Positions 1-64,000 of a DNA stretch of 64,000 bases are shown one piece after another. A model generated the notes under the pieces. It had not been told where the DNA came from. It was given only the letters and a program-made list of their open reading frames with translations, and did not search any database. The position numbers and the translations under genes are program-made. Origin of the DNA: an uncultured Candidatus Saccharibacteria bacterium (GTDB taxonomy: Bacteria; Patescibacteriota; Minisyncoccia; Minisyncoccales; Staskawiczbacteraceae); the NCBI GenBank assembly GCA_964479955.1, contig CAYZNK010000002.1:71489-135488 (forward strand), read 5' to 3'. How positions within the stretch are numbered: the stretch's first letter is position 1; every line of letters begins with the position of its first letter.

Positions 1-345
1 TTTTTTTCATGGAAGTCATACGGGACAAAGCAAATTGAAAAAACCTGGGCCAAGATAAAAAGCAGGATTGATTCCGGGATTGAATCGGAATTAAAGCTTG
101 CCATAATTGAAGCAGATGATTTTTTAACCGGAATTTTAGACGAGAGGGGATATGAAGAGGGAGATTTTCAGGAAAAAATTAAAAACGCCGCAAATTCATC
201 AACCTTAAATTTGCCTCAAATCATTTGGGCGCACGAAACAAGGAATTCTGTTGTATATAATCCTGATTTTAAAATAAGCAAGGAAGACGCAATAAAAGTT
301 TTACAGACGTACAAAAACGCAATAGATAGTATGGGGTCTGCATAG
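1..345 (+). CDS. hypothetical protein, C-terminal fragment (5' end outside window)
   Basis: Frame 1 is open from base 1 to TAG at 343-345 (...KNAIDSMGSA*). A hairpin plus T-run follows. No family recognised. Confidence 0.5.
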   Translation, partial: FFSWKSYGTKQIEKTWAKIKSRIDSGIESELKLAIIEADDFLTGILDERGYEEGDFQEKIKNAANSSTLNLPQIIWAHETRNSVVYNPDFKISKEDAIKVLQTYKNAIDSMGSA

Positions 346-367
346 TTTTAATTTTTACAGCAAAATT

Positions 368-392
368 AACCGCTTTTCAGGGCGGTTTTTTT
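368..392 (+). terminator. intrinsic terminator
   Basis: aaccgc-ttttcag-gcggtt followed by a T-run. Confidence 0.6.
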
Positions 393-552
393 GTGTTAAG
401 ATTATTAAAATCGGATTTAGTCTACAGGGCTGGAGCTATAAGCAGTAAAACAGTGCTTATGGCAACAAGGCTTATCAGGACAGTCCATGTTATCCTGAAA
501 ATTGTTTTATGTTTGATTTTCATGGAAGTTATATTTTATAAAATATTATATA

Positions 553-963
553 ATGGATTTCAATAAAAAACAAAGGGGAGATATTTTTAAAAAGCTGTTT
601 TTAAAAGCCGGGGCTTTAATTATTACTCTTGTCCTTATAATTTTAATTATTGCAAATATTAAAATTTACAAAAAAAGAAAAAGCCTTGAGTCAGAAATTT
701 TAAGGTATGAACAGCAAATTCAGGAGCTAAAAGACAGAAATAAAGACATAGAAGAGCGTCTGGAAAACTCTGATAACTCAGAGTATATTGAAAAGATAGC
801 AAGAGAAGAGCAAGACATGCAAAAGCCCGGAGAAAGCGTAGTTGCTTTTATTATGCCAGATCAGCAAAACAAGCAAACGCCACAAGGAAATTTTGATTTC
901 ACTAATAAGTGGTTTGGCTGGGCGGCAAGTTTCTGGAGTCATATTTTAAGTATTTTTAAATAA
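553..963 (+). CDS. septum formation initiator (FtsB/DivIC-like)
   Basis: 136 aa with an N-terminal TM helix and a coiled coil. Contains a YIEKIAREEQDMQKPGE motif typical of FtsB/DivIC. Confidence 0.6.
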   Translation: MDFNKKQRGDIFKKLFLKAGALIITLVLIILIIANIKIYKKRKSLESEILRYEQQIQELKDRNKDIEERLENSDNSEYIEKIAREEQDMQKPGESVVAFIMPDQQNKQTPQGNFDFTNKWFGWAASFWSHILSIFK

Positions 964-989
964 TTTACACTGAAACAGTAGGTTGAAGT

Positions 990-1063
990 GCGGGTATAGT
1001 ATAATGGTAGTACACAACCTTCCCAAGGTTGGGGCGTGAGTCCGATTCTCATTACCCGCTCCA
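990..1063 (+). tRNA. tRNA-Gly(CCC), CCA encoded
   Basis: Manual cloverleaf: acceptor gcgggta/tacccgc, anticodon arm caacc-ttCCCaa-ggttg, T arm gtgag-tccgatt-ctcat. 74 nt. Confidence 0.85.
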
Positions 1064-1132
1064 AAATTAAACTTCCAGAACAACGAAAAAATTTTTATCG
1101 TGGAGCAGAATTGTATATATGTTCACGAATAA

Positions 1133-1204
1133 GCCGGAGTAACTCAGTGGTAGAGTAGCTACTTCGTAAGTAGCAAGCCGTGGGTTCAAATCCCACCTCC
1201 GGCT
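1133..1204 (+). tRNA. tRNA-Thr(CGU)
   Basis: Acceptor gccggag/ctccggc, anticodon arm gctac-ttCGTaa-gtagc, T arm gtggg-ttcaaat-cccac. No encoded CCA. Confidence 0.85.
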
Positions 1205-1299
1205 CAGTTGCCAAACACCTCACCCCGCCATGGCTGAGTGAGGTGTTTAGTTTGCAATGGTTGCTTTTTAAAATAATTTGTGTTATTATTAAAATGCGC

Positions 1300-1464
1300 G
1301 AAATTAATAATAAATCAATTGATATGCAGGCTCGGTTGAGCTGAGCACAGCTCCTTTTTAGGGAAAAGTATCCCGCGCCGCTTTTGCGGAATTAAAGCCG
1401 GCAGAAAAGTTATGCTCTCGAGCCCCAAGGGGCGTTGTGCGCGCAACAACGCCCCTCTTTTTTT
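1300..1464 (+). promoter_or_regulatory. structured leader or small RNA ending in a strong terminator, 30 nt upstream of prfB
   Basis: GC-rich block with local hairpins (gagct-gagcac-agctc) and a long-range ggctcg/cgagcc pairing. It ends in ggggcgttgtgc-gc-gcaacaacgcccc plus T7 (1429-1464). Confidence 0.4.
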
Positions 1465-1493
1465 ATATTTAAAAATATGATAATTTAAAATAA

Positions 1494-2613
1494 ATGGCAG
1501 AAAAAAACAGCAAAACAGAAGAATTGAAAAACAGGCTCCATCTTTTGATGGAGCGTCTTTGAGATTGATAGCAAAAAAATAAAGCTATCTGATTTGGAAA
1601 AGGAATCTTTAATGCCTGATTTTTGGAAAGACCCTCAAAAAGCGGCCGCAGTACAGCAGGAAATTTCTTTAATAAAAGAAGAAACTGAAGAAATAGAATC
1701 AACAGAAAAAGATTTGCTTGATTTGGAGTCTTTTGAAAAACTTTTATTAGAAGATAAAGAAATGGATCCGGAGATTGAAAAAAAACGGGGGGCCGTTGAA
1801 AAAAAAATAGAAAAGCAGGAATTTAAAGTTTTTCTCTCTGGAAAATATGATAAAAATAATGCTATATTGGAAATATACTCTGGGGCAGGAGGTCAGGATT
1901 CGCAGGATTGGGCAACAATGCTTTTGCGTATGTATGAAAAATATTGCGCAAGAAAAAGTTTCAAGATAAGCATTTTGCATCAGGCGTTTGGAGAGTCAGG
2001 AGGGCCAGAAGGAAGAATTGGCACAAAGAACGTTGTTGCGCAAATAAAAGGAAAATATGCATACGGATTTTTAAGAAGAGAAAGTGGCGTCCATAGGCTT
2101 GTAAGAATTTCTCCTTTTAATGCGCAAAAACTTAGGCACACTTCTTTTGCAATAGTTAATGTTCTGCCAGAATTGGATAACGCAGGCAATGAAATTAATA
2201 TTAGTCCGGATGATTTGAAAATTGATACATTTAAAGCTTCGGGTCCCGGCGGGCAATATGTAAATAAAACAGAGTCGGCTGTAAGGATAACGCATATTCC
2301 AACCGGAATTGTTGTTTCTTCGCAATCAGAGAGATTACAGGGGAGGAACAAAGAAAACGCAATGAAAATTTTGGAATCAAAACTTTACCAGTTAAAAGAA
2401 GAATCGCACGCAAAGGAATTAAAAGAAATAAAAGGAGACTTGGTTCCGGCAAGCTGGGGAAACCAAATAAGGTCATATGTTTTGCACCCTTATAAAATGG
2501 TTAAGGATTTGAGGACGCAGTATGAAACCTCAGACGCAGATTCTGTTTTGGAGGGAGATTTGGAGAAGTTTATAGAATCGCAACTGAGAACTATAACCAA
2601 CAAAAATGATTAA
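1494..2613 (+). CDS. prfB: peptide chain release factor 2 with programmed +1 frameshift: join(1494..1559,1561..2613)
   Basis: ORF0 MAEKNSKTEELKNRLHLLMERL ends at CTT TGA G (TGA 1560-1562). The +1 frame from GAG 1561 is the same frame as track ORF 1594..2613. SPF and GGQ motifs are present. Confidence 0.9.
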
Positions 2614-3286
2614 ATTTAATAATGTAACAAAAATTTATCCCCCAAAGTCAATTGTCCTGCAGGATATTTCTTTTGAGATAAAAAAGGGAGAGTTTGTTTC
2701 TGTGGTTGGAAAATCGGGGTCTGGAAAAACCAGCTTAACAAGGTTGATACTTGGTTTGGAAGAGCCCACAACAGGAGAGGTTTTTTTTGAAGACACAAAT
2801 ATGAGCAATATTGATTCTTTGCAGCTCCAGAAGATGAGAAGGAAAATTGGGGTTGTTTATCAGGATTATAAATTATTGCCCACAAAAACAGTTTGGGAAA
2901 ATGTTGCTTATGTTATGGCAGTGGAGGGCAAAAAAGACAGCGAAATAAATTCAGAAGTCCCAAAAATATTGAATATAATAGGGCTTGAGGGAAAAGAGTT
3001 AAATTTTCCTTCAGAGCTTTCAGGCGGAGAACAGCAAAGGCTTGCTATTGCCAGGGCGCTTGTAAATCATCCTGATTTAATTATTGCAGACGAGCCATGC
3101 GCAAACCTTGACCCTTATAACACATACGAAGTGATTTCGCTTTTACAAAAAATAAACCAGGCAGGCAAAACAATTATTCTTGCCACCCATGACAAAGAGA
3201 CAATAAACAAGTTAGGCAAAAGGGTGATTACCATTGAAAAGGGGAGAGTTGTAAGGGATGAAGAAGCCGGCAGGTTCATAATTTAA
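2606..3286 (+). CDS. ftsE: cell division ATP-binding protein FtsE
   Basis: Walker A GKSGSGKT, ABC signature LSGGEQQR and Walker B present. Followed by ftsX. Confidence 0.9.
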   Translation: MIKFNNVTKIYPPKSIVLQDISFEIKKGEFVSVVGKSGSGKTSLTRLILGLEEPTTGEVFFEDTNMSNIDSLQLQKMRRKIGVVYQDYKLLPTKTVWENVAYVMAVEGKKDSEINSEVPKILNIIGLEGKELNFPSELSGGEQQRLAIARALVNHPDLIIADEPCANLDPYNTYEVISLLQKINQAGKTIILATHDKETINKLGKRVITIEKGRVVRDEEAGRFII

Positions 3287-3418
3287 ATGAGGAAGGAGTG
3301 AAAATAAATTTTCACTCCGACCGAATGTAAAATTATATAAAAATTAAAATAGTTTTTCTATAATTTAAATGAGGAAGAAATGAAAATTTATTTTCATTTC
3401 GACTGAATGTAAAATTAT
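3278..3418 (+). repeat. tandem duplication (period 82 nt) of the ftsE stop region plus a hairpin
   Basis: ataatttaaatgagg...gaatgtaaaattat occurs twice. Hairpin 1 is ggagtgaaaa-taa-attttcactcc and hairpin 2 is gaaatgaaaa-ttt-attttcatttc (paired substitutions). Confidence 0.8.
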
Positions 3419-3452
3419 CAGGTTATAATCGTAAAATATTAAACCTTAAATA

Positions 3453-4367
3453 ATGATTACTTATTTAAAAAGGATTTTAAAATTTGCGTTTCAGGATTTT
3501 AACAGAAATAAGGGAATTTCCATTGCTGCAATTTTTGTTTTGATGATTACAATGATGCTTGTAAGCGGAATTTTTCTGACACAGGGAATGATGTCTTACT
3601 TAATTTCCGAAGTAAAAAATAAAATAGATATTACAGCATACTTTAAAGACGACACTTCAGAAGAAGAAATTTTGGCTGTCAAAGATGCAATATTGGCATC
3701 TTCTTCTGACATAAAAAACATAAAATATATTTCAAGGGAGCAGGCTCTGGTATCATTCAATCAAAAGCACGGAGACGATGCGGTTTTATTAAGGGCATTA
3801 GAGCAGGTTGGAGACAACCCGTTTTTGCCGTCTTTAAACATTGTCACAAATGGGGAGACAGCCCAGTATGAGCAGATTTCAAACACACTGGAAACTTCAA
3901 ATTATGCCAAGCTCATTGAAAAAGTTGATTATTCTGAAAAAAAAGATACAATAGAAAAGGTTTATTCAATTACCTCAAATGTCAATAAATTTGGCATAGT
4001 GGCCGGAATTGTTTTAATTATTATTGCAGTTTTAGTTGTTTTCAACACTATAAAGCTGGCTGTTGAGAGCTCAAAGGCGGAAATAAGTACAATGAGAATA
4101 GTTGGGGCTTCCGACTGGTTTGTAAAAGGGCCGTTTATAATCCAAGGGGTTATCTATGGGGTCATAGGATTTTTGATAAGCGCATTATTGCTGGGGATGT
4201 TTACTTATCTGCTCTCACCAAAAATTGCGCTAGTGCTTCCGGGATTTGATTTGTACGATTATTACTTTTCGCGATTTTGGCTCCTGTCTTTAATACAATT
4301 GATTTTTGGAGTTGGTGTGGGAATTGCCTCCAGCCTTATTGTAATAAAAAAGCATTTGGATATTTAG
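3453..4367 (+). CDS. ftsX: cell division permease-like protein FtsX
   Basis: 304 aa with an N-terminal TM, an extracytoplasmic domain and 3 C-terminal TMs. Sits downstream of ftsE. Confidence 0.85.
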   Translation: MITYLKRILKFAFQDFNRNKGISIAAIFVLMITMMLVSGIFLTQGMMSYLISEVKNKIDITAYFKDDTSEEEILAVKDAILASSSDIKNIKYISREQALVSFNQKHGDDAVLLRALEQVGDNPFLPSLNIVTNGETAQYEQISNTLETSNYAKLIEKVDYSEKKDTIEKVYSITSNVNKFGIVAGIVLIIIAVLVVFNTIKLAVESSKAEISTMRIVGASDWFVKGPFIIQGVIYGVIGFLISALLLGMFTYLLSPKIALVLPGFDLYDYYFSRFWLLSLIQLIFGVGVGIASSLIVIKKHLDI

Positions 4368-4381
4368 GAATTTAAAATCAT

Positions 4382-4452
4382 TGCGGGATCGTCTAATGGT
4401 AGGACATCGCCCTCTGGAGGCGAGTATCTTGGTTCGAATCCAAGTCCCGCAG
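4382..4452 (+). tRNA. tRNA-Gln(CUG)
   Basis: Acceptor tgcggga/tcccgca, anticodon arm tcgcc-ctCTGga-ggcga, T arm cttgg-ttcgaat-ccaag. 71 nt. Confidence 0.85.
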
Positions 4453-4454
4453 CA

Positions 4455-4619
4455 TTAGCAATCTTCAATATCTTTAGATATTGAAGATTGGTATTGTTAA
4501 GGCGGACTTTGTATGAGAACCAAGCCCCCGAATTGCGCCGAGCCAACAGGGAACCCCGCCACAGCGGGGCGAGGCGGCAATGCTTTCGAGAACTGCCTTC
4601 GAATCCAAGTCCCGCAGCA
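4455..4619 (+). repeat. tRNA-3'-end-associated hairpin element (copy at tRNA-Gln)
   Basis: Parts in order: a 15-bp AT palindrome (4459-4490), an inverted diverged copy of the tRNA-Gln 3' part, cccccgaattg, the hairpin cgaggc-ggcaat-gctttcg, then an exact 22-nt direct copy of the tRNA 3' end (4598-4619 = 4433-4454). Confidence 0.75.
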
Positions 4620-4739
4620 GTTTGAGTAAATTTTTAGGCGTTGCTAAATGCCTTAAAATTTACTCTTATAACAGCGGATTTTGTATAATAACCTTTAAAA
4701 TGGTTGAGTATATAATATTTCTATAGCGCGTTTTACTTT

Positions 4740-5372
4740 ATGAAAAATATTATGAAAAATAAAATAATAACAATAATAATCTTAATCGTTGTTGTTATAG
4801 TTTTGGCAGGAGGCATTGTTTATTATATAAAACAAAATAAACCAATGTCTGGAATCGGTATTACAGAAAATAATCAGACGGCTAATGAGGAGCAACTACC
4901 AAACAAAATAGTGACTGATGATTTTTCCATTACTCTTCCAATAGGATGGAGCAAAACTACTAATACGGTGCCAGGTGTTTTGGCTTTGGCTGCCAATCCT
5001 AATGAAAAGATTAATGACGAAGCAGCAGAAAAGATTAATTTTAAAAGTTATTTAGCAATAAGTTCCGAAGCGCTTTCCGGAAAAAATTTGGAAGAATATA
5101 TGCAATCTACCAAAAATGAAATACAAGCAACGATTTCCGGAACTATTTTTAGTAATGAAAATGCTTTAATAATAAACAATAGGTCTGCCCGCGCCGTTGA
5201 GGCAGAAATGACTCAGCAGGGAGTGGATTTTAAAGTTTTAATGGTTGTAATCAATGGAAACAGAGATAGTGTTTGGGTATTATCCTACAACACTACAAAA
5301 AATGATTGGGCTGGTTATAAAGATCATTTTGCCGAAAGCGCTAAAAGTTTTATCATAAAGAGTGAAAATTAA
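4740..5372 (+). CDS. membrane-anchored or exported hypothetical protein
   Basis: 210 aa with an N-terminal hydrophobic anchor. No motif recognised. Confidence 0.6.
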   Translation: MKNIMKNKIITIIILIVVVIVLAGGIVYYIKQNKPMSGIGITENNQTANEEQLPNKIVTDDFSITLPIGWSKTTNTVPGVLALAANPNEKINDEAAEKINFKSYLAISSEALSGKNLEEYMQSTKNEIQATISGTIFSNENALIINNRSARAVEAEMTQQGVDFKVLMVVINGNRDSVWVLSYNTTKNDWAGYKDHFAESAKSFIIKSEN

Positions 5373-5670
5373 AAATTGAAAAAAATCCGACAATAGAACA
5401 AAAAGACTTAATACCAATCTCAAGTCTTTTTTTAAGTTTATTTTTGTTTTATTCTTCTGTCTTTGCCGTGGCTTAAATCTAATCTTTTTGCCAAATTGGC
5501 AGGTATTGTTTTAACCCTTAAATTTTTTATAGGGCGGGGGATTGGTTTTTGCCCCTGATTTTTTTTGGAAAAATATTGATTCATGCCTTTATTATACACT
5601 AAAATTAAAAAGCTTTTAATTGCCAAAATTTTTTGTTAAAATAAAATAATAAAATTAAAATTTTAATATT

Positions 5671-5982
5671 ATGGCAAATATTGAAAAAAGAGACCCTGTG
5701 CTGGTTGTTATTTTAAGTATAATCACACTGGGCATATACATAATTTACTGGTTTGTAAAAACCAAAGAAGAAATGAAATCCCTTGGAGCCGATATTCCAA
5801 CAGCTTGGTTGATAATAGTTCCTGTTGCCAATGTTTATCTGCTTTATAAATACTGTGAAGGGTTTTCTGTTTATGTTAAAAAAGATAATATGGGGTCCGT
5901 ATGGTTTTTAGTTGCCTTGGCAATCCATATTTTAATAATTCCAATTATTCAAGTTGAGTTAAATAAATTGGCAGAAGCTTAA
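5671..5982 (+). CDS. small membrane protein (DUF4234-like)
   Basis: 103 aa with 3 TMs. The ILSIITLGIYIIYWF motif resembles DUF4234. Confidence 0.5.
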   Translation: MANIEKRDPVLVVILSIITLGIYIIYWFVKTKEEMKSLGADIPTAWLIIVPVANVYLLYKYCEGFSVYVKKDNMGSVWFLVALAIHILIIPIIQVELNKLAEA

Positions 5983-5985
5983 TTT

Positions 5986-6897
5986 ATGGCTTATTGGCTG
6001 ATTGTTATAATAATAGCGTATTTCTTTTTTGCTCTGTCTGCTCTTGGGGATAAGCTTGTTTTGGCTGGCCCCGCAAACCCCAAGGCATATGTGTTTTATG
6101 TTGGGTTATTGAGCATACTGGCTGTTTTTTTGATTCCGTTCGTTGGAATTAAAATTCCCACAACGGGCATGTTTTTTCTGATTGCACTTGATGCAATTAT
6201 TTTTTATATTGCTTTGTATTTTGGGTTTGTGGCAGTTGAAAAATTTGAGATTTCAAGGGTTGCTGTAACAATAGGGGCAACCCAGCCCATATTTATATTT
6301 TTTGTTTCATGGATTTTTTGGGGGTACCAGGGAATTGGATTTTTGGGATTTTTGGCGTTTATTTTTTTGTTTTTAGGAAGCATTATTGTTTCTTTTGACA
6401 AGAAGCTGGAATTTAAAAACAAATACCTGGCGCTTACTCTTTTTGCATCATTGATGTATTCTTTTGATTATTTGATGTCAAAATACATTTTTGAATATTT
6501 TTCCTTTTGGCACGGAATAATATTCAAAAGCGTATTTTTATTTTTAATTTCCATTAGCTTAATTTTAATAAAAAAGAACAGGCAGGAAATCTTAAAGAAA
6601 AATAAAAATTCAGAAAAACAGAAATCATTTGGCAAGTTATTTTTAGCAACGCAGGCATGCGGGGCAGGGGCTAATGTTTTGCAGAGTTTTGCTATTTTTC
6701 TAACGCCGGTGGGATTTTTGCCGGTTTTAAATTCATTAAGGGGATTGCAATATATTTTCTTGTTTACATTTACTTTGTTTATAACGCGTTTTTTCCCTAA
6801 AATCCTCAAAGAAAAAATTTCAAAGAAAACAATAACCAGAAAGGCATTTTCCATTCTTTTAATTATTCTTGGCCTGACGGCTTTGATTTTTTGCTAA
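5986..6897 (+). CDS. polytopic membrane protein, DMT/EamA-like
   Basis: 303 aa with about 10 hydrophobic helices. The family call is tentative. Confidence 0.45.
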   Translation: MAYWLIVIIIAYFFFALSALGDKLVLAGPANPKAYVFYVGLLSILAVFLIPFVGIKIPTTGMFFLIALDAIIFYIALYFGFVAVEKFEISRVAVTIGATQPIFIFFVSWIFWGYQGIGFLGFLAFIFLFLGSIIVSFDKKLEFKNKYLALTLFASLMYSFDYLMSKYIFEYFSFWHGIIFKSVFLFLISISLILIKKNRQEILKKNKNSEKQKSFGKLFLATQACGAGANVLQSFAIFLTPVGFLPVLNSLRGLQYIFLFTFTLFITRFFPKILKEKISKKTITRKAFSILLIILGLTALIFC

Positions 6898-6954
6898 ATA
6901 TTGACTTTAAGTGATTTTTTTATTAACCTATTATTAATCTAAACAAATTGAGCA

Positions 6955-7134
6955 AGCGTGCTTTTCCGGGGTGGCTTGGCAGATTCTTACCCCTTGACAT
7001 GCCAGAAGGTTAGGACCCTCCAAATTTTCCTGACTTTCTTTTGCCAGCCACCCTTTTGTTCTTTAAGGTTCCGCCCTTGGGCGGGTCCATCTTGCCCCGG
7101 GCCGCTGTGTCTTTATGACCCAGCGGCCTTTTTT
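6955..7134 (+). ncRNA. candidate structured small RNA, class unknown
   Basis: GC-rich island in an AT-rich spacer. Contains the helix ggggtggcttggcag/ctgccagccaccc and the hairpin ccgccc-ttg-ggcgg. Terminator is ggccgctg...cagcggcc plus T6 (7099-7134). Confidence 0.45.
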
Positions 7135-7179
7135 GATGAAATCTGAAAAATCTCACAGATTTGATTTACAGACAAGGGA

Positions 7180-7207
7180 TTGACAATCTTTTTTGTTTTG
7201 GTATGAT
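7180..7207 (+). promoter_or_regulatory. sigma70-type promoter
   Basis: TTGACA, 16-nt spacer, TATGAT. Confidence 0.55.
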
Positions 7208-7213
7208 TAAGAT

Positions 7214-7362
7214 AAACATCCTTGTGGGTGTGCTGGCGAACGGCGCTTGGAGCCCTTGCGCAGCCCTAGGCAAGGGCTCCTCTTTGCACTTTTATATTTC
7301 CTAATCATTCCGCTTTGAGCGGATTGCGTTCATTCTGGGGGTGCTGAAAAGTTCAGTACCCC
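7214..7362 (+). ncRNA. candidate structured small RNA, class unknown
   Basis: Lies downstream of the promoter above. Hairpins ggagcccttgc...gcaagggctcc and ccgc-tttga-gcgg. Strong terminator gggggtgctgaa-aa-gttcagtaccccc plus T-run. Confidence 0.5.
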
Positions 7363-7406
7363 CTATTTTTTTATAAAAAAAAGAAATAAAATAAAACTTT
7401 TATCAG

Positions 7407-7435
7407 TTGACCAACCTATATTTTTTTGTTAAAAT
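7407..7435 (+). promoter_or_regulatory. sigma70-type promoter of the tRNA-Ile locus
   Basis: TTGACC, 17-nt spacer, TAAAAT. Confidence 0.5.
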
Positions 7436-7455
7436 TTAAACAGGTTTTGTTGCTT

Positions 7456-7482
7456 GGGCATTAATTCAGTGGTAGAACGCTG
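7456..7482 (+). pseudogene. tRNA-Ile 5' fragment (positions about 1-28)
   Basis: gggcattaattcagtggtagaacgctg versus the gene's gggcgattagttcagtggtagaacgctg (1 indel, 1 mismatch). Confidence 0.7.
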
Positions 7483-7502
7483 AACTGGTTAGTGGAAATG
7501 GT

Positions 7503-7577
7503 GGGCGATTAGTTCAGTGGTAGAACGCTGTCCTGATAAGACAGAGGTCAAAGGTCCGATTCCTTTATCGCCCACCA
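7503..7577 (+). tRNA. tRNA-Ile(GAU), CCA encoded
   Basis: Acceptor gggcgat/atcgccc, anticodon arm ctgtc-ctGATaa-gacag, T arm aaagg-tccgatt-ccttt. 75 nt. Confidence 0.85.
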
Positions 7578-7622
7578 TTTCCACTAAAAGCGCACATATA
7601 AAAAATAAATAAAAAAGCTTTG

Positions 7623-7663
7623 TAAGACAGAGGCCAAAAGTCCGATTCCTTTATCGCCCACCA
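7623..7663 (+). pseudogene. tRNA-Ile 3' fragment (positions about 37-76 including CCA)
   Basis: taagacagaggccaaaagtccgattcctttatcgcccacca has 2 mismatches to 7537-7577. Confidence 0.75.
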
Positions 7664-7688
7664 AAGTTTTAAAAAACAAAACAAAAAT

Positions 7689-8033
7689 ATGAACAAAAAA
7701 AATCTTATAATATTATTAGCTGTTTTGGTTTTAGTATTGATTGTGGGGTTATTTTTGTTTAAAACTTTTGAAAACAATAATTCTGGAGTTGAAAATTCAC
7801 TTGGCGGAGCCAATACAGAATCTTTAAATAATGAAGATGAAAATCAAAATGAGACAACGCCGCAAATACAGGTAGAAGCAGAAGGACAAACGGGTCAGGG
7901 GGAGCTTCTTATTTGCGTTGACGAGTGCGGAAACGGGATTTGCCAAGAGCCTGCCCCGGATTGCGGAGAAGATGGAACTTATAACTGCGTATGCCCGGAA
8001 AATCCAGAGATTTGTCCGCAGGATTGTAATTAA
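7689..8033 (+). CDS. secreted or anchored small protein with a Cys-rich C-terminal module
   Basis: 114 aa with a signal/anchor. There are 9 Cys in the last 40 residues (CVDECGNGICQ...CPENPEICPQDCN). A terminator follows at 8040-8062. Confidence 0.65.
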   Translation: MNKKNLIILLAVLVLVLIVGLFLFKTFENNNSGVENSLGGANTESLNNEDENQNETTPQIQVEAEGQTGQGELLICVDECGNGICQEPAPDCGEDGTYNCVCPENPEICPQDCN

Positions 8034-8116
8034 AAAATAAACCGCCTTTTGGGCGGTTTTTGATTGCTTAATTGCGTATATAAAGGTAAAATTAAATAAT
8101 TAATCTTAAATTATAA

Positions 8117-8698
8117 ATGCCAGCTGAAGTAAAAATTTTAGTTAAAGGATACACTAATGCAGATTCTGCAGCGGAATTAGACAAAGAAAAAACTTGCGCT
8201 ACTGTAAGTCTTGTCAGGGACGGGGATTTGATAATGATTGTTGACCCGGGAGTTTTGGAAAACCGGCAGATTTTAATTGATGCATTAAAAAAAGAAGGAT
8301 TGGAAACAAAAGATATAAATGTTGTTTGTATAACCCATTCGCACATAGACCATTACTTAAATGCAGGGATATTTCCAAATGCAAAAATTTTGGAATTTTT
8401 TGGATTATGGGACGGAAATGCTGTCCAAGAATGGGATGGGCAGTTTTCTCCCAATATCAAAATTTTAAAGACGCCGGGACATGATTATACAAGCATAACG
8501 ATTTTTGTAAAAACAAAAGAGGGGGTTGTGGCAATATGCGGAGATGTTTTTTGGAAAGAAAATTTTCCCGAAAATCCGGAAGATGATATTTATGCCTCAG
8601 ACCATAAAAAGTTGAAAGAAAGCAGAAAAAAGGTTTTGGAATTATCAGATTGGGTAATACCCGGTCATTCGGGAATCTATAAACCGGCAAAAAAATAA
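8117..8698 (+). CDS. MBL-fold metallo-hydrolase
   Basis: HSHIDH (HxHxDH) motif in a 193-aa protein. Confidence 0.75.
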   Translation: MPAEVKILVKGYTNADSAAELDKEKTCATVSLVRDGDLIMIVDPGVLENRQILIDALKKEGLETKDINVVCITHSHIDHYLNAGIFPNAKILEFFGLWDGNAVQEWDGQFSPNIKILKTPGHDYTSITIFVKTKEGVVAICGDVFWKENFPENPEDDIYASDHKKLKESRKKVLELSDWVIPGHSGIYKPAKK

Positions 8699-8732
8699 AG
8701 GCCAAGTTTTTTAAACTTCAGCCAAAACGAAT

Positions 8733-10040
8733 ATGAATAAAAAAATATTATTTTTACTGTTTCTTGTAGGCTTTTGTTTTCTGATGCCATTGGCCATATC
8801 GGCGCACCGTCCGGTTATTGTTTTTTTATCTGAAGGAAATACACAGATACAAGAACCGCAAATTTCTCAAGCTTTTTATGATGAATTAAACGGAGTACCA
8901 AAAAGTTATTATATAGATTCTGGCGTTGATTTCAATCTATATATAAATCTTTTAGTTCCGGAATTTTCAAATAAAGACGGAAGATATTCAGCAAATATTT
9001 TTTTGATAACAAATGAATCCGAAGAGCAAATTTTTCAGCTTGACGGTTCTTTGGCTAAATGGGACGAATTTTATGAGCCTTTTGGCAGGGATTATTATTT
9101 AAAAGGACCTGAATCAGAAATTCCCCTTTCTTCTGGAAGCTACAGGATAGAGGTTTATTCTGCAGATAATGTCGGAAAATATGTCCTAGCTGTTGGTAAA
9201 GAAGAAAAGTATGATTTTCAGTCTTTGTTGAATATTTATTGGCAGTTACCACTGCTGAAAATCAAATTTTTTCAGACATCTGTTTGGGAATTTTTTCTTA
9301 CGCCCTTTGGAATAGCCGGAGTAGGAATTATAGGAGGCATTTTAATATTTATTGCTGTTTTAAATTATTTGATTCCCGCGGTAGTAGAAAAAATAAAGCA
9401 GAAAAAAGCTGGAGCAATTCTTTTAACTTCTTCTGGAATGAAGATGAAAGATGAAATAATAAAACTTTTGCAAAAGCCCGCTTATGACATAACTTTGGCA
9501 TTTATTACAACCGCCGCAAAACCGCAGGAAAATATTGATTATGCAAAGGAAGACTACAGGATTATGAAGGAGATGGGATTTAACATCCAGGAAGTTGATA
9601 TTGACAATAAAAAAGAGTCAGAACTAATGAAAATATTGGAATTAAAAGATATAATTTTTGTTGAGGGAGGAAATACATTTTATCTTTTGAGTTCAATGAG
9701 AAAATGCAATTTTGAAAAAATCGCTAAAAAATTGATTAAAAAAGGGAAGGTATACTTTGGTTCTTCGGCAGGAAGCATTGTTGCCGGAAAATCAATAAAA
9801 ACAGCCGGTTGGATTGGAGACGAGAATATAACCAAACTAAAAAATTTGAGGGGGCTAGGGTTGGTCTCGTTTAATATTTTTGTGCATTACAGCCCTGAAA
9901 TGGCAGAGAAAATAAAAAAGAAACTGCCTTTCAAGTGGCAGAGAAGAAAGTTTAAATTTTTGACAGATGAGCAGGCGATATTGGTGCAAAATAAAAATAC
10001 TATTTTATTGGGAGAAGGAGAAGAAATAATTATAAAATAA
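8733..10040 (+). CDS. membrane protein with a C-terminal peptidase S51 (PepE-like) domain
   Basis: Signal peptide, about 180-aa outer domain, a TM, then FVEGGNTFYLL...GSSAGSIVAG typical of S51 / class I amidotransferase-like proteins. Confidence 0.6.
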   Translation: MNKKILFLLFLVGFCFLMPLAISAHRPVIVFLSEGNTQIQEPQISQAFYDELNGVPKSYYIDSGVDFNLYINLLVPEFSNKDGRYSANIFLITNESEEQIFQLDGSLAKWDEFYEPFGRDYYLKGPESEIPLSSGSYRIEVYSADNVGKYVLAVGKEEKYDFQSLLNIYWQLPLLKIKFFQTSVWEFFLTPFGIAGVGIIGGILIFIAVLNYLIPAVVEKIKQKKAGAILLTSSGMKMKDEIIKLLQKPAYDITLAFITTAAKPQENIDYAKEDYRIMKEMGFNIQEVDIDNKKESELMKILELKDIIFVEGGNTFYLLSSMRKCNFEKIAKKLIKKGKVYFGSSAGSIVAGKSIKTAGWIGDENITKLKNLRGLGLVSFNIFVHYSPEMAEKIKKKLPFKWQRRKFKFLTDEQAILVQNKNTILLGEGEEIIIK

Positions 10041-10044
10041 TAAC

Positions 10045-10263
10045 ATGAAAATCAGCGTCAAGGCAAAACCAAATTCAAAGGAAGAAAAAATTGAAAAAAT
10101 AGATGAAACAAATTATGTTGTTTTTGTAAAAGAGCCTCCTGAAAAAGGCAAGGCAAACGGGGCTATAAGAAACGCTTTGGCGGTTTATTTTAAAATATCA
10201 TCTGCCAGGGTTAAAATTGTTGCAGGATATTCTTCAAGAAGCAAGATTATTGAGATACTTTAA
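10045..10263 (+). CDS. DUF167 (YggU) family protein
   Basis: 72 aa. KAKPNSK...PEKGKANGAIRNALA...VKIVAGYSSRSKIIEI matches the YggU pattern. Confidence 0.6.
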   Translation: MKISVKAKPNSKEEKIEKIDETNYVVFVKEPPEKGKANGAIRNALAVYFKISSARVKIVAGYSSRSKIIEIL

Positions 10264-10363
10264 CGGTCGCTCTCTAATTGAATAAAATAACAATTTGTGG
10301 TATAATATATTATCGCTGTTTTGCGGTAAAACAGCACGGCTCATTTACAAAAAGGACTTAAAC

Positions 10364-10696
10364 ATGAGACGGTTTCGACGCAAAGTTTTCTATGTTTTTG
10401 TGTTTGGCAGAAATGCCGATATAAGGGGAAGAATTGCAAGAAGGTTTCAACACGGAGAAGTTCGCATTCCAGGAACTTCTAGTTTTGAAGTAAGAATATG
10501 TTTAATAAAAAGCTTAAGAGAATTAAAGAGAGAGGTTAGAACGGCTACCCACTTTTATATTCTGGTGGATGCAGCTATGCCGGAAGACGAAAAGAAGGGT
10601 TTACATGACGCTTTGTGTGATGTCTGCGAGAATGAAACTGTTTCATTAAAGGCGGTAAATTTAATCCGCCAAGAAAGCGCTTTGTACGCTTTCTAA
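10364..10696 (+). CDS. orphan hypothetical protein (GC-richer cassette)
   Basis: ATG at 10364 is preceded by aaagga. Promoter is TTGAAT-17-TATAAT (10279-10307) and the terminator is gctttagc-cccg-gctaaagc plus T-run. The track start at 10295 lies inside the promoter. Confidence 0.55.
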   Translation: MRRFRRKVFYVFVFGRNADIRGRIARRFQHGEVRIPGTSSFEVRICLIKSLRELKREVRTATHFYILVDAAMPEDEKKGLHDALCDVCENETVSLKAVNLIRQESALYAF

Positions 10697-10781
10697 TTTG
10701 TACCTGTTGTTTTTGTATTTTTGCTTTAGCCCCGGCTAAAGCTTTTTTGTTTTTTTAAAAAGCGTTATAATAAATAAAAGT

Positions 10782-11066
10782 ATGGATTATATAACTTTAA
10801 TTCTTTATTTTTTAGCAGGCGTTGTCCAGGATTTTTTCTTTACATTAAATTCAAAGTACATTGCAAAAGAAAAAGTTTTGATGGCTGTTTTGTTTTCTTT
10901 TTTGACTATTTTGATGAGCATGCTTGTTTTATATAATATCTTAAATGATTTAGATTCAAGCAGGAGCCTTTTATCAATTATTGTTTATTCTGTTGGAATA
11001 GCCTGCGGAACCTATATTGCAATGAAAATACCTTCTCCAAAAAACAAAAAACGAAACAATAAGTAA
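10782..11066 (+). CDS. small membrane protein
   Basis: 94 aa with 3 hydrophobic helices. Family not assigned. Confidence 0.55.
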   Translation: MDYITLILYFLAGVVQDFFFTLNSKYIAKEKVLMAVLFSFLTILMSMLVLYNILNDLDSSRSLLSIIVYSVGIACGTYIAMKIPSPKNKKRNNK

Positions 11067-11232
11067 ATTGTCTCAATTTAATTGTTTAATTTTACTGCTT
11101 TTAATGAGGCATTTTTTTAAATAGCGCGCTTTAGTATTGACATTTTAAATATTTCTTTTAGAATAAAAATCAACGGATTTTTTGGTTCAAACCAAAAAAG
11201 ACATTTGGCTCTTTGAAAACGGAGACGGGAAA

Positions 11233-11745
11233 ATGGAAGAAACAAAAAGCTTTACGGAAAAGAGTTCAAGAGGGAGTTTTAACACGGAAGCTGTTTTCTT
11301 AAATGCTAAGCGCCTTGGGAACTTATGCAAAATTATTGCAGAATATTTTGCTTCCAAGGCAAAAAAAGAGGGAAAAATAATAGATGCGGTTGTGGGGCAC
11401 CAAATAATGGCTAGTTTTGTTGCCTATTGGCTGGCAGAAAAAGACCCAAGCGGGCATGATGTTTTGATTATTCCTGCAACTAAAAAGGAGATTTTTCATG
11501 AGCAAAAAAGACTCAGTGGTGTGATAATTGAACCCAGATATCGCATACACATGAAAAACAGGACGTGTTTGGTTGTTTGGGATAAGGCTGAGGCAGAAGA
11601 AATAGTAGAGATTTGCGAATCCGTGTATTTGATGATGGGTGACGTATTGGGGGTTGGCGTTTTTCGCAATGAGAGAAAGGGCGAAATCACTGCCGAATTT
11701 CTTGGTGTGCCGAAACTTTTTTGCGCAATTAACGGCGAGAAATAG
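11233..11745 (+). CDS. hypothetical protein, remote phosphoribosyltransferase-like pattern
   Basis: ATG at 11233 follows ggagacggg. Promoter TTGACA-16-TAGAAT lies at 11137-11164. CLVVWDKAEAEE occupies the place of a PRPP loop. Function uncertain. Confidence 0.45.
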   Translation: MEETKSFTEKSSRGSFNTEAVFLNAKRLGNLCKIIAEYFASKAKKEGKIIDAVVGHQIMASFVAYWLAEKDPSGHDVLIIPATKKEIFHEQKRLSGVIIEPRYRIHMKNRTCLVVWDKAEAEEIVEICESVYLMMGDVLGVGVFRNERKGEITAEFLGVPKLFCAINGEK

Positions 11746-11890
11746 TTATGGCAAGGCTTTAAATGCTGTGGGGAATCCCTGCGGCATTTTCTTTTCAAAT
11801 TTTATAAATATTGCACACATCAAATTCCAAGCCTTGATTTTATTATTCAACAAGGTAAACTGATATAATGATAATTAAAAGAATAAAGAA

Positions 11891-13480
11891 ATGCCCGCCA
11901 AGAAAAAAACAGCCAAGATACCCAAAAAGATTTTAAAAAACAGAAAAGCCCAAAAACCAGTTTTTAAAAAGGGGGTTTTACCAAAGAAAGCAAAGTCAAA
12001 GAAATTATTGCCATCTTTGAGTCAAAAATCCGGAAAAAAAACCGCATTGGCAAGCAACAAAAAATTAAAGAGGATAAAGCCGGAAAAATCACAAGAAAAA
12101 TCTCCTGAAAAACAAAATTTTGTTTTTTCTCCGGAAGCTGTTTTTAAGGCAAAAATAAAGGTTGTTGGAATAGGGGGTGGAGGCGGTTCAATTGTTTCAG
12201 AAATTGGAAAATATTTGGAAAAAGCAACTTTTTTGATTGCAGACACAGATATCAGGGCCTTAAAAAAAAGAACCGGAGTGAAACATCTTTGGTTTGGGGA
12301 AAAATTAACGCACGGCTTGGGAACAGGAGTTAATGTTGACTTGGCAAGACAGGCGGCTCAGGAAGCAAAAGAAAAATTTAAAAATATTTTTGAAGGTCAG
12401 GATATAGTAATTTTTATAGCTTCTCTTGGGGGAGGATTGGGGTCCGGAGCAACTCAGGTTTTTGTTGATGCCGCAAAGGAATTTAAAGGAATAACTCTGG
12501 GAATTTTTACTTTGCCGTTTAAGTTTGAAGGGAAGAATAAGAGCAAAATTGCGCTTGGAGCATTAAAGTCTTTGAAAGAATCCTTAAACATTTCACTTGT
12601 AATTCCAAATGAAAAAATATTTAAAGTCATAAATGTTAATACCCCCATAACAGACGCTTTTTCAATGGTTAACAGAAATTTAATAGGATTTTTGGAAAGT
12701 CTGATTGACTTGATTTACAATCCCGGAATAATTAATATTGATTTTGCGGACTTAAAGTCAATTTTAAAAGGGCAGGGGAATCAGGTGTTTTTAAACACCA
12801 TTGAGGAATCTGGTAAAAATAGGGCGGAAAAAACATGTCAAAATATTTTTACCAATCCATTATTACAAAACTCCAGCTTTACCGCTGAAAATATATTGTT
12901 TAACATATCTGGTTCAGAAAGCCTGTCTATGTTTGAGGTTGAAAAAATAAGCAGTAAAATTTCAGAATTAAATCCAAGAGCAAAAATTATTTTTGGAATT
13001 TCTAAAAATCCAAAATTGAAAGCCAGAATAAAGACAACTCTTTTGGCAACAGGGCCTGCAAAAAGCATAGATTTCCACAGGCATGAGCCGGGAGTAAATT
13101 CATCGGAAGCAGAATCCAAAGAAAGTCAGAATAAATTAAAAAACACAAACACCGCCAAACAAAATAAAAATAAATTAAATCAGAGAAATAAAAATAAGCA
13201 GCAAAACAATCCGCAGAAAATTTTAGAAAATAAATTAATTCCTGGCTTCAAAGAAAAAATCCTTGTATCATCTTCGCTTGCGGACAAAAGATTGGGCGCG
13301 ATTGATGAAGCGCTTTCTTCGGGCGATAATGGAAGCGGAACTTTTGCAAAACACGAAACAATAAGAAGGAGTGGGATAGAAATCAAAAAAGCCCAGGACC
13401 AAGAAGAAAAAAAGAAGCTGGAACAGGAAAAAGAATGGGAAATTCCGGCCTTTTTAAGGAGAATAAAATATAAGTCTTAA
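11891..13480 (+). CDS. ftsZ: cell division protein FtsZ with long basic N- and C-terminal extensions
   Basis: Contains VVGIGGGGGS and the tubulin signature SLGGGLGSGATQ. The first ~85 aa are Lys-rich. Confidence 0.9.
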   Translation: MPAKKKTAKIPKKILKNRKAQKPVFKKGVLPKKAKSKKLLPSLSQKSGKKTALASNKKLKRIKPEKSQEKSPEKQNFVFSPEAVFKAKIKVVGIGGGGGSIVSEIGKYLEKATFLIADTDIRALKKRTGVKHLWFGEKLTHGLGTGVNVDLARQAAQEAKEKFKNIFEGQDIVIFIASLGGGLGSGATQVFVDAAKEFKGITLGIFTLPFKFEGKNKSKIALGALKSLKESLNISLVIPNEKIFKVINVNTPITDAFSMVNRNLIGFLESLIDLIYNPGIINIDFADLKSILKGQGNQVFLNTIEESGKNRAEKTCQNIFTNPLLQNSSFTAENILFNISGSESLSMFEVEKISSKISELNPRAKIIFGISKNPKLKARIKTTLLATGPAKSIDFHRHEPGVNSSEAESKESQNKLKNTNTAKQNKNKLNQRNKNKQQNNPQKILENKLIPGFKEKILVSSSLADKRLGAIDEALSSGDNGSGTFAKHETIRRSGIEIKKAQDQEEKKKLEQEKEWEIPAFLRRIKYKS

Positions 13481-13503
13481 TTTTTTAAAAAAAATTTAAA
13501 AAT

Positions 13504-14388
13504 ATGGCAAAAGAATTGGAAATTAAAAAAGCAATCATTCCTTTGGCCGGTTTTGGAACAAGATTTTTGCCTTTGTCAAAATCATTGCCAAAAGAATTTT
13601 TTCCATTGGTTGACAAGCCGATTATCCAATATATTCTAAATGAGGTTAAAAAATCCGATATAGAAGAAGTAGTTTTTGTGGTAAGTCCAAGGCAAAAAAT
13701 GATTTTGGAGCATTTTAAAAAATCTCCTGATATAGAAAAATTTTTGGCAAAAAGAAACAAGCAGGAAATTTTAAAAGAGTTTAAAGAGTTTGAAAGCCTG
13801 TTTGAAGATATCACGTTTAATTTTGCCGTCCAAAAGGAAGCTTTGGGAGACGGTCATGCTCTATTGCAGGCCGCTCCAAAGATTAAAAATCAGCCGGTTG
13901 CCGTTTCTTTTGGAGATGATATTATTGACTGCGAAACCCCTGCTTTGTTGCAATTAATAAATATTTTTAAAACGTGTTCTGCGCCTGTAATTGGGTTGAA
14001 AGAATTGCCAAGAGAAAAAGTTCCGGCTTATGGATCTGTCGCAGTTGAAAAAATTGCCCATAATCTTTATAAAATCAAAAAAATAATTGAAAAGCCGTCT
14101 CCGTCTGAAATACGTTCAAATTTGGTGATAGCAGGAAAATATATTTTAACTCCGGATGTTTTTGATTATCTCAAAAAAGCCGAGCCCTCCCAAAAAGGGG
14201 AAATCATTTTGGCTGAAGTTTTTGACAAGATGCTGGATGACGGGAAAACAATTTACGGCTATGAACTAAAAGGCGAATGGCTTGAGTGTGGAGATAAAAT
14301 GAAATGGCTGAAGTCATTTTTGTACTTTTCTTTAAAAGACCCTAAATTTGGCAAGGAGTTAAAAGAGTATATAAAAACAATAAAGTAA
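13504..14388 (+). CDS. galU: UTP-glucose-1-phosphate uridylyltransferase
   Basis: AIIPLAGFGTRFLPLSKSLPKEF N-terminal signature. Confidence 0.85.
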   Translation: MAKELEIKKAIIPLAGFGTRFLPLSKSLPKEFFPLVDKPIIQYILNEVKKSDIEEVVFVVSPRQKMILEHFKKSPDIEKFLAKRNKQEILKEFKEFESLFEDITFNFAVQKEALGDGHALLQAAPKIKNQPVAVSFGDDIIDCETPALLQLINIFKTCSAPVIGLKELPREKVPAYGSVAVEKIAHNLYKIKKIIEKPSPSEIRSNLVIAGKYILTPDVFDYLKKAEPSQKGEIILAEVFDKMLDDGKTIYGYELKGEWLECGDKMKWLKSFLYFSLKDPKFGKELKEYIKTIK

Positions 14389-14441
14389 TATAAAATTTTC
14401 AACTCAATAGAAATTAAAAATTGTAAATTAGAAATTTGTTT

Positions 14442-15377
14442 ATGGTTTACGACTTAATAATCATTGGCGGAGGGCCGGCTGGAATAACAGCCGGAATTTA
14501 TGCCGGACGCCAACGGATGAATACGCTTTTGATAACAAAAGAGTTTGGCGGGCAGATGGCAAAAAAGGCTACAGAAGTTTGTAATTACCCGGGATTCCCA
14601 AAAGTTTCCGGAATTGAGCTTATAGAAAAATTTGTTGAGCATTTAAAAATACAGGAAACAGTTGAGATTAAAACAGCAGAAGTAGGAAAAATTGAAAAAC
14701 ATTCAGACGTTTTTACAATCATAACCACAGAGAACGAAAAGATAGAGGGCAGGTCTGTTATTATTGCAACAGGGGCTGACCCAAGGCCATTGGAGGCCAT
14801 AGGAGAAAAAGAGCTTATTGGTAAGGGTGTGGGATATTGCGTCACTTGCGACGGGCCTTTATTTAAAAATAAGACAGTGGCAGTTGTTGGCGGAGGAAAT
14901 TCCGGACTGGAAGCTGCTTTGTTTATGGCAAGGTATGCAAGTAAAATTTATGTTTTGGAATTTGGGTCAGAATTAAAGGCAGACCAGGAAAATAAAAATG
15001 ATGTTGAAAAATCAGATAAAATTGAGGTGATTATAAATGCGGCAGTAAAAGAAATCAAAGGGGACCCGTCAGCCGGTGGTATGGTTAGTTCTTTGGTTTA
15101 TGAAGACCAAATTTCAAAAGAAATGAAAACCCTAGAGGTTCAAGGGGTTTTTATAGAAATTGGCACACAACCTGCAACTTCTTTGGCAAAAGGCTTGGTT
15201 GATTTTACAAAAAGAGACGAAATTATGGTTGAAAGCGAATCTTTTGCAACAAAAACGCCGGGACTTTTTGCCGCCGGAGATAATAATTCGGGGCATCATA
15301 AACAAATAGTCACTGCCGCAGGAGAGGGATGCAAAGCGGCTTTGGCAGCTTACGAATATTTAAGGAAGTCAAAATAA
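14442..15377 (+). CDS. trxB: thioredoxin-disulfide reductase
   Basis: Has the GGGPAG FAD motif, the redox CVTCDG motif and GGGNSG. Confidence 0.85.
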   Translation: MVYDLIIIGGGPAGITAGIYAGRQRMNTLLITKEFGGQMAKKATEVCNYPGFPKVSGIELIEKFVEHLKIQETVEIKTAEVGKIEKHSDVFTIITTENEKIEGRSVIIATGADPRPLEAIGEKELIGKGVGYCVTCDGPLFKNKTVAVVGGGNSGLEAALFMARYASKIYVLEFGSELKADQENKNDVEKSDKIEVIINAAVKEIKGDPSAGGMVSSLVYEDQISKEMKTLEVQGVFIEIGTQPATSLAKGLVDFTKRDEIMVESESFATKTPGLFAAGDNNSGHHKQIVTAAGEGCKAALAAYEYLRKSK

Positions 15378-15378
15378 A

Positions 15379-16623
15379 ATGAGTAAAATAGTATCTGTAA
15401 CAGCAGAGGAAGTAAAAGATTCCAGGGGAAACCCTACCGTGAAAGCCATTGTGGAAACAGACAGGGGTGATTTTTTTGCAATGGTGCCAAGTGGGGCTTC
15501 AACAGGAAAAAATGAAGCTTTGGAATTAAGGGATGCGGATGGAAAAGGGGTTGAAAATGTCATTAAAAATGTAAACGAAATTATTGCTTCAAAGCTAAAG
15601 GGAAAAAATCCTGAAGATCAAAAAGAGATTGACAAACTTATGATCGAATTGGACGGAACAGAAAACAAGTCAAAATTGGGAGCAAATGCTATTTTGGCAG
15701 TATCTATGGCTGTTTGCAGGGCAGGAGCTGATGTAAAAAAGATTCCCTTATATAAACACATTGCAGAATTAGCGGAGAACGGGTCTCCGCTGTTTTCTCC
15801 TTTGCCGATGTTTAATATTTTGAACGGAGGAAGGCATGTCCGAAGGATTCTTACAGAAGGAGGAATCGCCGATAAATTGGATATTCAGGAATTTATGATA
15901 GTTCCGCATAAAAAAACAATGCAGGAAAATTTGATTATATGCAATGATATTTTTTTAAAATTAAAAGAAAATATCAGATTAAATTTTGGAGAAGACTGTC
16001 TTAATTTGGGAGATGAGGGGGGATTTGCTCCTCCTATTAAAAAAATAGACCAGGCATTATTTTTGCTCAAAAGTGTAAGCGAACTCCATAGCAAGGATGT
16101 AAAATTTGCCTTGGATTGTGCGGCTTCAGAATTTTATAAAAATGGCAAATATATATTGGAAGGGCAGGAGCTGGCTAAGTCGCAATTAATGGATTTTTAT
16201 AAAAATTTGGTAAAAGAATTTTCCATAATTTCTATTGAAGACCCGTTTTCAGAAGATGATTGGCAAGGATTTGAAGAAATTACAAAAGATTTAGGAAAAG
16301 AAATTATGATTGTGGGAGATGACCTGACAACAACAAACATTGAGAGGATTAAAGACGCCCACAACAAAAAAGCCATTAACGCCGTTTTAATAAAACTAAA
16401 TCAGATTGGGACTGTATCTGAAACAATTGACGCTATAAACATGACAAAAAGTTATGGCTGGAAAGTCATTGTTTCACATAGAAGCGGAGAAACTACGGAT
16501 GACTTTATTGCTGACTTGGCAGTTGGCGTTGGGGCTGACTTTATTAAAGCAGGCTCTCCCGCAAAAAAAGAAAGAATGGTAAAGTATCAAAGAGTAATAG
16601 AAATAGAAAAAGAAATAACATAA
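15379..16623 (+). CDS. eno: enolase
   Basis: SRGNPTV start and SHRSGETTD motif. Confidence 0.9.
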   Translation: MSKIVSVTAEEVKDSRGNPTVKAIVETDRGDFFAMVPSGASTGKNEALELRDADGKGVENVIKNVNEIIASKLKGKNPEDQKEIDKLMIELDGTENKSKLGANAILAVSMAVCRAGADVKKIPLYKHIAELAENGSPLFSPLPMFNILNGGRHVRRILTEGGIADKLDIQEFMIVPHKKTMQENLIICNDIFLKLKENIRLNFGEDCLNLGDEGGFAPPIKKIDQALFLLKSVSELHSKDVKFALDCAASEFYKNGKYILEGQELAKSQLMDFYKNLVKEFSIISIEDPFSEDDWQGFEEITKDLGKEIMIVGDDLTTTNIERIKDAHNKKAINAVLIKLNQIGTVSETIDAINMTKSYGWKVIVSHRSGETTDDFIADLAVGVGADFIKAGSPAKKERMVKYQRVIEIEKEIT

Positions 16624-16737
16624 AATAAAATCCCAAAGCCCAAAATCCAATGCCCACCCAATAATTAAGACGTTTTAGGATTTAGTCCGTCTAGGATTTA
16701 GTTGGGATTTGGAGTTTGGTATTTAGGATTTCAAAAT

Positions 16738-17400
16738 ATGGCTAAATTGTTTTTACAAAGGCATTTAAAATCACAATGGAATGTTGAAAACAGATTTTCC
16801 GGATGGGTGGATAATCCATTGTCTGAAGAGGGAATTTCGCAAGGGCAAGAGGCGGCCGATTTAATAAAAGACATTGAATTTGATAAAGTATATACTTCTC
16901 CATTATCTAGAAATAAACAAACAGTATCGCGTATTTTTCGGCTGGCCGGCGGGAAATACCCGGTATTTAAATATATGGACGGGAAAATGGGGAAATGGGG
17001 AAATATGTCAGGCCCTGAAAATTTTATGCCGGTTTATGTTTCTGAGGCATTAAACGAAAGATACTATGGAAAATTACAGGGGTTAAACAAATCAGAAACA
17101 ATAGAAAAATACGGAGAAGAACAAGTACATTTGTGGAGAAGAAGCTATAATATAGCTCCGCCGGGAGGGGAATCATTAAAAGATGTTTGTAAAAGAGTGA
17201 ATCCGTTTTTTAAAAAATATGCTGAAAAAGATTTGAAAGAGGGCAAAAATATTTTAATTGTTGCTAGCCACAATAGCTTGAGAGCCATAGTGAAATACGT
17301 TGAGAACATATCCAATGATAAAATAATGGATATTGAATTGCCCTTTGGGTCATTGATAAAATATGAATTTGAAAATAATAAATATAAAAAATTTGCATAA
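16738..17400 (+). CDS. gpmA: 2,3-bisphosphoglycerate-dependent phosphoglycerate mutase
   Basis: Contains RHLKSQWNVENRFSGW, LNERYYG and HNSLRAIVKY. ATG at 16738 was chosen over the TTG at 16702. Confidence 0.85.
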   Translation: MAKLFLQRHLKSQWNVENRFSGWVDNPLSEEGISQGQEAADLIKDIEFDKVYTSPLSRNKQTVSRIFRLAGGKYPVFKYMDGKMGKWGNMSGPENFMPVYVSEALNERYYGKLQGLNKSETIEKYGEEQVHLWRRSYNIAPPGGESLKDVCKRVNPFFKKYAEKDLKEGKNILIVASHNSLRAIVKYVENISNDKIMDIELPFGSLIKYEFENNKYKKFA

Positions 17401-17458
17401 AAACAATAATATATTATAATTGAAATTATTAACATCAAAAATTTAAATAAAAAATTAT

Positions 17459-18508
17459 ATGTTGGATAAAATAAAAGAAAAAGCAATAAACATTTTAGGT
17501 ATTATAATCGGTTTTATAAAAAAACAAGATAAGAAAACAATAACAATAGCGTCTGTGGTAATTGTTGTTATTTTGGCGGCTTTGCTGGCATTTATAAAAA
17601 CAGGTCCCGGATTTTCTGCTTTGAAATTTTGGACATTGGGCGATAAAAAAATTGCAGAAAAAGCAATAGAATATATAAATGATAATGACCTTGCAAGCTC
17701 TGAGGCTTCTTTAGTGAGCTACAGCAGAGAAAGCGGGCTTATTAAAATTAAAATAAAAATAGGGGCAACAGAATTTGATTCTTATATTACAAGGGATGGG
17801 AAATATTTGTTTCCCCAGGTAATTGAGATGAAGGAAGCAGAAGCCAAGAATACCGAAGAATCCACGCCTACTGTTTCTGTTGAAAGCTGTGAAGATATGA
17901 CAAAAACAGACAGCCCCATGCTTGAAGCATATGTGGTTTCAATGTGCCCTTATGGGTTACAGATGCAAAGGGCAATGGCTGACGCTGTAATCAGAGTGCC
18001 GGAATTGGCAAATTATATAAAAGTAAGATATATAGGTTCTGTTTCGGGAAATAAAATTACTGCAATGCACGGAGAAGATGAAGCAACAGAAAATTTCAGG
18101 CAAATTTGCATCAGGGAAGAACAGCCGTCAAAATATTGGAATTATGTTTCCTGCCAGATAAAAGCAGGGGATTCAAAGGGGTGCGAAGCACAGACAGGAG
18201 TAGATTCTTCAAAATTATCAGCTTGTTTGGCGGACAGCAGCAGGGGGATAGCCTATGCAAAAGAAGACTTTGATTTGAATTCCAAATATGGCGTAACAGG
18301 CTCTCCAACTTTGATGATGGCAGACTCCAGAATTTATGAGTCTTCTTTTGGTGGAAGGTCATCGGATGCAATAAAAGAAATAGTCTGTTGCGCGTCAACA
18401 ACAGAGCCGGGATTTTGTTCTCAAACACTTAATACAAGCTCAGCGGCATCGTCTTATTCAGAAAATTATTCAGGATCAGGCGCCACAACGTCAGCTAGCT
18501 GTCAATAG
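17459..18508 (+). CDS. membrane-anchored thioredoxin-fold (DsbA-like) protein with degenerate CPYG motif
   Basis: N-terminal TM. SMCPYG sits where CxxC is expected, and the C-terminal half has several Cys. Tentative. Confidence 0.4.
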   Translation: MLDKIKEKAINILGIIIGFIKKQDKKTITIASVVIVVILAALLAFIKTGPGFSALKFWTLGDKKIAEKAIEYINDNDLASSEASLVSYSRESGLIKIKIKIGATEFDSYITRDGKYLFPQVIEMKEAEAKNTEESTPTVSVESCEDMTKTDSPMLEAYVVSMCPYGLQMQRAMADAVIRVPELANYIKVRYIGSVSGNKITAMHGEDEATENFRQICIREEQPSKYWNYVSCQIKAGDSKGCEAQTGVDSSKLSACLADSSRGIAYAKEDFDLNSKYGVTGSPTLMMADSRIYESSFGGRSSDAIKEIVCCASTTEPGFCSQTLNTSSAASSYSENYSGSGATTSASCQ

Positions 18509-18510
18509 AA

Positions 18511-18744
18511 ATGATTAAAGTATATTCAACACCAACTTGCGTGTATTGCAAGACATTAAAAGGATATTTAAAAACAAACGGAAAAGAATTTGAAGATATT
18601 GATGTTTCCAAAGATGAATCAAAACTTCAGGAAATGATAAAAATGTCAGGCCAAATGGGGGTGCCTGTTTTGGATATTAACGGAGAAATTGTGGTTGGAT
18701 TTGATAAACCAAAAATTGATAAATTGCTTAATATTGTATCTTAA
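18511..18744 (+). CDS. glutaredoxin-like protein
   Basis: 77 aa with a CVYC active site near the N-terminus. Confidence 0.75.
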   Translation: MIKVYSTPTCVYCKTLKGYLKTNGKEFEDIDVSKDESKLQEMIKMSGQMGVPVLDINGEIVVGFDKPKIDKLLNIVS

Positions 18745-18768
18745 TATTAAAATAATAATTTTAAAATT

Positions 18769-19776
18769 ATGACAAAGGTTGCCATAAATGGATTTGGCCG
18801 AATAGGCCGCCAAACTTTTAGAAGGATATTGGAAAATCATTTAGAGCTGGATGTTGTTGCCATAAATGATTTAACAGATAATAAAACACTGGCTCATCTT
18901 TTAAAATATGATTCTGTTTATAAGACGTTAGATAAAGATGTAGGTTATGAAGATGACGGCATCTTGGTTGACGGCAAAAAATACAAAACTTTTTCAGAAA
19001 AAGAGCCAGAAAATTTGCCGTGGAAAGATTTGGGGGTTGATATAGTTTTAGAGTGCACAGGTCTTTTCACAAAAGCAGAGGACGCAAGAAAACATATTAA
19101 AGCCGGAGCCAAAAAAGTGATAATGTCAGCTCCGTCAAAAGATAAAGAAACCCCAGGTTTTGTGCTGGGGGTAAACGCTGATAATTTTGACCCAAAAACA
19201 GTTGATGTTATGGATATGGGTTCTTGCACAACAAACTGCGTGGCCCCCATTTCAAAAGTGCTAAATGATAACTTCAAGATAGTTAAAGGGTTTATGACAA
19301 CAATTCATAGTTATACAAATGACCAAAGAATTTTGGATCTGCCCCACAAAGATTTGAGAAGAGCAAGGTCAGCTGCAATAAATATAATTCCAACATCAAC
19401 GGGAGCTGCCAAAGCTCTTGGTAAAATGATTCCGGAGCTTGACGGAAAAATGGACGGAATTTCGGTAAGAGTGCCCACCCCAACTGTTTCATTGCTGGAT
19501 TTGGTTGTTCAAACAGAAAAACCAGCCACAAAAGAGGAAGTTAATGAAGTTTTCAAAAAAGCCGGCCAGTCAAAAGAATTAAAAGGAATTTTAAAAATTG
19601 AAGAAAACGAATTAGTTTCTTCTGACTTTATAGGAGACAGTTATTCTGCAATAGTTGATTTGGCAGAAACAATGGTAAAAGATAATATGATAAAAGTTGT
19701 TGCATGGTACGACAATGAGCGGGGGTATTCGTGCAGATTAGCCGAGTTTGCGGAGTTTGTGGGAAAGAGGTTGTAA
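18769..19776 (+). CDS. gap: glyceraldehyde-3-phosphate dehydrogenase
   Basis: INGFGRIGR and SCTTNC motifs. Confidence 0.9.
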   Translation: MTKVAINGFGRIGRQTFRRILENHLELDVVAINDLTDNKTLAHLLKYDSVYKTLDKDVGYEDDGILVDGKKYKTFSEKEPENLPWKDLGVDIVLECTGLFTKAEDARKHIKAGAKKVIMSAPSKDKETPGFVLGVNADNFDPKTVDVMDMGSCTTNCVAPISKVLNDNFKIVKGFMTTIHSYTNDQRILDLPHKDLRRARSAAINIIPTSTGAAKALGKMIPELDGKMDGISVRVPTPTVSLLDLVVQTEKPATKEEVNEVFKKAGQSKELKGILKIEENELVSSDFIGDSYSAIVDLAETMVKDNMIKVVAWYDNERGYSCRLAEFAEFVGKRL

Positions 19777-19800
19777 ATATTTGTTAAAATGTAAAAAAAG

Positions 19801-19835
19801 AGCGCCCAGGTGCCATTTGGCACGGGGCGCTTTTG
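19801..19835. terminator. bidirectional terminator shared by gap and the minus-strand cassette
   Basis: An A-run, then agcgccc-a-ggtgcc-attt-ggcac-g-gggcgct, then a T-run. Confidence 0.7.
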
Positions 19836-19846
19836 GGTAGCGGTTG

Positions 19847-20728
19847 CTACATAATAGAGAGTATTTCAATCTCCTCTCGGAGATTGTTGATTTCATCTGA
19901 GAGAAGGGAAATGACTCCCTCTGTCTCAGTGATTTGGGTTTTCAACGATATGCATTCCATTGCATATTGACGGCGGACTGTTATTGATTTGGCTTGTCGG
20001 TTCCAATAGTATCCGGGTGAAACCCAACTTGTATGAGCGTTGCGGGCCGCTTGGAGCATCTTGCTCCTGAGTTCAGCCAAGGTTGTTCTTTCTTCCTTCA
20101 GCTGGTTTTCCAGGCGTAAAAGAAGAACTCTTTTTTCAATCGAGTTTTCAGTAGGCTCGTCTACGGGTCCGATTGTTGACTGGTAGAACCCGCCAGACAA
20201 TGCCGTTGAGATTTCCTCAACCGCAACCTTAACCCGAGGATGGAAGTCCATGGGTTTTGACCGGACTTCCGAAAAGAAAACTCGCACAGGCTCGTTCATC
20301 TGGCGCAAGCACCAGAGAACGCGTTCTTTCATCTTTGAATTTCCTGTCGCAAAAGCGTCTGTGAGCTCTGATACAGCCGCCAAGTTTATAAGCTGTACGG
20401 CTGCTTCCTTGGCAACAGCTCCGTTTGAATCTCCAAGCGCCAAAATCAGCTCTTGGGTGCTTGGCGGAACGCGTATTGCCACTGGCGCAACAGGAACTGT
20501 TGATGCACTTGACGCCGCAGGCTCTTCTGCTGGAGGCCTTTCTGCTGTTGCATATGACTCTGGCACTGCTGGGGCCGTCACTGTTTCCGACGACTCCGAA
20601 GAAGACTCTGGTTTGGCTGGCTCCTTTTTACCCGAGCACGATTGCATGACTGCAAAAAGAATAACAATCAGCACGGCTATGCCTATCCAAGTCTTTTTAC
20701 TGAACAGGTCCACTTTCGGCAGTTTCAC
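19847..20728 (-). CDS. orphan lipoprotein-like protein with a HEAT-like repeat and C-terminal coiled coil (GC-richer cassette)
   Basis: 293-aa ORF in a visibly GC-richer block. GTG start is preceded by aaggagag. Has a signal/anchor ending in ...MQSCSG, a Pro/Ala/Ser/Glu-rich linker and an LILALGDSNGAVAKEAAVQL HEAT-like segment. Confidence 0.7.
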   Translation of the reverse strand: MKLPKVDLFSKKTWIGIAVLIVILFAVMQSCSGKKEPAKPESSSESSETVTAPAVPESYATAERPPAEEPAASSASTVPVAPVAIRVPPSTQELILALGDSNGAVAKEAAVQLINLAAVSELTDAFATGNSKMKERVLWCLRQMNEPVRVFFSEVRSKPMDFHPRVKVAVEEISTALSGGFYQSTIGPVDEPTENSIEKRVLLLRLENQLKEERTTLAELRSKMLQAARNAHTSWVSPGYYWNRQAKSITVRRQYAMECISLKTQITETEGVISLLSDEINNLREEIEILSIM

Positions 20729-20798
20729 TTTGACTCTCCTTATTGTGAATGTGCACAGGGGAAAACACCCCTAAATTTGACTTTTCATCTATATATTT

Positions 20799-20827
20799 AT
20801 CATATCATATTTTTAATTGTTTGTCAA
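20799..20827 (-). promoter_or_regulatory. sigma70-type promoter of the 19847..20728 cassette
   Basis: On the minus strand: TTGACA, 17-nt spacer, TATGAT. Confidence 0.6.
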
Positions 20828-20923
20828 TAGGTAAGATAGAAAGTTGTAAATATGGCATATGTGCATAATTCTGTTTGTTTGTTTTTGTTGTTTTTGTTAA
20901 AATATAATAATTTATAAAATAAT

Positions 20924-21493
20924 ATGAAAATCCAAGTTGAAGTTTCAGCCAGACACATACATATATCAGAAAAAGACGCAAAAATTATTTTTGGAGAAGA
21001 TTTTGAATTAACAAAACTAAAAGACCTTAGCCAGCCTTCTGAATTTGCGGCCAATGAAGTTTTGGATATTGAGGCAAATGGAAACAGAATTTCTAATATA
21101 AGGATTGTTGGTCCCGAGAGGGAAAAAACACAAATAGAGATAAGTAAAACAGATGCGTTTTACTTGGGTATAAACCCGCCCTTAAGATTGTCCGGGGATA
21201 TAGACGGCTCTGCGGGAATAAAAATAATCGGGCCAAAAGGGGGGCTGGAATTGCAGGAAGGGGTGATTATTGCAAAGCGACACATTCATTGCAACAAAGA
21301 CGAGGCCGATAGTTTAAAAATAAAAAACAATGATATTATCTCTGTTAAAATTGAAGGGGATAGAGCAGTTGTTTTTGAAAATGTGGCGGTAAGGGTTGGA
21401 GATAATTATAAGCTATCAATGCATATAGATACAGATGAAGGAAATGCCGCTGGAATTGACAAAATCGGCAGTGGTATAATTTTAAAAATTTAA
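20924..21493 (+). CDS. pduL: phosphate propanoyl/acetyl-transferase PduL
   Basis: Duplicated SARHIHIS / KRHIHC motifs. Confidence 0.8.
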   Translation: MKIQVEVSARHIHISEKDAKIIFGEDFELTKLKDLSQPSEFAANEVLDIEANGNRISNIRIVGPEREKTQIEISKTDAFYLGINPPLRLSGDIDGSAGIKIIGPKGGLELQEGVIIAKRHIHCNKDEADSLKIKNNDIISVKIEGDRAVVFENVAVRVGDNYKLSMHIDTDEGNAAGIDKIGSGIILKI

Positions 21494-21518
21494 AATTAGA
21501 AATTTAAAATTCGTTGAT

Positions 21519-22535
21519 ATGATACTTGTTTTAAATTGCGGAAGCCAATCCGTTAAATGGAAAATTTTTAGCGATAAATTAGAGCTTATAAGGGAAAATA
21601 AACTGGAATTTTTTGATATGTCTGATTTTGAAAGGATTTTAACCGATGAACTTTTAAAAATAAAGGAGGATGTTTCTTTGGTCGGGCACAGGGTTGTTCA
21701 TGGGGGTGAAAAATTCAGAAATCCCGCAGAAATAACAGATGAAACCTTAGAAGAGCTGGAGAAAATCAGTCATTTGGCGCCCCTACACAACCCTTATAAT
21801 ATTTTGGGAATTAAAATTTGCAAGAATATTTTTAAGCAAGCAAAACATATTGCTGTTTTTGATACGGAATTTTTTGCTGATTTGCCGGAGTACGCCCGTA
21901 CTTATGCTTTGCCAGAGTCAGTTTTAAAAGAACTTGGGATAAAAAAATATGGATTTCAGGGGATTTCCCATGAATATGTTGCCCAAAAAGCCGCTGAAAA
22001 ATTAGGAAGGCCGATTGAAGAATTAAGGATAATCACTTGCCATTTAGGCGGAGGGGCAAGTGTTTCTGCTGTTAAAAACGGGAAAGCAATTGATACCTCA
22101 ATGGGTTTTACTCCCCTGGAAGGGCTTGTTATGATGACAAGGTCCGGCAATATTGATGCGGGCATTGTATTTTATTTGGTAGAAAAATTTTCATTGGATA
22201 AAACCAAGGAAATTTTAAACAGAGAGTCAGGGATAAAAGGAATTTGCGGAGAAAGCGACATGCAAAAATTATTAAAAAGAATTGATGCCGGAAACAAGAA
22301 AGCTGAGCTGGCTTTTGATATTTTTGTCTATTCAATTAAAAAATATATCGGTGCATATTATGCTATTTTGGGGGGATGCGATACTTTGGTTTTTACCGGA
22401 TCTGTTGGTTCGGGAAACCCCAAAACGCGCGAGGCGGTTTGTAAAAATTTAAGTATTTTGTCTAATACAAAAATTTTATCAATTGAAACAGATGAAGAAT
22501 TGGCAATTGCCCAAAAAATTAACTCCGTTAAATAA
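21519..22535 (+). CDS. ackA: acetate kinase (short form)
   Basis: ILVLNCGSQSVKW start, HRVVHGG and ITCHLGGGASV motifs. 338 aa. Confidence 0.8.
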   Translation: MILVLNCGSQSVKWKIFSDKLELIRENKLEFFDMSDFERILTDELLKIKEDVSLVGHRVVHGGEKFRNPAEITDETLEELEKISHLAPLHNPYNILGIKICKNIFKQAKHIAVFDTEFFADLPEYARTYALPESVLKELGIKKYGFQGISHEYVAQKAAEKLGRPIEELRIITCHLGGGASVSAVKNGKAIDTSMGFTPLEGLVMMTRSGNIDAGIVFYLVEKFSLDKTKEILNRESGIKGICGESDMQKLLKRIDAGNKKAELAFDIFVYSIKKYIGAYYAILGGCDTLVFTGSVGSGNPKTREAVCKNLSILSNTKILSIETDEELAIAQKINSVK

Positions 22536-22604
22536 TTTTGTTCCGCAGAATAAATTTCAAAGAAATTTATTTAACGAGGTTAATAGAAACTAAATAATAA
22601 AATT

Positions 22605-25082
22605 ATGGAAGATAATAAGAGTATCAAAAATGTTTTATGGTTTTCGGAGCTTGGGATAAAGGATGTTCCGCTTGTTGGTGGGAAAAATGCTTCCTTGGGT
22701 GAGATGAGAAATAACTTGACCGCAAAAGGTGTTCCTATTCCTGATGGTTTTGCCACAACTGCGCCTGCTTTTTTTAAATTTTTGAAAGATACCGGGCTTG
22801 ATGGGAAAATTGAAAATATACTGAAAAATTTAGACACACATAATATAAAAGACTTGCAGACGGCCGGAAAAACTATCCGAACTTTAATTTTAGATTCAAC
22901 TTTGCCAGATGACCTGCAAAAAGACATTGTTGAAGCCTACCAAAAATTATCTTTGCAATATCAAACAGAAAATATTGATGTGGCAGTAAGGTCATCTGCA
23001 ACAGCTGAGGATTTACCGGGAGCCAGTTTTGCAGGTCAGCAGGAAACTTTTTTAAATATTTCAGGGCCAGAAAATGTTGTTTTGGCTGTTAAAAAATGTT
23101 TTGCTTCTTTGTTTACGGACAGGGCAATTGCATACAGAAAGGAAATGGGATTTTCTCATATGCAAGTGGGGCTTTCTGCGGGAGTACAAAAAATGGTAAG
23201 GTCTGACTTAGCTTCATCTGGAGTTATGTTTTCTTGCGACACAGAATCCGGATTTGGAGATGTTGTGTTAATCAACGCAAGTTATGGGCTTGGAGAAAAT
23301 GTTGTTTTGGGAAGGGTTGAGCCTGACCAATATTATGTTTTTCAAACAACTTTAAAAAAAGGATTTAAGCCTGTTTTGCAAAAACATGTTGGTTCAAAGA
23401 TGATTAAAATGATTTACGAAAAACAATCAGCATTAGGTAGGGGAAATAGCACCAAAAATATTACCACAACTAAAAAAGAAAAAGAAAGCTTTGTTTTGAC
23501 TGACGAAGAAATTTTGCAACTGGCAAAATATTCTTTGATTGTGGAAGAGCATTATAAAAGAGAAATGGATATGGAGTGGGCAAAAGACGGCAAGGACGGA
23601 AAACTTTATATTGTCCAGGCAAGGCCAGAGACCGTTCAAAGCAAAAAGAATTTGAAAGTTCTTGAAGAATACATGTTGCAAGTATCAAAAAACAACTTGC
23701 CGACTGACGGACAAAAACCAAAAATATTGGTGGCAGGATTAAGTGTGGGCAGTAAAATTGGAGCTGGAACAGCCCATAAAATAATGGATGCAAAGAATAT
23801 CACCGAATTTAAAAAAGGAGAAGTTTTGATTACAGATATGACAGACCCCGACTGGGTGCCTGCGATGAAATTGGCTTCAGCTATTATTACAGACGAGGGA
23901 GGCAGAACTGCCCATGCGGCAATTGTGTCCCGCGAATTAGGAATTCCATGCATTGTTGGCACAAAAAACGCCACAAAAATTATTAAGTCCGGTAACCCCG
24001 TAACAGTTGACTGCTCCCAAGGAGAGATTGGAAAAGTTTATGAAGGCAAAATTCCTTTTGAAATAAAGAAAACAGATATTTCAAATATTCCTGAAACAAA
24101 AACAAAAATTACAATGAATGTGGGCGAGCCGTCAAATGCGTTTAACTTAAGCTTTATTCCAAATGACGGAGTTGGTTTGGCAAGAGAAGAATTTATAATT
24201 GCAAATGAGATAAAAATTCATCCAAACGCTTTAATAAACTACAAAAAATTAAAACCCACCTTAAGAAAAAAAATTGATGCTTTGATGCTTGGATATGAAA
24301 ATAAAACCCAATTTTATGTTGATAAATTAGCTGAGGGGGTTGGAAAAATAGGGGCGGCTTTTTATCCAAAACCTGTTATTGTGAGGTTTTCGGATTTTAA
24401 AACAAATGAATATAGGTCTTTGGTAGGAGGAGAAATTTATGAGTCAGAAGAGGAAAATCCAATGATTGGATTTAGAGGAGCTTCCAGATATTATGATGAA
24501 AGGTTTAAAGACGCCTTCATATTGGAATGCAAAGCAATTAAAAAAGTCCGTGAAGAATTTGGCTTGGATAATGTTATTCCAATGGTTCCTTTTTGCAGAA
24601 CAGTTGAGGAAGGAAAAAAGGTTTTGCAAATAATGGAAGGGCAGGGGTTGAAAAGGGAACCCTTCGCCCCGCAGAGTGGGGCTCAGGGTCACATAAATCC
24701 TTTAAGGATTTATGTGATGTGTGAAATTCCTTCTAATGTTATTTTGGCTGAAAAATTTTTGGAAATTTTTGATGGATTTTCAATTGGTTCAAATGACTTA
24801 ACCCAATTGACTTTAGGATTGGACAGAGATAATTCGGGTTTGGCGCCAATTGGAAATGAAAAAAATGAGGCAGTAAAAGAGCTCGTTGAAGAAGCAATAA
24901 GAGTTTGCCAAAATAACGGAAAATATATTGGAATTTGCGGACAAGCGCCTTCTGACTTTCCTGATTTTGCGCAGTTTCTTGTTGAAAAAGGCATTGAGTC
25001 AATTTCATTAAATCCGGATTCTGTTTTAAAAACTAAAATTGCAATTGCAGAGACAGAAAGAGTAAATAAATTAAAGAAATAA
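22605..25082 (+). CDS. ppsA: phosphoenolpyruvate synthase (pyruvate, water dikinase)
   Basis: 825 aa with the phosphohistidine region GGRTAHAAIVSRELGIP and the C-terminal MCEIPSN...GSNDLTQ motif. Confidence 0.9.
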   Translation: MEDNKSIKNVLWFSELGIKDVPLVGGKNASLGEMRNNLTAKGVPIPDGFATTAPAFFKFLKDTGLDGKIENILKNLDTHNIKDLQTAGKTIRTLILDSTLPDDLQKDIVEAYQKLSLQYQTENIDVAVRSSATAEDLPGASFAGQQETFLNISGPENVVLAVKKCFASLFTDRAIAYRKEMGFSHMQVGLSAGVQKMVRSDLASSGVMFSCDTESGFGDVVLINASYGLGENVVLGRVEPDQYYVFQTTLKKGFKPVLQKHVGSKMIKMIYEKQSALGRGNSTKNITTTKKEKESFVLTDEEILQLAKYSLIVEEHYKREMDMEWAKDGKDGKLYIVQARPETVQSKKNLKVLEEYMLQVSKNNLPTDGQKPKILVAGLSVGSKIGAGTAHKIMDAKNITEFKKGEVLITDMTDPDWVPAMKLASAIITDEGGRTAHAAIVSRELGIPCIVGTKNATKIIKSGNPVTVDCSQGEIGKVYEGKIPFEIKKTDISNIPETKTKITMNVGEPSNAFNLSFIPNDGVGLAREEFIIANEIKIHPNALINYKKLKPTLRKKIDALMLGYENKTQFYVDKLAEGVGKIGAAFYPKPVIVRFSDFKTNEYRSLVGGEIYESEEENPMIGFRGASRYYDERFKDAFILECKAIKKVREEFGLDNVIPMVPFCRTVEEGKKVLQIMEGQGLKREPFAPQSGAQGHINPLRIYVMCEIPSNVILAEKFLEIFDGFSIGSNDLTQLTLGLDRDNSGLAPIGNEKNEAVKELVEEAIRVCQNNGKYIGICGQAPSDFPDFAQFLVEKGIESISLNPDSVLKTKIAIAETERVNKLKK

Positions 25083-25088
25083 AATTTT

Positions 25089-26123
25089 ATGTACGATATT
25101 ATAACTTTTGGGTCAGCGGCGCAGGATATAGGGATAAAATCAAAGGACTTTAAGGTTTTTGGAGATAATAAAGAATTTGCAACCGGGCAGGGGATTTGTT
25201 TTACGCTTGGTTCAAAGATAAACATTCAGGATATAAGCTTTACGTCAGGGGGAGGGGGGAGCAATGTTGCTGTTGCCTTTGCAAGGCAGGGTTTTAAAAT
25301 CGCTTTTTGCGGAGCGGTTGGGGCAGACAATACCGGCAGAGAAATAATAAAGGAATTAAAAAAAGAAAAAGTGGATGTTAGATTTGTGGTTGAAAAAAAA
25401 GAAAAACAAACAAATCAATCAATCATAATTTTTGATGAAAGCCAGGAGAGGACAATTTTAACATATAGGGGGGCGGCAGAATTATTGACAAGAGAAGATA
25501 TTCCATGGAAAAAAATAAAAGCAAGATGGATATATTTGGCTCCCATGACCGGTTTATTGTGCCTGCCTGACGGCAGACAGACGACACTCTTTGAAGATAT
25601 TGTTAACTTTGCCGCTGAAAATAAGATTAAAATTGCAATCAATCCTTCAAAACAGCAGTTGTCTCTGCCTGAAAATATGTTAAAAAATATTTTGCAAAAA
25701 ACAGATGTCTTGTTTTTAAATCAGGAGGAAGCGTCTTTTTTGACAAAGATTCCTTTTGAAAATGAAGAAGAAATTTTTAAAAAGACAGATGAATTGTGTT
25801 CCGGTGTTGTTGTTATGACAAAAGGCGGCCAGGGAGTTGTTGTTTCAGACGGTAAATATCTTTATTCTGCTTTGCCCAATAATGACAGAAAAATTGTTGA
25901 CACAACGGGGGCAGGAGATTCTTTTGCCGCAGGGTTTTTATCTGACTACATAAGACATAACGGAGATATAGAAAAATCCATACAATTTGGACTTGCAAAT
26001 TCAGAGGCAAATTTGGCAGAAGTTGGAGCAAAAACAGGGCTCTTAAAAAAAGGAGATAATTTTAGCAGGGTTAATGTTGCCAAAGAAGATTGCGGGGAAA
26101 ATAATTTATGCATAAAAAAATAA
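25089..26123 (+). CDS. PfkB-family carbohydrate kinase
   Basis: VDTTGAGDSFAAGF signature. Confidence 0.75.
   Translation: MYDIITFGSAAQDIGIKSKDFKVFGDNKEFATGQGICFTLGSKINIQDISFTSGGGGSNVAVAFARQGFKIAFCGAVGADNTGREIIKELKKEKVDVRFVVEKKEKQTNQSIIIFDESQERTILTYRGAAELLTREDIPWKKIKARWIYLAPMTGLLCLPDGRQTTLFEDIVNFAAENKIKIAINPSKQQLSLPENMLKNILQKTDVLFLNQEEASFLTKIPFENEEEIFKKTDELCSGVVVMTKGGQGVVVSDGKYLYSALPNNDRKIVDTTGAGDSFAAGFLSDYIRHNGDIEKSIQFGLANSEANLAEVGAKTGLLKKGDNFSRVNVAKEDCGENNLCIKK
25562..25586 (+). repeat. CCTGCCTG...CAGRCAGR palindromic element, copy inside the kinase CDS
   Basis: cctgcctgacggcagacagacgaca, translated in frame as CLPDGRQTT. Confidence 0.65.
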
Positions 26124-26127
26124 AGTA

Positions 26128-27030
26128 ATGCAGAGCCTTAAATATTATTTTTACAAAGCTAAAAACAAAAAGTGGGCTGTTCCGCAGTTTAATTTTTCTG
26201 ATTACACCCAGTTAAAGGGGATAGCAAATAAATGCAGCCAAATGAGGTCTCCTTTTATTTTGGGAACCTCTGAGGGCGAAAGTAAATTTTTTGGGTTGCA
26301 GGAAGCCGTGGTCTTGCGTAATACATTACGTAATACGTTACATATCCCGATTTTTTTAAACTTAGACCACGGAAAATCTTTTGAGTATATAAAAAAAGCA
26401 ATAGATGCAGGGTATGATATGGTGCATTTTGACGGTTCAAAATTGCCCATTGAAGAAAATATAGAGATGACAAAGCAAGTTAAAAAATATGCCAAGCATA
26501 AGCAAGGACTGTTTTCTTGCAGGAATATTTTAGTTGAAGGAGAAATAGGAAAAATCGCCACTGATTCTTCAAAAGTTTATGAAGGCAAATTTAAAATTAA
26601 TGAAGAGGATTTAACCTCTCCAATTGATGCCCAAAAATTTGTAAAAGAAACGGCAGTTGATTTGCTGGCAGTTTCAATTGGAAATTTTCACGGAATAGAG
26701 TCCTCTGGAATAAATCCGCCCTTAAGGCTGGATGTTTTAAAGAGTATAAGGGAAACCCTTCGACAAACTCAGAGTAAAACTAAAAATATATTTTTGGTTT
26801 TACACGGCGGGTCAGGAATTTCCGAGGAGAATATTAAAGAAGCAATAAAACAAGGGATTATTAAAATAAACATAAATACTGAATTAAGGCTGGCTTTTTC
26901 AAATAAATTAAAGTCCGAACTTTCAAAAGATGAAATTGTGCCGTATAAATATTTGGCAGAGCCGCAAAGAGAAGTTGAAAAAATAGTTGAGTCAAAAATT
27001 ACCCTGTTTGGCAGCGCAAATAGGGTGTAG
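26128..27030 (+). CDS. fba: class II fructose-bisphosphate aldolase
   Basis: LNLDHGKS and LHGGSG motifs. Confidence 0.85.
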   Translation: MQSLKYYFYKAKNKKWAVPQFNFSDYTQLKGIANKCSQMRSPFILGTSEGESKFFGLQEAVVLRNTLRNTLHIPIFLNLDHGKSFEYIKKAIDAGYDMVHFDGSKLPIEENIEMTKQVKKYAKHKQGLFSCRNILVEGEIGKIATDSSKVYEGKFKINEEDLTSPIDAQKFVKETAVDLLAVSIGNFHGIESSGINPPLRLDVLKSIRETLRQTQSKTKNIFLVLHGGSGISEENIKEAIKQGIIKININTELRLAFSNKLKSELSKDEIVPYKYLAEPQREVEKIVESKITLFGSANRV

Positions 27031-27129
27031 GGTTTACTTTTTAAAAGAAATATATTAATATATTTAATTATCCTGGCAAAGGCGTAATTTGGGCAATAAG
27101 CTCATTTTTGTTATTGCAGGATTCAAAAA

Positions 27130-27351
27130 ATGGCAAAAATAAAATTAGAAAGAGAAAAATGCATTGGTTGCGGGTCATGTACAGCAATATGCTCAAAATA
27201 TTTTGAAATGGCAGAAGACGGGAAGTCTCACATAAAAGACTCCGTAAAAGACGAAGGGACAAATATAGAAGAATTGGAAACAGAAAAAATAGAATGCGCA
27301 GAAACAGCATCAGAATCATGCCCGGCTCAGTGCATACAAATAGAAAAATAA
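27130..27351 (+). CDS. small ferredoxin
   Basis: CIGCGSCTAIC ... CPAQCI. Confidence 0.75.
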   Translation: MAKIKLEREKCIGCGSCTAICSKYFEMAEDGKSHIKDSVKDEGTNIEELETEKIECAETASESCPAQCIQIEK

Positions 27352-27412
27352 AAAACAAAGCACAAAAACCAAAGATAGAATTTTAATCTTGGATTTTTAA
27401 ATTAAATTTACT

Positions 27413-28072
27413 ATGATTTCGTTATCAGCAAAAATTAGAAAAGAAACAGGCAGAAAAACAAGCATACTGAGAAATGCGGGAAGAATTCCGGCTGTTGTTT
27501 ATGGTCACAAAAAAGACAATGTTCTTTTGGATTTAGACTCAAGGGAATTTGAAGAAGTTTACAAGAAAACAGGAGAAAGCTCTTTGATTGAATTAAGCGT
27601 AGAGGGGGAAAAGCAAAAAAAACTTGTTTTGATTCATGATATGCAAAAAGACCCTGTTTCAGATAAGATAGCTCACATTGATTTTTTCCAGGCGGCTTTG
27701 GATGAGGAAACAGAGGTAAGCGTTCCCTTGGTTTTTGAAGGAGAATCTTCGGCCGTCAAAGATTTGGGGGGAACCTTAGTTAAAAACATATCTGAAGTTC
27801 AAGCAAAAGCACTGCCACAAAACTTGCCGCATGAAATTAAGGTTTCAATTGAATCACTGAAAACTTTTGAAGACCATATTTTGATAAAAGATTTAGTTTT
27901 GCCAAAAGATGTAAAAATTATAGCTAGGCCCGAAGAGATTGTTGCTTCTGTTTTGGAACCGTCTAATGTTGAAGAAGAACTAGCAGAAGAAATAAAAGAA
28001 AACGTTGAAGACGTACAAAAAGTTGAAAAAGAAAAGAAAGAAGAAGAGCCAGTAGAGCAAGAAGAGAAATAA
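27413..28072 (+). CDS. rplY: 50S ribosomal protein L25/Ctc
   Basis: RKETGRKTSILRNAGRIPAVVYG start and an acidic C-terminal tail. A terminator follows at 28080-28105. Confidence 0.85.
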   Translation: MISLSAKIRKETGRKTSILRNAGRIPAVVYGHKKDNVLLDLDSREFEEVYKKTGESSLIELSVEGEKQKKLVLIHDMQKDPVSDKIAHIDFFQAALDEETEVSVPLVFEGESSAVKDLGGTLVKNISEVQAKALPQNLPHEIKVSIESLKTFEDHILIKDLVLPKDVKIIARPEEIVASVLEPSNVEEELAEEIKENVEDVQKVEKEKKEEEPVEQEEK

Positions 28073-28122
28073 TTCACAGCCCCGCCTTGGCGGGGTTTTT
28101 TTTATATGATATAAAAAAATAA

Positions 28123-29541
28123 ATGGCATTCTATAAACAAATTTTAACAACATTAGCGCTGGTCGGAATTTTTATTCCATTTTTTGCTTTGGCTGAAGAT
28201 TTGGAAACTACATGCCTTTCAATATCTGAATCAGAAAATGGATGCTCTGGGATGTCAGATCCTGCATGCAGAGAGCTTCTGCAAAAGTGCGCTGACTACT
28301 ATGACCAACAATCAGCCAAAATTACAGAAGATATTTCAAAAACTTCAGAACAAAAAACAACCCTGCAAACCCAAATATCTTCCTTAAAAAAGAAAATAAA
28401 AAATTTAAGCTACGAAATTAATCAGAGTAGCGTGATGGCAAAAAGCCTTAATATACAGATAGCGGATACAAAAGAATCAATAGAAAAAACATCGGAGGAT
28501 ATTAATGACGCCCAATATCAGATTAAGAGTGTTTTAAGGTCTATTTATGAAGAGGACCAGAAATCTTCTTTGGTTGTTTTATTGGAAGGAAGTTTATCCG
28601 ATTTTTTTAGTAATATTATTTATTTGGAGGGATTAAATTCAAAAATTGGCGACTTAATGGAAAGCACCCAAAATCTGCAGAATTACCTTGAAAATCAGAA
28701 AACTCAGATGGACAATGAAGTAGACCAACTGCAGAAAACAATTGCCTTGCAGTCTGCCCAAAAAGCAGAAAACGAGGCTAATAAAAAAACACAGGAAACA
28801 TATTTACAACTTACGGAAGCCCAGTATCAGGAACAGCTTGCAAGTAAAACAGAAATAGAAAAAAACAAAGCCAAGATTCAAGCTTTAATGTTTTCTTTGG
28901 CAGGCACTGATGATACAGAGGCGCCAAGTTTTGGCGAAGCAATAGAAATTGCAAAGAATGTCGGGAGCCTGGTTGGGATAAGGCCGGCATTCCTGCTGGC
29001 AATTATCAGTCAGGAATCCGCAATTGGGCGAAATGTAGGGCAATGCTATTTGTCAGACCCCGCAACCGGATCTGGAAAAAAAATATCAACAGGGGCAACA
29101 GTAATAAGAGTTATGAAACCGACAAGGGATGTACAGCCGTTCCTTTCTATTACAAATTCTCTTGGCAAGGACTCGTATAAAACTCCGGTTTCTTGTTGGA
29201 TACCTGCTTATGTTTCGGGAGTTCCGTACGGCTGGGGAGGGGCAATGGGGCCTGCTCAGTTTATTGCTTCTACATGGAATTTGTATGCTGATAAATTAAA
29301 AGCATTGCTGGGGCATACAGCAGACCCATGGTCAATCAGAGATTCTTTTACGGCTTCGGCTGTATATTTGTATGAATTGGGCGCTGGCGCTAAAACAACG
29401 GCAACAGAAAACAAGGCCGCTGCAAGATATTATGGTGCAGCAGGTTCTTATAATGCCAGCGTCATGAACCGGGCAAACTGTATTCAAACATTTATTGATG
29501 CGGGCACAATGTCAACTTATTGCCAAAATCTTATCTTTTAA
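28123..29541 (+). CDS. secreted coiled-coil protein with a C-terminal lytic-transglycosylase-like domain
   Basis: Signal peptide and a ~230-aa coiled coil. Contains ISQESAIG and GWGGAMGPAQFIASTW (SLT_2-like). Confidence 0.6.
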   Translation: MAFYKQILTTLALVGIFIPFFALAEDLETTCLSISESENGCSGMSDPACRELLQKCADYYDQQSAKITEDISKTSEQKTTLQTQISSLKKKIKNLSYEINQSSVMAKSLNIQIADTKESIEKTSEDINDAQYQIKSVLRSIYEEDQKSSLVVLLEGSLSDFFSNIIYLEGLNSKIGDLMESTQNLQNYLENQKTQMDNEVDQLQKTIALQSAQKAENEANKKTQETYLQLTEAQYQEQLASKTEIEKNKAKIQALMFSLAGTDDTEAPSFGEAIEIAKNVGSLVGIRPAFLLAIISQESAIGRNVGQCYLSDPATGSGKKISTGATVIRVMKPTRDVQPFLSITNSLGKDSYKTPVSCWIPAYVSGVPYGWGGAMGPAQFIASTWNLYADKLKALLGHTADPWSIRDSFTASAVYLYELGAGAKTTATENKAAARYYGAAGSYNASVMNRANCIQTFIDAGTMSTYCQNLIF

Positions 29542-29592
29542 AATCTATAAATTAAAAACCGCCTGATATAAAATACAAAAGGCGGTTTTTAA

Positions 29593-30459
29593 TTATTTCG
29601 GCTTTTCTTCTTTTGATATCTGGAAAGCTTTTATAACCGGTTCTAAATCTCCGTCAACTATTTTTTCCAAATTATGCCAGCTTTTGTTTATTCTGTGGTC
29701 TGTAATTCTGTTTTGAGGATAGTTATATGTTCTTATTTTTTCTGACCGTTTCGCCCAGCCAATTTGTTCTCTTCTTTCTATGGTTAATTTTGATAAATCA
29801 GCTTCTTCTTGTTTCCTTAATAGCCTGGCAGAGAGTAAAGACAAAGCCGTTTCTTTATTCTGCATTTGGTTCCTTTCTGATTGACAGGTAACAACAAGGC
29901 CTGTTGGCTTATGGACAATTCTTACAGCTGACTCTGTTTTGTTTACATATTGTCCGCCGGGACCTGAAGCTTTGTAAGTTGAAATTTCCAGATCAGAAGG
30001 GGAGATATTCACTTCGGTTTTTTGGGGTTTTAACAAAACCGCAACAGTTGCGGTTGAGGTGTGAACCCTGCCTTGCTTTTCTGTTCTGGGGATTCTCTGA
30101 ACCCTATGGACACCGCCTTCATTTTGCAATTCATCATAAGTTCCATTACCTGATAATTCAAAAATAATTTCTTTATATCCGCCTATCGTTGACTGATTGG
30201 AATCCAAAATTCTTTCTTTCCACCCTTTTTTTTGTCCGTATTTAGAGTACATTCTATATAAGTCAGCTGCAAAAAGACCGGCTTCATCTCCTCCTGTGCC
30301 TGCACGTATTTCAATAATCGCTGACTGCTTTTCTCCGGATTCAAAATTAGCGGACATCAAGTCTCCGTTGTTTTTCATTTGTTCTCCGTAGTTTTTCCAA
30401 TCTTCTGCTGTAAACTTTGAAAAATCTGGTTGTTCCATTTTATTCATAAATATTATCAC
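29593..30459 (-). CDS. prfA: peptide chain release factor 1, N-terminally short
   Basis: GGQ motif and RIPRTEKQGRVHTS (PxT position). Only 288 aa, and the AGTGGDEAGLF motif sits at about residue 55. Confidence 0.8.
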   Translation of the reverse strand: MIIFMNKMEQPDFSKFTAEDWKNYGEQMKNNGDLMSANFESGEKQSAIIEIRAGTGGDEAGLFAADLYRMYSKYGQKKGWKERILDSNQSTIGGYKEIIFELSGNGTYDELQNEGGVHRVQRIPRTEKQGRVHTSTATVAVLLKPQKTEVNISPSDLEISTYKASGPGGQYVNKTESAVRIVHKPTGLVVTCQSERNQMQNKETALSLLSARLLRKQEEADLSKLTIERREQIGWAKRSEKIRTYNYPQNRITDHRINKSWHNLEKIVDGDLEPVIKAFQISKEEKPK

Positions 30460-30622
30460 AAAGAGTATATATTGGCAAACTCGTCAGGCAGTAGAATTTT
30501 GGCTTGCTTCGCAAATGGCCGGAGGTCAGCTAAAATTTTACTGCCCGGCTTGATTTTAGAAAGATTTTCTGTTATAAAAATATTGGTTTTGTTATTTAAA
30601 ATAACAAGAGAGGAGGGTATCA

Positions 30623-30835
30623 ATGCCATACTGCAATACCTGTAAAAAAGAAAATAATGACGCTTTGCTTTCAGACGGAAGAAGGTGCTTAAAGTGCCAA
30701 AGAGTGATGGATAACTCAACTGACAACTACTGCAGAATTTGTTCGGAAAAAGAATCTGTTTGCCAGCTTTGTGGCGCCTCTATTGACCCTACAAAGAAAG
30801 GATTTTTTAATGGGGCAGGTTTTAAGTTTCCCTAA
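30623..30835 (+). CDS. small zinc-ribbon protein (4 CxxC pairs)
   Basis: 70 aa with a strong gaggaggg motif 5 nt before the ATG. Candidate promoter TTGATT-17-TATAAA. Terminator gggcgg...cgccc. Confidence 0.6.
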   Translation: MPYCNTCKKENNDALLSDGRRCLKCQRVMDNSTDNYCRICSEKESVCQLCGASIDPTKKGFFNGAGFKFP

Positions 30836-30947
30836 CTAAGTATGGGCGGACGACTGTTCGCCCTTTATATTTAATCCCCGTAGGTTGCCTTTTTCAAAAA
30901 AGTTTGCTATTATAAAAACTATTAAATACTAATCTGTACAAATAGCT

Positions 30948-30981
30948 AATACGTATTGTAATACGTATTACAATACGTATT
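30948..30981. promoter_or_regulatory. operator-like array: 3 copies of the palindrome AATACGTATT at 12-nt spacing
   Basis: Copies at 30948-57, 30960-69 and 30972-81. The whole array is a near-perfect ~38-bp palindrome ending 17 nt upstream of the rpmE ATG. Confidence 0.55.
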
Positions 30982-30998
30982 AATTAGGTAGAATAATA

Positions 30999-31226
30999 AT
31001 GAAAAAAGATATTCATCCAAAATATTACCCAAATTCATCGGTCCGTTGCGCATGCGGGAATTCTTTTAGTGTTGGCTCTACCAAGGAATTTATAGAAACT
31101 GAAGTTTGTTCAAACTGCCATCCATTTTATACCAAAAAAGAAAAAATAATGGATACAACTGGAAGAGTTCAAAAATTCAAAGAAAGGCTTGCAAAGAAAA
31201 AAACAACATCAAAAAAGAAGAAATAA
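30999..31226 (+). CDS. rpmE: 50S ribosomal protein L31
   Basis: MKKDIHPKYY start with two Cys pairs (CACGN / CSNCHPFYT). Confidence 0.9.
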   Translation: MKKDIHPKYYPNSSVRCACGNSFSVGSTKEFIETEVCSNCHPFYTKKEKIMDTTGRVQKFKERLAKKKTTSKKKK

Positions 31227-31349
31227 TATTTAATAAAAGAGGTAAAGCCCTGAGCGACAGCAAAGCGACAAGTCGAAGGGTTTGTATAATTCTTGCGTTC
31301 TTATTTTAATAAGCCCGCACGCAATTATATCCAAATCTCTTACAAATAA

Positions 31350-32054
31350 ATGGCAAAAGGAGAAATTAAAATCAATGTTGAAGAAATGGCAGCGGCCGGA
31401 GTTGGCTTTGGTCATAAAGTTTCAAAGCTTCATCCAAAAATGAAGCAGTATGTGTCTGGCATTAAAAACAATGTCCACACTTTTGATTTAAACAAAACAG
31501 CCATTGAGCTTCAGAAAACGCTTAACTTCATTTCAAAGTTTGTTTCTGAAAATAAACAGATAATATTTGTTGGCACAAAAATCCAGGTACGGGAAATGGT
31601 CAAGTCAGCCGCAAAAGAATGCGGAGTTCCTTATGTTACAGAAAGGTGGCTTGGGGGAACTTTCACAAATTTTGAAACAATTTCAAAAAGGGTTGAATAT
31701 TACAAACAGTTGGAAAGAAAAAAATTGACAGGAGAGCTGGAAAAATATACAAAAAAAGAAAGGCTTATGTTTGATAGAGAAATAGAATCCCTAAGGGTCA
31801 AGTTTGAAGGGATAAAAGATATGGCAAAACTTCCTGATGCGGTTTTTATTTTTGATATGATAAAAGATGAAACATGCGTAAGGGAAGCAAAAATCAAAAA
31901 AATAAAAATTATTGGAATAGCGGATACAAATACAAATCCAGATGTTGCGGACTATCCAATACCCGCAAACGATGACTCAATATCTTCTGTTGGATATATA
32001 TTAGAAAAGACAACAGAGGCAATATTAAACGCAAAAGAAACAATAAAAAAATAA
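31350..32054 (+). CDS. rpsB: 30S ribosomal protein S2
   Basis: GVGFGHKVSKLHPKM and RWLGGTFTNF motifs. Confidence 0.9.
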   Translation: MAKGEIKINVEEMAAAGVGFGHKVSKLHPKMKQYVSGIKNNVHTFDLNKTAIELQKTLNFISKFVSENKQIIFVGTKIQVREMVKSAAKECGVPYVTERWLGGTFTNFETISKRVEYYKQLERKKLTGELEKYTKKERLMFDREIESLRVKFEGIKDMAKLPDAVFIFDMIKDETCVREAKIKKIKIIGIADTNTNPDVADYPIPANDDSISSVGYILEKTTEAILNAKETIKK

Positions 32055-32139
32055 TTTAAGCTAAACCAAAACTCAAAAACCAAAACTCAAAAATATAAAC
32101 TAATTTTGGTCTTTGGTATTTGGTCTTTGATCTTTTTCA

Positions 32140-32724
32140 ATGGTTACTATTGAGCAAATCAAAAAACTTCGCGACGAAACAGGAATTTCTTTGGCAGAAA
32201 TCAAAAAGGCCTTGGAAGAATCAGGAGGAGATGTTGACAAAGCTAGGGATATTTTGAGGATAGTGGGGCAGAAAGTTCTTTATAAAAAAACAGACAGGGA
32301 GACAAGGGCAGGGTTAATTGAATCTTATATCCATCCAACTGGAACAACGGGCGTTTTGCTTGATATAAGATGTGAAACTGATTTTGTTGCTAAAAATCCT
32401 GATTTTAAAAATTTGGCCCATGAAATTTGTTTGCAAATAGTTGCAATGAAGCCTTTGTATGTAAAAGAAGGGGAAATTCCGGAAGAAGCTTTGGATGGAG
32501 AAACTAAAATTTATAAAGAACAGTTGAAAGATTCCGGAAAACCGGAAAATATAGTAAACCAAGTTTTAGAAGGCAAACTAAAAAAATACAAACAGGAAAT
32601 TTCTTTGTTGTCTCAGCCGTGGATTAAAGATGACGCAAAAACAATCCAGAATTTAATTGAGGATACTGTTGGGAAAATAGGGGAGAACATAGAGATAAAA
32701 AGATTCAGCCGTTTTGAAATTTAA
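32140..32724 (+). CDS. tsf: elongation factor Ts (short form)
   Basis: IKKLRDETGISLAEIKKALEESGGD UBA-like start. Lies downstream of rpsB. Confidence 0.85.
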   Translation: MVTIEQIKKLRDETGISLAEIKKALEESGGDVDKARDILRIVGQKVLYKKTDRETRAGLIESYIHPTGTTGVLLDIRCETDFVAKNPDFKNLAHEICLQIVAMKPLYVKEGEIPEEALDGETKIYKEQLKDSGKPENIVNQVLEGKLKKYKQEISLLSQPWIKDDAKTIQNLIEDTVGKIGENIEIKRFSRFEI

Positions 32725-32748
32725 TTTCATATTAAAATTTTTTAGCAG

Positions 32749-33066
32749 ATGATAGAATTATTTTTTTTAATAATTTTAATCGTAAGCTTTGGAGGGATAG
32801 TATTTATTGCTCAGCGCCATTTTAGCGATTTGAATTCTTTGCCCAAGAATGCAACTCACGGGATAAAAAAACACCGTATTATCCTGAATATAGAAGATAA
32901 GCTAAAAGATATTTTTCTTATCATTGAAAAACAGGTGTACTTGCATAAATTTCTTTCCTGGTTAAGGTCAATTATATTGAAGCTTGAGGTTAAGATTGAT
33001 TATTTTTTGCATAATATACGCAAAAAAGCCCAGCAAATTGATAAGATAAGAAAAGAAAAGAAATAG
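32749..33066 (+). CDS. small membrane-anchored hypothetical protein
   Basis: 105 aa with one N-terminal TM. Confidence 0.5.
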   Translation: MIELFFLIILIVSFGGIVFIAQRHFSDLNSLPKNATHGIKKHRIILNIEDKLKDIFLIIEKQVYLHKFLSWLRSIILKLEVKIDYFLHNIRKKAQQIDKIRKEKK

Positions 33067-33077
33067 AAAAATTTGGC

Positions 33078-33149
33078 GCCATTCTAGCTCAACAGCAGAG
33101 CAATGCTTTTGTAAAGCATAGGTTCCGAGTGCAAATCTCGGGAATGGCT
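33078..33149 (+). tRNA. tRNA-Thr(UGU)
   Basis: Acceptor gccattc/gaatggc, D arm gctc-aacagca-gagc, anticodon arm atgct-ttTGTaa-agcat, T arm ccgag-tgcaaat-ctcgg. 72 nt. Confidence 0.8.
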
Positions 33150-33208
33150 CATTGTGCGACAAGAGCCTCTTACGAGGCTTTTGTTTTAATTTATGGTATA
33201 ATATATTA

Positions 33209-34024
33209 ATGCCACGAGATTTTTATAACAACATAGAATATAAAGAAAGGCAGAGTGCGATAATGAAAGATAATTGGAAAAAGGGGGTTTTTGATTCTTT
33301 GCGAAAGAGTTTAAAAAGAAAATGTAAAATTTGTAATAAAATTTTTGAAGTTAAGCCAAGCAATCCAAAAATTTATTGCTCTCATAAATGTTCTGCCGTA
33401 GCAAGTAATACTGGTAGAATTCAATCAGAAGAGACAAAATTAAAAATTAGAAAAGCTTCGTTGGGCCGAAAAAGTCCTTATAAGGGAATAACAAAAACAC
33501 CAAGAGTTAATATTGTTTGTGAAAATCCCAAATGCAAAAAAGAATTTTTAGCAGAAAAATTTAGAAATAGAAAATATTGTAGCAACAAATGCCACATGGC
33601 AGTAACTGGTGGAAAGCCGACCTCGCCAAGAGCTTCAAGGGGCATGGCAGGAATCAGAAAAGATATAAACGATAAAATTTATTTTTATTCGCGCTGGGAA
33701 GCAAATTATGCGCGCCTGCTGAATTATATTGGAATTGAATGGGAATACCAGCCAAAAACTTTTGATTTAAAAACTCAGCACTACACGCCGGATTTTTATT
33801 TGCCCAAAGCCGACACTTATATTGAAATTAAAAATTTTTTGTGGAAATATTCTAAAATTCGCGACGAAAAATTTAGAAAATTATATCCCGCCATAAAACT
33901 AACTTTACTTTTGAAAGACGATTATTTAAAATTAGAAAATAAATATTCACATTTAATCAAAAACTGGGAATACAGAAATAGTCCATTTGAAGGTGGGTGT
34001 AAAATTCAAAAATTAATTGTTTAA
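33209..34024 (+). CDS. free-standing nuclease-like protein: Zn-ribbon repeats, NUMOD3-like motif and a C-terminal PD-(D/E)xK motif
   Basis: Contains CKICNK...YCSHKC, CENPKCKK...YCSNKC, SEETKLKIRKASLGRKSPYKG and YTPDFYLPKADTYIEIK. The ATG at 33209 lies 7 nt after TATAAT (33197-33202), so it may be leaderless. Confidence 0.55.
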   Translation: MPRDFYNNIEYKERQSAIMKDNWKKGVFDSLRKSLKRKCKICNKIFEVKPSNPKIYCSHKCSAVASNTGRIQSEETKLKIRKASLGRKSPYKGITKTPRVNIVCENPKCKKEFLAEKFRNRKYCSNKCHMAVTGGKPTSPRASRGMAGIRKDINDKIYFYSRWEANYARLLNYIGIEWEYQPKTFDLKTQHYTPDFYLPKADTYIEIKNFLWKYSKIRDEKFRKLYPAIKLTLLLKDDYLKLENKYSHLIKNWEYRNSPFEGGCKIQKLIV

Positions 34025-34034
34025 AATTGCATTT

Positions 34035-34325
34035 ATGAAGCAATTAATCATAGGCATAATAGTAAATACCCTGTTTTTTGGCTATATGGCTATTTTAAAT
34101 GAAAAAACAGGCATTATTTTATCGAGAACAAAATTTTATAAAATATTAGACATAATTGCAACAACTGGCTATTCGTTTAGTTTTTTTATTATTATATTAT
34201 CGCCTGGGAATTTAATTGTAAATATCATAATTTGTCTCTTCCTACAATTCTTCATGAATCATGTTATTTGGGGTAGTCTATCGGGAATCATTATTGGAAA
34301 TGCTATAAAAAATAAATTAAAATAA
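34035..34325 (+). CDS. small membrane protein
   Basis: 3 hydrophobic helices. The start is ambiguous (34017 or 34035). Confidence 0.5.
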   Translation: MKQLIIGIIVNTLFFGYMAILNEKTGIILSRTKFYKILDIIATTGYSFSFFIIILSPGNLIVNIIICLFLQFFMNHVIWGSLSGIIIGNAIKNKLK

Positions 34326-34329
34326 ATTT

Positions 34330-34887
34330 ATGGAGCAAGAAAAAATTTTATCACTGCCGATTGAATTAAAGTTTTTTAATCAGGCAGTTACTTTTACAAT
34401 AATTTCAGTTGTTTCTTTTTTTGTTCCCTTTTTTATGGGGCATCCGCAATGGCTGGTTGGCATAATTGTAAATGCCGGATTGTTTTTATCCGCGTTATAT
34501 CTGCCAAAAAAATATTTTTTGCCAATTGCAATTTTTCCAAGCTTAGGAGTCTTGGCAAGAGGATTGGTTTTCGGCCCGCTTACAGCTTTTCTAATTTATT
34601 TTTTGCCGTTTATTTGGTTGGGAAACTTAGTTTTAATTTTAGTATTCAGATTTATTTATTCTAATTTTTTTCAAAATTTTGGGATTGCCGCAATTGTTTC
34701 AGCAATAGTGAAGTTTGCTATGTTGTTTCTGATAGCCAATATTTATTTTAAATTTAATTTTGCGCCGGCAGTTTTTTTGCAGTTAATGGGATTAAACCAG
34801 CTTGCCACAGCCTTAGCTGGCGGAGCAATTGCTTTTATATTTTTAAAATTTAACTTATCTGCCGATAAGGTAGAAACTAAAAATTAA
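34330..34887 (+). CDS. polytopic membrane protein
   Basis: 185 aa with 5-6 TMs. Family not assigned. Confidence 0.55.
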   Translation: MEQEKILSLPIELKFFNQAVTFTIISVVSFFVPFFMGHPQWLVGIIVNAGLFLSALYLPKKYFLPIAIFPSLGVLARGLVFGPLTAFLIYFLPFIWLGNLVLILVFRFIYSNFFQNFGIAAIVSAIVKFAMLFLIANIYFKFNFAPAVFLQLMGLNQLATALAGGAIAFIFLKFNLSADKVETKN

Positions 34888-35682
34888 ATGCCAGAAGAAT
34901 TATCGCCAGAAGCAAGTGAATTAATGGGTTTGATTGATCGTCGGGAAAAAATAGTTGCCATGTTGGCCCCCTCTTTTCCTGTTGTTTTTAATTATCCTGA
35001 AATTGTGGGAATGTTAAAAAGGCTTGGCTTTAAATATGTAGTTGAAGTGGCAAGGGGGGCCGAAGAAACAAATAAACAGCTTTTGGCCCTGATGAAACTG
35101 CACCCTGACAGAAAATATATAACAAATCCCTGTCCAACTATTGTACGGTTGATAAGGAATAAGTATCATTATCTTGTAAGATATTTATCTCCCATTGATT
35201 CTCCTATGATAGCTACAGCCAAAATTGTTGCAAAAGATTATCCAAAATACAAAAAAGTTTTTATAGGACCCTGCCTAGCAAAAAAACTTGAGGCAAAAGA
35301 AGATTATCCGGAGCTTGATATTTTAGTGTTAACATACAAAGAATTACAGGATATCTTTAAATATAAAAATATATCTCCTGAAAAAAAGGACGTATCTGCG
35401 CATTTTGATTTAATAGGGCAGGAAACAAGGCTGTATCCTGTTTCAGGGGGATTGTCCCAGTCTTCTGCAATAATTAAAAAATTTACAGATCCTGAATACG
35501 ATGTAATTTCCGGGCCAGAGCTTTCAAAAAAAGCTTTGGATGAGTTTATTGCCAATTATGACTTGAAAATTTTGGATATTTTAAATTGCGACGGGGGATG
35601 CATAAATGGGCCTGGAATTGTTTCATCGGATTCCCTTGACAGGAGAAGGCAAAAGGTTATAAATTATTGGAATAAGCGTTAG
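34888..35682 (+). CDS. [FeFe]-hydrogenase large-subunit C-terminal-domain-like protein
   Basis: MLAPSFP, NPCPT, FIGPCLAKK and CDGGCINGPG motifs. Confidence 0.6.
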   Translation: MPEELSPEASELMGLIDRREKIVAMLAPSFPVVFNYPEIVGMLKRLGFKYVVEVARGAEETNKQLLALMKLHPDRKYITNPCPTIVRLIRNKYHYLVRYLSPIDSPMIATAKIVAKDYPKYKKVFIGPCLAKKLEAKEDYPELDILVLTYKELQDIFKYKNISPEKKDVSAHFDLIGQETRLYPVSGGLSQSSAIIKKFTDPEYDVISGPELSKKALDEFIANYDLKILDILNCDGGCINGPGIVSSDSLDRRRQKVINYWNKR

Positions 35683-35685
35683 CTA

Positions 35686-35713
35686 TTGACAAGAATTTAT
35701 TTTGGATTAAGAT
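35686..35713 (+). promoter_or_regulatory. 16S rRNA promoter
   Basis: TTGACA, 16-nt spacer, TAAGAT. The same -10 hexamer occurs at the 23S promoter. Confidence 0.6.
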
Positions 35714-36094
35714 ACATATATAACAATTAAAAACATAAAGACAAAATCACTATATATTCTTCCCGTCATTGCGGGATCCCCCGCTAAGCGGGGGAAAAAC
35801 TAAACAGCGTTTTAAGAATATCCGTGAAGGCAGGTTTTAAAGGTCTGTCTTCACGGGTATTTTTTCTTCTTGGCTGAACGGAAAGCCTTTTGATAATTGA
35901 ATAATGGAAACCAGTTTTAAAAACTGGGAAAAAATTGAATTAGCGGAGTGTCCACAGTACTGAAAATTTCTACGAAAATTTTAGCGCTGAGAGAATTCAC
36001 TTCGTGTAATTCGTTTCTTAAAGTTGTTTCGAATCAAAGCTTGTCGAGTGCTTAACTCGACAGTAGTTTATTCTAACTAGAGTAATCAACTTTT

Positions 36095-37556
36095 TTTTGA
36101 GAGTTTGATCCTAGCTCAGGGTGAACGCTGGTAACGTGGATACCGGCATGCAAGTCGAGCGGACCGCAAGGTCAGCGGCGAACGGCATAGTAACACGTGG
36201 GTACAAACCCTTTTCTCGGGTATAGCCAGCCGAAAGGTTGGGTAATTCCCGATAGTTCTCGCAAGAGTAAAGTCGCAAGACGGAAAAGGATTGGCCCGCG
36301 GCCTATCAGATTGTTGGCAGGGTAACGGCCTACCAAGTCTATGACGGGTAGGGGGCGTGAGAGCGCGACCCCCATGAATGGCACTGCGACACGGGCCATA
36401 CTCCTACGGGAGGCTGCAGTCGAGAATCTTCCGCAATGGGCGAAAGCCTGACGGAGCGACGTTACGTGAATGAAGAAGCCCTTCGGGGTGTAAAGTTCTT
36501 TTATGTGGGAATAAGTTATTGAAGGTACCACATGAATAAGAGGATCCTAATTCTGTGCCAGCAGGAGCGGTAATACAGAATCCTCAAGCGTTACCCGGAT
36601 TTATTGGGCGTAAAGGGTCCGTAGGTGGTAAAGTAAGTTTTGAGTTAAACCTCATCGGCTTAACCTTTGAGCTATTCAAAATACTGCTTTACTTGAGGGC
36701 GTTATGGGTGAACGGAACCGACGGAGTAGGGGTGAAATCCGTTGATATCGTCGGGAACACCAAAAGCGAAGGCAGTTCACTGGGGCGACCCTGACACTGA
36801 GGGACGAAAGCGTGGGTAGCAAAAAGGATTAGATACCCTTGTAGTCCACGCCGTAAATGATGAATACTAGCTATTGGCAGTGTCGACCCTGCCAGTGGCG
36901 AAGCTAACGCGTTAAGTATTCCGCCTAGGAAGTACGGTGGCAACACTAAAACTCAAAGGAATAGACGGGGACTCACACAAGCGGTGGACCATGTGGCTTA
37001 ATTCGACAACAAACGAAGAACCTTACCAGGTCTAGAAATCTGCATGAAAGCCTTCAGAAACGTTGGCCCTTCACAAGACATGCAGACAGGTGCTGCATGG
37101 TTGTCGTCAGTTCGTGTCTTGAGACGTACCGTTAATTCGGGTAACGAACGCAACCCTTGCCGTGTGTTTTAAATGTCACACGGGACTGCCCGAGATAATT
37201 GGGAGGAAGGCGAGGATGACGCCAAATCAGCATGGCCCTTTGATGACCTGGGCCGCACACGTGGTACAATGGCCGGTACAATGGGTTTCGATGCCGCAAG
37301 GCGGAGATTAATCTCATCAAAACCGGTCTCAGTTCGGATTGAGGGCTGAAACCCGCCCTCATGAAGCTGGAATCGCTAGTAATCGCCAATCAGCTATGTG
37401 GCGATGAATACGTTCCTGAGTCTTGTACTCACCGCCCGTCAAGCCAAGCGAGCTGGGGATAGCCGAAGTGCCCGCAAGGGCCCTAAGCTAGATTCAGTAA
37501 GAGGGGCTAAGTCGTAACAAGGCACGGCTAGCGGAAGCTGGTCGTAGATCATTTTT
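36095..37556 (+). rRNA. rrs: 16S rRNA (stand-alone; no linked tRNA or 23S)
   Basis: Starts near gagagtttgatcctagctcag and ends ...aagtcgtaacaaggcacggctagcggaagctggtcgtagatcattttttt. Flanked by a processing stem (36013-36036 pairs with 37690-37713) and a terminator at about 37762-37790. Confidence 0.9.
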
Positions 37557-37840
37557 TTAAAATTTTGTATAGAAACCTTTTGGTTTATATACAAAATGGA
37601 ATGTAGTCGGCTCAGAGTGATTCGATAAACTCAGTTCGATGAGTATATCGAATTGTTCTGAAGCATTTTAGCAGATTTGCTTGAAAATCGCATTCGAAAC
37701 AACTTTAAGAAACTAATTTTTCCACAGAAAAATTATCCTGAGATTTTCGAAGGGTAAGACATTACTCCGTCAAAAGCGGAGTTTTGTTTTGATTAAGGTT
37801 GTTCTTGAAAATTAGTTGGAAAAGAATTAAGCTATCTTAT

Positions 37841-38284
37841 ATGGTTCAATATTTTACCTGTGAGGGTTTGCAAAAAATTAAAGACGAATTAAAAGACATA
37901 AAAGAAAATCAGGTGAGAGAAACAAAAAAGCTTATTAAAGAAGCGGCGGCTTTTGGCGACTTAAAAGAAAATGCTGCGTACCACGACGCAAGGGATAAGA
38001 TGTCTTTTTTGAAAGGCAGGATTGAACAATTGGAATGTGCAATCAACGAGGCTGTGATAAGAGAGAAAGATGGAAATGATACGGTTCAGATTGGCTCTGA
38101 AATAAAAATTTTATTTGGCAACTCAGAAGAGAATTATACAATTACATCTCCTACAGAGGCTGATGTTTTAAAAAACAAAATTTCTTATCAGTCGCCCTTG
38201 GGTAAAGAGCTCATGGGTAAAAAAGTGGGTGATAAATTTAAATTCAACGGTAAAACAGAAATAAAAATCTTAGAAATAAAATAA
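37841..38284 (+). CDS. greA: transcription elongation factor GreA
   Basis: GDLKENAAYHDARDK motif. ATG at 37841. Confidence 0.85.
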   Translation: MVQYFTCEGLQKIKDELKDIKENQVRETKKLIKEAAAFGDLKENAAYHDARDKMSFLKGRIEQLECAINEAVIREKDGNDTVQIGSEIKILFGNSEENYTITSPTEADVLKNKISYQSPLGKELMGKKVGDKFKFNGKTEIKILEIK

Positions 38285-38400
38285 ATTATAAAAAACAGAC
38301 GATAGATTTGCCTGTTTTTTTAATTATTCACACTTTTACTATTGCATTGTTTCATTTTTTTTATTTTAATTAAAAAATAGTTTTTATTTTTTTAAAAAAA

Positions 38401-39555
38401 ATGCAATATGATTTTATTGTCATTGGAGCTAACGGAGTGCAGGGAAAAATAGTTGCAAAAGACCTTTTACTTAGTGGATACTCTGTCCTTTTAGCTGCGA
38501 CCGATGACTATAATTTAGACTCTTTGATTGATTTGAAAAAATCGGATTTTACAAATCTTAATTTGGAAAACATTACAAAGGCAAAAAGGGTGATAAAAAA
38601 ATCCGGTGCCCCCGTTGTTGTTAATTGCTCAATAGATGATTACAATTTAGTCGTCACAAAGGTTTGCTTGGAGCTTGGGGTCAATTATATTGATTTGGGC
38701 TCTGAAGAAGATATGACATATGAGCAGTTAAAACTAGATAAAGATTTTAAGGAAAAAAGCATAATAGCCATAACGGGGCTTGGTTCAACTCCAGGAATAA
38801 ACAATGTGATGTTAAGGTCAATTAAAGATGAGTTTGACGCGATAGAAACAGTTAAGCTTGGTTTTGCGTGGAGTTCTAATATGGATAAATTTGTTGTTCC
38901 GTTTTCCATAGATGCTATTGCCTGCGAATTTTCAGAGCCTGCCAAGGTTTTTGAAAACGGAAAATATGTAGAAAAAATGCCAGAAGATTGCAAAGAAAAT
39001 TTTGAGTACAGGGGTCTTGAAAAGCAAAGAACTTTGTTTACAAAACATATAGAGCATCATACATTCCGCGATTTTTTACGAGACAAAGGTATTAAAAATA
39101 TTTTTGTTTATTCAAGTTTTCCCGAATTTTCGTATAGGACAATAAAAACCTTGATCGACTTGGGGCTTGTTTCAAAGCAAAAAATAGATTTTCAAGGGAC
39201 TAAAATCAGTCCGCTTGATTTTACTTCAGAAGCTTTAAAAAGAATTCCTTTTCCTGAAAAATATAAAGAAAAAGAAGTTATATGGCTCAATGTTTCAGGC
39301 AAGAAAGACAGCAAAGACAAGGCTATAAAAATGGAAGCTTTGGCTGAAACTTTGCCAGGATGGGAAGATGCAACCTGTAACATTGATACCGGAATGCCCG
39401 CTTCAATAGCAGCCCAGATGATTTTAAAAGGAGAAATTCCAGAAAAGGGAGTTTTTACGCCAGAGTTTGTGATTCCTCCGGAGCCCTTTTTTAAAGAGCT
39501 TAGTAAAAGAAAGATATTTATTTATAAAGACGGAAAAGTAATAAACCAAAACTAA
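38401..39555 (+). CDS. saccharopine-dehydrogenase-like NAD(P)-binding protein
   Basis: FIVIGANGVQGKIV Rossmann start. 384 aa. Confidence 0.5.
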   Translation: MQYDFIVIGANGVQGKIVAKDLLLSGYSVLLAATDDYNLDSLIDLKKSDFTNLNLENITKAKRVIKKSGAPVVVNCSIDDYNLVVTKVCLELGVNYIDLGSEEDMTYEQLKLDKDFKEKSIIAITGLGSTPGINNVMLRSIKDEFDAIETVKLGFAWSSNMDKFVVPFSIDAIACEFSEPAKVFENGKYVEKMPEDCKENFEYRGLEKQRTLFTKHIEHHTFRDFLRDKGIKNIFVYSSFPEFSYRTIKTLIDLGLVSKQKIDFQGTKISPLDFTSEALKRIPFPEKYKEKEVIWLNVSGKKDSKDKAIKMEALAETLPGWEDATCNIDTGMPASIAAQMILKGEIPEKGVFTPEFVIPPEPFFKELSKRKIFIYKDGKVINQN

Positions 39556-39600
39556 CTAAAAACCACCTTAGATCAGGTGGTTTTTTTGTGTTTTAAAATT

Positions 39601-39696
39601 CTGGTGGACCCGGGGAGGAGTTGCCCGAAGGCATTGCTGTCGCCTTCGGCGCCACAATTCGGGGGGATTCTCCCCGCGCCACTAAATAAAATTTAG
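39601..39696 (-). repeat. tRNA-3'-end-associated hairpin element (copy at tRNA-Ala)
   Basis: Minus-strand order: AT palindrome actaaat-aaa-atttagt, inverted copy ggcgcggggagaatc, ccccccgaattg, hairpin gaaggc-gacagcaat-gccttc, then a direct copy ctccccgggtccac plus CA. 39604-39617 is identical to 39696-39709. Confidence 0.7.
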
Positions 39697-39767
39697 TGGA
39701 CCCGGGGAGAATCGAACTCCCAGCTTCTCGTTGCAAACGAGATGTGTTGCCACTATACCACGGGCCC
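39697..39767 (-). tRNA. tRNA-Ala(UGC)
   Basis: Acceptor gggcccg/cgggtcc with the G3:U70 pair, anticodon arm tctcg-ttTGCaa-cgaga, T arm gggag-ttcgatt-ctccc. Confidence 0.8.
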
Positions 39768-39859
39768 TCATATTGATTTTTATTTTATCTTAATTCTCGG
39801 TTTTTTTCAAGTTAATTGATGTTTGTTGTAAAAGATGATAATTTTAAATCAAATCAGAT

Positions 39860-41899
39860 ATGTGGCAGAGCTTTAGAAAAAATCCCAGCAACAATGCGGT
39901 TTTGACAATTGAAGATAATGGTTTTAAAAAATCAGAAACTTTTGTTTTTAAAACGGGCGGATTGATTTGGGCAACGCCGGTAATTGATGAAAAAGAAACA
40001 ATATATGTGGGGTCAGCAGACAAATATTTTTATTCAATTGACAACACGGGAAACTTAAATTGGAAGTACAAAATTACAGATAGTTTGGACTCTTTGATAG
40101 ATTCTGCGGGAGTTATACTGGATGACAAAGTTGTTATTCCCGGAGGAGATGGGTATATCCACGCAGTTAACAGGGAGACAGGAGAGTTGATTTGGAAATT
40201 TAAAGCTTATCACGCAAAAGATTCAGAGCAAGCAAGCGGCGAATTAGTCAATTCTCTTGAAGGAAATATAGCAATAAATAACGGCCTTTTGTATGCGGGT
40301 TCAGACAATGGCTATATGTATTGCTTGGACAAAAACGGCAAAGAAATCTGGAATTTTAAAACAGGGATGATGATTTGGTCTTGCCCCTGTTTTTTTGATG
40401 AAAAAATAGCATTTGGGTCTTTAGACGGATATTTATATTTGCTGGATTCTTCAAACGGGAAACTATTAGATAAGAAAAAAATAGGGGAGATAAAGGCCTC
40501 ACCTGTTTATGACAAAGAAAATAATTTGATATTTGTGGGCACAAGCTCTGGAAAAATGTATTCCTTCAAAATACTTCAGGGAAAATTAAAAAAGAGATGG
40601 GTTTTAAATTTTAAAAAAGAAATTTATTCTTCTGCTGCATATTATCAAAACAATCTTTATTTTGCCGCAGGAAATAGTTTTTATTCTGTGGATTATAACG
40701 GAAAAACTTTGTGGAAGTACAATACATTTTCTAAAGTTTCATCTTCTCCTGTTATTATTGAAGGCCAAGGCGTAATTTTTGGGGCAGAAAACGGAAAACT
40801 TTATGCTTTGAATTTTGAGGGCCAAAGAATTTGGTCTTTCAAAACTTCAGACGGTTTGCATAAGGTAAATTTGGATTCTTCTCCTGCCATAAGCAAAAGT
40901 GGAAACATATATGTTGGCTCTTATAATGGAAATGTTTATAAAATTCCCTATGAATATTGCCTAAAAAATAACGATGAAAAATGCGAGTTTGGCGGCATAT
41001 CTGATGAGCCAATTTATGAAGGCAAAAATTTTAAATTTGAAGACGCAGACTCAAATTTAAAAGACAATTTTGGGGCGGGCCTGTCAGAACCATTAAGAAT
41101 TAAAATGTTTGCCTTTAAAAATGGAAGCTACTTGGAAAATTCTGCTTTGAATTCTGTAAAAATAAGCGTAAGCCCCAATGTAAGCTTTACATATCAAATA
41201 TCTTCTGACGGAAAATACATAGATATTATTCCAAATGATTTTTGGCAAGAAAAAACAGATTACAAAATATCTATAAAAGCAAATTATTATCAAAAAACTA
41301 ATTTTATTTTTGATTTATTTAAGAGTTTCTTTTTGCCCAAAATTGAAGGCACTTTAAGTTTTTCAACAAAAGAAAAAGGATGTGAAAATTTTCAAGAGCA
41401 AAAGTTTTTTATAAAAGACCTTTCTTTGTATCAGCCTTTGGCAATGAATACTTTGGTGGCGGCTGCCCTAGACGGGCAAAAATACATTGCAGAGTTTTCA
41501 TTAAAAGAAGAAAATAAAATTGGAATAATTTTAAACCCGGCATATGAATCTGACGGAAAATTTTTAAAAATGCCCGCCTCATCGGCGGGTGAAAAAATTC
41601 AAAGCAGGCAGATAGTTTTGAGCGGAATTTTAAACGGAAAATATTTTGTTGCAAAGGGAAGCCTTGAATTGTCTGCAATGGGCGGAACAATACCATTTAA
41701 AGATGCAGTATTTTCCGGTAAAATTGAAAACAACAAAATTGAAAACGGAATGTTTTTTACAAAAATAAACTGCCTTAAAATAAAGGGAAACTCAAAAAAT
41801 TACAATTTGCCGTTTAATATAATAAGCGAAATCTGCGGCAGAGACCTTAATATAACAGTTCTGGCGGGTTTTTCAGGAGAAAGCATTGTTGAATTTTAA
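39860..41899 (+). CDS. PQQ-like beta-propeller repeat protein
   Basis: Repeated YVGS.DG.(L/M)Y.(L/I)D...G...W blades. 679 aa. Confidence 0.7.
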   Translation: MWQSFRKNPSNNAVLTIEDNGFKKSETFVFKTGGLIWATPVIDEKETIYVGSADKYFYSIDNTGNLNWKYKITDSLDSLIDSAGVILDDKVVIPGGDGYIHAVNRETGELIWKFKAYHAKDSEQASGELVNSLEGNIAINNGLLYAGSDNGYMYCLDKNGKEIWNFKTGMMIWSCPCFFDEKIAFGSLDGYLYLLDSSNGKLLDKKKIGEIKASPVYDKENNLIFVGTSSGKMYSFKILQGKLKKRWVLNFKKEIYSSAAYYQNNLYFAAGNSFYSVDYNGKTLWKYNTFSKVSSSPVIIEGQGVIFGAENGKLYALNFEGQRIWSFKTSDGLHKVNLDSSPAISKSGNIYVGSYNGNVYKIPYEYCLKNNDEKCEFGGISDEPIYEGKNFKFEDADSNLKDNFGAGLSEPLRIKMFAFKNGSYLENSALNSVKISVSPNVSFTYQISSDGKYIDIIPNDFWQEKTDYKISIKANYYQKTNFIFDLFKSFFLPKIEGTLSFSTKEKGCENFQEQKFFIKDLSLYQPLAMNTLVAAALDGQKYIAEFSLKEENKIGIILNPAYESDGKFLKMPASSAGEKIQSRQIVLSGILNGKYFVAKGSLELSAMGGTIPFKDAVFSGKIENNKIENGMFFTKINCLKIKGNSKNYNLPFNIISEICGRDLNITVLAGFSGESIVEF

Positions 41900-41964
41900 T
41901 AAAAATTGATGATATTTATTGGGTTTATTATTGAAAAGCCGTCCTTAATTGGGCGGTTTTTGCG

Positions 41965-41993
41965 TTGACAAAAAATAGCGCAACGAGTAAAGT
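41965..41993 (+). promoter_or_regulatory. sigma70-type promoter of cassette 42057..43073
   Basis: TTGACA, 17-nt spacer, TAAAGT. Confidence 0.55.
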
Positions 41994-42056
41994 AAAAATG
42001 TGTTCTTTACATATTGCCCTAAATAGCTGGGCGTAATCAAGTTTGGGAGTTTTGCC

Positions 42057-43073
42057 ATGAGTAATGTTGTTTCCACAAAGTCTGTAGAAGAAGCGAAACC
42101 CGTTCACCCGTTGGCTAATTTTATGCCAACATCTTTCCAGTCGTTTGACGATTGGCTTGCAAGGTGGAATAGTGCTACAGTTACGCAGGAAAGATTGGGA
42201 TTGCTTCATTGTATGCAAACTATTGAATATTGGCTTGAGAAAACCGAGCAATCCGTGTTTTTTCTTCTTGACGTAGCTAACGGATGGGAAACAGGAAACC
42301 CTTTTCGTTGTTATCATCGTCATTACAATGCTGATGACATCAATAAGAGTCGCGAAATCATTTCGCGCAAGGCATTTGATGTCTTATGCGTTAAATTGTT
42401 TGCTTCTGGCAAACAAGATTACCCGCCTTTATGGTGGTGGATGTTGGAAAAACAAGAGACTTTTGACAAACTTCTTAACTTTTGCGGCCCCGAAGCTAGG
42501 AATTATTATAAACCGTTTGCAGGAGGGCAGGTGAGCCACCAGGTGGAGGTGTATGGCAGTTTTCTGCAAGAGTTTAGCCGTTTGGGATGGACTTATTCGC
42601 GGCGCTCCAATAGACAAGGCGAGGTTGCAAACGAGGATGAAATTCGGGCGCGCCTTGTTGCTGCCCGACCTCAATTTATAGATATCCTTAGGTATTTGGG
42701 TCAACTTAATTGGCTTAATCGGCCGATGGGTTGTTATGGTGGTGACTTTCCAGAGCTTGATAAACCCTCTATTAGTAAATTGAGGGAAATCGTTTTTGAG
42801 ACAGAATTATTGCTCCCCCCACAGGATTTTCATTCGCCGGCAGAGCATAGCCGTAAGCCGAAGAATTTGCGCGAAGCTATTCTCGGAGCTTCTGTTGCTG
42901 CAGAAGTTCTTGTATTAAATGATATCCGTCTGGCAGAGCGCAATAGAATTAAGGCAGCTTGGAGAAAATCTAGGCGCAAACACGAAAATATGGAACGTAT
43001 AAGCCGCCTGGAAAAAATTGAAAAAGCAAAAAGGACTTTGGATGAGGAGGCCGCGCGGCTTACCGGCCAATAG
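42057..43073 (+). CDS. orphan hypothetical protein (GC-richer cassette)
   Basis: 338-aa ORF with tgggag 7 nt before the ATG. Trp-rich with a basic coiled-coil tail. Terminator cctccgc...gcggagg plus T7. No family recognised. Confidence 0.7.
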   Translation: MSNVVSTKSVEEAKPVHPLANFMPTSFQSFDDWLARWNSATVTQERLGLLHCMQTIEYWLEKTEQSVFFLLDVANGWETGNPFRCYHRHYNADDINKSREIISRKAFDVLCVKLFASGKQDYPPLWWWMLEKQETFDKLLNFCGPEARNYYKPFAGGQVSHQVEVYGSFLQEFSRLGWTYSRRSNRQGEVANEDEIRARLVAARPQFIDILRYLGQLNWLNRPMGCYGGDFPELDKPSISKLREIVFETELLLPPQDFHSPAEHSRKPKNLREAILGASVAAEVLVLNDIRLAERNRIKAAWRKSRRKHENMERISRLEKIEKAKRTLDEEAARLTGQ

Positions 43074-43120
43074 GGATTTTAGTTTGAGTCCCAATCCTCC
43101 GCTGATACATTAAGCGGAGG

Positions 43121-43187
43121 TTTTTTTATTGCAATTTTATAAAATAAAAGTTAAATTAAATAAATTGAAATATGAGCTTATCAATTC
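43121..43187 (+). repeat. duplicated copy of the ychF promoter and first 5 codons (decayed copy)
   Basis: About 65 nt with 4 mismatches to 43669-43733. It reads ATGAGCTTATCAATT and then diverges to a stop. Confidence 0.8.
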
Positions 43188-43370
43188 AGCTTTGTGATTA
43201 AAATCCTACCGCGGAGATATGAAAAAATTATAACAAGTCGAGACGAATAGGAAAGAATCGTTCATTTAATATTGGTTTGATAGGGTGATGCTTGGTTGAC
43301 ATTAGCGATTTCAAGTGATAAAGTTTTAATTGGCTCTTCTTAACTCTAAACAAGAAAGGAAAGGTGAGTC

Positions 43371-43610
43371 ATGGCAAATAAAATGCCAACAGTTTATCAA
43401 CTTATACCGCCACTCGCGGTAAGAATGACCCAAGAAGTTCACATCGGAATGGGCCCTGAAGGATTTTCCCTCAAAAAGCACGAACGAGGAATTGCTTCTG
43501 GTACTCTCGGATTTTGCACAATCGAAGGGAGACCCAGATTGGGATTCCAGGTCACTTTCGCGGGTTTGGACTTTGTTCTTCCACAAGAGTTCATAGAGCT
43601 CGTTCCGTAA
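43371..43610 (+). CDS. orphan small protein (GC-richer cassette)
   Basis: 79 aa with aggaaaggtgag just before the ATG. Promoter TTGACA-17-TAAAGT at 43296-43324. Terminator ggggtggctgaacagtcaccc plus T-run. Confidence 0.6.
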   Translation: MANKMPTVYQLIPPLAVRMTQEVHIGMGPEGFSLKKHERGIASGTLGFCTIEGRPRLGFQVTFAGLDFVLPQEFIELVP

Positions 43611-43668
43611 TAAAGTGAATCTCAATCCTTCCATGGTTTGTGCCTATGGGGTGGCTGAACAGTCACCC

Positions 43669-43733
43669 TTTTTTATTGCAATTTTGTGAAATAAAAGTTA
43701 AATTAAATGAATTGAAATATGAGTTTATCAATT
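43669..43733 (+). repeat. native copy of the duplicated ychF 5' region
   Basis: See 43121-43187. Confidence 0.8.
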
Positions 43734-44789
43734 GGGATTGTGGGGTTGCCGAATGTGGGCAAGTCTACTTTATTCAAAACTCTAACTAAAAAGGAAGTTG
43801 ATATCGCAAACTATCCTTTTTGTACCATTGACCCTAATGTTGGGGTTGTTTTGGTTCCTGACCAGAGGGTTGATAAGTTAGCTGAAATATCAAAATCAAA
43901 AAAGAAAATTTATGCAACAGTGGACTTTGTGGATATTGCGGGCCTTGTAAAAGGAGCTTCGCAAGGAGAGGGTTTGGGAAACAAATTTTTGTCGCATATC
44001 CGCGAAGTGGATGCTGTGCTTTACGTTTTGCGGGCATTTAAAAATTCAGATATTATAAATACCCAACAGGATATTGACCCCTTAAGAGATAAAGAAATTT
44101 TGGATGTGGAGCTTATTTTAAAAGATTTGGAAACAATAAATAAAAGAATTGACGGATTAGAAGGTGATGTAAGAGCAGGAAAAAAAGATGCGATTAAGGA
44201 AATGGCTATTTTGCAAAAAGCAAAAGAATTTTTAACTCAGGAAAAATTATTGTGCGACATTAATTTTTTAGATGAAGAAAAAGAAATTTTAAATAGTTTT
44301 CAGCTTTTGACCTTAAAGCCAAGATTGTATTTGTTGAACGGAAAAGAGGAAGAAATAGAAGAGAGCGTAATGCAGTCCTTCGCCTCGGGCTTGGGACAAA
44401 AAAATTCCGTTTTTTTGGACGTGCAATCTGAATACGAGAGCGAAGGATTATCGCCAGAAGAAAGAGTTGAACTGGGATTGCCCGGATTGTCTGAAACAGA
44501 TGTTTTGGTAAAAAAATCTTATGAGCTTTTAAGTCTTATAACTTTTTTGACAACAGGAGAAGATGAAACACGAGCATGGACAATAAAGAGAGGGGATATG
44601 GCCCCTGTTGCGGGAGCTGCAATTCATAGCGATTTTCAGGAAAAATTTGTAAAAGCAGAAGTTGTTTTTTGGGAAGATTTAATTAAGAGCGGAGGGTACG
44701 CCAAAGCCCGCGAAAAAGGACTTATTCGCACAGAGGGAAAAGAATATGTTGTGCAAGATGGCGATGTCATCGAGTTTAAGCATGGTTAA
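43719..44789 (+). CDS. ychF: redox-regulated ATPase YchF
   Basis: [12 protein letters not shown] and [10 protein letters not shown] motifs with a C-terminal TGS-like end. Confidence 0.9.
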
Positions 44790-44932
44790 AATATATTAAA
44801 ATATATAAAGATTCAATCATACTGAGGAGCGTTAGCGACGAATGGGTTATTGAATTTAGACACGGATAACATCAACGAATAACGAATTCCGCCTGCGGCG
44901 GATTACGAATATACGAATTCATAAAAGCGAAA

Positions 44933-45235
44933 ATGGAATTTACTATCAATAATATAGAAGAAAATGTTGTAGTTGTTGCCAGGAGAATTGGTTATTTGAT
45001 TATTGATACAAAAGAAAATGGGGAATATAATTTAGTTAGGAGATTAACGCAGGGAAATTATCCAAGGTTTCATATTTACGCAAAAGTTCAGGGAGATAAA
45101 TATATTTTTAGTTTGCACTTAGACCAAAAAGCTCCCATATATAAAGGGAGTCATGCGCACAGCGGAGAATATGCCGGGCCTGTTGTGGACGCTGAAGCAG
45201 ATAGAATTTGCGAAGTGTTAGGAAAATCAGAATAA
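44933..45235 (+). CDS. hypothetical protein
   Basis: 100-aa ORF with AT-rich backbone composition. No family recognised. Confidence 0.55.
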   Translation: MEFTINNIEENVVVVARRIGYLIIDTKENGEYNLVRRLTQGNYPRFHIYAKVQGDKYIFSLHLDQKAPIYKGSHAHSGEYAGPVVDAEADRICEVLGKSE

Positions 45236-45370
45236 AACCCTATCACCAATTTCAGCCAAGTTAAAAGGTAAGATATACTTTGAAGGCGAAGTGCCTTCGG
45301 CTGTTAATTTTGTAATATAAAGTCAGCGGTGAAATTGGTGAGGGGTTATTGCGACGGTAAGGTATAAATC
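45236..45370. repeat. hairpin-core element, copy A
   Basis: About 80% identical by eye to 57591-57732. Terminal inverted repeat is aaccctatcaccaatttc / gaaattggtgaggggtt, and the inner hairpin is gaagg-cgaagtg-ccttc. Confidence 0.75.
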
Positions 45371-45499
45371 CTTCGACTTCGCTCAGGCCTTCGGCTCTGA
45401 TAGTCTCGGACTCGAAGAGATATTTTCTGCGGAAAATAAAAGCCCTGCAAACCGTAGAAGAGCAGTGAGCAGGGCATAAAGAAGGATGAATCCGACGGA

Positions 45500-45823
45500 T
45501 TATTCAACGTATCCGCAAGAGTTTTCAATGGAGTAGTAAAGAGTGATTTCTGCACCCTCCTTGATCTTTTCGTGACAGAATTCTCCTTTGCAAGATAATC
45601 CTTTTATCCTGCAGACCAATTTGAAAAGCTGGAATTTGGTTTCGTCAAAGACGATAGACATCACCTCTGCTGAAATGGCAGTTGACTTCTCCTGATAAGA
45701 CAGGAAGAAAACAGGAAGATTTCCGGGACGCCTTTTAATGAGGGCTTCCCATAAGGGTAGGTTGGTTGGACCGTCTTTGACCAAGATTTTTTCCGTTTCT
45801 ATTTCCAATGCGGCGTTACTCAT
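45500..45823 (-). CDS. orphan hypothetical protein (GC-richer cassette)
   Basis: 107 aa with agggaga 5 nt before the ATG. Terminator gccctgc...gcagggc plus T-run at 45440-45478 (minus strand). Confidence 0.65.
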   Translation of the reverse strand: MSNAALEIETEKILVKDGPTNLPLWEALIKRRPGNLPVFFLSYQEKSTAISAEVMSIVFDETKFQLFKLVCRIKGLSCKGEFCHEKIKEGAEITLYYSIENSCGYVE

Positions 45824-45871
45824 TGCAATCTCCCTAAAGAGCGTGTTTTGTAAATTTACTCCCTATTATTT

Positions 45872-45900
45872 ATTATATCATAATAAAATACCTATGTCAA
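45872..45900 (-). promoter_or_regulatory. consensus sigma70-type promoter of cassette 45500..45823
   Basis: On the minus strand: TTGACA, 17-nt spacer, TATAAT. Confidence 0.65.
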
Positions 45901-45947
45901 ATCTTTCACCATTGAAAAATACTTTTTAAAAATAAACATAAAGAATC

Positions 45948-46760
45948 ATGAATTTATATAATCTAAAGCAAAAATACAGCCAGTATGATGAAGATTCAAT
46001 ATTAAAAGTTTTATATGAAGATAATCATATAATTGCCGTTGTAAAGCCAGCTAGTGTTTTAACGCAAGCTGATGGGTCAGGAGAAAAATGTTTAATGGAC
46101 ATTGTTAAAGATTATTTAAAAGAAAAATATAAAAAACCGGGAAATATTTTTTTGGGATTGGTGCATAGGTTAGACAAGCCGGTGCAGGGGATTGTGCTGT
46201 TTGCAAAAACTTCAAAAGGGGCTTCAAGGCTGTCAGAGCAGTTTAGAAACCACACTATACAAAAAACTTACCACGCTGTTGTTTTTGGCAAGCCAAAAAT
46301 GGACAAGGGAGAAATTAAAGAAAAAATAAATAAAATTTCTTTTTTTGCAGAAGGCTTTGCAGAAAAATCAGATAAAGAGCTTTTGGAAGAAATTAAAAAG
46401 GCAACAAAAACAAGGACAGCTGAGCTTAGCTGGGAAGTTATAAAATGTGGAAAACCCTTCGACACGGCTCAGGGCAAAAGTTGTTACACACTTTTGAAAG
46501 TTTTACCAAAGACCGGAAGGTTTCATCAAATAAGGGTGCAAATGGCAAATATGGGAAACCCTATTTTGGGAGATAGAAAATATATCCCCGATTCTATTAC
46601 CTGCCTGTCCGGCAGGCAGGTGCGACAAACTAAAGATATATGGAAAGATGAAAAATCAATTGCGCTGGCTGCTACGGGAATTGTTTTTAAAACAGCCACA
46701 GGAGATAAACAAATCAGCTTGGAAATTCCTTTACCTGAAGAATGGAAAAAATATATATAG
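45948..46760 (+). CDS. RluA-family pseudouridine synthase
   Basis: HRLDKPVQGIVLFAKT catalytic motif and FHQIRVQM. Carries two GC-rich in-frame inserts. Confidence 0.8.
   Translation: MNLYNLKQKYSQYDEDSILKVLYEDNHIIAVVKPASVLTQADGSGEKCLMDIVKDYLKEKYKKPGNIFLGLVHRLDKPVQGIVLFAKTSKGASRLSEQFRNHTIQKTYHAVVFGKPKMDKGEIKEKINKISFFAEGFAEKSDKELLEEIKKATKTRTAELSWEVIKCGKPFDTAQGKSCYTLLKVLPKTGRFHQIRVQMANMGNPILGDRKYIPDSITCLSGRQVRQTKDIWKDEKSIALAATGIVFKTATGDKQISLEIPLPEEWKKYI
46600..46629 (+). repeat. CCTGCCTG...CAGGCAGG palindromic element, copy inside the RluA-family CDS
   Basis: cctgcctg-tccgg-caggcagg-tgcgacaaa with a 9-bp perfect stem, translated as CLSGRQVRQ. Confidence 0.7.
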
Positions 46761-47001
46761 GTATAGCCAAACGCCTTATATTTCATCTGCTAGTTTGCGG
46801 GATATCAATCCTTCGACACGGCTCAGGATCTCCGCTCGTTGTTGCTCGCTACGAGTTATCCACAGTGTTAAGGGTTGATTTGTTTTTTCAAAATAGGGAT
46901 AATAATATAATATGCAAAAAGGTCGATTTATCCGTTAAATCGCCGAAAGGCATCGGATAATTTAGATTTAATTTGCTTTATCAACTAATATAATAAAAAA
47001 T

Positions 47002-47688
47002 ATGACATATAGTGAATGGTTTTTATCAATTATCCAGCCGTTTTTGCAGGAATTTATATTCTTTTTGGCTAATTTGTTATTAGCTATTATTGTTTTCGTA
47101 ATAGGATATCTGATTTCTGCTGGAATTGGGAAATTGATATCAGAAATATTAAGAAGCCTAAGGTTTAACAAGCTCTTTGAAAAAGAGGGATGGAGAAAGG
47201 CATTGCAAAGGGCAAACATAGAGGTTAACCCTGCCGAATTTATAGGGGCAATTTTCAAATGGATTTTTGTGGTTGTTTCTTTGGCAGTTGCCGTTGATGT
47301 TTTAAACCTTACAATGTTTACAGGGCTTTTGACGCAGGTGATTAATTACTTGCCAAACCTGATTGCAGCCGTATTGGTATTTATTGTTGCAATAATCATT
47401 TCTGATATTATAGAAAAAATTGTCAGGATTACAGTTGAAAGATTAAAAGTAAATTATGGATATGTTGCTTCGTCAATTGTAAAATGGGCAATTTGGGTTT
47501 TTGCTTTTTTCTTGATATTGGACAGCCTTTTGCCTGCATCTCTTTTGGTTAAAACCTTGTATACCGGAATAGTTTACGGAGTAATAGGAGCTTTGGCATT
47601 AGGCATTGGATTGGCAATTGGACTGGGCGGAAAGGAAACTGCCGCAAAAATTATTTCAGAAATGCACAGAAGGTTTGAAGAAAGATAA
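47002..47688 (+). CDS. membrane protein with TM-helix repeats (mechanosensitive-channel-related pattern)
   Basis: 228 aa with 5-6 TMs. Tentative family call. Confidence 0.45.
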   Translation: MTYSEWFLSIIQPFLQEFIFFLANLLLAIIVFVIGYLISAGIGKLISEILRSLRFNKLFEKEGWRKALQRANIEVNPAEFIGAIFKWIFVVVSLAVAVDVLNLTMFTGLLTQVINYLPNLIAAVLVFIVAIIISDIIEKIVRITVERLKVNYGYVASSIVKWAIWVFAFFLILDSLLPASLLVKTLYTGIVYGVIGALALGIGLAIGLGGKETAAKIISEMHRRFEER

Positions 47689-47921
47689 AACATAGATATT
47701 TGACTGCCTCATTATTTTGAGGCTTATAAAAGATAAACGCTCTCCTTAAAGATTTTGGAGAGTGAAACAAAAAGACGCGTACGTACCGCGCCTTTTTGTT
47801 TATATCCATACTACATTTTATTGTGCGATAGCTGTCAAATTCATTTAGAATTTTGAAAACAAAAAGAGAGCTGGTCAGTGCTCTTATTGTTTAACGACCG
47901 GCAACTTACTGTCGCCTTGAT

Positions 47922-48068
47922 TTAATCAGGAAGTAAAGCGCCGCACCTGTTGCAGGAATGCAACACTCGGCCGTACTTATATCGATGGGGGATTGGCGTG
48001 TGGTATCCGCCATTGGGACAGCCACAAAGCCATACAACACGAATGTACTCCCAAATCTTTTTTAGCAT
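47922..48068 (-). CDS. orphan 48-aa zinc-ribbon-like peptide (GC-richer cassette)
   Basis: Own translation: MLKKIWEYIRVVWLCGCPNGGYHTPIPHRYKYGRVLHSCNRCGALLPD*. aaaggaaaa lies upstream. Minus-strand terminator is agagc-actgacca-gctct plus T-run. Below the ORF-track size cutoff. Confidence 0.4.
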   Translation of the reverse strand: MLKKIWEYIRVVWLCGCPNGGYHTPIPHRYKYGRVLHSCNRCGALLPD

Positions 48069-48345
48069 GGCAGTTTTTCCTTTCTTGTTATAGAAAATTT
48101 GACTCGCCGATATGTGGTTGGTAGATTAACTACTATTAAGTTAATAATATCATATATAAAATACTTTGTCAATAGTAAATTTAAGATTGAGAAAGATTAA
48201 AAATTTAAAATTCCGACTGAACACAGCGGGGGCGGTTTGGCTATTGAGTCTTCACCATTTGTAACGGAGAACTTGCGATAGGTGTTTAAACAAACCTTGT
48301 AAATAGCAATACCATAGATTTTTTTCATTGGGAAATGGTGAAGAC

Positions 48346-48374
48346 TTGACAGGGGTTTAAAAATAAATTAAGAT
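48346..48374 (+). promoter_or_regulatory. 23S-5S rRNA promoter
   Basis: TTGACA, 17-nt spacer, TAAGAT. The right arm of a 14-bp inverted repeat abuts the -35 element. Confidence 0.55.
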
Positions 48375-49020
48375 ATAATTACATGATGAAAAAACAAACC
48401 AATAAATTTAACAAAACAAGCGGATGATTGTCTGACTTTTTGTGTTAGTAGATGACCGCTTGAATAAGCGGTTTTAAATTTATTGAAAATCAGTTTGCCG
48501 GCGATTGAAAATATAAATTGTTTTCAGCCGCGGGTTAATTGATTGAAGCGGAAGCAAAGATTGCTTTTTGAAAATTTAACCCTGTTAAATGTTTTAAATA
48601 ACAAATTGCCTACCAGCAATTTTTAACAGGTTCTTCCCAATTAATTTTAGACATGGGGTCTTTTTAATTGGGGAAAGTAGGTAAGTCCTGTTAAAATTTT
48701 AACAGGATAAAGCATAAAATTAAGTTCACATTTGCGTTGATGATTCAGCGCAAAAAAGTAAACTTACGCAAAAAGATAAGCTTAACAATTAAGTTTATCG
48801 AAGGATAGGTTATAAGCGAATGGCGGATGCCTTGGGATATTGATGCGATGAAGGACGTGGCGTGCCTGCGATAAGCATCGGGGAGGTGGCTAGCAACCTT
48901 TGATCCGGTGATTTCCGAATGGGAAAACCTTATTGTGTTAATCCACAATAACCCCGCCTTGGCGGGGAGCGTACCCGGTGAAGTGAAACATCTCAGTAGC
49001 CGGAGGAAAAGAGAACAAAA

Positions 49021-49289
49021 GTCCTACAACTTACAAATTTTATCAATTTAGCGAAGCGAATTTTGAGACAAATTCGCGACGCGAGGAGCAGTGCGTGCCA
49101 AGTGGCACGAGAGCGACGAAGCAACAAAGAATTTGGCCAAAATTCGTTCGCCCGAAGGGAAACGAAAAAAATGGCTGATTTCTTTGTTGCAACTTCGTTA
49201 ACGTAGTTAACACTATGTTTCCTCGTTGCGCCTCGAAATCATCACATTTTTTCGTTTCTAAATATGACGAAATTTGTAAGTTGTAGGAC
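49021..49289 (+). other. 23S insertion sequence 1 (IVS-like), closed by a 20-bp perfect helix
   Basis: gtcctacaacttacaaattt (49021-40) pairs with aaatttgtaagttgtaggac (49270-89). It lies between GAGGAAAAGA and AGTAGTGGCGAGCGAA. Confidence 0.75.
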
Positions 49290-49346
49290 AAGTTATATCC
49301 TTAGTAGTGGCGAGCGAAAAGGATACAGCCTAAACTAATTTTTTTA

Positions 49347-49505
49347 CACCGCTACTTTTTGATAATTTTCGTAACGAAATAAAATAATTTTGCGCGAGAA
49401 TTTGGAAATGCAAGGAGGTTTGCCAAGTGGCAAGCCGACGAGCAGTTACAAATTTGTAGCCGAAATTATTAATTGCAGTAGAAAAGTTATCAGAAAGTAG
49501 CGGTG
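49347..49505 (+). other. 23S insertion sequence 2 (IVS-like), closed by a 19-bp helix
   Basis: caccgctactttttgataa pairs with ttatcagaaagtagcggtg (one G-U pair). It shares a gccaagtggca...cgacga.gca block with insertion 1. Confidence 0.7.
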
Positions 49506-49861
49506 AAATTAGGGTTGTAAGGTTGTAGCGTCAGGAGCGTTATTTATTCTTCGTATAGTCGAAGAACGAATAATGCTTGCTGAGAGAGAAAATTTAGATA
49601 AAGGTTTTAATAGAAGCACTCTGGAAAGAGGCGCCATAGAAGGTAATAGCCCTGTATATAAAAAAACTATTTATGCTCTTTGCTATGATACTTGAGTACT
49701 GTCGGGCATGATAACCTGGCAGGAATCTACCGGAACTATCCGGTAAGGCTAAATAATCAATATCACCGATAGTGAACCAGTACCGTGAGGGAAAGGTGAA
49801 AAGCAGGGGGTTGACCCCGATGAAATAGTACCTGAAACCATTTGCTTACAAAGAGTCGGAG

Positions 49862-49943
49862 GTCTTCACCTTTTGGGTGTTGAGTTTAATTGTGGAACAA
49901 AACAATTTCCACAAAAATAATTTGACCTTCAAAAGGTGAAGAC
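49862..49943 (+). other. 23S insertion sequence 3 in the helix-25 region
   Basis: gtcttcacctttt pairs with aaaaggtgaagac, a 13-bp perfect stem. Confidence 0.7.
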
Positions 49944-50586
49944 TGACGGCGTGCTTTTTGTAGAACGAGCCAACGAGTTTGAATAATCAATAGTCTAAGC
50001 CCTTACGGGGCGGAGGCACAGCGAAAGCGAGTGTTAAAAGCGCGAAAAATTATATTGGTTGTTCAAGACCCGAAGCCAGACGAGCTTACCGCGAGCAGGA
50101 TGAACCCGGGCGAAAGCCAGGGGGAGGTCCGAACCAGTGAGTCGTGCAATTCTCTTGGATGACTTGTGGTAAGGAGTGAAAAGCTAATCGAGTTTGGTAA
50201 TAGCTGGTTCTTCCCGAAACAGCTTTGGGGCTGGCGTGTACAAACTATTTTCCGGGGGTAGAGCACTGAATAGAATTCCGTGGAGTTTCTCCAGGTCTTC
50301 TAATCAAACTCCGAATACCGGAAAAACTATGTATGCAGTAAGAACGCGGGGGCTAAGCTCCGCGCTCAAAACGGAAACAGCCGAGATCATCGTCTAAGGT
50401 CCCTAAATTAGGCTAAGTGCTAAGAAGGAGGTATTTTACCCTTGACAGGCAGAAAGTTAGCTTAGAGGTAGCTATCTTTTAAAGAGTGTGTAACAACCCA
50501 CTGCCCAAACTTTCCCGCTTGCGGGAGAGAGGGGTGAGATGCGCCAAAGATTTCCGGGGCTAAAGTCTAATACCGAAGACATGGAT

Positions 50587-50712
50587 TCATTCGCATCACA
50601 CTGCGTGTGATGTTAAATGACCAAAAACCAAAAACCAAAAATATTTAATATTTTGGGATTTGAGAATTGGAATTTGGGAATTTAAGCATCGTGCGAAGCG
50701 CGATGCGAGTGA
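50587..50712 (+). other. 23S insertion sequence 4 in the helix-45 region
   Basis: tcattcgcatc pairs with gatgcgagtga. It contains a CA-repeat / UG-repeat hairpin (50621-50683). Confidence 0.65.
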
Positions 50713-51003
50713 GTGGTAGGGAAGCATTCTGAGGGCATTGAAGCAGGAGGGTAACCGACTGTGGAGCGCTCAGAAGAGAGAATGTTGGCCTGAGTAACCG
50801 CATTGCGCGTGAAAGCCGCGCACACCGAAAGTCCAAGGTTTCCTTGGCAATGGTATTCAACCAAGGGTTAGGCGGTCCTAAGGCAAACCTGAAAGGGGTA
50901 GCTGACGGACAGTTGGTTAATATTCCAACCCTTTTTTATCCGTTCAATAAAGTGCGGAATTTAGTAGGTAAAGCGATTTATTGGATTATCGTTGTTAGTC
51001 AGA

Positions 51004-51030
51004 CCTGTCTGCCGTCAGGCAGGCGCAAGA
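51004..51030 (+). repeat. CCTGYCTG...CAGGCAGG palindromic element, copy inside 23S
   Basis: cctgtctg-ccgt-caggcagg-cgcaaga. Confidence 0.6.
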
Positions 51031-51420
51031 ATGGCTAACGGAAGGTCTCTTTATGGGGCTGACTTTACTGAGCAAGTTTCCAAGAAAAGCTTTATTTAAA
51101 TAGGATAAAGAAACCGTACCGTAAACCGACACAGGTGGACAAGCGTAAGTATGCTAAGGTGAACGGGTGAAACCTCGTTAAGGAACTCGGCAAATCAGTG
51201 GCCGTAAGTTCGCAATATGGCCTGCCCGACACGCAAGTGTTTAGGGCTGCAACAAACGTACTTCAACCGACTGTTTATCAAAAACACAGCTCTCTGCTAA
51301 CTCGTAAGAGGATGTATAGGGGGTGAGGCCTGACCAGTGTTGGAATGTTAAGTTTGGGGGTCCAAGCCGCAAGGTTTGGGCTCACTGAATGAAGCACCAA
51401 TGAACGTCGGCGATAACTAT

Positions 51421-52151
51421 AGACTGACGATTGTAGTTATAAAATTTGGCTATATGCTGGAAACTCCGGGTATGTTGAACTACTATCCGTTACTATGATA
51501 AAATATATAGTAATGGAAGTAAAAATGTTTAAACGCGGACAATCAGCAGGAAAGACTTTTGACGAGAAACTCGCTAACTACTTGAGCGGTTTTACTGATG
51601 GCGAAGGAAGCTTCAATATTTCAGTAATTAATCGTGAGAAAGACTATAAACACGGCTGGAAAATCAGCTTGTGTTTCAATATTTCTCAAAAAGATGACAC
51701 AATACCAAGATTATTTAAGGATTTTCTTGATTGCGGTAAAATAAGATACCGCAAAGATGGAATTTGTTATTTTGATGTTAGAAAAACAAAAGATTTAACA
51801 AATATTGTTGTGCCATTCTTTAAAAAATTTCCAGTGCGTTCAAAGAAAAATGAAACTTTTCAGATTTTTTGTGAGGCGTTGGAGATTGTTAAATGTAAAA
51901 AACATTTAACAAAATCCGGAATGAAAAAAATTCTGGATTTGAGAAATAAAATTGTAGTTGGCAGAAAAAGAAAGTATACAAATTCAGAGATACTTTCTAC
52001 TTATAATCAAAAGAATCCTCAGAGACTATACGCCAAACCCCGCTTAGCGGGGAAGATATAGTCCGACCTGCATAGCGATATGCAGAATATAATAGAAATA
52101 TTATATCAAGATACTAAAACTGACTTAATTTAGTATTAGTAACATAAAAAG
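51421..52151 (+). mobile_element. group I intron in the helix-69 loop (after the U equivalent to E. coli U1917)
   Basis: The exon ends ...gataactaT and resumes aatcgtccaaaggtagcg. Intron guide gtagttat (51433-40) pairs with the 8 exon nt ataactat via G-U at the splice site. The intron ends in G and has the core motif aagatatagtccgacc. Confidence 0.8.
51495..52061 (+). CDS. LAGLIDADG homing endonuclease (intron-encoded)
   Basis: YLSGFTDGEGSFNISV motif. The ORF lies inside intron 1 and ends within the core motif. Confidence 0.8.
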   Translation: MIKYIVMEVKMFKRGQSAGKTFDEKLANYLSGFTDGEGSFNISVINREKDYKHGWKISLCFNISQKDDTIPRLFKDFLDCGKIRYRKDGICYFDVRKTKDLTNIVVPFFKKFPVRSKKNETFQIFCEALEIVKCKKHLTKSGMKKILDLRNKIVVGRKRKYTNSEILSTYNQKNPQRLYAKPRLAGKI

Positions 52152-52815
52152 AATCGTCCAAAGGTAGCGTAATCCCTTGCCGGGTAAGTTCCGGCCCGCA
52201 TGAATGGCTTAACGAGTTGAAGACTGTCTCAACGAGGTGCCCGGTGAAAATGCAATAGCAGTGAAGATGCTGCTTACCTGCGGCTAGACGGGAAGACCCC
52301 GGAAGCTTTACTGTAGTTTGATATTGGGTTATGGTTTTTAATGCGTAGCGTAGTGGGGAGGATATGAAACGGCATTTTCGGATGTCGCGGATCCGCCAAT
52401 GAAACACCCATCTTTGGGAATTATAATTCTAATCCACGCCTCAACGGCGGGTGACAGTGTTAAACGGGCAGTTTAAGTGGGGCACTTGCCTCCTAAAAAG
52501 TAATGGAGGCGTTTAAAGGTCAGCTAGCTTCGGATGGAAATCGAAGCGATAGTGTAAAGGCAAAAGCTGGCTTTACTGCAAGACGGCTATGTCACGCAGT
52601 TGCGAAAGCAGAACTTAGTGAACCGACTTGTTTTTATAGAAAACAAGAAGATCATCAGCCAAAAGCTACTCCGGGGATAACAGGCTGGTAGAGCCCGAGC
52701 GTCCATAGCGACGGCTCTGTTCGGCACCTCGATGTCGGCTCAACTTATCCTGGGGCTGGAGCAGGTCCCAAGGGTCCGGCTGTTCGCCGGTTAAAAAGTT
52801 ACGCGAGCTGGGTTC

Positions 52816-52846
<31 letters not shown>

Positions 52847-52884
52847 ACCGCAGGCGTTGAGTTTTGAGGAGATTTGTTCCTAGT

Positions 52885-53667
52885 AAAATTTTGCTACTTC
52901 GTAAAGTAATTTACGATGACAATTCGGCTAATAACGGTGAAACCTTAAAAGTTATGGTTCGTTGATAATCATTATTGAATTCGGTCCAATAATAATGGTA
53001 CAATTAACTTGAGGACCAATAATAATTTAAGGCAATACCGTGGGAAGTCAATCTAAAATAAATTTATCATATATAGCAGGTTTTCTGGACGGAGATGGCA
53101 GTCTTATGTTTCAAATAAAGAAGCGCAAAGATTGCAAATTAAAAAGTAGATTTATGGCAACTGTTTGTTTTTACCAAGACGGTCGCCACGAAAAACCACT
53201 TTTTTGGATCAAAAGAATTCTCGGTATCGGTTTTATTTCCCGTCGTAAAGATGGAATGACCGAACTGAGAATAAATGGCTTTAAACAAGTAAAAGAAATT
53301 TTGCAAAAGTTAATGCCGTTCATTAGATTTAAAAGAGAACAGGCAAAAGCCCTTTATGGAGCTGTTAGTCTTTTAAATCAAAAAGAAACAAGGTTATTAG
53401 ACAAAAAAGATTTACTAAAATTAGTGAATTTTATAATAACCATCCAAAAAAATAATTACATCGCCAGAAAAAAGAAAACCAAAGCAGATATTTTTAAAAT
53501 TTTAGGTCTGACCCCGTAACGACTGATCCTGAGTCCTGAGTTTATTGAAGGACGAAGGAGAGATAGAAGTGAGATATCTTCTATAACATGCCGACTCCCC
53601 AATTCGCCAGTTGGCGAAAGGGAGAAGATATAGTCTATGCACGTGGTGACACGTGGTTTAAAACATG
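52885..53667 (+). mobile_element. group I intron inside the sarcin-ricin loop (after the U equivalent to E. coli U2656)
   Basis: The exon reads ...ttcctagT | intron | ACGAGAGGACCGG. Guide gcta (52893-96) pairs with exon tagt via G-U. The intron ends in G and has the core motif agaagatatagtc. Confidence 0.7.
53040..53519 (+). CDS. LAGLIDADG homing endonuclease (intron-encoded)
   Basis: YIAGFLDGDGSLMFQI motif. 159 aa with a GTG start, inside intron 2. Confidence 0.8.
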   Translation: MGSQSKINLSYIAGFLDGDGSLMFQIKKRKDCKLKSRFMATVCFYQDGRHEKPLFWIKRILGIGFISRRKDGMTELRINGFKQVKEILQKLMPFIRFKREQAKALYGAVSLLNQKETRLLDKKDLLKLVNFIITIQKNNYIARKKKTKADIFKILGLTP

Positions 53668-53985
53668 ACGAGAGGACCGGAATGAACTGACCTCTGGTGT
53701 ACCAGTTGTTCTGCCAAGAGCATCGCTGGGTAGCTAAGTCGGGAATAGATAAGCGCTGAAAGCATATAAGCGCGAAACTAACTCCAAGATGAGAACTCAA
53801 GACCCTTAAAGGTCTAATGATTCCCCGCAGATGACGGGGTTGATAGGCTCCAGGTGTAAGTCCCGTAAGGGATTCAGCCGGGGAGTACTAATAAATCATT
53901 TATCCTTCGATATACTTAGTTTTTAAGTTATCGGGTAAGTTTACAGAACTTAATTTTAAATTTTCAAATCCGGAAATTGAGTTTT

Positions 53986-54098
53986 CCGGTGGCGACTATG
54001 CTGGAGTTGTCCCACCTGATCCCATTCCGAACTCAGAAGTGAAATACTCTAAGGCCGATGGTAGCGCTTATGCGCGAGAGTAGGTAGTTGCCACCAGA
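53986..54098 (+). rRNA. rrf: 5S rRNA
   Basis: ccggtggcgactatgc...cccattccgaactcagaagtgaaa...gtaggtagttgccaccag. Confidence 0.85.
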
Positions 54099-54113
54099 GA
54101 ACTCAATAAAAAA

Positions 54114-54143
54114 AACGCCTTAAAAATCAAGAGCGTTTTTTTT
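54114..54143 (+). terminator. terminator of the 23S-5S unit
   Basis: aacgc-cttaaaaatcaaga-gcgtt plus T8. Confidence 0.6.
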
Positions 54144-54204
54144 GTTGCATATTAAAAGATGTTGATGTAAAATAACTTTGATTACCTTAAATTGTTTTTA
54201 TCAA

Positions 54205-55041
54205 ATGGAATTTTTTGCGCCCAAAACAAACAACAAGAAAAAGAAAATAAAAAAAATAGCTGTAATTACAGTTATTCTGTGCATAGTTATTTTTACAGTT
54301 GCTTTTTTTAATTTCCAAATAAAGAATTTTTTTTATACTTCTTCCCAGCCAATCAGAAATTATTTTTTGTCAGCAGGATTATCAGCTTCAAATCAGATTA
54401 ATTCTTTATTCAATTTTTCAAAAGTATACAGAGAAAACGAAGAGCTTAAAGAAAAAAATTACGAACTTTTAGCAAAAATATCATTGTTGCTTAAAAATCA
54501 GGAAGAAAATAGGGCCATAAACGACGTATTTCCTGTCTGCCAGGAAAAAAGTTTTACCGTTGTCATGGCAAAGATGTCAGGGTATGACAATCAGGATATG
54601 ATTTCTATAGACAGAGGAGCAGAAGATGGCATAGAAGAGGGCATGCCTGTTATAAATCAGCACAATGTCCTTTTTGGAAAAATATATAAAGTTTATAAAA
54701 ATTTTTCCCAGGTGATGCTCATTTCAAATAAAAACAGTGTTGTAAGCGCTCAAATTCAGCAGCAGAATTTAGAAGATATTGCAGTTAAGGGTTCAATAAA
54801 AGGAGAGGGGGGTCTTTCTGCTCTCTTGGACCTTGTCCCAATTGACTCTCCTATAAGTTCCGGCCAGACATTGACAGTGTCCGCGCTTGACCAGACGTTT
54901 CCAAAAGATATCTTAGTGGGAGAAATATCCGAAGTTTTGAAAAATGATCAAAAGCCTTTTCAACAGGCAAAAATAAGTCTGTTTTTTGATCTAAAAAACG
55001 CAGAAAACCTGTTTGTTATAACAAATTATAAGAAAAATTAA
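54205..55041 (+). CDS. mreC: rod shape-determining protein MreC
   Basis: N-terminal TM and a coiled coil. Lies upstream of mreD and PBP2. ATG at 54205 was preferred over the TTG at 54178. Confidence 0.75.
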   Translation: MEFFAPKTNNKKKKIKKIAVITVILCIVIFTVAFFNFQIKNFFYTSSQPIRNYFLSAGLSASNQINSLFNFSKVYRENEELKEKNYELLAKISLLLKNQEENRAINDVFPVCQEKSFTVVMAKMSGYDNQDMISIDRGAEDGIEEGMPVINQHNVLFGKIYKVYKNFSQVMLISNKNSVVSAQIQQQNLEDIAVKGSIKGEGGLSALLDLVPIDSPISSGQTLTVSALDQTFPKDILVGEISEVLKNDQKPFQQAKISLFFDLKNAENLFVITNYKKN

Positions 55042-55583
55042 TGTGGATAAAAATTTTAATCTCTGCCATTTTGTTTTATTTTATCGTGCTTCTGCAGAAC
55101 AGTTTTTTTGTTTATTTTAATATTTTTGGGGCGGTTCCAAACTTTATTTTTATTTTTTTCTTTTTTCTGGTTTTCTTCAGCAAAAAAAAAGATTATTATG
55201 AAACAATTTTTTATTCTCTGACTGCCGGGTTTTTTTCGGATATTTTTTCCCCATTCAAAATGGGAATTTCAATTGCTCTGCTTTTAATGATTGGGGTTCT
55301 GATTAAGAAAGTTATTTTAACTTTAAGAGAAAGGGAGGAAAAATATCCTCTTATTTATTTTGTTGCAATATTTACAGCATCATTTTTGGCTTATTGCGTA
55401 TCGCTGGAGATTTACTTGTGCATTTTAAGCCAATGCCAAATTTTATCAATTTTTAGCGCAAGCTTTTTAACAGAATTTTTTTATACGCTATTTTTTGCGG
55501 CGCTTATTTTTTTAATTTGCAAAAAATTTTTGAAAAATAAAAAAGACAGCTTGCAAACAGGCTTATTAAAAAATGTTTTCTAA
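55041..55583 (+). CDS. mreD: rod shape-determining protein MreD
   Basis: 180 aa with about 5 TMs. The start overlaps the mreC stop and the gene sits between mreC and PBP2. Confidence 0.65.
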   Translation: MWIKILISAILFYFIVLLQNSFFVYFNIFGAVPNFIFIFFFFLVFFSKKKDYYETIFYSLTAGFFSDIFSPFKMGISIALLLMIGVLIKKVILTLREREEKYPLIYFVAIFTASFLAYCVSLEIYLCILSQCQILSIFSASFLTEFFYTLFFAALIFLICKKFLKNKKDSLQTGLLKNVF

Positions 55584-57495
55584 TAAATACAGATTAAAAA
55601 AGGCTTTTGCCGACATTGAAACACACGAAGTTTTTTTGGACAAACTGGCAAAAGCAAAAGAGCAGGAACTTGGAATATCGGAAAAAAAGTTGGAAGTTCC
55701 TTTGCAGGAAAAAATATCCTATGTGCTTTTGTTTATTTTTTTGCTGATAGAGATTATTTTCTTGTCAAAAACTTTTTACCTACAAATTATTGACGGAAAA
55801 AAGCTTTATACTGCAGCAGAAAATAATAAAGGAAACGAAAGCCTTATAATTCCGGAAAGGGGAATAATATACGACATTAACTTAAAAAAACTTGTTTCAA
55901 ATTCTCCTGCCTATGACCTGGTTTGTGACAAAAGGTTTTTTTCATATTCATCTTTGCAGGCAATAAGCGAAATAAATTCAATATCGGAAATATTGGGGTT
56001 AAATCCAATGGAATTGCAAAAACAAATTGAAAATTCAAAATCTTCTGAAATTATTATTTCAGAAGGATTGGACCATGAAAGCCTTCTTGTTTTAGAGTCT
56101 AAAATAGGAAACCTTGAAGGGTGCAGAATAGTTCAAAACACAATAAGGAATTATCAATATGGGCAGATTCTCTCGCATATTTTGGGATATATGGGGAGAA
56201 TAAACAGCGATGAATACAGTAATCTTAAAGGGTATGCCATAAATGATAAAATTGGGAAATTGGGGATTGAAAAATATTATGAAGATTATCTAAGAGGAAC
56301 GCCGGGACAATCAAGAATTATAAAGTCTGCAACAGGGGAAAAGGAGCAGAAAGAAACAATTTCAGAGCCTGTTGCCGGCAATAATCTGGTTTTAAACATA
56401 AACGCGGACTTACAAAAAAAAGTTTATGAGGCCTTAGAATCAAGTATAAAAAATCTTGGCTCAAAAAAGGGGGCTGCAGTTGCAATAGACCCAAGGACAG
56501 GGGCTGTTTTAGCTCTGGTTTCTTATCCTTCTTATGACGACAATTTATTTTCAGGCGGAATTTCTTCTGAAGATTACAGCCTTATAGAAAAAGAAGAATC
56601 TCTTTTTAACAGGGCGATTCAAGCAAAATATCCTACTGGCTCTACAATCAAGCCTTTTGAAGCCGCAGGGGCTTTGGAGGAAAATATTATTTCTCCGGAA
56701 AAAAAGATAAACGACATAGGCTATATAGAAGTCAAAAGCAAATACGACCCCAATGTTGTCTGGAGGTATGGAGGGGTAACGCCCCATGGATGGGTTGATA
56801 TGAAAGAAGCCATTGCTGTTTCTTCAAACATATATTTTTATACAGTTGGCGGAGGCTATGAAGACCAGCAGGGATTGGGACCCGCAAGAATCAAAGAATA
56901 TCTTGAATTATTTGGCTGGGGAAAGAAAACAGGGGTTGACCTGCCCAATGAATTTGAGGGATTTATACCAACTCCGGAATGGAAACAGCAGAATATAAAA
57001 GAATCCTGGTGGGACGGAGACACTTATAACCTTTCAATTGGACAAAGCTATCTTGAAGTAACTCCTTTGCAAGTGGCTTATGCATATTCTGCAATTGCAA
57101 ACAGCGGAACTTTGTATAAGCCCCAGATTATAAACAAAATAATTGAATCGGCGGAGAACAATGACATATTATTAAAAAGTTTTGCGCCTGAAATTATTAG
57201 AGAAAATTTTATTGATAAAGAAAATTTGCAAATTGTAAGAGAGGGCATGAGAGATTGCGTTCAGGAAAGCTATGGCTCTGCATATTATTTAAACAGCTTG
57301 CCCGTTGACGTTGCGGCAAAAACAGGTACAGCAGAAACTGGCAGAGACGGATATTACAACGCATGGATTTCAACTTTTGCTCCATATGAAAATCCGGAAA
57401 TTGTTTTTGTTGCCACAATTGAAAATGTTGAGGGATTAAGGTCTGCAACTCTGCCGGTTGCGTATAATGTACTTGACTGGTATTTCAGTAGATAA
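55573..57495 (+). CDS. mrdA: penicillin-binding protein 2 (elongation transpeptidase)
   Basis: STIKPF (SxxK), SSN and KTGTAE motifs. 640 aa. Confidence 0.85.
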   Translation: MFSNKYRLKKAFADIETHEVFLDKLAKAKEQELGISEKKLEVPLQEKISYVLLFIFLLIEIIFLSKTFYLQIIDGKKLYTAAENNKGNESLIIPERGIIYDINLKKLVSNSPAYDLVCDKRFFSYSSLQAISEINSISEILGLNPMELQKQIENSKSSEIIISEGLDHESLLVLESKIGNLEGCRIVQNTIRNYQYGQILSHILGYMGRINSDEYSNLKGYAINDKIGKLGIEKYYEDYLRGTPGQSRIIKSATGEKEQKETISEPVAGNNLVLNINADLQKKVYEALESSIKNLGSKKGAAVAIDPRTGAVLALVSYPSYDDNLFSGGISSEDYSLIEKEESLFNRAIQAKYPTGSTIKPFEAAGALEENIISPEKKINDIGYIEVKSKYDPNVVWRYGGVTPHGWVDMKEAIAVSSNIYFYTVGGGYEDQQGLGPARIKEYLELFGWGKKTGVDLPNEFEGFIPTPEWKQQNIKESWWDGDTYNLSIGQSYLEVTPLQVAYAYSAIANSGTLYKPQIINKIIESAENNDILLKSFAPEIIRENFIDKENLQIVREGMRDCVQESYGSAYYLNSLPVDVAAKTGTAETGRDGYYNAWISTFAPYENPEIVFVATIENVEGLRSATLPVAYNVLDWYFSR

Positions 57496-57503
57496 ATTTA
57501 TTG

Positions 57504-57533
57504 CCTGCCTGCCGGTAGGCAGGTACGACAAAA
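57504..57533 (+). repeat. CCTGCCTG...AGGCAGG palindromic element, intergenic copy
   Basis: cctgcct-gccggt-aggcagg-tacgacaaaa. Confidence 0.65.
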
Positions 57534-57590
57534 TAGTCATTGCGGTTTCTGACACCGCAATGACTATTTTTATTTGCAGCAGATAAAATA

Positions 57591-57732
57591 AACCCCATCA
57601 CCAATTTCATTCAAATAAAAGGTAAGACATAGTTTTGAAAGGCGAAGCGCTTTCGGCTGTCAGTGTTGCGATACAAAGTCAGTGGTAAAATTGGTGAGGG
57701 GTTTTGCGGCGGTAAATGTAATTATCCGCCGC
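57591..57732. repeat. hairpin-core element, copy B
   Basis: Terminal inverted repeat aaccccatcaccaatttc / aaaattggtgaggggtt and inner hairpin gaaag-gcgaagcg-ctttc. Homologous to 45236-45370. Confidence 0.75.
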
Positions 57733-58449
57733 AAAAAAAAGAGCGCCGTGCTATGCTCTTCCCAGTGCCGCCTTATGGAATTGGGCGGGGATTTTTTAAG
57801 GGTGAGCGATAAACACGGCGCAAAATGCAGCAAAGCCTCATTTTCGAGAGCTCGTAGGGATAGGGTTTTCCACCATAACAGGTACCGTCCCCGTAGCCCA
57901 ACATCACTGCATTTGAATGATAGACTGACAGGAGGCCCGCTTGTGCACAACAACGGGCTTTTGTGTTTGCGTTCTTGCCGCAGGCAAACTCTTTACGGGC
58001 GGTACAATATTTCCGCCGGTTGAAGCTGTGCCACACTAAGTTGGCCAAATATCAAACCGTGTGGATGGGATGCCCCATTTGCTCTGCTCAACTGCGTCTA
58101 GGAGCATAATGGGATATTCTGGGCTGATCCTTCACTTCCGCTAGATCCCGCGAACTTAGTTGAGCTGAGTTGCGATACGCAAGGTAAGTGAAGGACTGCA
58201 TCAGCGCAGTAGAATTTTTCCAATTTCACGGTAGTCGCTATAGGATGCGAAATCCTGCCAACTCCCTGTCAGTCTTGTATGAAAAGTGCATGCGAGTTTC
58301 TTGCTTGGTCCTTTACAGGATGGGGAGAAACTCTATTTTTTGTTTTGCAACACTAGTCTGTACCCCAAAACTAGCGAAGATTCCAGCTGTCTTTTTTTCG
58401 AGGCATCTCCCGCCGGAATTTACGGAAATGCACGCTATTTTGAAAAGAT
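57733..58449 (-). ncRNA. candidate ~700-nt non-coding transcript, or a decayed cassette; class unknown
   Basis: GC-richer block with a minus-strand promoter at 58456-58484 and a weak stem plus U8 at 57733-57759. It has only overlapping 90-113 aa ORFs on both strands with non-protein-like sequences. Several long-range helices are present (for example tccttcactt / aagtgaagga). Confidence 0.4.
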
Positions 58450-58455
58450 GTTTTT

Positions 58456-58484
58456 ATCTTAGCATATAGCAATTCTCCTGTCAA
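58456..58484 (-). promoter_or_regulatory. sigma70-type promoter driving the 58449->57733 unit
   Basis: On the minus strand: TTGACA, 17-nt spacer, TAAGAT. A second TTGACA lies 20 nt upstream. Confidence 0.55.
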
Positions 58485-58600
58485 GGGTTGTGCTAGTTTG
58501 TCAAGTTTGTTATTATTAATAAAATAAAATATTTAAAAAAATAAAAATATAATTATTTAGCAGAAAGTTGATTTTTAAAGTTGAATTTCTGCTACCCGAT

Positions 58601-60058
58601 ATGGCAACTATTGATGAATTAAGAAAAATTAGAATTGAAAAATTAAGAAAACTGCAGGCAGCCGGAATTTTGGCATACCCGGCAAAAACCAATAGAACCC
58701 ACACCATAAAAGAAGCCTTAGAGCAGTTTTCAAAGTTGGAAAAATCAAAAGAAACAATTGTTTTGGCAGGCAGGATAATGGCGCAAAGGGGGCACGGAAA
58801 AGCTTCTTTTATTGATATATATGACGGAGATAAAATTCAGGTAATTTTAAAAGAAGATAAATTGGGGGAAAAAGGATACAAGTTTTTTGCAGATATTTTT
58901 GACATTGCTGATTTTGTTGAGATAAAAGGAACGCTTTTTACAACTCAAAAAGGAGAAAAAACAATTGAGGCAGAAGATTATAAAATGTTGGCAAAAACCC
59001 TATTGCCTTTGCCTGAAAAATGGCACGGAATTTGCGATGTTGAAGAATGTTTGAGAAAAAGATATTTGGACATTCTGTTTAATCCGGAAGTAAAAGAAAT
59101 GGTTGAAAAGAGAACTGTTTTTTGGGCCTCAATGCGTGAATTTTTGGTTAAAAAAGGATTTATGGAAGTTGAAACGCCTGTTTTGGAAACAACACCCGGG
59201 GGAGCTGATGCCAGACCCTTTATAACTCATCACAACGCATTGGATATGGACTTATATTTAAGGATTTCAATGGGTGAATTATGGCAAAAAAAATTGATGG
59301 TTGCAGGTTTTCAAAAGACATTTGAAATTGGAAGGCAGTTCAGAAACGAGGGCATGGACCAAGAGCATTTGCAGGATTATACGCAGGTAGAATTTTATTG
59401 GGCGTATGCTGACGCGCAGATGGGCATGGAGTTGGCAGAACAAATGTATAAATATGTTGCAGAAAAAACTTTTGGAAAATTAAAATTTAAAATCCGAGGA
59501 CTTGATGTTGATTTTGGAAAAAAGTGGGAAAAGTATGACTATAAAACAGAAATATCAAAGCACACAAAAGTGAATATAGAAGAAGCAAGCTTGAATGAAA
59601 TGGAAAAAGCTTTGCAAAAATTGGAGATTGAATACGATAAAAAAGGGTTTAATAAGATAAGGGCAATGGATTGCTTGTGGAAATATTGCCGCAAAAAAAT
59701 TGCAGGACCGGGATTTTTAGTGCATCAGCCAATAGATCTTGACCCTTTGGCAAAAAAAGACGAAAAAAATCCAAATTATTCTCAAAGATTCCAGATAATT
59801 ATTGCAGGGTCAGAAATGGGAAAGGGATACTCTGAATTAAACGACCCCATTGACCAGGAAAAAAGATTTCAGGAACAACAGGAATTGCGCGAAAAGGGAG
59901 ATGAAGAGGCGCAGAGATACGACAAGGATTTTGTTGAGGCTTTAGAGCATGGCATGCCTCCAACCTGCGGATTTGGGGTTTCTGAAAGACTGTTTGCATT
60001 TTTAATGGATAAGCCCGCAAGAGAATGCCAGATTTTTCCTTTGATGAGACCAAAATAA
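58601..60058 (+). CDS. lysS: lysine-tRNA ligase (class II)
   Basis: FRNEGMD motif 2 region, GGADARPF, and a C-terminal motif 3 region. ATG at 58601. Confidence 0.9.
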   Translation: MATIDELRKIRIEKLRKLQAAGILAYPAKTNRTHTIKEALEQFSKLEKSKETIVLAGRIMAQRGHGKASFIDIYDGDKIQVILKEDKLGEKGYKFFADIFDIADFVEIKGTLFTTQKGEKTIEAEDYKMLAKTLLPLPEKWHGICDVEECLRKRYLDILFNPEVKEMVEKRTVFWASMREFLVKKGFMEVETPVLETTPGGADARPFITHHNALDMDLYLRISMGELWQKKLMVAGFQKTFEIGRQFRNEGMDQEHLQDYTQVEFYWAYADAQMGMELAEQMYKYVAEKTFGKLKFKIRGLDVDFGKKWEKYDYKTEISKHTKVNIEEASLNEMEKALQKLEIEYDKKGFNKIRAMDCLWKYCRKKIAGPGFLVHQPIDLDPLAKKDEKNPNYSQRFQIIIAGSEMGKGYSELNDPIDQEKRFQEQQELREKGDEEAQRYDKDFVEALEHGMPPTCGFGVSERLFAFLMDKPARECQIFPLMRPK

Positions 60059-60123
60059 AACTAAATCGCGAATTAAACGCCTCATACTGGTCCGCCGACT
60101 GGCGGATGAGGCGTTTGTGTTGC

Positions 60124-60378
60124 TTAAAATAGTAAAAAAAAGCCCCTTTTGCAAACTCGGGGCATAAAAGAGGCAACTTGATGTATTCCGCAAAAATTTT
60201 CTTTTCCGGCAGTTTCAATAATTTTTTGCCAGAAAAGAGATATGAGGAATATTGCGAGCGCGTTAAAGAACAAAATCTTGGGCACCCATAACAGAGAGAC
60301 AGGAGCATGATGCTCCAAAGCTATCCCTGCTACTACATAACTGATTGAAACTGCGCAGGTGATGAGATTTTTTTTCAT
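60124..60378 (-). CDS. small two-TM protein, paralog 1
   Basis: 84 aa with gggggaag before the ATG and promoter TTGACA-17-TATTAT. Loop motif ALEHHAPV. Caveat: the 3' end overlaps a terminator-like hairpin. Confidence 0.45.
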   Translation of the reverse strand: MKKNLITCAVSISYVVAGIALEHHAPVSLLWVPKILFFNALAIFLISLFWQKIIETAGKENFCGIHQVASFMPRVCKRGFFLLF

Positions 60379-60436
60379 TTTTCTTCCCCCGTTGAGTGTT
60401 CTGTATATTTTATAATATTATGTGTTAAGTTTTTTG

Positions 60437-60622
60437 TCAAGGGTTTGGCTGGATTTTTTTTATTGTTAGAATTGTAATCCAGAGACCAAAGAATATTGAG
60501 GTTAAAATAATGGCCTCATCCCACCAGCAGTCCGGAGTTTTGAGAGGCGATAAAGAAAGGATGAATAAAAAGTATATGATCAGAACTGAAATCATTAGGG
60601 TTGTTTTGAGGAAAACGGACAT
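60437..60622 (-). CDS. small two-TM protein, paralog 2
   Basis: 61 aa with tggaga before the ATG and the same TM-loop-TM layout. Confidence 0.45.
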   Translation of the reverse strand: MSVFLKTTLMISVLIIYFLFILSLSPLKTPDCWWDEAIILTSIFFGLWITILTIKKIQPNP

Positions 60623-60801
60623 GATTATGTCTCCAGGTAAAGATATAAATTAAATTGTCCAACGAGCTGTTTTTATTTTATTATTTATAAAGTATTTGTG
60701 TCAAGCATATGCAAAAAAAGACCCCGTAAAATCGCTTGCGCTATTGCGGGGTATATAATAAGGCCGATAGGCCACCTTTTGTTGGGACATTTTTGCCATA
60801 T

Positions 60802-61113
60802 CTAATTTATCTGGAGTAGGCGGTCGTATTTCTCGCAATAACTATTTGGCAAACCGCAGCAAGAGAGGTAGCGAAGTTTCTTTTGGCTAATCGGAAACAC
60901 TTCGCCACATTTATTGCACCGGAAGGTTTCTCCAATTTTCACGATTTTGGCAAACAAAAACTTGACTACCGGTATGCCGCCAAACAGGACAGTTATAACC
61001 AAACATGCGTCAATAATCGGCACCGGAGTATGTATTTCCAGCGCAAGAGTCAGGAGAACAAACCATCCAACGAGCATCAATGTCACCAGGGTAATCTTCA
61101 GGATTTCAAGCAT
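60802..61113 (-). CDS. small two-TM protein with a C-terminal Cys cluster, paralog 3
   Basis: 103 aa with aaggaaaag before the ATG. Loop motif ALEIHTPV, then CNKC...CC...C. Terminator accccg...cggggt plus T7. Confidence 0.55.
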   Translation of the reverse strand: MLEILKITLVTLMLVGWFVLLTLALEIHTPVPIIDACLVITVLFGGIPVVKFLFAKIVKIGETFRCNKCGEVFPISQKKLRYLSCCGLPNSYCEKYDRLLQIN

Positions 61114-61343
61114 CGTCTTTTCCTTTTAAAATAGGGGATTGTATGTTAAAGTTCAATATATTTTTATATCATATCTTTTATTTATTAGTCAAGATGTTGT
61201 AGGGTTTGTTTAACTTTGATATTATAAATAAATAATGTAATTTTATAAGATAAATAGAAGTTGCCCCTCGCCCCTCGTCGCTTTGCTCCTCGGGGTTTGC
61301 TGACCTGCGGGCTCGGGACGATTTCTTACTTCGTAGAAATCGC

Positions 61344-62591
61344 ATGTTAGATATTAATTTTATAAGAAATAACCCAGACAAAGTTAAACAGGCCTGCAAG
61401 AATAAAAATGTCCAAATTAGCGTTGAGCTGGTTTTGGATTTGGATAAAGAAAAAAGACAATTGCTTACAGAGATTGAAAATTTAAAGGCAGAACAAAATA
61501 AAATTTCAAGGGGAGGAAAGGACAACAAAGTTTTAATTAGCCAGGCAAAAGAAATAAAAGAAAAAATAAAATCCCTGGAACCTGATTTGGAAAGGGTTGA
61601 CTTGGAATTTAAAGATTTGCTTTTGCAGTTGCCCAACATTCCGTTTGAAGATGCACCCGTTGGCAAGGATGATTCTGAAAATGTTATTGTGCGACAAGTC
61701 GGGAAAAAACCAATTTATTTGGGATTCAAGCCAAAAGACTATATGGAATTGGGAGAAAAGTTAGATGTTATTGATACTGAAAGAGCAGGAAAAGTTGCGG
61801 GTTCAAGATTCGGATATTTAAAGGGTTCTTTGCCTTTGCTTGAATTTGCTTTAATAAAATTGGTAATGGACACAGTGATAAAAGAGGGGTTTATACCTGT
61901 GATTCCTCCTGTTATGCTAAAAAATCAAATGGCAAGAGGTACGGGATATTTTGAGGCAGCTGACGAAAAAGAGGCATATTATTTGCCGCAAGATGATATG
62001 TATTTGGCAGGAACTTCGGAGCAGTCGCTGGTTTCAATGCACGCAAACGAAATTTTAGAATTAAAAAATTTGCCAAAAAGATATGTTGGGTTCTCAACAT
62101 GTTTTAGAAGAGAAGCGGGGAGTTATGGAAAAGATACAAGGGGAATTTTAAGGGTCCACCAGTTTGATAAGCTGGAAATGGTAATTTTTTCAAAGCCGGA
62201 AGACTCAAAAGAAGAACATAAATTGCTTTTATCAATCGAAGAAAAATTGATGAAAGCTTTAAAATTGCCTTATCGGGTTATAAATATTTGCACAGGAGAT
62301 TTAGGAAGGCCGGCTGCAAAAAAATATGACATTGAAACATGGCTACCATCAGAAGGAAAATACAGGGAAACGCATTCTTGTTCAAACTGCACGGACTTTC
62401 AAGCAAGAAGACTGAATATAAGATGTAAAGATGGTAAAAATAAAATAAATTTTGTACATACACTAAATGGAACAGCTTTTGCAATAGGAAGAATTTTAAT
62501 AATGATAATGGAAAATTATCAGCAGAGAGACGGTTCAATAAAGGTGCCGAAGGTTTTGCAAAAATACGCAGGAATAAAAAAAATAAAATAG
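61344..62591 (+). CDS. serS: serine-tRNA ligase
   Basis: N-terminal coiled coil, FRREAGSYGKDTRG and TLNGTA motifs. Confidence 0.9.
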   Translation: MLDINFIRNNPDKVKQACKNKNVQISVELVLDLDKEKRQLLTEIENLKAEQNKISRGGKDNKVLISQAKEIKEKIKSLEPDLERVDLEFKDLLLQLPNIPFEDAPVGKDDSENVIVRQVGKKPIYLGFKPKDYMELGEKLDVIDTERAGKVAGSRFGYLKGSLPLLEFALIKLVMDTVIKEGFIPVIPPVMLKNQMARGTGYFEAADEKEAYYLPQDDMYLAGTSEQSLVSMHANEILELKNLPKRYVGFSTCFRREAGSYGKDTRGILRVHQFDKLEMVIFSKPEDSKEEHKLLLSIEEKLMKALKLPYRVINICTGDLGRPAAKKYDIETWLPSEGKYRETHSCSNCTDFQARRLNIRCKDGKNKINFVHTLNGTAFAIGRILIMIMENYQQRDGSIKVPKVLQKYAGIKKIK

Positions 62592-62594
62592 CCA

Positions 62595-63344
62595 GTGGAA
62601 AAAATAATCAACGGAATCAAAACAAATTATTTAGTTTTTGGAGAAGGCAAGCCCTTTTTGATTTTGCATGGATGGGGGTCTGCGTCTAACAGGTGGATTG
62701 TTGAGGCTGAAATAATAGCCAAAAAAGGATATAAAGTTATTGTGCCCGACTTGCCAGGATTTGGAGAAAGCGGAAAACTGACAAGGCCGTGGAAAGTTAA
62801 TGATTATGTAAAATGGGCAGAAGATTTTTTAGATAGTCTTGAGGTGCAAAATTTTTATCTATTAGGGTACTCGTTTGGTGGAGCCTTGGCTGCAAAAATA
62901 GCCATTAAGTATCCGCAAAGAGTGCAAAAACTTTTTTTGGCGGCATCTGCTGTCATAAGAAAGAAGACGGCAAAGAAAAGTTTTGCCGGGAAATTGGCAA
63001 AAATTGTAAAGATATTTTACTTTCTGCCCCTTTATTCTTTTTTTAGGAAAGCGGTATACAAATTTATCATAAGAAAAAGCGACTATATATACACAGAGGG
63101 AATAATGAAAGAAACGTATTTGAATATAATAGAGGACGATGTCTCATACAAGCTGTCGTTTATAAAAGTTTCCACTGTTATCATCTGGGGGGACAGAGAC
63201 CAGTCAGTTCCCATTGAAAACGCCAAGACAATAAATCAAAAAATAAAAAATTCAAAACTGATAATAATACCCGGGGCAGACCATTTAATGCATAAAAATT
63301 TACCGGAAACTTTAGCTGAGAAGATAACCGACAATTTGGATTGA
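62595..63344 (+). CDS. alpha/beta hydrolase
   Basis: HGWG and the GYSFGG nucleophile elbow. GTG start. Confidence 0.7.
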   Translation: MEKIINGIKTNYLVFGEGKPFLILHGWGSASNRWIVEAEIIAKKGYKVIVPDLPGFGESGKLTRPWKVNDYVKWAEDFLDSLEVQNFYLLGYSFGGALAAKIAIKYPQRVQKLFLAASAVIRKKTAKKSFAGKLAKIVKIFYFLPLYSFFRKAVYKFIIRKSDYIYTEGIMKETYLNIIEDDVSYKLSFIKVSTVIIWGDRDQSVPIENAKTINQKIKNSKLIIIPGADHLMHKNLPETLAEKITDNLD

Positions 63345-63390
63345 TAAATTTTAGAAAACTGGCCAATAAAAAAGCTATTAAATTTTTCTT

Positions 63391-64000
63391 ATGTTTCTTT
63401 TTTTTAATATTGTTTGTTACATCAGAAACTCAAAATATATTTTGTTTTGGTTGTATTTGTGGCAGTTAAAAGAATATCATATAGGGAGATTTTTAGACCA
63501 TTTCAGAACACATAACGGCAAAAAGCTTATAGTTAACCCTCTTTTTCTGGCAAAGATTGCTCTTTTAATATTATTTTATTTTTTGTCATCAAAATCTTGG
63601 GCGTGGTATTCTTTACTTTCCATAATTTATCTTTTTGAATCAATTTTGTTCTTGGGGCAAATATTCAAAAAAACATATAAGAGCCCGGTCAGAACAACCA
63701 AAATTTTGTTTTTGACATGCGCTTCTTTTTCCGTTGCTATAATTTATTTTTCCCTGATTTTAATATTTTCTCCATTTCAATTATTCCCGTTTTGGTTTTT
63801 ACTTTTTGATATTTTGGCTCCTATTTTTGTTTCTTTTCCGGTGCTTTTATTTCAGCCGTTATCTGTTTTTGCAAGAAATATTATTTTAAAAAAAGCTAAG
63901 GATAAAATTTCTAAATTCAAGGATTTAAAAGTTATCGCCATTACGGGGTCATACGGAAAAACAACAACAAAAGAGTTTTTAACAACCATTCTATCTCAAA
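63391..64000 (+). CDS. murF: Mur ligase (MurF-like) with N-terminal membrane domain, 5' part (runs off the window)
   Basis: Own translation from ATG 63391 is open to the window end. It has 5-6 hydrophobic helices and then VIAITGSYGKTTTKEF (Mur ligase P-loop). Confidence 0.65.
   Translation, partial: MFLFFNIVCYIRNSKYILFWLYLWQLKEYHIGRFLDHFRTHNGKKLIVNPLFLAKIALLILFYFLSSKSWAWYSLLSIIYLFESILFLGQIFKKTYKSPVRTTKILFLTCASFSVAIIYFSLILIFSPFQLFPFWFLLFDILAPIFVSFPVLLFQPLSVFARNIILKKAKDKISKFKDLKVIAITGSYGKTTTKEFLTTILSQ

Follow-up and report, generated by a model that had tools for sequence, protein, structure and literature searches.

A candidate structured RNA gene with a conserved scaffold and a fast-diverging core between PBP2 and LysRS in a Patescibacteria lineage

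Large structured RNAs of bacteria are, to our knowledge, few, and each of those described (RNase P RNA, tmRNA, OLE, GOLLD, ROOL and raiA) showed unexpected biology. GOLLD and ROOL, as we suggest for the RNA described here, join a conserved part with a variable part. Intervening sequences (IVS) of rRNA are excised by RNase III. The CPR or Patescibacteria represent a major share of bacterial diversity and have a reduced, poorly understood cell biology. Cryo-EM has described GOLLD and ROOL as assemblies (PMC12286853). Our searches of the literature and of Rfam found no large RNA specific to the CPR/Patescibacteria. Here, we describe a locus in the window (the whole stretch of 64,000 nucleotides that was analysed, from a CPR bacterium with a tiny genome) which very probably is a real minus-strand gene for a structured RNA of a new family, and compare it with these systems.

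A transcription unit between PBP2 and LysRS

The RNA gene covers positions 57733-58484 of the window on the minus strand and is a stand-alone transcription unit with its own promoter and terminator; the gene proper, without the promoter, is 57733-58455 (-), and the predicted RNA measures ~715 nt. It is flanked by two housekeeping genes, those for PBP2 and LysRS, in a neighbourhood formed by mreC, mreD, PBP2 and lysS, and the genes on either side hint at no protein partner for the RNA. Since PBP2 is convergent to the RNA gene and the minus strand carries no gene downstream of the RNA, the unit lacks the arrangement of a cis-regulatory RNA (riboswitch, T-box or ribosomal leader), for which no Rfam match was found either. 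An earlier note, made from the letters alone, had described a GC-richer block behind a minus-strand promoter, and both could be verified. GC content is 0.47-0.51 over 57600-58350 vs 0.29-0.39 in the adjoining genes (about 0.50 for the block and 0.33 for the flanks), a value that is rRNA-like in an AT-rich genome (16S, 23S and 5S genes of the window: 0.51, 0.43 and 0.53).

The promoter (58456..58484, minus strand) consists of a -35 box TTGACA at 58484-58479, a 17-nt spacer, and a TG-n extended -10 box TAAGAT at 58461-58456. TTGACA-N16-18-TAAGAT was found at three sites in the 64-kb window vs 0.03 expected, a number that no shuffle reached, and these sites lie upstream of the 16S gene (35686), of the 23S gene (48346) and of the RNA gene. 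In type, the promoter of the RNA gene matches those of 16S and 23S; the note had pointed out the shared -10 hexamer. Transcription is predicted to start near 58449. The -35 box, the 17-nt spacing and the TG-extended -10 box are kept in all four versions of the RNA, even with the spacer sequence diverged (homologous ATATGCTAAG(A/C)T / ATATGCTAAATT with TTGACA-17 in L006, L028 and L001).

These four distinct versions (the window and loci L006, L028 and L001) were found only in close relatives, with PBP2 at least 86% identical at the nucleotide level, and their predicted RNA lengths are ~715, 700, 545 and 435 nt. At the same locus, relatives with PBP2 72-74% identical do not have the RNA. A scan of GTDB genomes with its most conserved motif, CTCCCCATCCTGNAAAGGA, returned 21 matches, each a chance match limited to the seed and located in an unrelated phylum, and the motif is absent from all GTDB species representatives; both results make a universal housekeeping role unlikely. 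The JGI metagenome scan with TTCTCCCCATCCTGNAAAGGAC gave one contig, that of L028, and a LysRS-anchored search gave the L028 type only, identical in three independent metagenomes. The anchored search also returned an unrelated Gribaldobacteria locus. Samples with these genomes are JGI 3300029288 and 3300037067, ENA ERZ27247363 and SRR8925719. Phage blastn and three viral-contig motif scans found no similarity past seed matches, and exact look-ups found no identical entry on record for the PBP2 and LysRS of the window. The gene is single-copy in the window and the loci examined, where a nhmmer profile search with three scaffold modules found no second copy. So far, all four versions of the family come from a single genus-level clade.

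A conserved scaffold and its insertion sites

Approximately 250 nt are common to all four versions and form a scaffold of two 5' hairpins, an 11-bp long-range helix and a terminator domain. In every pair of versions compared, the scaffold is more identical than PBP2 third codon positions (99.3 vs 95.9%, 76.5 vs 73.2% and 84.8 vs 70.4%), and it is under purifying selection. This modular build, a scaffold with three insertion sites, goes beyond the earlier note, as does a core diverging faster than neutral sites.

The 5' leader (58399..58455, minus strand, as all features below) carries a hairpin, GCAUUUCCG...CGGGAGAUGC, at 58403-58431 and constitutes insertion site (i): the insert is present in the window and L006 only, and in L028 and L001 just 10-12 nt lie between the -10 box and the A-run. 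This 5' A-run, AAAAAAAGAC (58389..58398), is found in all four versions and is the predicted partner of the 3' U-run at 57733-57742, a pairing that would close the whole RNA. The resulting helix 1 (six pairs, 100% paired, zero double changes) also appears in the MFE folds. Because this helix and a possible loop-loop contact of GGGG in the H1 loop with CCCC in the internal loop of H2 (both hairpins described below) are invariant, neither is supported by compensatory change.

Hairpin H1 (58353..58374) has the stem CUAGU/ACUAG and the invariant loop motif GGGGUACAG. In L028 and L001 its stem is fully swapped for CCUUAUC/GAUAAGG, as read directly, with the loop retained (GGGGUACA is invariant across versions); the H1 stem stands outside the pair-change counts given below because MAFFT misaligned it. 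Hairpin H2 (58294..58333) is formed by GAGUUUCU / AGAAACUC, with an internal loop CCCCA / CYAAGCA and a cap UCCU-GUAA-AGGA whose tetraloop, GUAA, is of the GNRA kind (58309-58320). Its helices 3 and 4 are 100% paired, with one U-A to U.G change in L028. The tetraloop, GUAA in the window and in L006, is GCAA in the two other versions (L028 and L001), and is therefore GNRA on the minus strand only.

The conserved single-stranded junction GCAUGCACUUUUCAUACA (58276..58293), in which CUGCACUUUUCAU is invariant in all four versions, has one-nucleotide indels and therefore breaks every reading frame. It leads to the 5' strand of the long-range helix P_A, AGACUGACAGG (58265..58275), a perfect 11-nt complement of the 3' strand CCUGUCAGUCU at 57922..57932, which was recognized as an inverted repeat and in the scaffold alignment. 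The two strands lie 332 nt apart, and P_A (helix 5) is kept in all four versions (97.7% paired). A second conserved junction, AUCAUUCAA (57913..57921), contains an invariant AUUCAA. Next to it, at insertion site (iii), the window and L006 carry an extra 90-nt hairpin domain (57823..57912) with the closing stem AUGCAG/CUGCAU, which is missing from L001, L002 and L028.

The 3' terminator domain (57733..57821) consists of a long hairpin, GCGCCGUG...CACGGCGC, at 57743-57821 with an inner stem CCGCC/GGCGG (57768-57788), followed by UCUUUUUUUU at 57733-57742. The domain is 93% identical in L001 and L002, and its helices 10 and 11 are 98.7% and 100% paired. In L028 the inner stem is CUACC/GGUAG, which amounts to two double changes, and GCUC/GAGC has become GCUU/AAGC in L001. 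Hairpin and U-run together form an intrinsic terminator that is kept with compensatory changes. The earlier note had the block end at a weak stem plus U8 (57733-57759), followed by a hairpin GCGGCGG/CCGCCGC and element B. The U8/A8 run (57733-57740), the hairpin (57702-57736) and element B, a repeated element adjoining the RNA gene at 57590-57705, are all present; the stem had to be revised to the long hairpin at 57743-57821 (GCGCCGTG...CACGGCGC) and the U-run behind it. On the plus strand, the inner stem followed by the T-run resembles the PBP2 terminator of relatives without element B.

Single-sequence folds of all four versions lie 3.7 to 7.8 standard deviations below dinucleotide shuffles (z = -4.3, -3.7, -5.6 and -7.8). 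In the scaffold alignment A5, with a test structure derived from the same sequences on which it was tested, 98.5% of the cells of 83 pairs are paired, vs 38-46% with the partners slid. Pairs changed on both sides number 15, vs 5.2 +/- 1.7 in shuffles (0/500) and 0-3 when slid, statistics that are weak for covariation because they come from only four distinct versions of one narrow clade.

A hypervariable core and competing explanations

The core enclosed by P_A (57933..58264) holds P_B (58257-58264 with 58038-58045), a first hairpin (58242-58256), an AUGGGG..CCCAU hairpin, P_C and the P_D hairpin (57935-57958). Measured between the conserved motifs CTGACAGGGAGTT and TGTCAGTC, the core lengths of the four versions are 329, 317, 307 and 196 nt. 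Helices traced in the earlier note, TCCTTCACTT/AAGTGAAGGA (58128-58137/58186-58195), CTCTGCTCAACT/AGTTGAGCTGAG and AGGAT-TTCGC-ATCCT, are real inverted repeats. P_B (helix 6) has three compensated versions and P_D (helix 9) five double changes, and the consensus fold of the window and L006 cores contains 87 pairs, 10 of them compensatory, with an energy z of -5.1 vs column shuffles.

Between the window and L006, the latter a unitig-based Logan contig that could be a strain chimera, the core is 67.6% identical, vs 95.9% for PBP2 third codon positions and 99.3% for the scaffold, and 112 differences fall inside 57949-58348, with the genes on either side showing 0-11 per 200 nt. Core divergence between near-identical strains is far above that of neutral DNA. 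The cores of the remaining pairs are 0.39-0.52 identical vs 0.475 for shuffled sequence, yet each is strongly folded. It is unusual for an RNA gene to keep a conserved frame while a third of its core differs between strains whose other sequence is 96-99% identical.

These same values speak for a specificity cassette, in which the scaffold would present the core as a recognition determinant under diversifying selection, with alleles swapped between strains and with phages or mobile elements, host-cell interaction or strain discrimination as possible targets. However, complementarity of the core to the rest of the window was not above chance, no defence genes are adjacent, L006 may be chimeric, and a neutral expansion segment replaced by recombination predicts the same pattern. 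Moreover, three independent metagenomes carry the L028-type RNA without a single difference, so that it is not rapidly changing. We regard this explanation as unlikely. Quite unlikely, too, is a CPR-specific scaffold with a swappable, structure-preserving core whose alleles pass, through the conserved flanking helix, between strains that are nearly identical elsewhere and whose diversity is kept by selection. If true, the swappable core would be an RNA-level specificity determinant, in defence against phages or mobile elements or in host-cell recognition by epibionts, with no known counterpart.

It is improbable that the RNA derives from a mobile or selfish element, be it an orphan RNA of the intron or intervening-sequence kind, or a guide or omega-type RNA that lost its protein. 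The PBP2-LysRS spacer is variable, with unrelated small ORFs at the same spot in the more distant relatives L003, L004 and L005, and element B adjoins the gene; GC content unlike that of the genome, a narrow distribution and the many insertions in the CPR rRNA genes here would also fit such an origin. Against it, three versions matched no group I/II, HEARO or ribozyme model with E up to 10, the RNA gene has no transposase, reverse transcriptase, IscB/TnpB or endonuclease gene as a neighbour, and it is single-copy without phage or viral-contig matches past seeds. An rRNA-type promoter of its own and a scaffold under purifying selection also argue against such an origin.

It is highly improbable that the plus strand is the functional one, serving as a structured 3' UTR for the mreC-mreD-PBP2 operon or as a lysS leader, even though that strand folds equally well or better. 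Folding energy is alike on both strands (z = -4.3 for minus and -4.45 for plus), 93 pairs are predicted for the plus strand, and consensus energies of -81 kcal/mol for minus and -93 kcal/mol for plus do not separate the two. However, the window has a plus-strand terminator ahead of the block, a 20-bp hairpin at 57530-57570 with a T-run, and in L001 and L028 the inner stem and T-run take this place. A separate AT-rich promoter region serves LysRS (TTGTCA-16-TAAAAT, 58498-58525), and neither a conserved plus-strand promoter nor a T-box or leader model match was found. The GNRA loop and the wobble changes suit the minus strand only; among pairs predicted on both strands, G.U pairs number 6 on minus vs 1 on plus.

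ORFs over the block are overlapping frames of 43-113 aa on both strands with GTG/TTG starts, in agreement with the earlier description of them as non-protein-like. Among the versions there is no conserved reading frame, with 1-nt indels inside conserved blocks, and in L028 no stretch stays open for more than 58 aa. Pfam returned for seven ORFs nothing but a chance sub-threshold Baculo_IE-1 match (E 0.014, 15.8 bits vs a cut-off of 33.1), a 106-aa stretch from the block had 0 matches among 1.84 billion proteins (HMMER), and genetic code 4 gives no ORF spanning the block. The record of the window has no ORF call over the RNA from any source; metagenome gene callers put spurious ORFs there in L001 and L002. 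A conserved small ORF, as in a type I toxin-like mRNA, was also rejected: by direct reading, the frame at the scaffold's sole ATG runs for 17 codons in the window and 7 in L001, and L028 lacks this ATG. Of the two possibilities that the earlier note had left side by side, structured RNA therefore stands, with structure conserved and no frame conserved in four versions. The other, a decayed coding cassette or functionless GC-rich foreign DNA, can hardly be credited despite the overlapping 90-113 aa ORFs and the spurious calls, because the scaffold exceeds the near-neutral third positions of PBP2, with helices kept by compensatory changes, and no protein similarity was found.

The RNA among known large RNAs

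Rfam 15 was applied with gathering scores to the whole window and, at E up to 10, to the region and its counterparts in L001 and L028; it matched no family to the RNA and gave only chance miRNA/sRNA matches far under threshold. This was one of the checks that the note had proposed. The note had also seen no signature of RNase P, tmRNA or group II, and rightly so. For RNase P RNA, neither RF00010 nor RF00011 matched the window, L001 or L028 version with E up to 10, and the P4 motifs GGAAAGUCC / ACAGAA are missing from the sequence. No tmRNA was found by ARAGORN in the window or by Rfam, and T-arm and CCA are missing. OLE RNA (RF01071) had no Rfam match, and oapA, oapB and oapC are not among the neighbours. 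ROOL and GOLLD were rejected for want of an Rfam match, of a tRNA within 3 kb of the gene (ARAGORN) and of phage or viral similarity, and HEARO/omega-RNA for want of an Rfam match and of an adjacent IscB/TnpB ORF in all four versions. Group I and II introns gave no match at E up to 10, and the unit, with its own promoter and terminator, lies outside any gene. A retron msr-msd would share the long-range inverted repeat (P_A), but there is no RT ORF and the downstream gene is the convergent PBP2. The features of the loose class of large structured stand-alone ncRNAs, namely promoter, terminator, no conserved ORF and a conserved secondary structure backed by compensatory changes, were found, in four sequences. 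The new family would be lineage-restricted and new to Rfam.

Overall, the best explanation is a structured ncRNA gene, scaffold-like or RNP-like, with expansion sites, to which we assign a probability of roughly 0.6. Its rRNA-type promoter, its rRNA-like GC content and the purifying selection on the scaffold suggest that the RNA is probably abundant and functional. It would build up as a stable species with expression coupled to that of rRNA, its function would sit in the scaffold, and it would be neither an antisense regulator nor a leader. The folded scaffold might serve protein partners as an RNP, or an RNA-only assembly, comparable to OLE, ROOL, GOLLD and raiA; a specific scaffold or RNP role is a tentative suggestion. 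Three spots would accept large hairpin inserts resembling rRNA expansion segments or intervening sequences: one behind the start, one within P_A and one ahead of the terminator domain. The core would need only to fold, and could be swapped between lineages by recombination via its conserved flanks; such exchange would account for divergence far past that of neutral sites.

With RNase P RNA and tmRNA, the RNA shares a size class, a stable-RNA-type promoter, ends predicted to pair, and a conserved core with lineage-variable peripheral helices, but unlike them it is not universal, given its absence at the locus from relatives with PBP2 72-74% identical. Like the genes for OLE, ROOL, GOLLD and raiA, its gene stands alone, spans 400-800 nt and encodes many helices along with conserved single-stranded joints and GNRA loops; GC content is high for an AT-rich genome, a strong promoter and terminator belong to the gene itself, and the function is not readable from sequence. 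The RNA differs from them in several ways: with E up to 10 allowed, it matches none of their Rfam models; its host is from the Patescibacteria instead of Firmicutes and phages; oap genes, tRNAs and prophage context are missing; and it is so far found in one narrow clade, with a core that diverges faster than neutral sites. The rRNA expansion segments and intervening sequences (IVS of 23S helices 25 and 45, insertions in CPR rRNA) offer a further comparison, and insertions of 160-270 nt are present in the window's own 23S gene. The host RNA here is not rRNA, and the inserts show no similarity to the rRNA insertions in the window. With its conserved frame and diverging core, the gene offers a concrete test case for the evolution of expansion segments or RNA 'cassettes'. 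As in rRNA, there are length-variable, strain-sporadic and self-folding inserts inside a conserved helix, three such sites in one RNA, and insert sequence that evolves very fast with folding kept.

Locus, promoter and flanking elements

The block at 57733-58484 is, with a probability of roughly 0.85-0.9, a genuine gene, on the minus strand, whose structured RNA falls outside any described family. It lies between the plus-strand gene of penicillin-binding protein 2 (PBP2; 55573-57495), the last of mreC-mreD-PBP2, and the plus-strand gene of class II lysyl-tRNA synthetase (LysRS, lysS; about 58604-60058). The closest named relatives of both proteins belong to Patescibacteria (CPR) MAGs labelled Candidatus Staskawiczbacteria, Daviesbacteria and Gribaldobacteria. 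In one of the last (L029, PFPR01000016.1, 4146-6150), the partial LysRS (668 aa) contains the LysRS domain set (anticodon-binding and catalytic) twice in succession, which is either a tandem duplication/fusion or an assembly artefact.

The window also carries 16S (36093-37559), 23S (48803-52881) and 5S (53988-54096) rRNA genes and six tRNAs. These rRNA genes are not linked, and they are enlarged. 16S and 23S, which are 11 kb apart, each have a TTGACA-N-TAAGAT promoter of their own; 23S is 4079 nt long, where its model has 2925 nt, and contains insertions of 272 nt, 160 nt and others; and a LAGLIDADG ORF is present in the rRNA region of relatives. Of the 23 stop-free stretches in the window that reach 300 codons, 17 end in TAA, 6 in TAG and none in TGA, a notable avoidance; the genetic code looks standard, with long genes free of in-frame TGA under code 11.

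An earlier note had described a GC-richer transcription unit with an rRNA-type promoter, and this description held. GC is 0.47-0.51 over 57600-58350 against 0.29-0.39 in neighbouring genes, and comparable to the 0.51, 0.43 and 0.53 of the rRNA genes. The minus-strand promoter (TTGACA-17-TAAGAT, 58484..58456) has a TG-n extension besides, and TTGACA-N16-18-TAAGAT occurs three times in the window (0.03 expected; three reached in no shuffle), the other two ~400 nt upstream of 16S and 23S. The A8/U8 run, the GCGGCGG/CCGCCGC hairpin and the repeat called element B were likewise located as described.

Element B (~115-125 nt) is a repeated intergenic element found just 3' of genes at 57590-57715 and 45235-45360, the two copies being 83% identical, and at 3805-3929 of the related locus L028. 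An 18-bp stem (AAACCCCATCACCAATTT / AAATTGGTGAGGGGTTTT) closes it around inner hairpins; it lacks an Rfam match and may be either a MITE-like repeat or a small structured RNA. Since it is missing from the relative L001, it is an insertion here between PBP2 and the RNA terminator. A near-perfect 20-bp hairpin (AAAATAGTCATTGCGGTTTC / GACACCGCAATGACTATTTT) followed by a T-run directly after PBP2 (57530-57570) is probably the operon terminator in the window. L001 lacks this hairpin; there, the inner stem of the RNA terminator domain, together with a plus-strand T-run, seems to take its place, giving a putative bidirectional terminator. Where PBP2 is only 72-74% identical at the protein level, PBP2 and LysRS are still adjacent with a spacer of only ~470 nt, which holds unrelated minus-strand ORFs in place of the RNA (88 aa and 71 aa; L003 5029-5295, L004 5470-5685, and L005 in the same spacer), without Pfam match. 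The spacer is, as read from these loci, a variable spot taking different cargo in the same orientation.

Conserved scaffold and divergent core

Relatives were sought through flanking-protein anchors and one motif scan each of GTDB genomes and JGI metagenomes, and only four distinct RNA versions were recovered: that of the window, L006 from a Logan assembly (PBP2 98.2% identical in nucleotides), L028 with the identical L030, L031 and L032 from three samples (87.8%), and L001/L002 (86.3%). The 21 matches of the GTDB genome scan were all seed-only chance matches, as were those of the viral scans. Either the family is narrow, then, or its members have diverged too far for exact-motif searches to find.

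All four versions share, in minus-strand order, the promoter (TTGACA, 17 nt, ATGC-TAAGAT, TAAGCT or TAAATT); an A-run (58389-58398); hairpin H1 (58353-58374) with invariant loop GGGGUACA; an A-rich linker; hairpin H2 (58294-58333) with internal loop CCCCA/CYAAGCA and cap UCCU-GNAA-AGGA; the invariant joint CUGCACUUUUCAU; the long-range helix P_A, a perfect 11-nt pairing of 58265-58275 with 57922-57932; the joint AUUCAA; and a terminator domain (57743-57821) followed by a U-run (57733-57742). Variable insertions occupy three sites: a 57-nt leader hairpin (window and L006 only), the P_A-enclosed core (329, 317, 307 and 196 nt between the conserved motifs CTGACAGGGAGTT and TGTCAGTC) and a 90-nt hairpin domain (57823-57912; window and L006 only). 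Predicted transcript lengths are ~715, 700, 545 and 435 nt.

Between the window and L006, PBP2 third positions are 95.9% identical, LysRS 99.8% (nucleotides), the scaffold 99.3% and the core 67.6%; the figures are 73.2%, 89.4%, 76.5% and 51.6% for L028, and 70.4% (third positions), 84.8% (scaffold) and 41.3% (core) for L001, against a shuffled-core baseline of 47.5%. Judged by PBP2 third positions, purifying selection acts on the scaffold, and the core, though still folding, evolves far more quickly than near-neutral sites. From window to L006, 112 differences fall within 57949-58348, compared with 0-11 per 200 nt in the flanking genes; a second patch of 79 (58349-58748) lies for the most part in the promoter spacer and in the AT-rich stretch that reaches lysS. 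Being a unitig-based contig, L006 is possibly a strain chimera, but its variant core must exist in nature even so. The simplest reading is that recombination through its conserved flanks may replace the core, much as in rRNA intervening sequences; the more exciting alternative is diversifying selection acting on the core. The same divergence within a conserved frame bears on a rival view of the whole gene as a specificity-cassette RNA. Another rival derives the RNA from a mobile element; a phage collection gave no match to it.

Compensatory changes, strand and coding capacity

The block folds ~4.3-4.5 sd better than shuffles on each strand, so energy alone cannot choose the strand. The helices traced in the earlier note are real, and comparison of the versions shows that the structure is conserved through compensation. 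In a scaffold alignment with variable middles replaced by linkers (A5; four sequences only, with structures predicted from the same data), the 83 predicted pairs are 98.5% paired, against 38-46% with partners slid 1-3 columns, and in 15 of them both partners have changed, compared with 5.2 +/- 1.7 for shuffles (0/500 reach 15) and 0-3 when slid. Within the core, helix P_B reads GAGUUGGC/GCCAACUU, GAGUUGAC/GUCAACUU and GAGUUAGUG/CACUAACUU in three lineages, the first hairpin AGGAU/AUCCU or GAAGG/CCUUC, and helix P_D GCCCG/CGGGC or GACUUUCCG/CGGAAAGUC. The inner terminator stem alternates between CCGCC/GGCGG and CUACC/GGUAG, and the H1 stem between CUAGU/ACUAG and CCUUAUC/GAUAAGG with its loop unchanged (by direct reading only; MAFFT misaligned this stem). 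The window and L006 cores share a predicted fold of 87 pairs, 10 of them changed on both sides, whose consensus energy is 5.1 sd below column shuffles.

The promoter and hairpin-U8 terminator are conserved on the minus strand. The H2 cap, GUAA or GCAA, is a GNRA loop on the minus-strand reading only, several single changes give G.U there and would give A.C on the plus strand, and 66 pairs predicted independently on both strands include 6 G.U (minus) against 1 (plus). We take the minus strand to be the predicted transcribed strand. The block could otherwise be a plus-strand UTR or leader; plus-strand transcription from PBP2 meets a terminator ahead of it, and LysRS has its own AT-rich promoter region.

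Decayed coding DNA, the remaining rival, finds in the block only overlapping frames of 43-113 aa with GTG/TTG starts and no Pfam match, which bears out the earlier claim of no credible ORF. No stop-free stretch is common to the four versions beyond a nucleotide-identity effect in several frames on both strands; 1-nt indels occur within conserved blocks, no open stretch in L028 exceeds 58 aa, translation with code 4 yields no ORF across the block, and a search of 1.84 billion proteins with a 106-aa stretch from it found no relative. Over the RNA 3' module and core, gene callers run on metagenomes had placed spurious plus-strand ORFs at L001 3806-4030 (74 aa) and L002 3690-3893 (67 aa); these are stored in public protein collections as an unnamed two-member cluster.

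Place among large structured RNAs

Rfam 15 at gathering score recovered only rRNA and tRNA in the window; at E up to 10 with permissive filters, the window version and two more compact versions from relatives gave only chance sub-threshold matches, and ARAGORN was negative for tmRNA, as the earlier note had judged by eye. Among large structured bacterial RNAs that stand alone, a loose class, this one represents a new family. Its build of scaffold and hypervariable core is unusual, and the family is so far narrow. The rRNA-type promoter, rRNA-like GC, predicted end pairing, GNRA cap and invariant loops, together with no downstream gene or complementary target, point to what may be an abundant, stable RNA whose function would reside in the scaffold and whose expansion sites would tolerate passengers. 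Such a scaffold might form part of an RNP or an assembly of RNA only, comparable to OLE, ROOL or GOLLD.
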